NCBI RefSeq assembly: GCF_037042905.1
Contig: NC_087251.1
Span: forward strand, 32,366,001 to 32,430,000
Reading direction: 5' to 3'
Source: Lytechinus pictus
Taxonomy: Eukaryota
Length of the DNA stretch: 64,000 bases
Position numbers and translations under genes: made by a program. This document shows, piece by piece, positions 1-64,000 of this stretch; positions within the stretch are counted from its first letter, which is position 1; every line of letters starts with the position of its first letter. The notes under the pieces are model-generated. The model was given only the letters and a program-made list of their open reading frames with translations. It was not told the origin of the DNA and ran no database searches.

Positions 1-194
1 CATACATTTCTTTTCTCATTGTGGTGAACACATAGGCCTAATTGATTTTGCTTTTGCCATTATTTTTTAATGGAAAATAAAATATTCAGAAAGAGTATTA
101 TGAGACAACATTTATAAAATGATACATTTTTTGTGTGTTCTTGTCGAAAAGGAACGAGTGATTGTGTGTATGTGTTAAAAGAAGCATATGCCAA

Positions 195-320
195 GGAAAG
201 GGGGAAAGAAAGGTGGAGAAAGTGAAGGAGACAGAGAGAGAGGGGGAGCCCCGAGGAAGGAATGAGGGTGAGAGAGAGAGAGAGACAGAGGGGGAGGGAG
301 GAGAGAGAGGATGGGAGAAA
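195..320. repeat. GA-rich purine tract / (GA)n microsatellite
   Basis: Runs of gagagaga and ggga. Similar tracts occur at ~12.9-13.0, 13.8, 15.6-15.8, 19.0-19.15, 24.6-24.7, 36.3-36.5 and 41.0 kb. Confidence 0.9.
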
Positions 321-1677
321 TGGGTTTGGGATTGCGCTGCCCGTCTAGCGTGCTAATATTTGTCAAAATGAATTGGTCGAGTCTTGCTGTCATGGCAACG
401 AGATTTGGCGTCTAAGCGCTGGAAGAAAATCACCCGACCACGCATGCTCTGTTTAAATAACTCATTTCCATTTCGCCCGACTCTCCTATTCTCCACCACT
501 CTCGCTGCTTAATTGTCACCGCTGCATGCAAGCGGACCAAGTTAAGCCAAGGTAGTATGAGGGATCGGAGTAACAAATGGTTAATAATTCAGGTTCGTAT
601 GTCTATGCGCATGACAGCATAGTGGCGACACAGAATCATTTGGTGTAGGCGCGAGCGTTCTATTCGATACACTGTCATCACCATCATCATCATTTGGAGT
701 AGTCAGGGAAGAATATGAGAGGCGAACAAGCACCCGATCAGACTAAAATGGCAGCATCTAACAAGCATACAATCTGCCGTTAAACATGTATTTTTGTTTC
801 CATTGCCGAGGAGCATCACCTCTCACCTATTTTCTTCTGGATATGATTTCCCTGGAATATACCATTCTAGCTATTTGAAAATTAAGTTGCATCCTTTCTT
901 ACTCTCATTCCCATGTTGGGGGGGATTTGGATCCCCGTTGGATGAAAGCAAGACAGAGATCAAATTCTCAGTCGTTCTCATGATTATTTGTCGTGGCAAC
1001 CTCACCAACAAGAGGAATTTACAGTGGAAACATCGGTGATTGAAAGAAAATGCCAATGGCTCGACGAGGGTTAGTAGCCCCACAGAATACCTTTCTGGAG
1101 AATATTATCAGAAGGTCATCGATTCAACGTAAGTACTATCTCAAAATCATCAGTACAATTAGCTGTGCCCAAGCAATGCTTATTTTTATAGTATCCGGCG
1201 ATCGATGTAAAATGTTTGAATGCATTTGAAAGTATTTGATTATATACTTTTCTTATGTTATGAGTGTTTTATCATTTCATTTTTTTCGGCTGTGAATGAC
1301 ACGAGTAAACATTCAAACCTTTCAGCAGTCGAGCAAAACGAAATTAAGAACCCGACGTTCTTCAGCGATATGATTATCAATTGCCTTCCCTGCGTTCCTA
1401 CCAAACAAAACACATTTGCCAGGAAAAGTATATGAATTTAAAGATACACCATAACATTGTTTAGATTACACGAAACCACCTGTCAAAAAGACAAATTTCG
1501 GTTAAAAGGTTGCCAAAGGTTCAGAGGATTTTCTAAATTGAAACTAAGGTAAATTTCATATCGCAAATAAAATGTTTAATGAAAGACGAAAACATAAAAA
1601 GAATGGAATCAATTCAATAGTTTTCAAATTCTTCATCCTTTCTATTCCGCGTGTTGGATACATAGGTAGAGACACAA

Positions 1678-1814
1678 CAGGGGCCGCAGAAGCGGAAACG
1701 GATTTTTTTTTCCAAAATCGTGTACAAAAACGTAAAAATTACCGTAGGGTTGTGATTTTTTGGATGGTCAGCCCCCCCCCCCCCCCCACTTTGAAAACCG
1801 TTCCGCGGCCCCTG
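1678..1814. mobile_element. MITE with CAGGGGCCGC termini
   Basis: Left end CAGGGGCCGCAGAAGCGG; right end CCGTTCCGCGGCCCCTG (reverse complement CAGGGGCCGCGGAACGG). CAA flanks both sides; internal poly-C. Confidence 0.8.
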
Positions 1815-2680
1815 CAACAGAGACAAAGAGTTCATCTTCGCGAGGAAATGCATTCAGTTCCAATAAAATACTTTACTCATGCCATTATGATCAGCGCAAT
1901 ACAAGATCCCGTCTCTTGAATTAGTCCATGATTTAAACATCACTGGAAACATATGCGCCTCTTGTGCCCCTCTGGGCGATATAGGGTAAAGGTAGCAAAT
2001 AATCTCATACCTCCTTCAAACAGAAAAGTAAAGGCAAGACATCATCGACATGATTCTAATTTCATTACACGTAGGAATGTAATACGCGGAAACACATCAT
2101 TATGTTCTTGCGACACAAATTCGACTATATAGTGAGGAGACATTTCCCGGCAAAGAGATTCTTCATTTACGCGCAACTATAATAATGACCAATATTTTTG
2201 TTTCGTCCCTTTGAGGGTTGAATACTCATAAATGACTTTATCAAATACGAAACCTGAAATAGAAGTTTATAAATAATTTCATCCGTTCTGTAACAATACA
2301 TATTAAAATTTACTATTTTCCATTGGAAATGAATGAACGCAAATTTTATCTAAAATTGTCATTTTTTAAAATACTCAGCAGAAAAAGTCTCGTGGTGGCG
2401 TTTTTCCTACGATCACTTTCGCATTGCATCCCAATATAACAATATACAGTAAGCCAAAAAAATTAGCATGATAACCCAATAAATAAATGAATTGTGATAT
2501 ATCCCTCAAGTATGAAAGTCTATAAAATAGGCATGTGTAGGTTTAGGCTTACATCGCATGATAATTTAAAACAGTAACGAGTGTCAAGCAGGGCCTTTCC
2601 CATATTGCTATTCATTTATCCCCATCTATCTCGTGCATATTTTCTATGCATATTCATGAGACCCAATGACGTATATATCT

Positions 2681-3150
2681 AGGGGATATTCCTCCTGAGA
2701 ATCAAGCTGATTTGAATAATTCGATTAGAAAAAATGTTTTAAAAAGAGAATATATATACAATGGACTGAAATCAACAAAGTTTTGTTTATCATAAAATTG
2801 CTTGTTTTTTCTGTGATACAGTGATGAGCGAGATAATGACATCATGAACCCTCTTTAAAAAATGAAAATGGCAAATTATGAAGAAAATAACAAAGTCAAG
2901 TATTGAAGCACGTCATTCTTGTATGAAAAATACAACAATGGTAATATTATTTCACATCCAGGGAAAGTCATATTTGGCTAAAAAAAGTTGGCTCATGAAA
3001 ACATCGCCTCACACATTCAATGGATACAACCTCGTTCACTGTTAACTACTGAATACTGTTATTTTGATCTGATTTTGAAGAAATTTTCATTACTTTTCTT
3101 GGTTTATTCTACTCTGGGAATCCGCTTGATTTCACGTTGGACTGTTTCCT
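2681..3150. mobile_element. Degenerate Kolobok-type MITE remnant
   Basis: Begins AGGGGATATTCC. The right part (ttttgatctgattttgaagaaattttca...ttggactgtttcct) resembles the right TIR of the intact element at 41141-41747. Confidence 0.45.
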
Positions 3151-3292
3151 ATTATAACCTAACATAAACTTTGGTTGCTTGGTATTTTAGTTGATAAACA
3201 ATTATTTATTCATAGAATATCACGCTACAAGGATCTCCTCGGTATACTGAATTCCATAATGCCGAAGGAGACTATATTTTATATATATATAT

Positions 3293-3353
3293 ATCACGGG
3301 CGCTCGCTTAATGAGCACCAAAGATCATCGTTCTACAAAAAAGATACTGCATA

Positions 3354-3410
<57 letters not shown>

Positions 3411-3542
3411 TGTGTGAAAGAAATGGATTAAGAGAACAATGGTAGGCGTAGCTTAAATCATGGTTTAAGCTACGCCTACCATTGTTCTCTTCATCCATTT
3501 TTTTTACACAATATTTAAATAAAAGAGTTGCCAAAGCTGTTG

Positions 3543-3604
<62 letters not shown>

Positions 3605-3665
3605 TGCGGTATCTATTTTTGTAGAATGATGATCTTTGGTGCTCATTAAGCGAGCGCCCGTGATA
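3293..3665. mobile_element. Fold-back element embedded in (TA)n
   Basis: ~60-bp inverted repeats (atcacgggcgctcgcttaatgagcaccaaagatcatcgttctacaaaaa...gcatata at 3293 and its reverse complement ending ~3665) enclose TA runs. The same motif recurs at ~4121-4165 (-) and 4741 (+). Confidence 0.75.
3409..3512. repeat. 104-bp near-perfect palindrome
   Basis: attgtgtgaaagaaatggattaagagaacaatggtaggcgtagcttaaatca|tggtttaagctacgcctaccattgttctcttcatccattttttttacacaat; about 4 mismatches over the 52-bp arms. Confidence 0.95.
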
Positions 3666-4169
3666 TATATATTGTATACTGGATTATGTTTACGACAAAT
3701 CTAAAATTATCCCGAGTGTAGGTTTATTACTGTCATCGAGGCCGAAGGCCGAGGTGAAGAAGACCTGCGCGATTTATAATTTTATATTTGGAGTTTTATT
3801 ATAGTCCAGTAATATTGTATGATAGAACGTTCACTATTCATCACCGAGGCCGAGGACTACGGAATACTGTTATTTTGATCTGATTTCGAAGACACTTTCA
3901 TTACTTTTCTTGGTTTATTTTATTCTGGGAATCCGCTTGGTTTCGAGTTAGACTGTTTCCTATTATAACCTAACATAAACTTGGTTGCTTGGTATTTTAG
4001 TTTATAAACAATGATGTATTCATAGAGTATTAAGCTTCAATGGTCTTGGTATACTGAATTCCATAATGCCGAAGCAGACTATGTATATATATATATATAT
4101 ATATCATATATAAATTATCTGTTTAGAACGATGATCTTTGGTGCTCATTAAGCGAGCGCCCTTGATATA

Positions 4170-4737
4170 TAATAGTGTATACTGGATTATATTTACGACA
4201 AATCTAAAATTATCCCGAGTGTAGGTTTATTACTGTCATCGAGGCCGAATGCCGAGGTGAAGAAGACCTGCACGATTTATAATTTTATATTTGGAATTTT
4301 ATTATAGTCCAGTAATATTGTATGATAGAACGTTCACTATTCATTACAGTAAATTGCACAATGCCTACTTAGTTTGTTGCACGCGAGCAAATGGGAGGCT
4401 GAATGTCAAATATTCGTACCGTTGCAACAATTACCATCCAAAAATGTACCGTCCATCATATAAAGTTGCACAAGTCAGGAAAAGGTGACGTCACTAATAA
4501 AATTAAGATTCGACGCATTGCATGCGCTTAGTAAATGCAGACGCGCAGGACTGACTGGCTAAATGCGCATTGTTTTCAATCGATATACTCCCCATTCATT
4601 TAACACGGGTTTTACCCTCCAAAAATCGAAAGTTATATTGTACACAATTATGTACAATATAACTTTTTGCAGGGAGGTCACGTGGTACCAATCTAGCCAA
4701 TCACAGCTCGTATTTTATTACCACTATTTACTATATA
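4170..4737 (+). mobile_element. Crypton-like non-autonomous element (partial second copy at ~3670-3841)
   Basis: Imperfect hairpin actggattat...tatagtccagt centred on cgaggccgaa(g/t)gccgagg. The distal end has the palindrome gttatattgtaca...tgtacaatataac followed by gccaatcacagctcg. This layout resembles non-autonomous Cryptons of marine invertebrates (recognised from memory). Confidence 0.55.
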
Positions 4738-5019
4738 TGCCACGGGCGCTCGCTTAATGAGCACCGAAGTAGTCTATATATCAGAAAATCTATCATCCTA
4801 CAAAAATAAATACTGTATTTTCTGTTTGAAATTTATTAATAATGAATAATTGTATTTGTAGTACTTTTTTTGTACAATTATCGTACAAACAAATCTTATC
4901 ATTGCTGGAGGGTGTTATCTTGTTTCATAATTTCAATATAGTCTCAATTAAAATGTATGGATTCTGTATCTGAAGGACCTGTCAGACATATATTTTAGCT
5001 GGTGTATGCGGACGTATTA

Positions 5020-5215
5020 TGGTAAGCCGTTTTCTAATTCAATCCCTTTTTCGGGATATCAAGTATTCCATTCGTGATATCAAGAATCGCCTTTTGTGAA
5101 CAGCACAAATATCAAGAAACTGAATTTTACTTATCGAGACATCATTATCATTTTATGTTAACCAAAAGGAAATCTCGATATAAATAGATATGCGTAAAGG
5201 AGAAACGGCTTTCCA
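5020..5215. mobile_element. MITE with TA TSD
   Basis: ta|TGGTAAGCCGTTT ... AAACGGCTTTCCA|ta, with internal gatatcaag subrepeats. Confidence 0.75.
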
Positions 5216-5486
5216 TATCGTATAGGTCGGCATAGCCTGGCTAAAAATGTCAAGGTGTGACCGCGCCTTATTTAAACAAAAATTTAATCAGAAGTAGATC
5301 AAAATGTCATGCTATTATGCTAACTAATCTCTGGCAAAATCGTATTCATAATCCTTAAAAGAATGATGTATCGTCTTAATAGCCTCGAGCTGAAGGATTG
5401 CTAGTTTTCTCTATTCGTGAAATATATTTTCTACATGACTGTAGTCTACGTTAAAAAAATTGCAACGCAAAAATGAAAACCACAGA

Positions 5487-5681
5487 GGTGACACAAATTT
5501 GCTCCTGTGGCAATTGTTCCTGTCTTGATATCACAGAGGGCATGTGGTCAGAGTTAGGACTGTAATAGAGTTTTTGGTTCAGAGTAGTGCAATGATAAGG
5601 ATTGGGTTACTCAGTTTTAGATGTTAGGTTTTATTTATGGCTTTACGTTCAGATTTTCAAACGGGGCAAATGTCATGGAGC
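5487..5681. mobile_element. MITE with degenerate GGTTAG-like interior and ~9-bp TSD
   Basis: Left GGTGACACAAATTTGCTCC..., right ...GGGGCAAATGTCATGGAGC. Flanks are aaccacaga and gaccacagc (7/9 identical). Confidence 0.6.
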
Positions 5682-5849
5682 GACCACAGCATGGTGTGAG
5701 AAAAACTTCAAAAACTAAATGTTGGTTTTGTTTCACGGAGTTGGTACTTCCATCCTGTCAAATTATTTAGTGCTGTCGTATATACCCTGATTATGATATT
5801 TTTGGGAATATCATTATACCTCGATAAGATGTTTGTATCTGTCACACCA

Positions 5850-6028
5850 GGGGACCGTTTCATAAAGCTGTTCGTAAGTTAAGAGCGACTTTTAGAACGA
5901 CTGGTGATCCTTTCTTGTGGTAAATGATGTTCACCATTATCATTGGTGATTATTTAGCGTGTAAGAAAGGTTCACCAGTCGTTCTTAAAGTCGCCTTAAC
6001 TTACGAACAGCTTTATGAAACACCCACC
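5850..6028. mobile_element. PIF/Harbinger-like MITE (long palindrome)
   Basis: gtttcataaagctgttcgtaagttaag...gaacgactggtga is inverted to tcaccagtcgttc...cttaacttacgaacagctttatgaaac. A related copy lies at 54512-54678. Confidence 0.85.
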
Positions 6029-9000
6029 TGCTTGCACGGGTTTATGATACCGACTTGATCTCGTCTCTGAATCAAGTCTCCTGCAACCCGCGGCAAAGCT
6101 CTTCAGTGCGCGTGCATATGCGACCTTCAAAATAATTCACCACCATCCATAACATTATTCATTATGGAGATGAATTTTGAAAGTGTATTGAAAATCATTG
6201 TAAAAAGCCCTTGTCATTCTAATGAGCTCTATCTTCACCTTCTGAATGCTAATACAGCTATCTACTGAATACGAAGGCCGTAGGGTCTCGCCAAGACCTC
6301 AGTGCGTGAAATTGCCTTTTTTTCTGTCGACAGCCACAAAATAGAACTATGGAGAAAAAAAATTCTCAATTTGACCTCGGCTGATGAGTATTGGACGGTA
6401 ATCTATGTATTCATATTACATTGGTTGTCTTTTCACTTCATTTCCTATGTACTTTCGTTCCCGGAGCATGAAATGCAATTCGCCAATTTTCATGGTCCAG
6501 TGAGTGGCAGAAAGGCCAGTGTACAATTTGATTTCTGCACGTCTTCCATCCCAAGGAATGTTTCTCTACATTGCTCCAAGTAACCAACACATTATTTTTA
6601 TTAACTTATTAAACCTTCACTTCTCTGGCAAATAATTTGTGCCCAACGTCGATTAGGCTTGTAGGCCTATTTGTAGTCCCTGATGACATGCCCTTTTCAT
6701 CTTTTTATAGGCTTTCATAATTATATTCGATGCCTTCAGAAATTAGTCGACAATTCTCTTTCGAAAGTCCGTATTATCATGCATCTTTCACTCTTAAACG
6801 TGCGGAGAGGCACTACTTCCTGACCGAGAAGCTGAGCCGCAATGCACCCGTAACCGAAGGGGTCGCGCAAAGCTAATCCACCGACGACTGTGCATGGTGG
6901 GGTTATAACGTACCAATATACTTCAAGTGTATTTATTAGGCGTCCTGAATTCAAATAGCATTTCCATATAGTTTGGATGCAAAATAATTGATTTATCTCC
7001 ATCTTTATTGCATTTTACCCGTGATATCAGTATTATTATAATATAAATTTTGCTGCTTTTTTCGGTGTTCCTGAAACAGAACTAATTCTATTTATAAATG
7101 TAGTAATGTTTTAACAAAATATATATTTTCCGAATCAGAGATCAGGATCAGTGCCTCAAGATTGTTTCCAATAATTGAAATATATAATAATTTGCTGAAT
7201 ACGATTAATGTGAATACCACTTTCCATGGTGAAAACATAAACATACAAATAAATCCTTTTTATCATCATCATAATCATTATTATCATTATTATAATGATT
7301 ATTGATATCATTGTCATCATGATTATCATTTTTATACTTATTCTTGTACAATGCCTCTGAGGGTTTTTTATTTTAAAAATGAATCATAGAAATAACAACC
7401 ATGTTCATGCAGATCATTTGAAGCGCGAGTTCTATAGTCGTAATTTACACCATAATAAATTACACCATTGAAACTTCTTGGTGACGCACTAAAAATGTCA
7501 GAATGCTAGCCATACGAATGACAATTGAGTAAATTCTGATGTCCACACAATAGTGGAGTAGCATGCCCATTCTATATATAAATATTTTCTGTAATTTGCA
7601 TGCATGAGAATAATAGAGGGGAAAATAAAGTATTCGCTGAAAGGGAAATATTAAGAGCAGCATGAAATATACCTTTTTTTGATTCCGACCATCGATTCAT
7701 CACCATCTTTGCGAGTGAAATCATGTCACTTGCCTTTGCCTATAGTTTTTCTTCTTCGTGAGTCGGTGAAAGGGAAGGCATGGAAGGGGGAAATGATTGG
7801 TTGGCCATCTTCTTTATTAGGGCACGTTGCACATGTCAACCGGAATATCCACTCACACACGTTTGAGTGCATTGGACACAGTAAAACGGCACCGTTTTAT
7901 TTCAGGGAATGACAAAGTTGACTTGATGACTTTTGATGATTTGGTCATTCGTATATACCAGCAAACAATGCGCAACATGCGTGAAGTTGTCAATTTTCAT
8001 GCTCGAACTGGCTTCCGTTTTAATGATCCTTGAACATAAATGTAATAAGCTTGTGCCGGAACGGAAATGATGCAAATCCTAGTCAAAAGTCTAAAGACAT
8101 TCTATGTGAGAGCAGTGAATCTAGGATTAAACATTATGTCCGGGCCAAGCGAGAAAATTGACAACCCCCCCCTCCGCCGCCAACAAAGGACGCTGGGTCA
8201 AGCATTGGAAAATTTAAATGTTTTGGGTTTTGTGAGAGATTTGTTCCTTAATGAAAAAAAAATACCAGTTTTTACTCGGCTTGAAATATACTATATGAAC
8301 CTACTTAATCCAATAATGTAAATGAGTCAATACAGTATACTATCTATTGGTAATCCAATAAAACAAGATAAAATGAAACTTTTTTACTGTCTTAACGTAT
8401 TTCCAATACTCATACACAGAGGCACTTCATCGTAATGTTATCTTTTGGCCTAAATAAAAACAGACATCAACTGTTTCATAATGAAAAGTGAAATAAGGTG
8501 GAGTACTGTGAAGATAATAAAGGAAAAGTGAAACAATGATTGCTTTGTTTTTTTAAGAAACATTGATTGGAACGTATACCCTTCATTTCTCTTATCATTA
8601 ATTGACTGTCGCCTTTTCTCTATTTTCATCAATCCGCATCAACTTGACAGAATGTGCGCACCAGTTCAAAATACCCCGCCAAAAGGCGCCAACTTGATAA
8701 AAGTATAGGCCTGCAGTAGGCGGGGACGTGCACAGATAAACGTGGTTAGATGTGACAAAGCAGGTGCTTCTGATTTCATATCAGCTGCGCAGGAATCTGG
8801 ATGTGGGAAACCCGTATCCTTTCATCTGTGAGGTCTGAAACGACTTAGGAAACCGACGGTTCCTCTTCTACTTCGGATGAATAAAGGATTATGAAAAAGC
8901 TTTAAATGAGGATAATCAACCGTGAATATTTGGCGGAACGAACGGTTATGTAGTCTTTAAACATGTTAAACTCGATGGGATTGTTTTCCATGCGCATTCA

Positions 9001-11399
9001 CACTATCCCCGCATACAGTTTATAGTGAGAAGGTGAGTTAATAAAAAAGGCGTCTGCCCGACAAAGCACCAATCATGGATCCGAACCTGACCGAGGTGTA
9101 TGCTTAAATTCGCTATGTATTCACCCTCTCATTTTAATCGTTTACTCAGGTTATTCACTTACTATGGGCGCGTGGTAAATGGTAAAAAGCGCTATGTAAA
9201 TCCATATTAATTCAGTATTAATACTATTTTCTTTACTTTAATCAAACCAGACCTTCAGTGCCATAATCCTGATTTAAAAAAAATCTAAAAACACAATATT
9301 TGTATCATAACAAACTTTACTTTTTCATTATTGTGTAACACATAAATCAATTTCGTTTAATAGTATACACCGCACGTGACTTTTTTTAAGTTAGTAAATG
9401 AAATCATTGGAAGAGACAACAATATTTGGTTTCTATGCTTTGTTGACAATGAGAAATCAAGTAATGTTTTATTCGATACGCAATGAAGTAACTACGTGGC
9501 TTAGGAGGGGTGAATGACTGATGATGAGCTCTGATATTATCTTAATTTCTCTTTACATGCAGAGACTTACCATATAAATGACTACGGTATCAAAATAGAT
9601 GTTTAACCACATATATACAGCGTTAATAAATTTCAATCAAGTAATGCACGATTTGTAATACTATACGGTAAAAAGTTGTGATAAAAAACAGATAAAAGCA
9701 AATGCAGATTTTCATCGAAAGTAATATTAATGAAATTCTGAGTTATCTGCTCATATCGTTACTTTGTTATGAAAATCAATATGATGTCTATATCGACAAC
9801 GCAATCAACGAAATGGAGAAAGAGTCTTCTCTTGCTCGTAAAATCTTACTGTTGAAGTTATTGTTTAACTTTTCGATTTGCCAACTCCGAGCCGATGAGA
9901 TTTAAAAGCCGTTAAATTACTCGGGAAATTAAAATAAAATGTTATGAGAATTGGAATTTGATCCCGAGAGTCTATTACAGAAGGTTGGAAAGTCAGGTGA
10001 CTTTAAAACGGCGCGAAGCACGGTATGTAGGCTGCTGGTACAAAGTTCACATCTAAAGTAGATCACGTGACCTTAAGAGTTGTGGATGAAAAGGAATGCA
10101 AGTATCATTAGCCGGGGATCTGAAAAGGTCTGTTTTTATGATAGACGTATTAATCTTTCAGTACAACCAAAAATATCACAAAGGATTATAATACACTCGC
10201 TATATCTAGCAAATGCGATCCATACATTCTTTATATTTTGCTATCTATGTGTTTTCAATGATACTTTTCTATCCAAATGTGTCCCTCCCTTCATAAAGCC
10301 AACAAAAAGAAACACCTCTTAAACTTTTAGCATTCATCAATCGAAATTCATTTTTATTGAATTCTTACATTACAATTCTTAATGTCTTTTTGCCTTTAAT
10401 ACCTGTGCATTTAATGAGCGAGAATCCTCATTATGACAAACATATTAATCTTGCATACACGTAAAAACGGTCGTAGCATCTCATTCAATAATTCGTCAAT
10501 TAGTCGAATCAAACCATTTGTCAAAGTTCAGGGATCTTTCTCCAATTTGTCATCCCATCCTTCCCCTATCATCATCGAATAATCGACATCATCAAATCTA
10601 ATTTCATTCTCCTCCTTAAAGGAGATAGATTGGTCTGAGTGAGAAAGGTCATAATATCTTGGTATAGTATCGCATCCATTTCGCGAAATATGCACCTACA
10701 AGAGAAAACGTATGTAGTGCAAGACGTCTTTGCCCATACATCTCTCGATTCTCTGACTAAATATATTCCTCTAGATATATTATCATCCGATATACTTAAT
10801 CATGTCCCACGCCACAAAATGTATGAATATGGTGTGGAAAATACAAACATTTTGAGTTTGTTTTTTTCCCGTTTTGCTCTAACGAATATGGATATTCGAT
10901 GAGGAATTTGACGCGTAATTTGACAGGCTCATTGAAGGCGAACAAGAGACTTTGACTCTTTAATCTCATTACAGCAATGTTCAAGCGGCATAAACAGCCC
11001 GAGAATGATGGATATGTATCTCAGAATAGAGCCTTTTCTCTCTCCCCTTCTCAAACCCAACTCCCAAATCGAGAAAAGGCGATATATGGGCAAAGGAAGC
11101 GATATGAGTAAAATAGGTTGTAGCAAAGTACATTAGCATGTTGTCAAGGACAATAATATAATAACAGAGGCTGCACTCACCACAGACAAGGTTATAAACT
11201 CTTTCTAGATCAACATCCCCAATAACTCTGACGAAAAAACTAATATCGAAACTTGATTCCTGAGGTAGAGAAAATATATAAAAATACTTCTTTTTTAATT
11301 TTCACCCGCAGCCCCTTTTTCTCGCCCAATTGTTTCCATTTAACCATTTTACACCATAATCTTCCATTCATGTTGAATAGAAATAAACATTTTAATCTA

Positions 11400-11605
11400 C
11401 ACTCTTAAAATGCCCAACTTTTAACCGATCCTGGGCCCACTGTCTACACAACTATTGGTTAAAAGTCTGTCCAAACTGGATTAAAAAAAGTAATTGGGCA
11501 ATAAATTTGCTCAATTGGATAATAATTGCCCAGAATATATATATTTATTTACAAACATACATTACCCAACACAGTGAACAGTATGTTGCCAACATTTTAA
11601 GTGTG
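11400..11605. mobile_element. CACT-terminated MITE, TA TSD (EnSpm/CMC-like)
   Basis: ta|CACTCTTAAAATG ... CATTTTAAGTGTG|ta, with internal cccaa/ttggg subrepeats. Confidence 0.7.
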
Positions 11606-11655
11606 TAAAAAAAAAATCCTCGCTGATTTTATTATAGATTATAGAAATGAATATA

Positions 11656-11678
11656 ATAGATAGATAGATAGATATATG

Positions 11679-11765
<87 letters not shown>
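11656..11765 (+). repeat. (GATA)n microsatellite
   Basis: Direct tandem gata units. Confidence 0.98.
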
Positions 11766-12482
11766 CTAGAAATGTAGATAGACAGAAAGTTAAATAGCAT
11801 GGCAGTTGGTATGTAGTAGGTTAAAATAAGTAATATTTATAAAAATATATAAAAAAAAGAAAGCGCACGAAAAGAGGGAGAAAGGGGAAATAAATCAGCC
11901 GAGTTCAAGGTTATTTACAGTTGATAGCAGTGATGAAAGTGTCACACCCATTAGGAATATTACTTTGTTACTGGTCACGTGACTTAGTGATACACTTACC
12001 TATTCTCTGGAGACTAATCCCATTAAATTCGATGTAGTGCCGATGTACTTATTTAACTAAGCTGCACAACAAGGGCTAGTTTTTATCAAGATATAGCAGT
12101 TGAAGACCGTCAACATTCATAGTTTTGGGATGCTTGCGCATCATGATAGTCATGCCCGGGCCTACATCTTTGCTGCTCTTACGTGAATTATCTCCTAAAG
12201 CGAGTACTTAACATCTTTCTTGTTATCATAATGATGAGTGAATACTGAATAAAATTGATGATGAAACTATGCATGATTTAAGCATTGTAGCAATTGGGGT
12301 CATTTTTATGTTTCTCAGAAACATACATTTTTTTCATCAATGTTTTTATTTATAAATATAATAAAAAGAATGCTTACAATCGAAAGATTATATGTTGTTC
12401 AACAAATAAACAGGGATACATTACAATCACATGACAAAACACAATCGAAAAGTATAAAACTGATCTTGAAGAAACAGACCAA

Positions 12483-12645
12483 CGGAGCCCATAAGGTGAC
12501 GTGACATGCCCCCCCCCCCCCCATTCGTTCCCTCTACTTACAACTTGTTCTCTTAACTTATATAACTCGTCCCTCGACTTAGTACTCGTTTCAGATGGAA
12601 CGAGTAAGGGGGGGGGGGACATGTAATGTCACCTTAGGGGGTGCA
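12483..12645. mobile_element. MITE with poly-C/poly-G TIRs
   Basis: cccataaggtgacgtgacatgcccccccc is inverted to ggggggggacatgtaatgtcaccttagggg. Confidence 0.8.
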
Positions 12646-13157
12646 TAGTCCTACAAACCGAACATGATAGTTGTGAATTTCAGTTTCCTTTTCAATGGAT
12701 TACAAGCTTGTATACTGGTATTTTGTAGACTCATGGACCTACTATGGTAGAATGATGTACCATTCACGTATACTGAAGACAGCCATGGACGTGTATCTGA
12801 CACGAAGGTACATTCTTAGTCAACCCCAGACGATACCGCTCTTATCATCATCATCGTCGGCTCGTCATGAGGATTGGCATGGATCCTAATAATGATCATC
12901 CTAGTCTCGGGGGGGGGGGGGTGAGAAGAGGAATGGGAAGAGGAATAGGGGAAGAGTGAGATAGAGGGGGAAAGGAGATGGAGAGGAGGGCATCTTGAGG
13001 GTGTAAGAGGGGCGCGGAGGGTGAGAGAAGGTGAGAAAGAGCAACATTCGGTGTCGACCGAGGGGTTACCATGGGGATATCAATAATGGCGCCATCATCA
13101 TTGTCAGATCAGGAATTTTAAAATAAAAAATGCGTTTTAAGAATCCGTTCACACTCA

Positions 13158-13636
13158 TGTTCCATCAACCGTATATTTTTGTAGGTGTGCATTAACTTCC
13201 TAAGTGAAAGAGAACTAAAAAACGAAAACGAGTAAAAGGTATAGGCGTATATAGTGAACATGTTATGAATTCTACTCGGAGTTTTAATTAATGCAAACCT
13301 ACAAAAATGTACGGTTGATCCCATCTAGAGTATTTTAACGGAGTTACCCTTTCCTGATTTGAGTGAGGTGAATTATGCGTAAATCATTACCATTGTTCCA
13401 TCAACCGTATATTTTATGTAGGTGTGCATTAACTTCCTAAATGAAAGAGAACTAATAAACGAAAACGAGTAAAAGGTATAGGTGTATATAGTGAACATGT
13501 TATGAATTGTTCTACTCGGAGTTTTAATTAATGCAAACCTACAAAAATGTACGGTTGATCCCATCTAAAGTATTTTAACGGAGTTACACTTTCCTGATTT
13601 GAGTGAGGTGAATTATGCGTAAATCATTACCATTGT
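13158..13636 (+). repeat. Tandem duplication of a ~236-bp unit containing a fold-back
   Basis: Units start at 13158 and 13394 and are highly similar. Each has 32-bp inverted repeats (13164-13195 vs 13288-13319, 30/32 matching). Confidence 0.95.
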
Positions 13637-16600
13637 ATCTGATGAAATGGATGGAAGCAATATTATTGTGCCTTATATCAACAGAAGTAATGCCAAAATT
13701 GCAAATACTTTAACCAACAAACAGTTTGGTTGAAATGTATATTGTTTGACAAATACATATTTATATAATAATGAGGGAATAAATGAAAACAAATATGAAA
13801 AGGAGAGGGAGGGAGTGGGCGTGTGGAAGGAAGGGATGGTGAGAGAGCAAAGACAGAGGGAGATGAAAGGATAAGCATTAGCTGCAGTCAACATGGTCAA
13901 TCTGCATGAAGTTCCTAACAACAGTAAACCTACTGATACGATCTGTGGCCTCATACAGCTTCTAAATCACTACGTTGCTATAGTGATAATAAGATATGAT
14001 GTATATGAATTATTCAAATATTGATATGCTTGGTCGTTATCGAAAAATCGCAATAAAAATCTACCATAGCAAAACAATGACCATGCAACCATTAAAGCCT
14101 CGAAATGCTAACAACTTTGCTGTTAACTCAATGATATGGCGACTAACTTTATTTAACCATTTTTCCAAAGCCAATATATTTGTTCATTCTACTTTGAATA
14201 ATAATGATAACAAGTGAATAAGATTCCTACGTAGCGAAAATTTTATAGTGAATATTATGAGACACAGAGTTGAAGACCTGAGGCAGCATTGTGAAAAAAT
14301 ATAGTTATGGTTGGTAGAAGCTTAAACATGATTTTATTCGAATATTTTCTCGGGAGGGGGGTAGGAGGTAAACCTCATCGACTCTGAAGAGTACAAAAGA
14401 GTAGAATACACATATATAAGGCATGATACAACATAATGGTAGTCACGTTCATGTTAAAATCGTAACCATTTTTCATATTCTGGAGAACTGCTATAAGCCG
14501 TTGGCCTTATGCATGTAAATACATGTTCGTAAAAGACGTCATATTAATCAAACTGCATAATGATTTATTCATAACTACAGCACGGGATAAATTGCCATGT
14601 AAACTCTCACGAACAGCAAGGGTTAAGTCATAATCACACGCATAATAACATGCTCAAGTTTCTTTATTATATGCCAACACTAATGCGTTATAAACCATGA
14701 ATACACTTTACTCTGACTTTCATTGGATAATATAGCTTTATTATACCCACTTAACGCCATATGTTTAACAGGCCAATAAATTGTCGTTTAGGTGACATTA
14801 GTATCACCATTTGTTGTTCGCCAAAACATCACTGAATTTAGTTTGAATAGAGACATTTCCCAGGCCTTCAGTAAAATAGACAAAGTAATATATGTTCCAT
14901 GAGACAGAAATGATATTTTACAGGAGAAAGAAGTATTTCTTAGATTTAGTGAGTTCGAAAATTTATGAATTATTGTTGTGCGTTATACAATATTCTGCTT
15001 CAATGTTTTATACAACAGCATTGGCCTTTTTATTGAGGTGTTATGATAAAGCAAATTAGATGTTAATCGCTGCATTGCTCATTGAATTTGAGAAAATTCA
15101 GACACAGACAATAATGTAAAAATAACATGTATAGTTTCATTTTATTTTGTACCTTTCAAGAACTTTCTTGCACTCTTAAAAATTTTCTATTTGCTCTTAC
15201 CAAATCATTATTTATATAATTGATCGATGATTGATGACTTCTAAAGAAATAGTCGCTTTTATCGAAATTACTGAAAGCCTATCCTCTGCACTTGTCGGGG
15301 CAAAACATACGGTGAGAGAATACCTTAATAAGGTTTATAATTTGACCTCTAATCGACCATACACTACGTCAGGAATCATAAAAAACTGACCACCTTTTCT
15401 TGCTAGAAACAGCTTGTATGGGTTTGATATAGAGATATAAAGATGAAATTTGATTGATGTTCGATGAATAATTGACAAGCCACCTACTGAATCTTTCAAG
15501 ATGAAACGATGAATATTCTTCTTCAGGTATGCTGAGCATAAGATCAGTTGAAATGCCACTGGGAGGGATATAGATAGACAGGGGTAAGAAGGAGAGAGGG
15601 GAGCATAGAGATATAGAGTGAGACCAGGGACAGAGAGACGGAGAAAGAGGTGGTGGGAAAGGAGCAGGATGTGAACGAAGAGAAAACGAGGAGAGATGGT
15701 GTAAAACGAAGAGTGGAAAAGAATAAGAATTAAGACAAATTTACGCTTACGAGGAGAGAGGTAGATAAAGGGAGAGAAAATAAAAGAGAAGAGTTGAAAG
15801 AAAGGAAGGAGAAAAAAGACCCCCCCCCAAAAAAAAAACAAAAAAAAGTAGAATTATACAATGCTAGAAATGAGTAAGATGAAATATAGACAATTCGTTA
15901 TGACGTATATGAACGTTCCATTAATTCATTTTCTCATGAACTTATGTAATCAGTAGTCAGTAGAAATTCCTGTTTTTCTGATATCGAGTTAGCACTTATC
16001 AATGTCAACGATAAAAAATAATTGAAACCAATTCTCTTCCATACATGTTGTATAAATTGAATAAATTTGGGTACCCACCTTGGATATTTTTGGATCTTTT
16101 TTTGTGGTTAACAAAAATAAGATAAATGGGTAACACGAGTGTGAATTGTTGTAGTAATTCAACTTGGCACGTGTCTAGAAGAAATATTATGATGGATATT
16201 TCTCGGGATAATATTGGACAGGTTGAGAGTGTGATGTATTGGATTATGGTAGGGACTTCTACTTTCGAACACTGATCATGAATAATACATGGCTACTGAC
16301 TCTTGACATGTGTTTACAAATAAACTGATGTCTTTCGTTGTAATGTGATTTGGTTGGGCGTTCCGCGAGTTGACTGGAAATAATCAAAATGAAATAATTG
16401 CGTTATCCCAATGGCATGCAAGAAAATGCATCTTTCAGGATTTGCTTGGAAATTGATGATGTGACTTTTTTCATCATTTTTCCCTTAATTGATCAGTTCT
16501 TCTTTCGAAATTAACTTTACGACCCAAGAAAAAAATATACCATGATTTCATTGGATTTGTGATATTCCCGGAACTTTTAGTTCAGCCGAAATAAAATATT

Positions 16601-16949
16601 TTTCAAAAGACATATAGAAAAACAATTGTAGCCATGCAATGGTTCAAACGGTGAAATATTCGACAAGATGTGACTCTAAAAAGATTTTCTTTATTTCAGG
16701 CAGTATCGTCTGATGTGCCTATCCCGAGGAATATACACCATTCATAACACTGAAACCGATATGACTGCAATATGAAAAAAAATATATATATATTATTTAA
16801 TTATTTGTACGGACTTTACTATAATAATGATTATTCGTTAGCTACAAAATTCTACAATTTTTTTTGCTAATGTTGGTTCTGAACTGGCTTCTGCCATTCC
16901 AACTGCAACTAATATCGTGCAGATAATGACTATGTTAACAATAGCCCTC

Positions 16950-17392
16950 TGCAATCGTGTTTGAATCTTATCCAGTTACTGAGGAAGATGTTCAGAAGAT
17001 AATTTTGGGGTTGAATAATAAAAAATTCTACTGGTGTTGATGATATCTCTTTGATGATGTTAAAGATGGCAACAACTACTATTATACCATCTCTTACACT
17101 AATTTTTAATAGATCATTATCTGAACACGTGTTTCCTACAAGATGGAAGTAATCCAAAATAGTACCAATTCATAAATCGGGTGACAAAAAGTCACCTAAC
17201 AACTACAGGCCGATATCCATATTACCTTCTGTTTCCAAAATCCTCGAGAAACTCGTATTGTGTATTGTCTAAAGCTCAGTCAGGCTCTAGAAAAAAATCA
17301 CTCGACTGTTACAACACTTGTCAAAATTACCGATGATTGGTTAAATGCACTGGACCACGGTCTGTACACTGGTGCGGTCTTTATAGACTTAC
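16950..17392 (+). pseudogene. Degenerate CR1/L2-group LINE reverse transcriptase fragment
   Basis: Manual translation across frames gives STGVDDISLMMLK...FPTRWK*SKIVPIHKSGDKKSPNNYRPISILPSVSKILEKLV...HSTVTTLVKITDDWLNALDHGLYTGAVFIDL. It contains a stop, frameshifts and an internal deletion. Confidence 0.9.
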
Positions 17393-20175
17393 GTTGCGTT
17401 TGCTCTCATAAGAAAAAAGATAAACACAAGTTAGTAACAATGCGAATAATTTAGGAGAACTCATTAAACGATTGCTTCAGCATTTGATGTCGCTCTTTAT
17501 GCTAATAGTTTGCGTATCCAGTCAAGCATGGCTTTTTCCTAATGAGCATTTAGTTATAGACAGTTCAAAAAGTGACGTCAATCGGGTAATTAGACCAATG
17601 CCCTGAACATCGATATTCCAGAAATCCCAATTTAGCAAGGTGTGAAGTGGGTTCCGTCTGCACAGAGTGTGAGCCATGAATGAGTTTTGGTATAAAAATA
17701 GTCGCTGATATAGGTTCGTTAACCTTGTCCTGATACCATTTCCATTTCTTAATATCTACATAAAGCAGACGAAGAATTATTTCAACAGAAAACCAAAACC
17801 AGTTTATTTTATCATGCTCTGTTTGTTGGTATTTGATGTTGTTCATTGTGAAAACGCGAATAATTTTCTTATTAATTTTGATAAATCACTCGTCTTAATT
17901 TTGATAGTAAGTTGAATTGACAACTTTAAGTCAATGGAAGAGAATAATGAAAAGCAAAGGGTTTCTAACTTAATTATATACTGTATCAATCAGGGATTAC
18001 TGACTCAAGTTGCTGCTTGGAATATTACTAATTAAACCTTTCCAATAAGTACTTTACAATAAAAAAACACAATCATGAAAAAAATCATTTAAAAATATAA
18101 GAACAAAATTATCGTTGCTAAGTGCAAAATATGCTCGAGCGAATGACCAGAGAGAATGAATATTAATACGCGCTACATTCTTGTGTTGTTTTTAGTTAAA
18201 TCAGACAAATATACATGTTATTATGAAACAAAATCAATTTATATAATTTATCACCTATACCATAAAAATGATAACAATAGTTACTTCGTCACATCCAATA
18301 GGAAAGCCTCATCAATGCCATCAAAAACCTGAATTTGGATTGTCTTTCTAGCTGAAGAATAAAAGATATTCACAATTATTTAGACATGACATATTCCTCA
18401 TACATTAAGCATGATCATCTAAATACAGAATTGACCTGATTCAGATAATAGATATAGTTAATGAGTAACCCTGACTTTCATCGTCTCACCCATCCAACAC
18501 TAACGTTTATGGATGAATAAACCGTTTCTAAAATAATGTGGTGAGACCTGTTACAGTCACGATACTTATTGGCATTTTAGGAAGCACGGCCTTGTATGTA
18601 AATTTTCTTCCACGGATGGATTTTGAGATAATTACCCCTCGCCACTTTTTTTACGGAATTGAATTATTCATGGGCGGTCAGGGCCTTAATTGCTTATTTT
18701 TGTTTCGAGTACAGTACAAATGACTTTCATGTATTTCAATTTTTTTACATTTTCAAGTCTTGGCAAACATGACAAGATATCCATGATGAAAAATTTAGAA
18801 CTAAAAATGAAACGAAGTATTACAGATATGCACTGATAATGTCATGTTTCCCCGTTGAATCATTATCACACGGTTAATTTCTTTATACCTCCTCCTAGTT
18901 ATATTGTATAATAATTGTTTTTCTCCTCATCTCTCTACACTTTCTCTGGAATGTGACTTCTTCCTTCAATTTCTAGCGCGTATAAATTACTATTAACATT
19001 TACCTATACACATGCAGTATAAATCTCATTCAGTTTATTTCCCCCTACCCTATCTCCCGTTCTCTTCCTCTCCTCCTGCCCCCTCACTCTCTTCCTCTTT
19101 CCGACACCCTCTCTTTCATTTGTCTTCCAAATTCCCTCCTTCCTTTCCATGATGTACGTCTTCTTTCTTTCCATGATCAGTAAGCTGGAGAAATGAGACT
19201 TTTGTTGAGTTCCTTCTCCTCGATGTCTTTCCCTGTCTAGGGGGCCCCATCTTTGGACCTCTGATGGTTATAAGTGTAGATGTTTTTCGCCTGTCTTAAC
19301 AACATGACTGCTATCATTGTCCCTCATCCAATCTGACTGTTCTTAGAGATTGAATCAAGCAAACCAGTCGAGGAGATAAAAAGTACACAGAGTCATGCTC
19401 ATAACACTGATAAATAATTCCACACTCGGCGCTGCGAAAATGTTCTGGGAGATGACCCGGTATGTGCCTCGCCATTTCCATCACCATCATCGCTTTTATT
19501 TGGTACGAAATTGTCAAATAGGGAGCCTCTTCTCGTTTTGCTCAGCTCGTTATCGTTTAGAATGGGATACATTTGAACTCAGTACGTAGACAAAGAGCTT
19601 AATAATACATTCTAGACAAATTATTAACATTTTGATATTTTTACAATTATTCTCACCAACAACAACAACCAAGAGGTAAGAATCCAGTTTCAGATTTATA
19701 AACCTTGAAAAAACTCTGCTTTACATGATAAGAAGGTTAGGAAGACAAGAAATTGTGAAGGATATAAACTCGGTGAAACACAAGACCAATGTGAATTTTA
19801 ATAAGATGATTCAGATTTAAAAAAATCACTGAAATTGAGCGGGCAAAATTCGTTTTTAAGTTTTAAGTACAAATCTAAAAAGATTGGGTTTCTTTGAAAG
19901 AAAAGAGAAATGTCTTGGTTTTGACACCACAAGCATAATTATGTACTCTATATTCTCTGATAAGGTCAGGTTATGTTGAATGGGAAGTGAGATTCGCTAG
20001 CTTTACTTGCTATAGGTAATCAAGAAAACACCGATTAATTATTAAGGGGCGACATATATAGTGTGTCGATTGGCGCCTTTATCCAAGTTCTGCGTAATAT
20101 TGTCCTATATAAAGTTCATTCATTTCACTTTTACCAATAAAAAGACCAGTGATCTCATGGAGCAGACTTTTATAG

Positions 20176-23100
20176 TTTGATTGATTTTATTTTATTTTAT
20201 TTTATTCGTCAAGAATATCACAGGAGATTACAATGAAATTGGAGAATACCTTGACAGGATAGCCCCTGAAAGCCGAAAGGCTTATTTCCAATGGGGTCCT
20301 ATAGTTAGTATAAAACATTAACATATTGTAACAAAAAGTATAAACTATGACAAGTACTGGAATATGGTAAAAAATAAAATAAAATACATACATACATATC
20401 CATCAGTCAAATGATATGCAAACATCTGAAGCAAACAACAATCCTCCTAATATATGAAACAAGATTATATTTTAACATACCCTACATTATCTACAATACT
20501 AGAGACCAACTGTACAAAATGTGTGATTTTTACTGGTAATACTGCTCTTGGGTAGCTTCCAGTTTTAGGTGCTTCTTTAATGCACTCTTAAATTGAGAAA
20601 ATATTTTAACTGCTTTTACTTGATTAGGAAGAGCATTCCAAGATAGGATGCCATTAAAATAAAAAGTGTTCCCTATATGTCTTTCACGTTTTGGTAATAC
20701 AAAATTAAAATTACTATTTCGAGTACCGTACCTATGGATATTTGATACACGGGTGAAATTATTTGCTATATAATGATCTAAATGTATCCGAATAGAATAT
20801 TTTATGCACGTGGTGTAATACTAATTGTTGTGATCTGTGATCTACATGAAGTAATCCTGCCTTTCCAAGTTCATTACATCCGACATGTGCTCTTGGTCCT
20901 AAAACATTTACGTATCTCACAATTTTATTTTGAATTATTCTTAGCTTTTTCTTATCCGTAACACCCAGACTACCGTACCAAGCCGCATTAGCATAGTCGA
21001 ATAGACATTGTATTAAAGCAAAGCATGAAATACGTCTAGACTTCATATTCAAACAGGTTTGATATCTATACAAAAAATTCAAGCGTGAATTTGCCTTTTT
21101 GACGATTGAGTCTACCAAACCCGTCCATGATAGGTTACTTGTTAAATTAATTCCCAAATATTTCACTGAATGTTTTCTGTCAATTACCTGATTATTATGT
21201 GAAACCTTGAAATCGTGTGTATATCTTAACTTTCGTTTCGAACAAAATAAAATGCTTTCTGTTTTCCCAACATGTAAACTAAGCTTGTTGTCAGACATCC
21301 ATTCAATGCAATTTGCCAAATCTGCACTAAGTTTGTTATCAATTATCTTGGGATTTGTATCTGAATATAGCAAGACACTATCATCAGCATATAAAATTAA
21401 TTTAGATTCGTTAATACAAGTACACATATCATTGATGTAAGACATAAAAAGAATGTGGCCTAAAATGCTTCCTTGAGGGACTCCCCATTTAATAGGCAGT
21501 GAATCAGAAAGAACCGTCTGCATGGTAACTACTTGATGACGGTTAGATAAATATGATCTAAACCATGTCACACAAGCAGAGTCTAAACCCATCACTTCTA
21601 ATTTCTTTAAAAGTATGTTATGACTTACAGTATCAAAGGCTTTTTGTAAGTCTAGGAGAACCATTCCAACCATGCGCCCATGTGAAATTTCGTTCCTGAT
21701 AAAATCTGTTAAATGTATTAAACAAGTTTCAGTGGAATTTCCGTTACGAAAGTCGGACTGAAATTTATATATTAGCTTGGTTTCTTGAAAGTATTTCTCC
21801 ACTTGAGCATGAACGGATTTTTCCAAGATTTTCGACACTACACTTAATACACTTATATGCCTACAATTACTTACGTCAGTTTTATCTTTCTTTTTATGTA
21901 GCGGGGTAATTTTTGCAAATTTCATATCATCAGGAAAGGTAGAAGACATAAGAGATGAATTAATAACATAATTCAAAGGTTTGTACAAATTTCTTGCCCC
22001 ATCTTTTAAAAATCTTGCAGGTATCATATCTAGATACTTTTTGATATTTTCAACTTATTTAGTTCACCTAAAACAAATTTTTCTGTAACAGGGGAAAAAT
22101 GAAAACTACCTTTTGAAATACCCTTTTCTTCATAAAACTTTTGAAATTGGTCACTTTCTGCATGAAATTTGTTTGTATTTACTGGTAATTTACAAACTAG
22201 CTTGACGGCCACAGTCGTAAAGTAACGATTAAGCTCATTTGCAATTTTAGCCTTATCATGAGTTAATTCACCTTGCACATTAATAACCGTTTTTTTATCA
22301 CATTTCCCTTTACTTTTTAGACCTAAACTTTTCAAATTCTTCCACAATTTTCTAGAGTCATGTTTGTTTTCTTCGATTTGTTCTTGAAAGTATTCGTTTT
22401 TGGCACTTCTTACCTTCCTTTGAACTAAATTCCTTAAAACTTTATATTTTCTTTCAAGGTCTATATTGCCAATATTCCTTTTCATACTTTTATAAGCTAC
22501 ATTTCTCTCTTTAATTAAAACAATAATTTCATGGTTCATCCATTTTTCAGTTGATTGCTTAATCCTTACCTCTTTCAGAGGTGCGCTCATATCTATAATT
22601 GATAAGAATGTAGATTTAAAATTTGCCCAAGCCATATTTACATCGTTACATTCAGTTACCTTGGACCAGTCTGATCGGGATAACTGTAAGTTGAAATCAT
22701 CTACATTATAACCTTTTAATCTCCTGATGGATACAGTTCTGTGGTGCCCAAATACGGGCCTGACAATCTTTCTTGAATAATAAATTAATAAATGATCACT
22801 TATACCTAGATCAATAACACCACTTTGACCAATATGCTCTACTTTACTACATTATATGTGATCTATCAGGGAGGAAGATGTCTGAGTTGTACGTGTGGGC
22901 AGCGTTACAAGTTGGCTTAAACCACTTAGATTAAGTATATTATCATATTTCTGGGATAAAGGAGACTTTTTCGAAAGGCAAATATTCATGTCCCCTAAGA
23001 CTATAATCTCATCATCTTTTTTAAATTTTTCTAAAGTGTCAGAGAGTGATTCAATGAATTTATTATCTTTAGGAGGTCTGTAAAGAGCACCCAGTGTAAT

Positions 23101-23590
23101 GGGCTTTGTCCGAGGCAATATAATATTGATCCACAATGATTCAATATTTCTTGAAGTCAAGTCTTCTCTTATATTAAATGCAATGTCGTTTCTTATGTAG
23201 AGACAAACACCACCACCTAGCCCACATTCACGATCTTTACGTAATATACAGTATCCATCTATACATACTTCTTCATCATTTACAGATGAGTTTAACCATG
23301 TTTCAGTGATGGCAATAATAGCTATTTTACGTTTAGAAAAAAGAAGCCGAAGTTCGGATATTTTATTCAATATTGATCTCACGTTTAAATGAATGAAATG
23401 CAACTCTTTTGTCTCAAACTTTTCTTCAAAGGACTTATACACTGTTGTTTTATCAGACGGTGGGGTATTATTTACATGTTCAGTGGTAGGCAAAAGTGGT
23501 TCGGTGTGACCAACATTTGTTTGAATGGGGTGCAAGAATAAGGAATCACAAAAAGGCGGTAAAGAGCATAGTTTGAATAACGGCATTAAA
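20176..23590 (-). mobile_element. 5'-truncated CR1/L2-group non-LTR retrotransposon
   Basis: ORF2 remnants (EN + RT), a 3' UTR with a stem-loop at 20255-20300, and an (AATAA)n/(AATC) tail at ~20176-20206. No ORF1 is visible. Confidence 0.95.
20530..23586 (-). pseudogene. Disrupted LINE ORF2: APE endonuclease + reverse transcriptase
   Basis: EN motifs HLNVRS, ITETWL, YRPP, GDMN, IDHI and SDH; RT motifs LDLQKAFD, GVPQGSILG, YADD and KYLG; C-terminal WNALP...FKSALKKHL ending in TAA at 20530. Lesions: in-frame TAA at 22852, frameshift at ~22035, frameshift at ~20780-20800. Confidence 0.95.
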
Positions 23591-23784
23591 AATAGGGGTA
23601 TATAACTTCATGTTTATATCCAGTTTCAATAATGTATGTTTTAAAGTACCAGTCTTGATCATTACTCATTTTAGGCCATTGGCTTTCCCACCAGACGTTG
23701 TTTTTTTCTTTCATTTTGTGGCATTTCATTTGTGTGTGGATGGGTGTGTATGTCTGTGTTGTGCTATTTTTTGCTTACCTTAAC

Positions 23785-23810
23785 CATGGAGGTATAAAAA
23801 TAGCTCCATG
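23785..23810. mobile_element. 26-bp TIR remnant with 7-bp TSD (putative P-superfamily footprint)
   Basis: ccttaac|CATGGAGGTATAAAAATAGCTCCATG|ccttaac. Confidence 0.7.
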
Positions 23811-23849
23811 CCTTAACTGACATATCAATAAACTACCTATAAGTTATAC

Positions 23850-23877
23850 CATGGAGCTATAAAACACTAGCTCCATG
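23850..23877. mobile_element. 28-bp TIR remnant with 7-bp TSD (putative P-superfamily footprint)
   Basis: gttatac|CATGGAGCTATAAAACACTAGCTCCATG|gttatac. Confidence 0.75.
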
Positions 23878-25801
23878 GTTATACCAAAACTTCCGTCGAT
23901 TGGGGGAATATAGCCATGCATAGTTATTTAAACATTTTTCCAACCTTTTTGTAACTTTTCAACAACTTTAGTATTAGTCGATCATACACAGTTTGAGAAA
24001 ATAAAACCACACTGAATTTATTCATACAACCTCTACTCTTTGCTTTACATTAAAATGTCTGCATGCTGTGTTAATTGTTCTACATCGCAATTCACTGAAT
24101 GTATCCTTGTGTCAGGAAAAAAACAGGCCCCCTGTGATTTTTCAAGTAGTGAAAAAAAAGAGGGAGAAAAAGAGAGAAAATGGGGGAGAGAGAAGAAAAA
24201 AGGAGTATGATATCAGAGGTCCAAGTCGTGTTCAGCTATATATTGCCACTATTATTCAACTGAGAAAAACATTTCTTCTTATTATTAAGGTGTACTTGCC
24301 TCCCCTCTACCCATCTTATAAAAACATCCTGTCGCCGCCCCTGCTGTAAATATTACACCCCCGCCCCATTTCAGCTGCGAGGATTTCTTCATAGTGATTT
24401 GAAATATAGACATTATCATAAGGAACTGTTATCATGTTCTACCTGTGTATGCGTCTGATGTCTCGATGGGTAAAGATTATTGCGCCTGACTTACCGCGTG
24501 CTGACTCAATGTTACGCTCTCTGACGTCACCTTATTTTAACCCCGAATGTCTCCTCTCGATCTTATTTAAAGGTACCTCATGCCTCCATCGTATCCACGC
24601 AGCCCCTAACCCCATCCCGCTCCCCCCCCCCCCCCCTCTCGCTCCCCCTCTCTCTCTCTCTCTCTCCATCTGTCTCATTCTCTTTCTCAGTCATCTTCGT
24701 GCGATCCATCTTTAAGGTCATACACATATTATATAGACATAAGGAAATCATAAATATTTTAATGAAATGGAAGCATTTACTGAGGATCATCTTAGCTATC
24801 ACCATCTTCATGATCTTCCTGTTTAATAACCGAATTTGTCTATTCTCAAGACATATGCCATGCTATACAAATTATAATTTATCCATCAGTGATTGAGATT
24901 TTATCGTAGTTTGATAAAACAAATCAACTACACACAGAACTATATTCGTATTCATTTAGAACAAATGCATTCTGAAATTTCCTGAAAGTGATGTCAAAAG
25001 CCAGAGAATGGGAATTTTCCCATGGAAAAAAAAATCAGAAATAAGGGCAATAGACAAGTAAAGCGTGTCAAAATAATGGAAACTTTTTCAATAATTTTTA
25101 TCTTTGGATCCGATTGGATGTGTCGAAAAGTCAAAATGCATCCTAAACAATATTTTTGGTATGCAAAAAGAAAACATATTACCCTGGCATCAGTGAATGT
25201 CACGGAAAATTATTTCCAGTTCAGACTAACAATAATCCACCCCATTACATCAGAATATGAAATTAGATTTTGAACCTTCCAAATGTGGATTTTCAAATGT
25301 CTTTTGCTTTTTCTACCAAATTGTGAATATTAGATGCTAATAAACAAAGAAAAAAAAACCGATGTCGCAACTACATCGATTGGACTTGCCTCCGATAATA
25401 CGCGACGTAGATATTAAAACTGCACGGTTGGAAGCCTGCATTAGAAGGATCTGTAATCAATCGATTGCCTAAGCTCCTCCGCTACCGACTGGAATAAATT
25501 AAATCTAATGGCTTGCACCCTGTTCGATTTGTATTTGCATGTCAATTAACACGTATTACGTCATAGATTCTATCTATCACGAGCAAAGCATTGTGACGAA
25601 GGCAGTATGAAATGACAACGACAGCAAAAGACGACAAATTATTGTTACGAGTTTCTTCCGAGAATCTAATAGATCTATTGTGATACACGTAATGTTTTTG
25701 TTGATATTTACTTGAATACGGAGAATCGGAGATCGTTATAGGAAAAATTAAAATGATAAATTGAAATTGAATCTTTCTTACAACGGACCCCAGAACTCGG
25801 A

Positions 25802-26156
25802 GATTTATTTCCAATTCGTCTAATGCCAATTCTTCCAATTGCCAACGCGTCTACTGTCATTTGGTCTACCATCAGTTCGTCCACTATCCTCATGGTCTAA
25901 TTACAATTTCGTCTAATTTAGTCCATATACATTTGGTCTAAGTGTTGATTATGCAAAATGAATGAAAATGAAATGGAAATTACACCAACCGGTTATGAGA
26001 CGAAATTGACATAGACGTAATGGTGATTAGACGAAGTGATGATTGGACCAAATGGTTGTTAGACGAAATGTTGATGGACGGAATGTCATTAGACTAAATG
26101 AAATTAGACCATTTGGTGAGTGGACGAGTTGGCACTAGACGAATTGGCAATTTACC
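25802..26156. mobile_element. MITE with inverted arrays of 15-16 bp subrepeats (Merlin/MULE-like)
   Basis: The left array of ccaattcgtcta-like units is mirrored by tagacgaa.tgg units on the right, ending ...TAGACGAATTGGCAATTTACC. Flanks are aactcgga and aacttaga. Confidence 0.85.
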
Positions 26157-29100
26157 AACTTAGATATGACGTCATGTATAAGTATAGGTAAAAGAAAACA
26201 TATTTATAATGTTGAACAGCCGACGATATATTGACAAAGGCTCCGATGACATCCGATTGCTCGATTTGATGTATTTCAATCATCACTAACGAAAATATTT
26301 ACACTATTTACAGAAAGAATATCTTCTTCATTCACACAATCTTTGATTCAGAAATTACTAGTTTTAGGCAGTATATATACAAGCATCAAATTAAATGTGT
26401 TCCCCCAGTAGCATTCCTTTCTAGCAGTTTATCCGGTGTTACTTAAGCATAACCTTGTCCAGGAAGAATAAATGGTGGTTGGTTTTTAGATAAAGTAAGT
26501 CAAAGACAAAATGTTTTTAAGGTGGCAATATGGTTTGAATCGACTTTTGATTGGAGAGGTCACAATAATGTCATGTAGAAATCCAGGTAAACACCTTATA
26601 TTCTCTATCTGTGGAATCACCATGTTTACTGTGTTTAGATTAAAAGGGGGATTTATACTACCCACGCACAGACTAGAATGTTTCATCTCAAACAATCCAT
26701 GAATATTTGACAGTCCATTATTTACATCGGTATACACTATGACACATTCCTGCAAGTTATATGAGTTTTGTATATTTCTATACATCAGAATGGTATGCAA
26801 AGGAATACACCACCTCGTACAGTAAAATTCAAGATCAGAAGCCCTTCGGACTTTTTTCCGTCCTGTTTTTTTTTGGGGGAGGGGTGGGGTGACTGTGTTC
26901 ATAATTATTATATGTGCTCGTTATCACTAATAAACGTCTCGATGTTCCCGCGCAACATGTTGCATTATTTCCTTGGAGAAATTAGCGCGAAAAATGATTT
27001 ATGCTCTCCCATCCTCGATCACTAATTATCACTTAATTTAATCAGCCTCAGAGCTGCATTCTCCCTCAACCATCTGTTCAGGTCACGGTTATAAAATTAC
27101 AAGTACACCTAAACAAAGACACTCTATACATGCATACTGATCAAATTATAGGCAACGGTCGTATTTTTTGTCCTTTGTATTTCAACATGATTATACTTTC
27201 AAACTTAATTCAATGCTGAAAATATGTCACTTGGATCAGCGGCCTAAAAGTACACTTTGGTGTGTTTGTCAATATTAGTACGCAATGAGATTGATACTCA
27301 AAGCACACTATGTTTACTGCATCGTTTTAGATAACATGATTCGGAGTATATGAAGTATATTTACAGTATGTATAATATTGTACATGTATTCTCTTACACA
27401 TTTTGTCATCGCGGTGAAGAGGTGGGGCAGGGCTAAAACGATGGAAACATACACTGAATCCTTATTTAATTACGGCCATAATTATCCTTAATGCAGTTGT
27501 CTATGTTTATGTAACATGTAGTCATGTTGTATATTGTTATCTTTTATTGAATTCTTAATCATTGCTGAATATATTTAGAAAGTCAGAAAAGGGATACACT
27601 TTGTTTTCAAATCAAATTTTATTTCATCTAAGTACAGTTCAATACAGTTACATTTCTAATCAAATATGCAATATATACAATATAATCAATATTAATACAT
27701 GAATAGATAAACACTGAGAAGACCAATTAGGAGTGTTATAAGTTGCTGACCCTAGACAACAATAATTATCCACCCATCTAATAATAGAGATACGTTGTTG
27801 TCACATACGTTAATCTTGACCTGATGTTTCACCTCATTTCTTCAAGAGTGTTTATAAAGTCTAATTATATCGCGGTGGAATGTGTGTAAAAGATTAGCCT
27901 GACGGTGGTATTAGATAGAACTAGTCGAGATTGGAAAGGGGATACGGTGATGAACTTCACAGATCCATCTTTCCACGAAATCGGGATTGAATGTGGGTTA
28001 AAGGATGATTTTTTTAAATAATCTGTACATGGGTATGTCTCTTCGAGAAGACACCCCGTATAACTATTTATGGGGGATTTTTAATAGAGAAGAAATACGT
28101 AAATTTTGTATTGTTTTGAAATTATTACTATGCCTATCGTCAGTTTGATTATAAAGGATTTTCTAGTTTAATAAGTTGCTGAAAATGCTAAAAAATTAAA
28201 AGTATTTTTTTTGTATATAAAGGTATCTTTTACCGATGTTTAGTATTTTGATGTAAGATAACTTGTGACCTCCCGAAACAAAACACCAACACACCGCCAA
28301 CTATATAGCTTGACCCGGGTTGTCACAAGAAAGTTGATATTGGTATCTATATGTCGTTACATAGCAATGCTTAGAGGATGAACGTGTGAGTTCCAAAGAT
28401 ATTCTGATAAAATCATCATTCTTTGAAGACGCCACTTTATCACACCACAACAACTATGCCATGATTACTTCCATTAGAAATCATTGATGGCACGTCATGA
28501 ATCCGTGGTTTAACAATTTCTTTTGATAATCTATTCAATGTGACAATATAATCAAAATATTATTTGTTGTGTTTTGTTGTTGTTACAATGGGAAACTCAA
28601 CTTTTGGATATGAAAGGTTTTTTATCCCAAGATATCATCTTATGTCATTTCCCAAAACTATATTTAAAATCTAATAGCCTCATAGTCGAAATCCTTCATA
28701 TGAATACTGAAAAAAGGTAAAATAAATGAATAAATTATAAATTGTAATTGTGAAATCATTATCTAATACCTCACACATCCATTTCTTATTTATAATTGAA
28801 GTGTTTTTTATGCTTTTAAATCGTATCAAAAGAATGTAAATATATCATCAACGCTAATTCAATACTTGTCCATGATATCATTATTTATTATGAATATGTT
28901 ATACAGATTTAGCGGCAAAAAAATATTAGATAACTTTCATTCTGCGGAGAGGATGCAATAAAACAAAAGGAGTCTGAGAATCAATGACCACTATATCATC
29001 TAATTGTCTGATCATGGAGTCCAGACGATATGCTTTCTCATCGATTTTATTCTCTTTTATCCGGTTGCTATGGTAACTATCATGACAATTGCCTACGATG

Positions 29101-29402
29101 ATATTATCTTATAAAGTATCATCATTTCCTTTTCATAATAGTAACATCGCTTTGTTTCGTATGTTTTTCTTCTAAAATCCACTTATATGTACCTTAAAAT
29201 GAGTTTATTAAATCGCTAATAATCTATGAAAAATCAAAATTTCTTTCAATTCTAGGCATTGCAAGAAATATTTTTCATTGAATAGATGTTACAAAAGCCC
29301 AATCACAGTTAAACTACTTATTTAATGGTTGCTCTTGTTTAAATGACTTCATTTAAAATGTTGAAAGTTTATTGTAACTCGTTTGCAATTAATATTTCAA
29401 AC

Positions 29403-29671
29403 CACTGGCGGATCCGGCGGATCTGGGCACAATTAAAATTTGTAATGTAAACATGCCGTTAAATCACAAGTGTGCCCCCCCCCCCCTTGAAAGTGAAGAC
29501 CTTTTTTTATTTTTTTTATTTTTTTTTTGCTTGTCAGACTTTATCGTGGACGAAAGGTCCTTAATTTTTGGTTAAAAAACCTTCCCTTTTTTTAGGGGGG
29601 GGGGGGGGCTTGTAAATTTTTCCTCGGGAAAATGTACCCACCCCTTTTGGAAAATCCTGGATCTGCCCCTG
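29403..29671. mobile_element. hAT-type MITE with 8-bp TSD
   Basis: tttcaaac|CACTGGCGGATCC ... GGATCTGCCCCTG|tttcaaac. Confidence 0.9.
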
Positions 29672-30384
29672 TTTCAAACAGATATTTGATATTTAATTTA
29701 TGCTTATAACCAGGATACTGTTATCTTAAATCTATTACATTTCCTTGCTTGTAATCGTCTTGTATCTCAGATACCGTCTTATACTTGTACTAATTTCATA
29801 ATTTGTGCCGAATAATTGCGGAGAAAGGAACTAATCGGCGATGTCACTGGAAATAAATCAAATGCGAATCTTATTTGCTGTATTCCCCATGGAATTAATC
29901 ACTGGCAAGATCGGAGACCAAAGGCTCGTTCCCGACGAATCACATAAATTTTGGTCTGATATACTTGCGGTGGGAAACAAACTAGGATAACAAGACTTGT
30001 TAGATATCTAATAAAAGGCATCCATTAAAACCAGTTTCCCCATCTAAAAAAAAAATCTTCGCCTAATGATAGCAAGCGTCAAAGACGACATAATTTAGAG
30101 GAGCACGAATTTGGATTAAATTACCCTTCCAGGCCAATTCAACCACTATGGGATAAAGAAGATCTAAATTTGATAATGGTTTTGAAATTTTGGTTGATAG
30201 GAAGAATGAGTACTCCCTATTTTAATAGACTCCAACTTGTTGCGCGTGATGTACATAATGGTTTATGAATATGAGAGGCATCTCGGAAATTGATATAGAA
30301 ATCTTTGGTCAACATAGCTTTACCATATTTAGGCGAATCTTAATTTAATGTTTAAAAAATGAATATGAACACGTGAGTAGCATA

Positions 30385-30578
30385 CACTCTAAAAACACTG
30401 AGTAAAATTTTACCCAATATTGGGTAGAAAGGAAACATGCATGTTTGCTGGGTAATATTTTTACCCCACATTGGGCTATTTCAACGCAACATTGCGTAAA
30501 ATTTACAAAATATTTTTACCCAACAACATGCATATTCCCATTTTACCCAATATTAGGGAAACTTTTTTTTTTAGAGTG
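30385..30578. mobile_element. CACT-terminated MITE, TA TSD
   Basis: ta|CACTCTAAAAA ... TTTTTAGAGTG|ta, with internal ttttacccaa subrepeats. Confidence 0.85.
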
Positions 30579-31266
30579 TACTGAGTGTTAATATGCTCGA
30601 GAGCATACGTAATTCGTATGGGCTATATCATTACTTAATATTATAATTGAGAGTGACAGAATCAATCCAGACATGATCGTCACCATTTTCTACTTTTAAA
30701 GCTTCCGAGGATGTGTAAATCGATGAAAAAGTGATGTTCAATAGTGCATGGATGCAACAATGGGTCGTTTATGTTTGACCATCCTCTTTGCTGAAGTAAA
30801 TTGATCAGAGAAATTGAAATATCTGAAGAAACACGCATTTCAGTTATCATTCTACGGCGCCGCGGAAAGTGCGCCAATGGTAACACTAACTTCCACCATA
30901 TACAGCGACCAGGCAGGCGGTCATAAGCAGACGACTTGCACACCGTCTAATTTACTACAGTAGTTCGGAGCAATTTGCCGCCAGGCACGAACCGGGCAAA
31001 TTATTGGCTTAATATGCTACGGTCTCCAGCTTCAACGGACCACGATGAAATAGGCTGTCAATCCTATATTAACGACTCACCAAATCTATTACCAAACCCG
31101 TGTCTATTTCATCCTCTTTTTACTCCGAGGGCCCTTTTCTCTTTTTTTTAAACATTTGTATCGCTAGAGAAGTTTCCAAAAGTAGATTTAAAAGGGAAAG
31201 GCACGAAGGTAAATCCGAATGTTTTAGTATGTGCGATGGAGCTAATATTACACAGATGTTATACCT

Positions 31267-31403
31267 GGGTTCCGTTTCATACATTTTTTTATAATAACAA
31301 TTTACAATAACAGTTAAAAGCTGCTGAATCCTTCAATCTGATTGGTTGATAGTAAGTTTGTTACAGAAATTGTGTCATAACAAGTCTTTGTGAAACGGGA
31401 CCC
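31267..31403. mobile_element. PIF/Harbinger-like MITE
   Basis: GGGTTCCGTTTCATA ... TGTGAAACGGGACCC. Confidence 0.75.
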
Positions 31404-32480
31404 TTGTCGGTATTGTGAATAATCGTTTATACACCACATACGTCAAACGATACGTAAAATCCATTTTGAAAACTCGCGAATTGTATTAAACAAAAGCATA
31501 TTTGTGTCGAATTGACATCATCAATTGGGAGAGCGATGGCTTCCCAATCAAAATGGCATTAAGCCACATTGATGAGAATGTGATCCCACAAATCCAGCAG
31601 ACAGGAATTAATATCGGAAGGTCTGAAAGTACGTTTGTCGTGCCAAGGCAAAATTGATATTAAACTGCCCTTCAGGCTCGGTGATACACCTACCCACTCA
31701 TAAAGCAGTGTTGTTCGGGGCGTATAAATATAGAAGTCATTTTTGGCATCTAAGTTTGTTTATTCGCCTTCATATCATTGATAATGTTTATCTTTCATTG
31801 TGTCGATCTCATAAACCTTTCATATCGCTCTAGGAAACTAAATCAATTCACAAACGTGGGTTCTAAGTCAATGGTAAATTCAAGAAGTTTCGATAACATT
31901 CATAGTTTATGGATTGTGTTTTCTATGTTCTTGCATAATGTAATATTTAGGTGATCTTTAAAATCGTCGTGTTTGATAACCCAATCCGAGAATACGCTTT
32001 TGATGAACACACTCAAAGTTTTTGAAATTATTACTATAATAAGTTTATAATATTAGGTTTGAAGTACCGAAGGATCTATATAAATACGGTACATCATTTT
32101 TTATTTTCTTATTTTACATATATTATATATAATGAATCATCATCATCATACCTGACAGAGTAGTATTGTTTGCAATTATTATACATTTTGCAGACTTAAA
32201 TGAACAATGCCCCCTAAGAGAGAGAGAGAGGAAGCATTATCAGAGATATCTCACTGTTCAATCGCTTTTGAAAATAAGTAAGCAGGTTCCTTTCCATCAA
32301 ACAATTTAACTTCTCTCATACACGACACGACATTATACGCTCACATTCAACAGGTGTTCTAATATGAGACTCTATTAGCAAAGACTACGCGTAAAACAAA
32401 GACTTGTTATGTATACTTCCAATCTTGTACAAATGAACTAATACCACAAAGTCAAAAATATGCATAATCTGCCCCATGCC

Positions 32481-32745
32481 GTCACCATGACAACCATTTT
32501 ATGAAGAGTAATAGAAGAGGATCTTCTTCCATCATCAATTTAGTAAAGTGATATAGAGCTATCATTGGTTACCAAGGTGAACGCACACAATATGAGCAAG
32601 AGTTATAGAGGTGCCGGTGTATCCCATCGTTAATATTGGTTACCATGACAACGTGTGCAAATGTCGATTTTTATTTTTTAGTGGCATCCACGACAACAGG
32701 AAATATAACCTTGGAGTCACTGGCGAGTTAAGATTATATGGTAAC
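32481..32745. promoter_or_regulatory. Cluster of RFX X-box-like motifs
   Basis: gtcaccatgacaac (32481), gttaccaaggtgaac (32568), gttaccatgacaac (32639), gcatccacgacaac (32684), attatatggtaac (32733). Confidence 0.45.
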
Positions 32746-33785
32746 CAAAATAGAGATAGCGGAACAAGAGATGTTACAAGTAATTGGAATAAACGAAGGC
32801 AGTTCCGACTTTTGTGCTATTCAAGAATCAAGATAGTCAAATAGGCTTATAAAGCATTAACTCATTCTTACATTCGCAAGTCCTAAAATTGGAACTCATG
32901 AGATTTTAAGTACTTCAAATAATAATTAAAGTATTCTAAAAAACAGTCAATTTATAATTAGAAGTGAATGCAAGAGCAATATGTATATTGTACATTTAAG
33001 TATAGTGAGTATTAATGAAAATATCTTCACATAAATCCTTCCAAAGTACAATTTCTAACGTTTTTAAACAGCAATCATTCATTCTAATAAAAAAATTATT
33101 GTGAAGACCACAGGACCTAAATAAAAAAAATGTATAGGAAAGACTTTTTACTTCCCTTACCATATACTACAAGAACGTTCATAGGTGTTCATGTCATCCA
33201 GTCTGCAACATACATATTTCAGTTATATATCATTTTTTTTTATATATAGGCCTTTTAAAGGCGCTAATTGTGAATTAATTTCGTACATGCATTTAACAGG
33301 TAACCCAATGTCGGGTGAAAACAAAATCGTCCTTCATTTTCATGTTTCATTTGCTCCCTGCATGGGATTTTAATGACTGTAATTTTTTTCTTATTATACT
33401 ATTGATATTATAATGTAGATATTGTTATTTCATTATATTACTAAACCATTCCTGTCCAAAATACCAACTAGAGACAGATTATTCAAGAGATCGAACCGAA
33501 AATTTCATATTTGACGTAAATAAAAACTAATTTGCAATGAAATGAAATGAAAATTCACGAACTGTTTCGGCATTTCCCCATTCGAGCGACAAACGATAAG
33601 CATGGGTGGCGTAGGCGCTTGTTAATTAGTCAAAGTGATCCACTATACCACATATCATGCATACAGGCATACATACGTTCATCAAATTTCATTACATTCA
33701 AGTAATGATAACGCAAGCACAAAAATAACTACGTGGTGCATGATTATTAGGCATTTGTTCTGCATTTTCTGTAAGTAGACCGTTT

Positions 33786-33787
<2 letters not shown>

Positions 33788-33835
<48 letters not shown>

Positions 33836-33854
33836 GTATGTATATACATATATA
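33788..33854. repeat. (TA)n microsatellite
   Basis: Direct tandem ta units. Confidence 0.97.
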
Positions 33855-34685
33855 TTCATTCTTGACTATGGAACGCAGTCGTGACATTAGGCAATAGATG
33901 TCTTAATATTATTTTCCTGGAATCATTGTAATTTATTATTTCGATTAAAATGTACTTTTGATATGATAAGACACACTTTCTTAGATTCTACATAATGTCT
34001 ATGCATGCGCGCGGGCTAATGGAAATAGAATATCACATTGAAAAAGACATGAAAAGCTATATACATACAAAAAATCTAGTCCTCTTTTTACCTACAAAGC
34101 ATTAACATTTATTCAATTATCAGTAACTGGTTCATAACTGTTTTTTATCTAGTAAATCATCTAGATCAATTTAAATCAAGATATTTACGGTAAGCAGTTA
34201 AACTGTGAGGCATGTTTCGAATTGTATTTTTCTCATACCCTTTAATGGCTAGGTTTTATTCTATATTTCTATTTGAACTATTTACTATTGTATAAGGAAA
34301 ATATGCTTATGAAAAGGAGTTATCAGAGGAATTTTCATAATTATGGCCGTATCAGAGAAAAGTTCATAATTACGGGCCTTATACATCAAAGGAAAAACTC
34401 TATAATTATGGGGGTTATATCCATCAAATCAAGTTTCGTAATTATAGTAATGCATGATTCATATTATAATTGCTTTTAGGAGTTTAAGCTTTTTTGTGTT
34501 AAAAAAACATGATTATATAAGACCCCCGATTGAGTATGCATACATTAGCGCAAAATCGTGTTGGCGATAACGACTTTTCAGAACAGAATTATCTTCTGCT
34601 ATTTTCCCTCACTCCCTCCCTCTCTCTCTCTCTCTGAACGTCCGCTGTGATATTTTCAGATCTTCTAAATGATTGATAAATCACA

Positions 34686-34967
34686 TTATAATAATAAAGG
34701 TATATTTACCCAGGGTAGCCACTTCAGTTCCGAAAACTGTTCTCCCAGCGGGCCCTGCTGTTATTACCCGGCTAAGCTAGGCTACATATTCGGTGCACAC
34801 AGCTTTTTGAGGAATTATTTTCTGCCGTTACCCATTTACCTCACCTGGGTCGAGTGCAGCACACTGTGGATGAATTCCTTGCTGAAGGAAATTACGCCAT
34901 GGCTGGGATTTGAACCCACGACCCTCTGTTTCAAAGTCCGGAGACTAATCCACTGGGCCACGACGCT
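34686..34967 (-). mobile_element. tRNA-derived SINE, near full length
   Basis: Minus strand carries A-box TGGCCCAGTGG, B-box GGTTCAAATCC, central CACTCGACCCAGGTGAGGTAAATGGGTA, tail CAGGGCCC...GGCTACCCTG and a (TTA)n end. Confidence 0.9.
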
Positions 34968-35822
34968 ATAAGATAATAATCTTCACTTTGCCTGGTACAA
35001 ACAGCAAACGCAGTGAGCTGATTATCAAAATGCATCTACTATATCCCTACGGTCTTTTGCAACTCGTTCAATCATTCTACATCTGAGTAACGTTGTAGTA
35101 AAGATCAAGCTAGTGTTGTTTACTACAAGGAATAGGCATGGAATTTTCAGACTTTACGAATTCTTGTTTCGAATCTTTACAGATTAAGCTATAACACCCC
35201 TCCCCCCAAAACAAAATTTAAGAAATGAACTAAACGAAATTAGACGTTTCTTTGATAATAGGCCTATATAGAAATAATATAAATTCAGCAAAAAATTGTT
35301 GTGCATACATAAAATTAAGTCAACATGAATACGATTTTTTTTCTATATGTCTATTACGAGATAATTACAAATGAAATGGTAATATTTTAGATAACTTATG
35401 TCCGGAATAGTCTTGACAGATTATTTTCCAAATATTTAATTGCGGAGAACATTTCCATCAAATTGCATTCTGAAGAGGAATATCCGTCCTTCTATTTTGC
35501 ATTGCCATTCCATTCCAATTTCCTGAACAAAAAGTTCAGCAACAAAAACAACAACAGAGAAGTAGCAGAGAAGGCAATAATAATTTTGAGTGCATTGATG
35601 CATTATATTGTCACTATGATGACGTCTGTTAACAATATCATTGAGAGAGATAACGAGATACGTGTATGCGAATACTTAAAATTAACTTTAACCATGTTAA
35701 CACCCTCAACATGATAATAATTTTTAAAAAGTTATAGAAAATAACATTTACATCATTTGTTTTGCAACTATGTGTGTGGGTGTGTGTGTGCGTGCAAAAA
35801 AGTCAGTCCTGATGTGTGATTG

Positions 35823-35890
35823 GTCGAAAGTAAATTGTTACATTAATCATTAATCCGTCGAAAGTAAATTGTTACACTAATCATTAATCC
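35823..35890 (+). repeat. 34-bp tandem duplication
   Basis: gtcgaaagtaaattgttaca(t/c)taatcattaatcc repeated twice. Confidence 0.95.
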
Positions 35891-36705
35891 CCTCTCATTA
35901 TGAGTGGAATATTATTCATGCCCTACATCAGTTATCACCGCAGTATTACCATCTATATATGCTTTTTCAGAAAGCTTACAATACAGTGACAAAATTGCGT
36001 AAAGCACGTTGGAAGTGACACAGATCACGTAGTATATATATACATGACAGATAGAACAACGAACGAATGAGACTTTCTTGTATCACCCAGAAATTACGAA
36101 AGCGCGCCAATAATTCTCATTTGTAATCATGATATCGTATACGCATCAAATTCAAGAGTTCAATTTTATTGAAGAAAGTTGGGTGGATGTGAGTCTACTG
36201 CACGATTGGGTGTGAAGTTTGATATGGCGCAACAATGATGATGACTGCTAACTGTGGGTAATGGGATGGAAAATAGGATTGGGAAGGAAGGCGGAAATAA
36301 TGTGCATGTAATGATATAGGCAGGTGAGACGGAGAGGAAGAGAGAGTGGGGGAGAAAGAGAGGGTGATGGGAGAGAGAGATGGAAAGAGGGAGAGAGAGA
36401 GTTTGAGAGGGTGTGTGAGCGTGTGTGTGTGAGAGAGAGAGAGTTAGAGAGGAGGAGAGCGAGCAAGGGAGGGAGAGAGATGAAAATCAAAGTTTGAATG
36501 GTAATAGAAGGGAAGTGAGAATAGACTCATGGGTAACATGTTTTATCAGTCTTGTCTTCTGATAACTAGACATAATATACCCCAGTCATACTCTTGTAGT
36601 AGTCAAATATTCACCTTACTCCAACGTTCGAGGTTACTTGGAAACGTGCTTGACTGTAACTTTTTAAAAGTACATGAAAATAGTACATGAAAAGTACAAG
36701 CTAAG

Positions 36706-36751
36706 CTACTACTACTACTACTACTATTATTACTAAAGTAATACTACTACT

Positions 36752-36784
<33 letters not shown>

Positions 36785-36816
36785 TACTACTACTGTACTA
36801 CTACTACTACTACTAC

Positions 36817-36866
<50 letters not shown>

Positions 36867-36889
36867 ATTTACTACTACTACTACTACTG

Positions 36890-36925
<36 letters not shown>

Positions 36926-37083
36926 AACTACGACTACTACTACTACTTTACTACTACTACTACTACTACTATTACTATTACTACTACTACTTCTTCTACT
37001 ACTACTACTATTACTACTACTACTACTACTACTATTATACTACGAATACTACTACTACTACTGCTACTACTATACTACTACTA

Positions 37084-37134
<51 letters not shown>

Positions 37135-37138
37135 CACA

Positions 37139-37178
<40 letters not shown>

Positions 37179-37196
37179 ATACTCCTACTACTACTA

Positions 37197-37229
<33 letters not shown>

Positions 37230-37237
37230 CACAACAG

Positions 37238-37269
<32 letters not shown>

Positions 37270-37280
37270 ACTACTACTAT
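36706..37280 (+). repeat. Long imperfect (CTA)n microsatellite
   Basis: About 570 bp of cta units with scattered variants and indels. Confidence 0.98.
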
Positions 37281-38486
37281 AATGGCTATTATAATTACTT
37301 TACCTACTATTTCTGTACTGCTTCTACGATTTTTTTATTATTATTTTACTATCACTATTAACAAACAACGGCCATGTAAAATCCTAATAATCCCTGTTCC
37401 ATCTGTGGCAAATTTCAATTTACCTTTCCTCTTCAATTTGTTTGTTGTGGTGATAGAAAGGAATCCAAATTCAATGAATATTGTCCTTCATTTTCTTCGT
37501 CAAGGAATAATAGTTCCAGAAATATTCCATCTCTAAGATAACGCTTTTTCCCCAAACGCTCCGCACCAGGCAATTTTGTTCCATGAAAAAATAACTATAT
37601 CCTATCTGGCGTCAATATTCATCGACAGCGAGTTGCAGGTCTCGTTCCTGTTTTGTTTTAATCAATATCAAGCTATATAAATGTAACTATGCATCCCATG
37701 TAACCGTCTACTTGGAAAGGATAGATCAAATTTTTACAGATAAATAGCTGGCTAGACAAAGCCATATCACCTTGCTTCGTGCGCAGGCTTGGCCTACAAT
37801 ACCATGCATCCAGGTCATGTGACCCTCATGAAAGAATATTTTATCGAAACGAACTTCAATTTATGTACTGTATCTTTGTGTAGTCCTCTTATAATCATGG
37901 CATGATATTTGTATCGCTGTTCCATTGATCCATATCTATGCTATAAAGCACACATCCCATTCCACGTTTTATATTAGCACGCAATGAAATGAATTCCCCC
38001 AAATAATCTATTCATTTCCCCCAAAGTACACACCCCATTTCACGTTGTGATCTTACTCAATTCATTTTATATTCGCACGCAATGAAATTAATCTAGCATC
38101 TCATAATGTCGAAATCACTTAAACTTATTTATTTCCCCAAATAATAAAAACAAATCACTCCTTATCGTAAAAACACAAGTTTCTGTTGATTTTCTTTCGC
38201 GTAAAGTGTCACTTTGAATAATACAAAAAGATGTTTATTATTTTTTAAAGACATTCATTTACTCAAGAAAGTCGTGATGTATAAAATTCAACAGAAAACG
38301 GGGTGAAATATTAACATTGATTACATGAACGAGATGTGGTATTTTAGACAAGAGCAATGTAAAATACATGGTAGTTGTGTATAGCCTGAATAAAGTTAAC
38401 TGTGAACATCGATTGTTAGCTATCAACTTTTAGCCACTTAGGCATGTCAAGTGCTCCCGCCCTGAAATATCTATTTGCGTTAACAT

Positions 38487-38926
38487 GTTAACCGATACGT
38501 TAGTTCAATCGACCGAGCTTCGCATCGTGGATTCGATCCCTGACCGAGTCATACCAAAGACTGCCAACATGGTGCCCTCTTTACCTTTTAGCCAGGCACA
38601 AGACACTCTACTGTAGAACAGAGAAGGATAATAATCATGATAATGACATTGTGTTATGCAGGGTCCATTGTGACATCATTTTATAAGAGCTGAAGTGGCC
38701 ACCATGGTTAACCGATACGTTAGTTCAATCGACCGAGCTTCGCATCGTGGATTCGATCCCTGACCGAGTCATACCAAAGACTGCCAACATGGTGCCTTCT
38801 TTACCTTTTTGCCAGGCACTCGACACTCTAGAATGGAGAAGGATAATAATCATGATAATGACATTGTGTTATGCAGGGTCTATTGTGACAACAGTTCATA
38901 AGAGCTGAAGTGGCCACCATGGTTAA
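38487..38926 (+). mobile_element. Head-to-tail dimer of a degenerate tRNA-derived SINE (220-bp period)
   Basis: Units start at 38487 and 38707. Each has a B-box-like GGATTCGATCC, body gagtcataccaaagact...atggtgcc, and tail gcagggtc...ctgaagtggccaccatggttaa. Confidence 0.75.
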
Positions 38927-39487
38927 AACAGACGTTACGTGTGTATGTATAACATACGCTGACATACATGTTCAGTATAGTTCAATATTTATTCAAGAAT
39001 GTCATAAATCTCAATTTTTATCGTTTCACCTTCAAATCTTTCTTAAAACTAAAGCTTGGCATTGATGTGCAATGACCTGTAGTAGGATGCTTAATTATCT
39101 ACGGGTACTCTTAAAAGTCTATGCGACCCCACCACGGACACGCCGGCTCCTGATTGCGCACGGGCGCGACATTTTAGGCGGGGTAGAGGAAATATGAGAA
39201 TCCATTATGAAAAATCCTATCATCCCCAAATGAGATTTACATTGGTGAGATATATAGTTGACGACACCCCGATGATATGATGGTTGGTTCTCAGCAATAC
39301 TCTCTTGGAAGGGGTTAATATAATGATAGAAGAGGGTGTTTCTCCCGTCACTCCTTGCTCCAATGACGTCGATGATTCCCTCACACCTACACACCTGATG
39401 ACCAATATCATTTTCTTTCTCTCCCTCTCCCTCTCGCTCCCCTTCTCTCTCCAGTTAGCTCTCGTTCACGCATAAACACACCCTCCC

Positions 39488-39885
39488 CAAACCCTCACAC
39501 TCACCCACACCCACTCACCTATGACCTCTCCCTCTCTTTCCCCCTCTCTCTCTCCTTAATCTCGGTCTCCAAACCCTTCCACCTTGTCTTCATTTAACTT
39601 TCATTCACGCAAGGAAGTAAAAAAAAAAACACACTCACCATACCCTCACGCACACACACGCACCTACGCACTCTCCCTCCCCTTTCTCCAGTTTTCATGT
39701 ACAAACCCTCACACTCACCCACACCCACTCACCTATGACCTCTCCCTCTCTTTCCCCTCTCTCTCTCCTTAACCTCGGTCTCCAAACCCTTCCACCTTGT
39801 CTTCATTTAACTTTCATTCACGCAAGGAAGTAAAAAAAAAAAACACACTCACCATACCCTCACGCACACACACACTAACGCACTT
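39488..39885 (+). repeat. Tandem duplication, ~214-bp period, C/T-rich
   Basis: caaaccctcacactcaccc...caccataccctcacgcacacac occurs at 39488 and 39702, near-identical. Confidence 0.95.
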
Positions 39886-41140
39886 ACTCTCTTACCAAAT
39901 ACTCAAGGGCTCTCTTATTCCACATCTACATGCTCCTTCTCTCCCATTTTCCCCTTTCTTCCCCTCTCCCACCCCCTCTCTCTCTCTTTCTTTCTTCCTT
40001 CATCCTTGCACCCCTCCACCCATCTATATCTTTACTTTTCTACACCATTCATCCTTAATCAGCTTTTCACACATTCTCAGTGCTGATATTATCACAACCT
40101 TGCTATTTTTAGCATTTGCAATTTCCTTTTTATGTGAAAATGAGAACATTGAACAGTGCTTTTGATAATCACATGTTACAAATTAAGAAATTAAATTCGC
40201 TTTATCTAATCATGTTCATCAATAATGATGTTTAAAGGCCAATTCAATATATCATTAACACAAAACAGGAAATATGTCGGACTGGTATTCTAACTATAGG
40301 ATAATGACTTTTTTTAGGCTCACTTAAGGTTAGTAGATTGTTCATTATTAACAGTTTTGTAAATGTTTGCCAAAGTCCTAGTATTTGTTTTTTAAAAACT
40401 AATAATATTTGATAATTCCAAAAAAATATATTTTCATAATTGTAAATGTGAATTCATTACTATGTTGTTTGTTTCAGAACAAAACACTAAAATTTCGGGT
40501 AGAAAATGGAAATAAAATGGAAATATAGATTGGAGCTTTCAATGCCAATTAGCGAACTCGTGGGTGAACCCCATCTTTAATTAACCCCGGAATCGTTTGC
40601 TCTGTACTTGTAACATATCTGAGTTTTGTTATCACACGTCTTCAAATGTGCGTCTGGTGCCTCATGATCATCACCAATCGCTACATCACTCTCCATAGCC
40701 ACCAATATATTGCTTTGAAATGAACTCGTGAATCGTGATGTATCGAATACGAGCCACTTCAGTGATAACTCTTCCTATATAGGCGCACAGTGATACCACC
40801 AATGGGGCCATGTCTGTAGTCCCGAGTAATATAAATAGATGTTACAAGTGATGGGAATCCCAAGAGGGAGTCGATCGTAATTTGAAGCCCATCTGGTCCA
40901 GAAGGTGTAGGGAACGAAGCATCTGAGATGTATAAGACACAGCTACAAGAAAGTGGAAGAGAGGGAGGGGGGTGGAGGGAGACAGAGAGAGAGAGAGAGA
41001 GACATAAAGGGACAGAGTATACGTGAGAGGGGGGGTGAAAACTAATGTCTTTGGTGTCTGTTCTAACCTTGTCGGCTTTGTAACTTCGTAGGTTTTGCAA
41101 ATGATAGACTAAATGAAGGTGAAACAGAATGACAATTTAA

Positions 41141-41747
41141 AGGTCAAGTCCACCTCAGGAAAATGTTGATTTGAATAAATAGAGAAAAATCAAACAAGCT
41201 TAATGCTGAAAATTTGATCAAAATCGGATGTAAAATAAGAAAGTTATTACATTTTAATGTTTCGCTTATTTTTCACAAAACAGTTATGTACACAACTCAG
41301 TTGTATGCAAATGAGAGAGTCCATGATGTCCATCACTCATGATTTCTTTTGTTTTTTATTGTTTGAATTATACAATATTTCAATTTTTACCAATTTGACA
41401 TCAAGGACCAAATTAACTTAACCATAAAATGTTATAACAATGGTAATGCCACATGTTCAGAGAGGAATAAAACTTTGTTTTACAGGACAACGATGAGAAA
41501 ATTAGAATATTCCATATTTCATATAATAAAATACAAAAGAAATAGTAGTGAGTGAGTGATGTCATCAGTCCCCTCATTTGCATACTGACCAGGATGTGCA
41601 TATAAATGTTTTGTGAAATTAAGCGAAACTTTAAAATGTCATAACTTTCTTATTTTACATCCGATTTTGATGAAATTTTCAGTGTTTTGCCTGTTGGATT
41701 TTTCTCTTTTTATTCAAATCAACATTTTGTTGGGGTGGACTTGTCCT
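41141..41747. mobile_element. Kolobok-type MITE with TTAA TSD
   Basis: ttaa|AGGTCAAGTCCACC ... GGTGGACTTGTCCT|ttaa, with ~190-bp imperfect TIRs (aaaatcggatgtaaaataagaaagttat / ataactttcttattttacatccgatttt). Confidence 0.92.
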
Positions 41748-42407
41748 TTAAGTAAAATGTATTTTCATGGCGAAATGACCTCGGATTTAGAAAATCTTAG
41801 ATGGTTAGTCTTGTTCCAAAATTTGTGGATAAGTTTATGATCTAAGCCATAATTATAAAGGTTTGGACATTCAAAGTTGTACGGAAAAGTGAACCATGTC
41901 GTTTAATAGAAATCATAATACTCACACACACACATACACAAGACTTTCAGTGAATAAACAAAACCTGCACATGACTTTGCCGTCACTTTTGTATCGTGGA
42001 TTTTGCTTATTCTTATTTGCAACGACAATGCATGCAGTGACATCATCCTTTTAAGTTCCATTGGTCTTGAACTTGACGAATAAAGCCTATAGTTACAGGA
42101 CCAGAAACCCTCTCAATCACACTTAAGACTCTTTATTCAGTCAATGAGTTCTTCTCGTGAGTATGAAATAAGATTTATCTATTTTGGAGAGCACTCTAGA
42201 TGGCCCCATTTGTTCGGTGTACTCTATCCAAGATCGTAAAGTAAGTTGGTTATTCCGAGCTTACAGAGTGTCAGGAAGATAGAGAGTTAAACAATTTGGA
42301 TTATATTCGTTGCTATAGGATCGGGAAGAGGAAAAATAGAAGTAGATGATGTTATTTACATCAACGAGCAATCAAATCAATTCTACAAATGATGTGTTAT
42401 ATAAATT

Positions 42408-42722
42408 GGCTATAATATTCTGAAGTCCGCTTAAACGCAGACCATGGTTTAATTCTGTACATAAATTATGGAAAGCCAAGAATGTCAAAATGTTGTAAAC
42501 ACTGTATATTTCTTACGTTAGCGGTTTTCTTTCCGCATGCTTTGGTGGTAAATAAAACTATTTTAGTTATTATTCCAAGACATTTATGAATGATGAGATT
42601 GCCAAAGGTGCTGAAAATGAACCTACATTATCATGGATTTGTGTCATCATAATTGGATGTCCATAGTTAAATCACAATAGCACCAGAGTTCAAATTAAAC
42701 CCAAGTTCAGAATATACGGGTC
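42408..42722 (-). mobile_element. Degenerate MITE, inverted copy of the 60573-60895 family
   Basis: tattctgaagtc...accatggttt...ttatggaaagcca at the left and ccatagttaaatcacaa...ttcagaatatacgggtc at the right match the reverse complement of the 60.6 kb element. Confidence 0.7.
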
Positions 42723-44961
42723 ATTGAATATAGTTAGTAAATTAACTTGGTTTCTCTGATGATGTAATCTTGGTGACTTTAATAAGAAGTAGACCTCTTC
42801 GAATTGTAAACAATAAAAGTGACGAATATATTTATACTTGGAATATTTGAGAGATAATAAGAAAATATGTAAATATTCAAAGAAAGGAATTAAAGGGCTC
42901 CAATCCCACTAAAATGAACTACGGGTACTTAGGTTTCTGAAGTTAATATTACTTTTCTCTGCTTACAGGTGTGTTGTAGAATTACTTCATTATGTATTAA
43001 TAAATCGTGTGAAGTTTGACGCAGAAAGATCGCGGGCCATTAGAATTTCATGAAGTCCAATCAGAATTGCAGTTGCCGACCAAGACCAAACCCAAAACCA
43101 GGCGACGAGAATCGCGTTACGCGACAACTACACTTTGTTCAAATATTTATGAAGCTCGAACTATAGGTGGGTTTCATGTGTTTGCATCTAACTTGTATAC
43201 AGCCGTCTAATAAATTGTAATTGCGACGGTGAAGGTAGGGGGAAGCAAGGAAAGGAATACCCATCCTTGCAAATGAGAAATTTGTCATTCAGTGTTTTTA
43301 TTCAGGGAATGGCAGCCCGGTTTAGCATGACGTTCATTCGGCTTACAAATTAGCCGCGAATATTCATGACTGATCGGAACATCTAACACACCAGACCGTC
43401 TAAACATATCTGAAAATTGTCGGGAAATGTGGCGAAGAGGGGGGGGGGTCCAAATGCACGTTTTGTTAAAGAAATTCTACGAAGTCTGCGCGAGAATCAA
43501 TTTTTTAAGTGTGTTTTTTGTCTCATGATACAGTTAATGATAATATACACCTCCTTTCAAAGTAAATCTAAGGCTTCAAAATTTTACAGGAAATTCTTTA
43601 TTTCAACATATGTCACGTAGTCATTGACCCTACATTTATTTGTCATTTTCTACTTTTGCAATTCTATTTACGTCAAATTTAGAATGATTTCATTGACATG
43701 ACATCTCTTAAATGACAAGCTCGAATCATTCGGACAAAAGGGATTTTCACTTTCTAACATACCCCTCTTTGAAATCATAATAAATGATAAAACTAACTAT
43801 AATGAAACTATCTACTATATTTTGGTTAGAACACATTCCTCGCCAACACACACTTACTCTCTCTCTCACATACACACACGAACACGTACCCCTTCTTATC
43901 TCATGTGGATGTAGTCAGCAAATCAAAATCTCGACTGAATGCAAATATGACTATATGCAGTGATCCGAGCTACTTGTTTTTGAGCTCATTAACATTTAAG
44001 ACGCAATTATAAGTGCACCAAGATTATCACGCAGACTATGACAAATCTTAAATGATTACCCAAGCCTAAGGACAACAAAGACGGCTTCTTTCTTCTTCCT
44101 CGCCTGTATCTGATTCGATCTTTTTTTCCCTCAAGGATGAAACGGTAGAGAAAGCCAATTAGTGAAGATATAATGTTACGTAATCATTGCCAATCTCATT
44201 ATAGAAATAGTACACAAACTGATTAAATGCTGCATTGAATGCAAACGAAACATGATGCCGTAAAAGGAAATATAACAATATAGTATTTTGTTCCTGAGTA
44301 TTCTTACCCATTTCAGTTTTTTTATACAGTATATAGCAAGGTGATTTTTAGGTGGATTTTATTGTGCATTCTTTCTAAACGATTTTCGAAGAATGTTGAA
44401 AGCATGTGAAAGAATTCAACTGTTGTCAAGAGAATATACGTTTAAAGGTGCATCATTTTTTCTTGATACTTTGCTATCATAGTCGTACGATTAATAAGAT
44501 ATCTACTTATAAGTATATTATTTTAAATACTTAATTTGCTAAATTTTGTGGTATATAACAAACCAATTTTAGTAACTTGACCAAATAAATGAACTCTTCA
44601 ATGTATGTCACAAAAAACTTTGTCCCTTCCACAAACCATGAAGATTTATCTTGTAATGAACGAATAAAATAAGATCAAATCAAGTAAAATTATGATGCTA
44701 ATGAAAAACAGGTATTCGTAACTCTGTGTGCTGACTGAAACCAACATATTTTTTTACTTGTCTAACGTTTCAGATCCTGAATGAGATTAATAACCTTAGA
44801 TTTTTTTCACCTAAATGTTGCATTTACCAATTAAATAGTTCGACCGAACACTTAAGATGTTGGATTTAGCTTTATGCAAGGGTTGTTATAACATTTCGAA
44901 AAGGTTGTCACTCTTCCAACCTTTCAAATTTTTAATTCAAACATTAATTTAGAGTGTACTA

Positions 44962-44988
44962 GACTACTATTACTATTACTACTACTAC

Positions 44989-45029
<41 letters not shown>

Positions 45030-45102
45030 CTACTGCTACTGCTACTACTACAACTACTAGTACTACTACTTCTTCTTTTTCTTCTACTACTACTACTACT
45101 AC
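44962..45102 (+). repeat. (CTA)n microsatellite
   Basis: Tandem cta units, directly after a solo TTTAGAGTG-TA MITE end. Confidence 0.95.
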
Positions 45103-45689
45103 CAATGATAATAGTAATAATGATACTAGTGCTATTATTGCTACTCTTTACCAGCAGACATTATCGACAATATTATCATTCCAGTTTAATTATAAAAAAA
45201 GACAGTTAAACCCTAGTTTACTACATTTGAGGTTAAAGGTTCAACAACCTAATTGTGATCATTAGTATAGGGCACTCTTCATGTTTTAAGACAGCTCTAA
45301 TGAGGTACTAAAAAACTATAGGGATTGTTATATCGGATTTTCTGGCTAGAATCAATTAGTTTTTCTTTCGTACCATTAAGGGTCAATCTCAGGAATAGTT
45401 GAATGAACCTTCGGATGATGATTATGAACCGTTTTAAATAGTGATGTTGATGATACTGATGAAGGTAATGACGTTCACGATACCACCACTTTCTTTGCAC
45501 TTTTACATACTTCTACTACTACTACCACCAAAGTATACAAAAAATATATTAAAGAAATAATAATAGCCTTAAAAATGGACATACTGAAGCTTTTCGGCAT
45601 GCACTCATCTGAGTAAAAGCGCATGAATGACTAGAACGCTAGAGCAAAGCAATATATGATAGAACCGAAAGAGACAATGGACGCTAAAA

Positions 45690-46060
45690 TAATAATGGTA
45701 ATGATAATAATAGTTACAACGAATTAGCACTTCATACTTTGTGTTTTGAACCACTTTACATTGTGATTATTATTACCCCGGTCAGTGAATCCATCTCTGT
45801 TCCACACATAAAGATGCACCATCTCCACCCCCTGCATGGGGACCATCCTGGCCATGCAACCGTTTTTGTTATCGGTGCACACATGCCAATCTAATCACAT
45901 TGACGTTCACATCCTACCGGGTACCCATTTAACACCTGGGTGGAGAGTGGCAAACATGGATAAGTGCCTTGCCAAAGGACATCAGCGCCGGGTGGGATTC
46001 GCACCCTCGACCGTTGTTTTTTTTAAGAGTCAAGTGACTTAACCATTACACCACGACACC
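45690..46060 (-). mobile_element. tRNA-derived SINE (second family)
   Basis: Minus strand carries A-box TGGTGTAATGG, B-box-like GGTGCGAATCC, central CCTTTGGCAAGGCACTTATCC...CACTCTCCACCCAGGTGTTAAATGGGTACC and a (TTA)n-like end. Confidence 0.85.
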
Positions 46061-46742
46061 CCCACTTGTTCCAATTCTATCAATCTTTCTTATGGTAAAG
46101 CTATCTATAGTAGATATGAAATCATTCAGTTATGATTATTATTGATTTATGAATGTCAAGAATACACTTATAGAATTTTTCATTTGTAGATACTCTGAAC
46201 TAATATTTTTTTCAAATTTTAGATCCTATTTAATAATCTTCTTTTTCTCCTGGTACACCTAAACTTACTCCCACCAAGGATCTGTGAGTAAAAACGCGCG
46301 TGTTCGCGCACACGCACTCTGTAAGACACACACATACATACACGCGTTCCTGCTCGAATTGCCTTTCATTTTCATTCTCCCATAACCAGAGTTATTAATA
46401 GATTAATATTTACTACTCTGCCCATATCTTTACACAGCCCTCTCTTTGTTACACGATTCCTATTTTTATAATACTTTTCATTGAGATTTACGTTTCGGTA
46501 CAAATCCTTTAATATTCTACACGTTTTCAAATAACTTGTGGTGGAACATGGAATTCCAGACAATTTCACATGACCTTTATCTAATGATTCATTTATCTAT
46601 GAGTTTCATGCTTGATATTTATATCTCTGAGATATTTAATGTACACGAATGTGATCAATCATTCATTTATTTAATGTACGTTTTAGATATACATGAATGT
46701 ACGTGCATATGTTTGCATTGCTATATATTTTTTATGATGCAT

Positions 46743-46815
46743 GCAGGGCACCCATGTAAAATATTTAAATCATTGATTGGGCTACCCAGCTGAAATTAAA
46801 GGAAATAAATCGATT
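46743..46815 (+). mobile_element. Orphan LINE/SINE 3' tail
   Basis: gcagggcaccca...tgggctacccagc followed by A-rich aataaa repeats. Confidence 0.5.
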
Positions 46816-49800
46816 AATAATGAATAAAAAATAAAGTACATAAACAAATAAATAATATCAATATTTATTACATATATAATAACTTAAAAACAAAGATTTA
46901 AAAATGAGCATGATCAAAGAGAAATTGAATTATTGAAAACGTCATTCTGGTATTTCTATATAATTTACTCTAAATGTAATTTACACCTTCATTTCTTTCA
47001 ATATCAAATCCATCAATTGCCACTAACACCATCACCACCCCAGCCCACCAATGCTCAATGTTTAATTACTTTAACACCAGAGCTGTCTACCCATGCGTAT
47101 AGTACAATACTAAAGACTCGTCTTGTGAGTAATTATGAAGAGTACGTGTATAAACACACGGTCGTGCATGGTGCCGCATGACCTTAACATTTTTATAGAG
47201 TTTCATTTCTTTCGTCCATTAAAATATGCCGCTTTAACTAGTAAATGGGAGGCCGGTTATTTTCGGTTAAAAGGCATATTAGTTTAAATACCCAGTATAT
47301 GCCAAAAGTACATTAGCTTTCTCTTTAATACCACCGTCTTAAGATTTTTGTTTAGCTTGATACTTGACTATAAGAACGACTGAAATCTCCGATGTTTATA
47401 ATTATTTTGGAAAAAGATGCTTTAAGGGAGATGTATCTTATGATTGCCTGGATTCATACAAATAAATGATAGAATAATAATCATAAAATTCATCAAAACC
47501 TCAATAGAAATTTAATAATAATGACATTCAGACATAAAGCAAGAAAAAAGAGAGAAAATAATAAATTCAGTGCGTATGATACAAAATATTGTGTTACATG
47601 AAATTTTTCAATCTTTTCATATCAAACGAAATTTATATCCAATTTATTTACATCATACCCATAAGCAGCTTAGAATCGTGCTTATTATTTTCCGCAATTC
47701 CATTTAAAATCAGCTACCTCTTTACATTGATATTAGCTAACTTTCGATTTGCAAAGCAACTTCCTGCTTCCACGCGCTAATGGCGGAAAATGCGTTTGTT
47801 TTTCGCAACCGCATAACATTATCTTTTGCCATTTTGCAAATAATGTATCTCACAGTTTCCGTTACAAATTTAAAGCTATCTAATTTTTAAATCACTAGAA
47901 CCTAACGCGATTCAAAATCATTTCATATCGTATAAGCTTTTGCTGTAGTTAGTTTTTTTTTCATGAGCATGTCTAAGAAATTTGACCCAAATGTACATGT
48001 GGCTAAAAGTATAAATATTTTAAAATTATTAATATGCAGTAATGACTCTATGATATGTGTACATATATTAGCATAATATGTCATGGTAAAGCCACACATG
48101 AAGGGAATGAAAGTTCACGTTGACTGGAATAAGACATATGCCATCATTTGTTGATACTATGATGGTGCAGTGATGATGAAGGAGATTAGTGAGGGGATCA
48201 CAGCAAGTATCCATTAAAAATCATGTCGACAGACTAGACTTAAAGAAAGTGGAATCGTGAGGAAAAACGACATGGTTCTGACAACACAAGTTGCAAGAAT
48301 AACATGGGATAAATACAGCCTGTATTGCGAATTATCTCAAAAATCAACGTAAATTCGTTATATTAAGTTAAAATGTTCCTTCTATTTTCCACAATAAAAG
48401 AATTCTAATTCTCGCTGAATTTTATCAACAGATCATTTATATATTTTACTTATGGTGGTGCTTCATAAAAATGCTATCGTGGTAACTAATTTTCATTTAA
48501 TTTAAAAGATTAATTGTCAAAAACGTGGTATGTCATCAATCATTTATTATGCTTATCGTTTCCAGTTTTCTTTTTCATTTTTTTGTTCGTAAAGAATCTA
48601 AACATGAAGCGATACAACATTTTTTAAAAACCTTAACTTTGATTGTGCAACACAATCAATTTGATGTTTTACTCCTATTTCCCCTAACATTGTAATGATC
48701 GTTATCTCCGCCTACACATGTAGTTACGTCACTCATATCAGAAAGAAAATGTATGTAACACCTTTCGATAGTCCAAAGGTTAGATGTCTCCTAAAAATAC
48801 AAATTATTGTGAAAAGTAACGAGCCTTCTCATCTATATTCGTCTGCTTCTCCTTATATTAGCCTTTTCTACCTTGATATGTAATTTAAGTCTGCCTTTTA
48901 AATAGATCTCCAGATGTAATCCTCCCAAATAAGAGTATTCACTTGCAATATTGATACATCAGACAGGCATATGAATGAGTTTTGCGGTCGCTATTTTCGA
49001 ATCATGATGTCTTACTTAAGCACCTCTGGGAGTAAATATTCGGTATTAGCAGTCAAGACCAGTAATTAAACTCGAACAGGTATCATGAATGTGAAATGTC
49101 AGGTAACTAAGGCAACATAATGAAATATAAACTATTTACGATGTATAATACATCACCATGTCAGACGTCATGTACATAAATATTGTTTCTGGCACACTGT
49201 ATTGTATTTTTTTTACAGATATTAATCTTAGAATCCTTTTCAATGAAACATAATTTTATTTAGGCATCTTTCGTATATAGATATGAAAGGGAAATATTTT
49301 CAATTTCATTTTTTCTTAGATGATTTTGTGGCATGCTGTTCAAAATATTTATTTATATATGATAGCATGGTATTTGTGAACGGTGGTATGATGGTAATTG
49401 GGGATCTCATACGCTTCAAATGAAATGTCCCTTTCACTTTTGTAGATAAGAATGTAATATATTTCTGGTATTTCATGATTTGTTCCTTTTCTTCTGGATC
49501 TTCAAAATGCCGGACAAAGTGCAGCTATATGAGATTTAAGTGTATCATTTGGCGTCGTTTGGCGACAGCGGTATGTTAAGAGTTGATGACGTTATTATAA
49601 ATCGATATTTATGTATATTTATCATTAAAAAAACAGTTTTATCTAGCATTTCGTAATGGATTATTCGATCGATATGCAAAAAGGCCTTCCAGAAAATAAT
49701 TTCTGCCTTTGAATCTTACCTGAGACTTCGACCTGTTCAAAAGGAATTCCAACTCAAAGCTTTACAGATAGATGCAAATTTCCCATAGAGTATATCTTAA

Positions 49801-52800
49801 AGGTATATGTTGACAGTCATTGGCAAATATACAAAATATTCGAGTTCAGGCATCTCTGTATCTTATATTATCTATTCCAAATTTACATACCCAAGCGAAT
49901 GAACGATAATTTGCAGTACAAGCAATTATAATCACAATGTAAAAGAGCATACAGTATTTGTATCTCACTGTAAAATAATATTTTCATTTTAAAGCACAAG
50001 AATCAGCCTGGCCTTCATTATTTAAAAAAACCCTATGAATATAACTGTATTTTTTACTATGATTTTTCTTGGCGTTTCATCAAAATAGACGCTATTCATA
50101 GCGGGAAGGCTCGTCGGGTACCTCAAGTCGACAAAATAATGACAATCCGTCTGACTTCTACCACAAACTCATATCACCTTGGGGTAAGTTTATTCATACG
50201 GGTGTTACTAGATTCTACATACAGGTGCTACTTTGATTCCATCATCTTGCGGGGGTTCACAAATTCATGGATGCTCAAGACGTCACAGCATTTACCAGGC
50301 TTTGAATCTTTTGAAAGTGATTCTAGGTATCCCGGAGAAAAGATAAATCGGCAGGTGAATCGAAAAAAAAGTTGGATGCGTTCTAATATCCACATGAATT
50401 TCCAAAAATGTATCCGCCCTTTGTACTCAATAAGGATTGTTTTCTTTTTACGACTGGGAAATCCGTATTTATTAAAACAAAAGGTAAAATGAAATGGAAA
50501 TATGGGAAGATATAATCTCGAACCATACCGTCTGAGTAATTATAGTATTTCCTTACCACATTGAGATTTAGAGATAGGTTATTATCCCTCTCTTGTATGT
50601 CGTTATCATTTCTTAACAATATGGGTCAAGGAGAACGTAGAAATTTTATTTATTTTATTAAGATAAGTAGACTTCACATCCTTCTATAATCAACCGTCTA
50701 AAAATCTCCTCCTTGATAGCTCGTAATTATTTTTTTCTGAACAAAACGTTTATCAAGGAACACGTATATAGAAATTTGATTTAGTAAAACGTAAAAATGA
50801 TGTCCATCAAAACGTGCGAGTTCGATCTGCTGTTGTTCATGCGAAACTTCATCAATCTTCCCCCTTTCCGACAGCGCAAGATTTGGTTAAGTTATATATA
50901 TATTTTTCGGCCTCCACGCTGAGTCAACATTCGTGATCTTTGTTATCTGTTCCCACGCGAATAGAACGATCAGTGGCAATGTCAACCCTAGTCAAAGACA
51001 TTAAAGGAACGCACGTATTGACTTGGAATTGAACGTTCTGTAATTGTAGAGACAACTTTAGATGAACGTAAGTGTCTTTCTCTTTTTCGCATGCTAATTG
51101 TACAAAGACACATAGGGGTTTTAAAGCTTTTTTTTTTAGAGAAGGTCGTATCCTTAATCTGGATGTAATTTGAAGAGATAATTTTGCATTTTCAGTTTCA
51201 TTAATCAAATAAGTCATAGCTTTATCATCAATAATTTCAACACTTCCAATGTCAGTGCTAACTTTTTTTTCAGAATACCATACTGAAACATGATAATTCT
51301 AAATAAGAAAATAAAGGTGCCCCTTGAGAGTTGAATTAGTTATAGCTGTGTGATTGAACCACAGAGTGAGTTTATTCCACTAAACAGAAGATTAGAATCA
51401 CTACTGTCGTTAGAAAAAGTAACCAGAAATAGTCGGAAGATGAAAGTCGATAAATAATCGAAAAGTATGAAGAAAAAAAAAATTGTGCGTAGGAATAAAA
51501 ATGTTAAGTTAAAAGAAGGGTTTCAGTTTGAAAAGTGACTTAGGCTAATCGTGCTTGCATTTCTATTTCGCATGAGGAAGCAGTATGCTAAAAGATTTAT
51601 TTTGGGGCTACTCGCGCATTTGGTTTTTAGTTTTTTCTAATAGAAGATTAAATCTTTAGAACATTCAATTAACATCTCTATCATGATAGCTATTTCTGTA
51701 GACACCTGAAGAATTCTGAAGCTGAAAAAATTCAAATATCACTTCAAGGAAGAATCAAGAGTTGTAGGGGCAGAGAGAGAAAAAAGGAAGGTTTTTGTAG
51801 GAGTGAAGATTCGTGTCATGTTTGAAACCCTATCTCCGATTGGCACTTCGCCCTCCGTGTTTACTCGCGTCCGTTTGAACAGGGTTCGCTTTCCAATTTC
51901 CTTAATTTTTACTGATGCTGCACCACCATAAGATCAAACAAAAATACAGACGATGTTGTTGAGAGTGTTAGAGTGGGAGCGAGAATGTAGAAAAGTAAAG
52001 ATGGAGTTTGTCAGAAAACAGCGCTAAACCAACATTGGGTCTAATATCAGAGGTATGGAGAGGCTTGTAGAGAAATAGAGATCGAAAACGAAAAGGAAAC
52101 AAGCAAGCATAAGAAGGACAAGTTTTTGTTATTTTTTGGCATTGAATAATTGTTGAGAATTATCATTCTAGTGGTGAGCAAAATAAAAACTTCATATGAG
52201 CAATATCTAAGACCTGCAGTTTAGATACACAGACGAGAGATAGCGTGCCGCTCTGACATTCATGGAATATGATTGTGGGAGTGGTTTGAGAGAGGGTTTC
52301 TTTGTTTGTTTCTGCTTATTTTTAAACAAACGAATGTGTGTGGGTGAATAATATTTATTGGAGATTTACTCATCAAACATCTCGCATTATAATGGATAAT
52401 TACTGTATATCATAAATCAAATCGAGAGATAAAAATACCGAATAGGTCGATAAACTATTTCAAAGACCCGTTTATGCGTGATGATATTAAGATGTTAATT
52501 TCTTATAAAATGTACAGAACAATGTCTTATACATAGCAATGTTTTTCCCGGCTTTTTGCCGGGAGCCCTACAATAATGTCGTGATAAGAAAAGTGGTGGT
52601 CCTATGCACATGAATAGAGGAAAGTGGGCTGGGATAACGTATCATATCTGATGTGTAAGCTGCTAATCTCGAAGAGAATTTCTCTCGTTTTCTCGCGCAT
52701 CATAGAGTTGAGTGTCACTATCAATCTGTACAAAACATCATCAAACCAAACAAAAATGTGAATGGTTGTGGGAAATTATGATAGAGATATCGTAGTCTAG

Positions 52801-54511
52801 CAATGAAAATACCTTTAAAACACAATTGACATGGACTCCATATTACTACTCTTTCCCTAAGCAAGCATTTTTTAAATTAGATAAAAAACTTTTTCATATA
52901 AGCACGAAGTATACGAACTAGATAACGAAATACGATTATAATGATTAATAATGTATTATTGTGTTTTTTAAGGAAAGGGTGATTTTAATGACAGATATAT
53001 AGGAGAAAACAGTTTTTCTTAAGATGGCAATGATTTGGTGAGAGCCCGTACAAACAATTACCAAGTCAAAATAAAGAAAAAAAAAACAACTGACAGCTAC
53101 TTGTAGATATTAGGAAAGACGAGACCATAATGACCCTTAATGGACTAACGAACGAACACGGATCACACAAATCGCTCTTCTTACACGGGCGGAGATCGAA
53201 CGAAAAAGGGCGGGGAAAAAGGTAACCTTGGAAAATGATTCACCATCTTTGATGTCAGGACGATACCAGCGCGGTTGATGATTCCTTTAAAGTCACGACC
53301 ACGCACCCCTTGCGCTCACCGGAGGGGATCCTTCCTCAACGACCTACTAAGCTTAGCATCGACTATCCTGAAAATCAACCAGTCACCGCCTCGGGGTGCT
53401 TTGCTTTTCTCATATGCACGTTTTACAGCGTAAGCTTTCTCTCCTTGTCTGGTTTGGAGGGTCGACTCTTGAGAATGAGATCGATATGTATAGATAGACA
53501 GTTTATTGAAGCACGAATATATTTCTCGCCTTATGTAAACGGATAACGCTGTTTAGTAAGTGGGAGTTCCTTGCACTCTTATAACTCAGTTTGTCCACGG
53601 ATTCACAAAGGCTAAATATAGCAATGAGTGATGCGACGACAAATACAATTTACAAAAGTTTGAGGATTTTTGTCCAATGTTTCAACGACATTCACCGTGG
53701 AACACTTATTTAGATAGAGATTGATAACACTTTTCCCCGTACGGAATAGGTTGATTATAACATACTTTTGATTTTCCCTTAAGAAATTATAGCCCTTCCA
53801 CATGGTAATTTTTATTGGATAGACAATGCAAACAAATAATGAAAATAATTTCTTAATCTAATAAGATAAAAATGTTTTCATCGTCTTAACGGTTAAGAAA
53901 ATACCAAGGCACTAAATAAACATTTTATACATTCATATCTACAGTAGAAAGCAGATCATTTCATAAAACTGAGAATGTTTCGAAAATCTCACTTTCCCGC
54001 CCCTTTAAGACAATGAATCATTATATAAATTTATCTTGTTTTTTCTATTTCTCAGCATTAGCAACAGTTATATTCATAAAGATGATAATAATGTTAATAA
54101 AATTGATGATAGTAATAATAATGTAATAATATTAATGATTATAATAATAGCAATAATCAATAATGATAATATATAATTAAATCAAAATTGATTTCATAAA
54201 AATCTATTGAAATTATATTCTTTCAAAAACGTTTTTCTATCAATTTTCCCATTCACTCTGATGCAACAAATCATGCATATGGGGAACAGAGCAAAAATCA
54301 CCATTGAAATATTTCTTAATGACAAACTCGACACCTCTATCCGATTAGGAATGAGAATCTCTGTACTAATGGATAAATCATGACAATGTTTAAGGCATGG
54401 GCAGCATTTACACCATATAAAAACAATGTGTTCAGATATTAGCTATTTCAAACCATTCATGTTCTCAATTACATGCATATTTATTGTGTCAGCAATGTTT
54501 GAAATATACCT

Positions 54512-54678
54512 GGTGGGTGTTTCATAAAGCTGTTCGTAATGTTACGCACAACTTTACGCACGACTGGAACATGTTCTTATATAGGTCATAAATCTATTAC
54601 AGAGCACAAAAAAGGATCACCAGTCGTGCGTAATTAAAGTCATTCTTATCTTACGAACAGCTTTATGAAACACCCACC
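54512..54678. mobile_element. PIF/Harbinger-like MITE (same family as 5850-6028)
   Basis: GGTGGGTGTTTCATAAAGCTGTTCGTAA ... TTACGAACAGCTTTATGAAACACCCACC, a perfect 28-bp TIR. Confidence 0.9.
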
Positions 54679-56423
54679 CGGGACCATTTAGGGCTGCTTT
54701 TATGGAAAATCAAATATACATGTACATGTATTTCGCAGTTTATGTTACATGCTAATTTCTATTGTCTTCTGCGATATTTTCTTACAAAACTTTTTTTATT
54801 TTTTCTAATCATTTCGCATAAGAATTGTATTCAAAATTGTTTTAAATTAAAAATGCTTCGATAATCAAAGTTTATTAGATTTCTGTATGATAACTTTTTC
54901 GACATAGAACGTGAATACATGTTAAACGGACAGAGAAATATATATATATAACTGTGACTATAGAGGTAATTAAAGATGCTAGAATATAAAAAAACGAGAA
55001 TGGCACATGTAAATGTCTATCTTGATTTTTTCACAGAAGAGATATAAATAGCTTATTTTAGAATGCAAATAAAGTCATACTTATGTATCCCTTTGAACAA
55101 ACAAACGTTGGGGAGTTTTGAAAAATAGTTATTATCCATAAGAATCTTATCATAGCTTCGAATCATAGTACTTCAACTTGTTTTGCTGATAATCTTCCCA
55201 TTAAAGTGCTAATTGCACTCACGTCACCTTACTCTTCTGTGACAATGTTTTAATCTACATTAAAATTTCATTGAAATATATGCCTTGAAATTACATTTTA
55301 AAAATCATTCCGTAAAGATGTTACTAGATGTGATCCACTCAGACACATCTTAAGCTGTTAAGGCTTTCAAGTTTCTTTCCTCTTCAGGTTAATTGAACTT
55401 CGATGACTAAGGACTTTTAGTTTAACGGTGCATTTTTACTCGAAACATATCACGGGATGTTTAGCAGAGATCTCAAAATTAGAAGATTAAAGAAAAATGA
55501 TGATTATTCCTTAACACCCCCCTCCCCCTGCCTCCTCCTCCTTAATTTCTTTAAGCACCACTTTGTGCTGGTTTCTATTTCTACTCAGTTTTGCTGGAAT
55601 TTTGCCTTTATCTTTTTCTGTCTGATAATAAACAATTCCCTGCTCAACAAAGACAATATTTCCTCGTAAAGTAATGTAAAAAAAAAAAAAAAACGATAAT
55701 GTAGTATACCCCACTCTCATATTACCCAAAACTAATTTCCTTAAGTCACGTATAATATTTGGCAATTCTGCGAGCATGAAAACATGGGGAAATTGTTCTT
55801 TAGGGACTAAGATTGATGAAATATTTTTTTTCGACGTATAGGATAATTACACCATTCAAGATCATAGGCAACAATTTCATGTATCGGAAACAGGATAATT
55901 GAATTCCTGCATGTTGCATACTTAAAATATTGCGTTGTAGATCTTGTATAAAAACCAAAGGCGATAAGAAATCTAATTATCAAAGCTCTGTGTATTGTGT
56001 ACATTTTATCCATAATAAACAAGATTACAAGAGGTTATCAAGTCATATTGTGACGTAAATGTTCACACACATAATTATAATCTTTTTAGTCGGAAGGAAA
56101 AGAAATACATTTGGATGTGAAAGGGGTGTAATGCAGCCTGTGAGAATGGGCAAGGACTAATACGATTTACAGATGAATTGTTTTGTCCAAACCACGAACG
56201 AATTTTAAAAAGTGTCCTGATGATAAAATCAGTCATTATCATCGCCATTTCATCTTATTAACCTTAGATGAGTAGTCTCCCGCTATATAGCGTTTGGGTT
56301 TTTATAATTATCATCACACATAGAAGAGAAGATACTGGCCTTGTTATGCCCTGGTTTTTTTATCAAGAATAAAATCCTTGTTCTCGTTTTAGGGTGTTCT
56401 ACACACACACACCCACACATCCT

Positions 56424-56454
<31 letters not shown>

Positions 56455-59400
56455 TATACTTATTAAAAGGGTGGGTCGAATTATTGAAGTAATATTACCT
56501 TCCTTGGTGAACGTTATGCTCTTTATATATTTAACTCCATTGTTGAGCATAATATTCTCATGTTTTCGTGAAAGCGAGAGATCTATTTAATGAAGCCATC
56601 GTGTTGTTACTCACTATCTATCACGTGATATTAAGCATTTATAAATGAATAGTATGACTGATTTATCAAGACTGATCAGGTTTGGAAGCAGATAAGGAGG
56701 CGGCTAAATATATTTTCAATATGAGTTATAGTGAACCGGCAAACCAAAAAGGTTCGGGTCACATAATATCTAGCAAGGTAAATCATTAGCTTTCGTCGCA
56801 CTGCAATATCGCCCAATTACAAGCATTATTTTGTGTCAGGCAGCCAAATTTCCATTTGCGGGCGACTAGTTCTTGACATGAGACCCTTTTCTCACTTATC
56901 CATGAAGATGATATCAAAATCATTTATCAAAGTATAAGCGCCAGCAGATCTTTCTATATATAGATACCGAAGACCTGTAAGTAGCATTTATTTCCCGAAT
57001 GGGTTGTTGAAAACTTTTGTGCAAGATGAAGAAAGCGGATGCATGCGGTGAAAATGCAATTACATAGAAGTAAATTCTTGAAGATCTTGCTTCACTTTAA
57101 ACAAGATTTGAGCTTTTTAACATTATAAAGGCCTGCATTTTTCTTCTTCAAGCTACATCATAGGAGGAACACATTCATACTGATTTTCACGTTTAGAAGA
57201 ATATTAAATCTTCACCCAGTAAAACAAAGATTATAGATTGATTGTAGAGTCGATTTTTAGGGCTGATTACCGACTGATAGCATCAATGGTCAGAACTGGT
57301 ATCAATCGCTACGATTTGTGTTACGGTATCATGTGGTTGTACAAGATCATTATTCATATTAAAAAAAAATCAACATTTCAACATGTTCAAGGGAGAATTG
57401 TATTCTATTTCGGGAAAATACACGTTTTTAGTTACCAATAATAGTGTGAAAAGGAAGGGTTATATCTGTCTCTCTCACTCTGCTCGAGAACACTGTCGCC
57501 TTCCCATATTTCTGTTCTGGAATAATACCTTCCTTTTTATTTTTTTTTCGCATCAGAATAGTTAATATTGTTGCAACCATAAGCATATCGTGCTGATAGC
57601 TAAATTTTGCATTATATGAATGAACTGAACTAGAGTTGCTTTAGCTTGACTCTTTGCTCGCCTAAAGCTAGTTTACATCTTTAAAAAGTGACATCCACGC
57701 TGCTGTGTACACAATGGCATGGTGCAATCTATAGTCTTGCCTCTGTTTCCGTGGACATAATAATGATAATAAAATTAATCTGTAGTTTGTGCATTTGATT
57801 TTCCTAGAAAATATATGGCTATAGGTAAATGTACTTAAATACTCATACTTATCACTATATTCAGATAAAGATCATATTTTTTTATTGTTCGTCCCGTTAT
57901 TTTTCTTGCTTTGTGACTTTGTGACTTTGTCACTAATTATGGGGAGGGTGGGGAATGCCGCTACTTTAATAAGTAGTGTAAAAAGGGCAAAAAGGAGGAG
58001 AAAATGAAAAAAAGGCAAGAAAAAAAGATGGTAGAAGAATATACTATTAAAAGGAGAGATCTGGGCGGTTTAACTCTATAACATCTCCATAAGGTAAAGA
58101 TAGGGCGTCACCTTTGATTCATCTTGCCCATACAACATATCCTGGCGCCTCTTCTGCTTCTTTGTACACCAAGAGTAGATAACTGATATTGACTATGAAT
58201 TAACCGCCTCCCCCCCCAAAAAAAAAAATATATATATATTAGCTACTTGGCTCTTATATGCTTTCAATGTATTACTATGTAAAGGTAAATCCCGCCAAAC
58301 CCAACGAGAAAGCTATATCTAACATGCGTTCTAAACAGATGTAAAATGACTGCATGAAAATGCAAGATAACTTTCCCTTGAACAATAGCCATATCGCCAT
58401 CTGATCTGGACGATGTGTCGTCTCTTCTGTATGCTTAATCAACTACAAGTTAAAGTTACAAACTAATTGAGAGGACTGAGGTCCAATCCATGTGTCATGT
58501 GTATTAGATGGTCATGTAAAAGGTCGATTTCCATCTACGTAAATAATTTTATCTGATTGATACGAGTCTGTAAAAATAACAAATTTATCAATATCTTTAC
58601 CTTGGTAATATCATAATTCACTTTTGAAATTTCACCTTCCTTGCTATCCATCTGAACATAAAATATGCTACTGACGTAGATTAGAAACTCCATCGAAATG
58701 TTTAACATTGCTTTTAGAAAGTTTCTAAAACCCTTTGAATACAAAACACTTTTAATAGATATTATATCGTCGATTTATCGCCAGATACTTAGTTTTTTCG
58801 TCAGCACTGCAAAGGTTACTTTTTGTTATTTAGAGGAAACTAGAGATTGAAGAAGGAGACTATCAGTGCCACGCGTGGACACCATCGATTAGCTTGTTGC
58901 TATGGTGATTATTGTTGGGGTTCTGACGTCAGTGGTGAGGCTTGCCTCTCTCTTGACATACAGGGTTCTTTTTTTTTTTGCTTTAGTCATTATTCTGGCA
59001 CGTCGCGTGCTCTTATCGAGGGTACACCATGAAAAATAGATTTAAGGAAAACTTGCGATCGTATAATTGAAGAGTTTTTGACATGAATTACTCATGAAAT
59101 TCAAAGGCCGCTTTGAAAAGAAAACGTGTTCTGAAAATAAAAACTGCCTACATGTCTGTCCAGAACAGCTATTCAAAACGTTAACACTCCGCTGATATCC
59201 GAATCGCTGATAATTATGGTCAAAGTTGGAGCCGTTCTAAATTGAGTATGCTTTGGTATCATAATACAAAAATTCTGAACTAATGAATTTTCGTATTATA
59301 GGCTCATATAGCAGAATTAATATCATTCCCATACGGAGATATGTCTGGAAAATGCAATGTACTGTAGAATATGAAAGCTGTCTGTTTATCATTCAGTGAT

Positions 59401-60572
59401 AATCTCGACACTTATCACATCGTAATGGTTTCTCTTTTATTTCTTTTTTTAAATGAGCAGAATATTCATTGTTTAATATTTATTCAATGTTCATTTTATA
59501 AAGTACTGAGAGAAAAGACAAACAAATAACAAAAACAGTTGAGAACAGAATTTCCATATATCAGAACAGATATTTCGCATTAATTGAATGAAAAGTGAAT
59601 TCTTGGTAATCTTGTGTCATCGTGCTTCATGTAATCAGCATTTTAATATACAATATTTTATTCAAAGCACAAATAAGCACAGCCGAAAATCAAAAATCGG
59701 CGGGGGAACAATTTAAACCATGAACTATTTATTTATGAAAAGAAATATCTCTTGCAAGAAAAATTATCATTGGATGAAAATATTAATAACAATCAAAACT
59801 GCAATGGAAATGACGAAAACAAAGACAATGATATTGATTACATTTAGTATGATCGTCATTGTAATCGAAAGTGATGATGAATCTTTTTAAAGGATGTCAA
59901 ATAAATGAATTGAATTGAATTGAAAAAATAAATAATTTCAAAACTATATAAAGAGACCGACGAATAAATAGAAAAATGAATGTGTCAAGATATGAACAAA
60001 TACAATAACTCATTACTAGATGGATGAATAAAAGAGTAAATAAGCAATGAAAGAGAAGGCGATTTTCAATTGATGGCAGATACTAACGCATTATAATTTC
60101 AGGTAAATACTTCCGTCTCAATCAGTGCCCCCCCCCTTATATAACTGGTCTGAAATATGTTTAGTAAATTCACAATGTTTTTTTAAATTGATCTTTCCCA
60201 TGAAATATGTACTTCATGGATTGCAGTCCAAATCAATAAAATAGCGATGTAATTAGATGAAATTATGCAGTGGAAGTCTACCTTCTTTATTTTCTTTAAG
60301 TATTCTTCTGTCGGCAATTTTCATTTTCGCGCATGCCTCGAATTGGAGCAAGAATAACACATAGCCTAAAACCTCGCAATGTTAATGAATAGGCTTGTGA
60401 AGCGTCATGAAATTAATCAAGCGAAATTCACTTTATCCAACAGTAAATTTTAATTACTCAGAATCACTCCATTTTGGTATACACACACGCACCCGACCAC
60501 CCTCATACCCAAATACCCCCCCCCCCCCACACACACACACACACCCGCAAACACTTATCACCATAACCCTTG

Positions 60573-60895
60573 GGCCCGTATTCTGAAGTCGGGTTTAATC
60601 TAAACTATGGTTTTCAGTTGTGGTTTAACTATGGAAAGCCAATTGTTAAATAAATCTATAACAGTAGAGGTTCAATGTATCAGCTCATTATTTTGACTCC
60701 CAAAACATTATTAAATGCCTGGGAAGGATAAATTTGACAGTTGTCTTCACTCTTCACCATTAAAGAATTAGTAAAGAGCACAGTAAACATGAGAAGCATT
60801 CAATGTAAACAAAATTTTGAACCGTTTGGCTTCCCATAATTTCAGCACAGAGTTAGGCCATGGTCTCAGTTAAACCCGACATAGGAATACGGGCC
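60573..60895. mobile_element. PIF/Harbinger-like MITE
   Basis: GGCCCGTATTCTGAAGTCGGGTTTAA ... TTAAACCCGACATAGGAATACGGGCC. Confidence 0.85.
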
Positions 60896-60943
60896 ATAAA
60901 GTCTTACAAACGGATACACCATCCCCACACACAGTCTCCAGCT

Positions 60944-60974
<31 letters not shown>

Positions 60975-63765
60975 GGGGGGGGTTATCTCCTCTTGAAACA
61001 CAATTACATAATTTTTATCTTTACAAGGAAAGGTTCAGAAAATCATGTTATATTGCCCAAATAGTCAACTCCAGTAACACCAGTAATAAACAAAATATCT
61101 GGCAGTCTTTCGTTCCTGCCATCACGCACGCGCATAGCCCACACTCACTCAAACCTGCACACCCACACAATATCTACGCAGTCATAATTCTTCTCGTTAT
61201 TAGATCCCGTAGAATTATCAATATGAGATCGATAATTATTAAATGGAGACCCATTTTTGTTTATTCGCATTGACTGGGAGGGGTTGGAGTTCCTCGCGAT
61301 CATCCGGAAAATGGAAGGAAATTATTTCCCCTTAACTGAACACTGCGCTGAACCAGTATACAGGGATGGATCACTCTGTAACAGGTGAATAATAAGTAAT
61401 ACCTCACAACTGACAATGATAAGTTAAGAGAGGTGGACTTTAAAAGGTTTCGTAATAATTTTCATAAGTAACTAAGAAATAAATCATAACTGTTAATGCA
61501 ATGATTAGTTAAAGTTATATGCAATAGCATATAAAGTTGCCAGGGAATGAATTATTGGGTTATAGATTTTATACATATCACGTATCTGAGGTGACTTCCT
61601 TTGATTCTTTCAATAGACGTGGTAGAGTTTTGTAATATATAAAGGTATTTGCTTTTATACATCATTTTGCTTACCGATGCAAAAATTTCATATACCTATC
61701 CCGATTTATAATGTTTGTATAAGTTGATTGTTATTTGCAAATGTTATTGTAATTATGACCGTTTCATTTTGTTCTGCTGGAAATAAAAATATACAAATTT
61801 GAAAATTCGAAGTTCAATAAATGATTAAGATATGTAGTTTTATGTTCCTCATAACACAATAAAATTATGACAAATATGCCTTCTTGTGCAGATATATTAA
61901 GCGTTGATGTATTCTTAAATGTAACATGTTGAATTCAGACATGAAACTAAAAATGTTATAAAATGAAATCTAATTACATTAATTTATCCTAGTATTTGGT
62001 ATCGAAATACACTAATATTCCACACTTTAATCAGCCTACGCTCCTTCTCAATTTATTTCCATTAAGACTATGATTTATTACAACTCAAAATTTATGGGGT
62101 CTATAAATCACGCATATTATGTTATGCTATAAGTAGCTATAATCCAATCTTACGATTAAATTGGAAATACTACGAAAGTCTTAAAAGTTTGTAAACGTAG
62201 GTGGTATCACGTTAGCTGCCCTAGGTAAACAATATCCATGAGGGGCGTGGCGACACAGGATTAAGCTGGGGACTATAGCACCTAAGTGATAAAAAAGGAA
62301 GACAAGCGAAGAAAATATGAAGAAAATATGAAATAAAATGTTTGATAAGAAATATAAAATAATGTGTACACATTGTTTTATTTTAAAAGAAAACAAAACT
62401 ATTTACTCGCGTTGGGGCCACCTTCGTACCTCCTCAAATTATGTGTATAACTTACTTGTTTAGTGATTTTATTGTCTTCTGAAATGTAAGAATCGCAATC
62501 CAGTTGCCTTGATATTAATATCAAATTGTTAATTGAATTAATTAATAGCATATAATTAATATTGAAAACATCAAATCAAACAGCCGATGTGACAAGGAGT
62601 ATCATTTTTCAGCATTTGAAAATTTCGCATTTTTAAAAAATCAATGCGTCATCCTGTTCATCGATAATTCAACTGAATGGTTGATGAATATTTCAATATC
62701 TCTCGTATTTCTATTTCTACGTTATCGTGAGCGATTTCGAATGATGATAAACCCCTTTCAATCCCCAAACTTGTCTCATGTATGAGAAAATGCTGGCTTT
62801 AAAACAAACGAAGGTTTTAAACTACTGCTAAAGTGATCAGGGCAGATCGTCACGAGAGTTCATATCTTTCTAAGAATGATATTAACTCTCACGAAGTCAT
62901 TTTAACCTAGGACATATCATGTGATGGGTAGGAGGATTAGAATTTGAATGATAATGCAAAATAGTCAATGAGGTCATTGTCTTCGTGCGTTATAGAGATA
63001 ATACTACGTATTCATTCGACTTTTGCCACTTTTTAGTCTCCTACCTAATTAGAGCTGGATCTTCCCCATGATAGTTTCACCATAAAAGAATTCTTTCATG
63101 TAGCACATAAGTCTTATCATGGAATTTATGAATTATAAATGAATATAAATTCTTCACTTAACATGGTTGATTATTATTCGAAGTTTTAATCTAATATTGT
63201 GATTTTTGAAGGCAAATCTTCTAAAACATTTTTACCCTCTCCCTAAAAGAATGTTCATCATGGTAAATTGGTAATGGTTCTCTTTTTTTACTCGCTGATG
63301 TTGGCAGTGGTGAAAGTGATTATAAAATGTTTTCATATAAGCAGATATGAAAATATAACGTTTCTGTGTGTGTGTGTTTGTTTGTTTTCTTTTTTGCTGT
63401 GATACCACCATCTCTTACCTCGAGTAATTAATCACAATAATAAATATGCCCTTTAAAATTGAAAACCGCTCATATCGGCATTCATTTATGATCGAGGAAT
63501 CGAGCGGTACATTCCACCAAATCGCCAGGGATATCCTTAATTGAAAAGTGAGTATAAATCAGGTTAAACTAGATCAACTTGATGTTTGTAGGTTGCTATT
63601 GTTCATGCCACAATCATACTATCCATGCAACTGTTTTACATCAAATATCATATTCATTATATGAGGAACAGTCATTCTCTCCTCTTTCACAGAGATTTAC
63701 TGTAGCTAAAAATCGCGCTTAAATTCTAAGTTCCGCGTGGAAAATAACGCGTCACGTATAGGTCT

Positions 63766-63929
63766 GGGGGGGGGGGCGTTTCATGAAAGGACTTGTCGGA
63801 CGTTTTATCCGACAAGTCCCATTTTATCCGACAGTTACCATAGGAACAGTGCCTCTCTGCCAATTAAAATCATGGAGAGATGTCAGATCTGACAACTTGT
63901 CGGATGAAAATATTGATGAAACGCTCCCC
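63766..63929. mobile_element. PIF/Harbinger-like MITE
   Basis: ct|GGGG..GCGTTTCAT ... ATGAAACGCTCCCC|ag, with internal ttgtcgga/tccgaca repeats. Confidence 0.85.
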
Positions 63930-64000
63930 AGATCACGATCGTAAGACGCGCTCTCCCGGAATTTACGCGTTAGATATGACGTGTGCGTTGGTCTTCGGTA

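What the first reader, a model, noticed from the sequence alone, without database searches (positions are those of the whole stretch)
23778..23884. Two adjacent 26-28 bp CATGGAG hairpins, each with its own perfect 7-bp TSD: likely excision footprints of a P-superfamily transposon
Seen: ccttaac|CATGGAGGTATAAAAATAGCTCCATG|ccttaac and gttatac|CATGGAGCTATAAAACACTAGCTCCATG|gttatac lie ~40 bp apart. They share termini but have different TSDs and different junctions, so they are two independent events rather than a duplication. Known: P-superfamily (THAP9-type) elements have CA-starting TIRs and 7-8 bp TSDs, and Drosophila P transposase makes a 17-nt staggered cut that leaves TIR stubs at the donor site, giving ~30-bp footprints. 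Inference: these are scars of a possibly uncatalogued P family, and their proximity suggests local hopping or an insertion hotspot.
Basis: partly seen in the sequence, partly recalled or inferred. Interest (0 to 1): 0.75.

Follow-up and report, generated by a model that had tools for sequence, protein, structure and literature searches.

The report
Paired P-transposon excision scars
Two tiny hairpins in animal DNA are best read as the scars left when two jumping genes related to the fruit-fly P element cut themselves out, a known kind of scar that also turns up, with the same end sequence, in DNA of other animals.

Summary
A contig of a public run spans them without gaps. The same ends occur at 103 distinct metagenome sites; 49 have an exact 7-, 8- or 9-bp duplication, against 4 of 10,302 mismatched flank pairs. 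Their arms stop at 20 nt and join at microhomologies, as in experimental P-element repair junctions. In animal-like contigs of genome G367, long elements with P-type transposase domains, CAT(A/G)GA ends and 7-bp duplications sit among 100 micro-elements whose arms, in the 50 examined, follow such ends for up to 24 nt. Both window duplications score in the top 1% on that target matrix. Verdict: P-superfamily excision footprints (about 0.85), two independent events. Not shown: a parent with CATGGAG ends and a transposase, or an empty allele (no genome is held). The 34-bp cap is not general. The scan noted this kind of scar before, elsewhere in this genome (e1-7810740).

The parts
23778..23784 (.). 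E1 left target-site duplication CCTTAAC
   Evidence: scores above 99.2% of window 7-mers on the target matrix from G367; its reverse complement is the duplication of the 5.8-kb transposase element in L281
23785..23810 (.). E1 footprint, 26 bp: a long arm of about 15-18 nt (G at position 8) joined to a 10-11 nt arm (C at position 8)
   Evidence: the exact join point is inferred because the parent end is unknown
23811..23817 (.). E1 right target-site duplication CCTTAAC
23818..23842 (.). 25-bp unique spacer; the two target sites were 32 bp apart, start to start, before the insertions
23843..23849 (.). E2 left target-site duplication GTTATAC
   Evidence: scores above 99.9% of window 7-mers; its reverse complement matches the Galileo consensus GTATTAC at 6 of 7 (PMC4168063)
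23850..23877 (.). E2 footprint, 28 bp: a long arm of about 18-20 nt joined to a 10-nt arm, possibly through TA microhomology
   Evidence: 30 of 32 letters identical to the site in L067
23878..23884 (.). E2 right target-site duplication GTTATAC

Best explanation
Two P-superfamily DNA transposons of a CATGGAG-ended, 7-bp-duplicating family inserted 32 bp apart at good matches to the GT-N-N-N-AC target. Each was later cut out. P-type transposase cuts one strand at the tip of the element and the other strand well inside the terminal repeat, so each flank keeps a long 3' single-stranded tail of terminal-repeat sequence (17 nt in Drosophila). End joining trimmed the tails and joined them, here one long tail (15-20 nt) to one short tail (10-11 nt), leaving duplication + stub + stub + duplication. 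The hairpins are by-products and have no function of their own. Shown: the anatomy, the target preference, the spread of the same ends with exact duplications in other DNA, and, for related families, the link between stubs and transposase-coding elements. Inferred: that this family's parent encodes a P-type transposase, its cut depth, and why the two sites are so close.
For: Window: exact anatomy; duplications in the top 0.78% and 0.08% of window 7-mers on a matrix built from 26 independent duplications in G367. Same ends elsewhere: 112 metagenome loci, 103 distinct sites, exact duplication at 49 (5 of 7 bp, 40 of 8 bp, 4 of 9 bp), up to 1 mismatch at 62; cross-paired flanks 4 of 10,302; viral loci 0 of 6; prokaryote-genome matches 1 of 63, and that one lies on a non-coding host-like contig. 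Duplication-positive loci are mostly non-coding (ORF cover 0.27 in 49 loci, against 0.61 in 25 negative loci). Junction grammar at 50 distinct 8-bp sites: 24 are 16+16 nt joined at a 6-nt self-complementary word, the rest are shorter overlaps, blunt joins or insertions; longest arm 20 nt where about 8.5 of 50 would exceed it under a uniform join point. L114 holds a one-armed scar between intact duplications. The same classes are in Table 1 of PMC2895639. G367: four elements of 3.1-5.8 kb with CAT(A/G)GA ends and exact 7-bp duplications enclose hits to PF21787 and/or PF21789; the L281 element has PF21787, PF21788 and PF21789 over cut-off. The same genome has 100 CATAGATA...TATCTATG micro-elements (control pattern 0); of 50 examined, 41 distinct by script, 27 have an exact 7-bp duplication, 35 up to 1 mismatch, and arms follow the parent ends for at most 24 nt. 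P-superfamily duplications of 7, 8 and 9 bp are all published (PMC3698922).
Against: No parent with CATGGAG(C/G)TA ends and a transposase was found: none in the window (0 of 262 stop-free frames with a P or THAP domain; no tblastn hit), none in 34 viral loci with a single end, and that 10-mer is not enriched in G367 (61 against 67 control). No empty or full-length allele was seen. The 20-nt cap rests on one lone long end (L044, no partner end, no duplication found), and arms of unsampled subfamilies are under-measured; L303 can be read as a 28-nt arm. No THAP hit falls inside the four G367 elements (0 of 8 hits), so they are P-type by catalytic domains only. 24 of 50 sites carry one identical 26-mer, which a mobile unit would also give.
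Confidence: 0.85

Rival explanations
1. Abortive gap repair: after excision the break copied a short stretch of each end from a sister or ectopic copy and was then joined, giving an extreme internal-deletion derivative. Same transposon and same event class, but the stubs would not report the cut depth.
For: P-element breaks are first channelled into synthesis-dependent repair followed by end joining (PMC2895639). The window's arms cannot be measured against a parent.
Against: Arms stop at 20 nt in 50 of 50 metagenome 8-bp sites and at 24 nt in 35 of 35 duplication-positive G367 sites although the patterns allowed 38-40 nt; copying would not stop at a fixed depth.
Confidence: 0.07
2. The 26-28 bp units are themselves mobile, ultra-short non-autonomous elements inserted as such by a P-type transposase.
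For: 24 of 50 distinct 8-bp sites carry one identical 26-bp palindrome, each with a different perfect duplication; both window duplications are perfect.
Against: E1 and E2 differ in length and junction; lengths run from 22 to 44 bp and 17 to 45 bp; a one-armed form exists (L114); the repeated 26-mer is the product expected from annealing at the tail's one 6-nt self-complementary word, and recurrent junctions are seen experimentally (14 isolates of one junction, PMC2895639 Table 1). P elements need internal transposase-binding sites beyond the terminal repeat (PMC7776569); the G367 stubs end before the conserved GGGATTGG motif of their parents.
Confidence: 0.05
3. Footprints of another superfamily with CA ends (hAT-like, or an unclassified group) that happens to leave long stubs.
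For: The parent of this exact family is unseen; THAP was not detected inside the four G367 elements.
Against: hAT- and Mutator-type excision leaves flank-derived hairpin scars without element ends, and Tc1/mariner leaves 2-3 nt stubs at TA (established knowledge, recalled; not tested here). The G367 elements with the nearest ends carry the P-type RNase H halves and the GTP-binding insertion.
Confidence: 0.02
4. One event copied by a local tandem duplication, or chance, or a regulatory or RNA hairpin.
For: The two inserts share 14 of their first 15 letters and lie 39 bp apart.
Against: The two duplications differ at 4 of 7 positions while each is perfect on both sides; outer flanks match at 3 of 10 and 4 of 10; 0 Rfam matches at E up to 1 in 23300-24400; shuffle controls give none.
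Confidence: 0.01

Closest known systems
Drosophila P-element donor-site repair junctions (17-nt 3' tails; PMC2895639 Table 1, section read; review PMC7776569, passages)
   Same: Duplication + terminal stub + terminal stub + duplication; CATG ends; microhomology, blunt, insertion and one-armed classes.
   Different: 7-bp duplication instead of 8; different terminal sequence after CATG; natural, fixed germ-line scars; relatives show tails of 19-20 and 21-24 nt rather than 17.
Galileo and 1360/Hoppel (P superfamily; PMC4168063 and PMC3698922, passages)
   Same: 7-bp duplication with a palindromic GT...AC preference (Galileo consensus GTATTAC/GTANTAC).
   Different: No footprints are described in the passages searched ('footprint' 0 times in both papers); no long foldback arms are seen here; sequence kinship was not tested.
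BuT5 / D. buzzatii P element (PMC3698922, passages)
   Same: Shows that one P lineage can make 8- or 9-bp duplications, as the CATGGAG-ended sites do across hosts (7, 8, 9 bp).
   Different: BuT5 is a 1-kb mobile MITE with 3-bp terminal repeats, not a scar.
CAT(A/G)GA-ended transposase elements in G367 (L280, L281, L283, L285; found here)
   Same: CAT(A/G)GA ends, exact 7-bp duplications of the same target type, micro-elements made of their ends.
   Different: Another organism and other families: the ends diverge from the window's after 6 letters.

Membership tests
P superfamily | Ends read CA(T)...(A)TG | tested here: met
   conservation of these letters described in PMC2577343 section 12
P superfamily | Target-site duplication of 7-9 bp | tested here: met
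   7 bp, perfect, in 2 of 2; range published in PMC3698922
P superfamily | Palindromic GT...AC target preference | tested here: met
   top 0.78% and 0.08% of window 7-mers; G at position 1 in 0.61 and C at position 8 in 0.61 of 40 symmetrised 8-bp sites
P superfamily | An element with these very ends encodes a THAP + DDE + GTP-binding transposase | tested here: inconclusive
   No genome held; no parent found. Related CAT(A/G)GA ends enclose P-type catalytic domains, but 0 of 8 THAP hits lie inside them
P superfamily | Deep staggered donor cut that leaves long terminal-repeat tails | tested here: inconclusive
   Indirect only: arm ceilings of 20 nt and 24 nt in relatives; the window's own arms have no parent to be measured against
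Excision footprint | Both duplications kept around stubs of the two ends, with variable junctions | tested here: met
Excision footprint | Empty or full-length allele at the same site | not testable with these tools
   Only one run holds the stretch; its contigs show the filled form only, and contigs drop rare variants
MITE (mobile short element) | Uniform length and sequence among copies | tested here: not met
   26 and 28 bp with unlike junctions in the window; 22-44 bp elsewhere, though 24 of 50 share one 26-mer
Tc1/mariner footprint | TA duplication with 2-3 nt stubs (feature recalled) | tested here: not met
   7-bp duplications and arms of 10 nt or more
hAT footprint | Scar built from inverted flank sequence, without element ends (feature recalled) | tested here: not met
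   The insert is shared among unrelated sites and is not a copy of the flank

The most novel reading that the evidence does not exclude
The 26-28 bp CATGGAG palindromes are not only scars: once formed they are picked up again by a P-type transposase and inserted at new sites, often right beside an older copy, which would make them the shortest mobile DNA elements known. The 24 identical 26-mers at 50 sites and the recurring close pairs (window, L064, L114, L329) do not exclude this.
Probability: 0.05. Interest if true: 0.85.

Novelty: new member of a known kind. Interest (0 to 1): 0.4.

Why it matters
The scar type is known from fly experiments, so the two hairpins are not surprising in themselves. 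Their use is as a natural record. Arm ceilings read out where a transposase cuts inside its own ends: 17 nt is measured in Drosophila, while the sites examined here point to 19-20 nt and 21-24 nt in other families, the latter ending just before a conserved subterminal motif. That makes a testable claim that cut depth varies across the P superfamily. One 10-13 bp terminus appears with 7-, 8- and 9-bp duplications in different DNA sources, and the scars count past germ-line excisions that repeat annotation misses because they are so short.

Tried and rejected
Whole-genome scan: no genome is held; MAG handles for L010, L062, L082, L086 were not held either. LINE as a source of empty sites: the neighbouring LINE's similarity to 83 homologues ends near 23600 and its N-terminal zinc-finger part is missing, and multi-copy depth ends near 23569, so the hairpins lie about 180 bp outside a 5'-truncated copy and give no paralogous empty site. 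Extra contigs lay on the hairpins with 3 letters left out at 23796 and 1+2 at 23865/23867 (depth 2-3.3); they may be other loci with shorter junctions, but their flanks were not shown, so they are not counted as evidence. Parent searches that found nothing: viral collection with three end patterns (0, 23 and 11 loci, no paired ends with a duplication in 34 loci) and with a P-type protein (0 confirmed of 4 candidates); PF21787 in G001 (0 of 1) and in 36 MAGs (0 of 36); PF21789 in 401 genomes (1 of 401, G367). A CATGGAGCTA 680 bp from a transposase hit in G367 is inside coding sequence, not an end. The broader CATGGA...TCCATG pattern in G367 (71 against 32 control) was not analysed further. Rfam: 0 matches. 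Literature: searches listed no paper on CATGGAG-ended transposons or on genome-wide natural P footprints (listings only; most subscription papers, Repbase and Dfam are not covered; no supplements were read). bioRxiv 2024.03.22.586318 (passages) gave nothing on ends or footprints in the passages shown.

Full report
Observation. The sequence is as described. E1 is CCTTAAC, a 26-bp insert at 23785-23810, CCTTAAC. E2 is GTTATAC, a 28-bp insert at 23850-23877, GTTATAC. A 25-bp spacer separates them. The end pattern occurs 2 times in the window and never in 100 shuffles. A wider scan for CA...TG inserts with a 7-9 bp duplication found these two only. Both fold as hairpins (z -9.4 and -7.0), which follows from their ends and says nothing on function; Rfam has 0 matches. 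One public run holds the stretch; a contig of it spans 23540-24400 without gaps. It may be the source sample.

Setting. The window is non-coding, microsatellite-rich DNA of about 35% G+C; earlier scan notes call the genome a sea urchin, which I did not test. Of 262 stop-free frames of 55 aa or more, only two, from a broken LINE on the minus strand, pass a Pfam cut-off (endonuclease and reverse transcriptase). Its match to homologues ends near 23600 and multi-copy depth near 23569, so the hairpins are about 180 bp outside a 5'-truncated copy, in single-copy DNA. No P-type transposase remnant is in the window.

Two events, not one. The duplications differ at 4 of 7 positions, each is perfect on both sides, and the outer flanks match at 3 of 10 and 4 of 10. 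The two target sites were 32 bp apart.

The same ends elsewhere. No host genome is held, so public collections were scanned with CATGGAG(C/G)TA-N2-30-TA(C/G)CTCCATG. Viral contigs gave 0 of 6. Prokaryote genomes gave 1 of 63, and that site (L156) lies on a 31-kb contig with ORF cover 0.15 and 61 TACATGTA words, that is host-like DNA inside a MAG. Duplication-positive metagenome loci are also mostly non-coding (0.27 against 0.61). So this terminus is the mark of a real insertion system active in several animal-like DNA sources; which animals was not determined.

Junction grammar. Against the one long end found (L044, a lone end), 50 distinct 8-bp sites break down into two arms: 24 are 16+16 nt overlapping by a 6-nt self-complementary word; 9 have overlaps of 1-4 nt; 2 are blunt; 15 have extra letters, some of which reflect subfamily differences from the reference. 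The longest arm is 20 nt; a uniform join point would put about 8.5 of 50 above that. L114 keeps a 16-nt arm and has lost the other between intact duplications. Table 1 of PMC2895639 (section 7 read) shows the same classes after P excision in flies, from 17-nt 3' tails, with one junction recovered 14 times. E1 and E2 fit the long-arm plus 10-11-nt-arm class also seen in L028, L029, L017, L086 and L067; E2 and L067 share 30 of 32 letters.

Parents and scars in one genome. A family search of 401 genomes found one, G367, a 16-Mb MAG with large animal-like contigs. Four elements of 5,021, 5,821, 3,115 and 3,264 bp have CAT(A/G)GA ends, 38-40 of 40 matching terminal letters and exact 7-bp duplications, and enclose PF21787 and/or PF21789 hits; the L281 element carries both RNase H halves and the GTP-binding insertion over cut-off, and its duplication is the reverse complement of E1's. 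No THAP hit lies inside them (0 of 8). The genome has 100 CATAGATA...TATCTATG micro-elements against 0 for the control pattern. Fifty were fetched: 41 distinct by script (one pair is really one site), 27 with an exact 7-bp duplication, 35 with at most one mismatch, none with an exact 8-bp one; arms follow the parent ends for up to 21-24 nt and stop before the conserved GGGATTGG motif, with L303 as one ambiguous case. This ties such micro-elements directly to P-type transposase elements, though for other families than the window's: CATGGAG(C/G)TA is not enriched in G367 (61 against 67).

Target preference. A matrix from 26 distinct G367 duplications puts E1 in the top 0.78% and E2 in the top 0.08% of window 7-mers. 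Published consensus sites are GTATTAC/GTANTAC for Galileo (PMC4168063, passages) and ATRGTCCGGACWAT for P (PMC2577343, passages and section 12). Duplications of 7, 8 and 9 bp are all reported within the superfamily (PMC3698922, passages).

Why two together. Among 62 duplication-positive metagenome sites, a second end lies within 60 bp in 2 (7.3 kb of flank searched), within 60-300 bp in 0 (28 kb) and within 300-1500 bp in 2 (66 kb) (this count left out L080, whose own duplication fails the test and which has a second end about 190 bp away). In both close cases (L064, L114) the duplications are 5 bp apart. L329 has two scars stacked on one duplication, as the target-restoration model predicts. 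The window's 25-bp spacer fits neither offset. Both sites are strong targets, so a hotspot is enough; re-insertion beside the donor is possible. The 'local hopping' of the review is on a 50-150 kb scale (PMC7776569, passages) and does not explain 32 bp.

Mechanism and odds. Insertion at a GT-N-N-N-AC-type site, excision with a deep staggered cut, end joining of the terminal-repeat tails: 0.85. Abortive gap repair 0.07; mobile ultra-short element 0.05; another superfamily 0.02; duplication or chance 0.01. It works like a P-element footprint. Membership of the P superfamily is likely but rests on ends, duplication and target; the transposase of this family and an empty allele were not seen.

Novelty. 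The scar type is known from Drosophila experiments. My paper searches (listings only) showed no description of this terminus or of natural P footprints across genomes, but Repbase, Dfam, most subscription papers and all supplements were out of reach and may hold the family. The scan reported the same kind of micro-element elsewhere in this genome (e1-7810740); its count of thousands was not checked here, and the idea of reading cut depth from arm lengths comes from that note and was tested here on other DNA. Rated a new member of a known kind, interest 0.4.

Noticed in passing
window 20180-23600, minus strand: Broken, 5'-truncated LINE with endonuclease and reverse transcriptase domains; homologues carry an N-terminal zinc-finger part that this copy lacks; other copies are present in run X1.
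   Followed up: partly
window 3285-3672: 368-bp element with 57-nt, 98% complementary arms starting CACGGGCG inside AT-dinucleotide flanks; part of it is repeated at 3856-4347.
   Followed up: no
window 41137-41751 and 25807-26151: Inverted repeats with 136-nt (89%) and 77-nt (75%) arms, MITE-like.
   Followed up: no
window 13158-13636, 39488-39873, 36706-37279: Two-copy tandem units of 240 and 214 bp at 96-98% identity, and a 570-bp CTA-type microsatellite.
   Followed up: no
L064:197-283 and L114:256-334: Two further side-by-side pairs of CATGGAG scars; in both, the two 8-bp duplications are exactly 5 bp apart. In L114 one scar has a single arm.
   Followed up: partly
L329:94-170: Two scars (17 and 40 bp) stacked on three copies of one 7-bp duplication.
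   Followed up: partly
L041, L042, L104, L109: A subgroup with the same first 13 letters, 17-nt common arms, AT-rich junctions, lengths 38-44 bp and exact 9-bp duplications.
   Followed up: partly
L080:631-869: An 8-bp duplication encloses 223 bp that begin with a complete scar and end with most of another; possibly a repair event with a large insertion or a local duplication.
   Followed up: no
L044:1501-1559: A lone long end of the 8-bp CATGGAG group that runs on past the stub length; no partner end or duplication found.
   Followed up: partly
G367 contigs C4-C19; G001 contigs C1, C11, C14: Two prokaryote genome records hold animal-like, non-coding contigs with eukaryotic transposons; G367 is 16 Mb and has P-type transposase and THAP hits.
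   Followed up: partly
L115, L121-L124, L126, L128 and others: A conserved 28-bp CATGGAG palindrome without duplication in 25 loci, mostly Latescibacterota genomes; unrelated to the scars, perhaps an operator or RNA hairpin.
   Followed up: no
L225:7360-7398: A 25-bp CATAGAG-ended micro-element with an exact 7-bp duplication, 3 kb from the L156 site.
   Followed up: no
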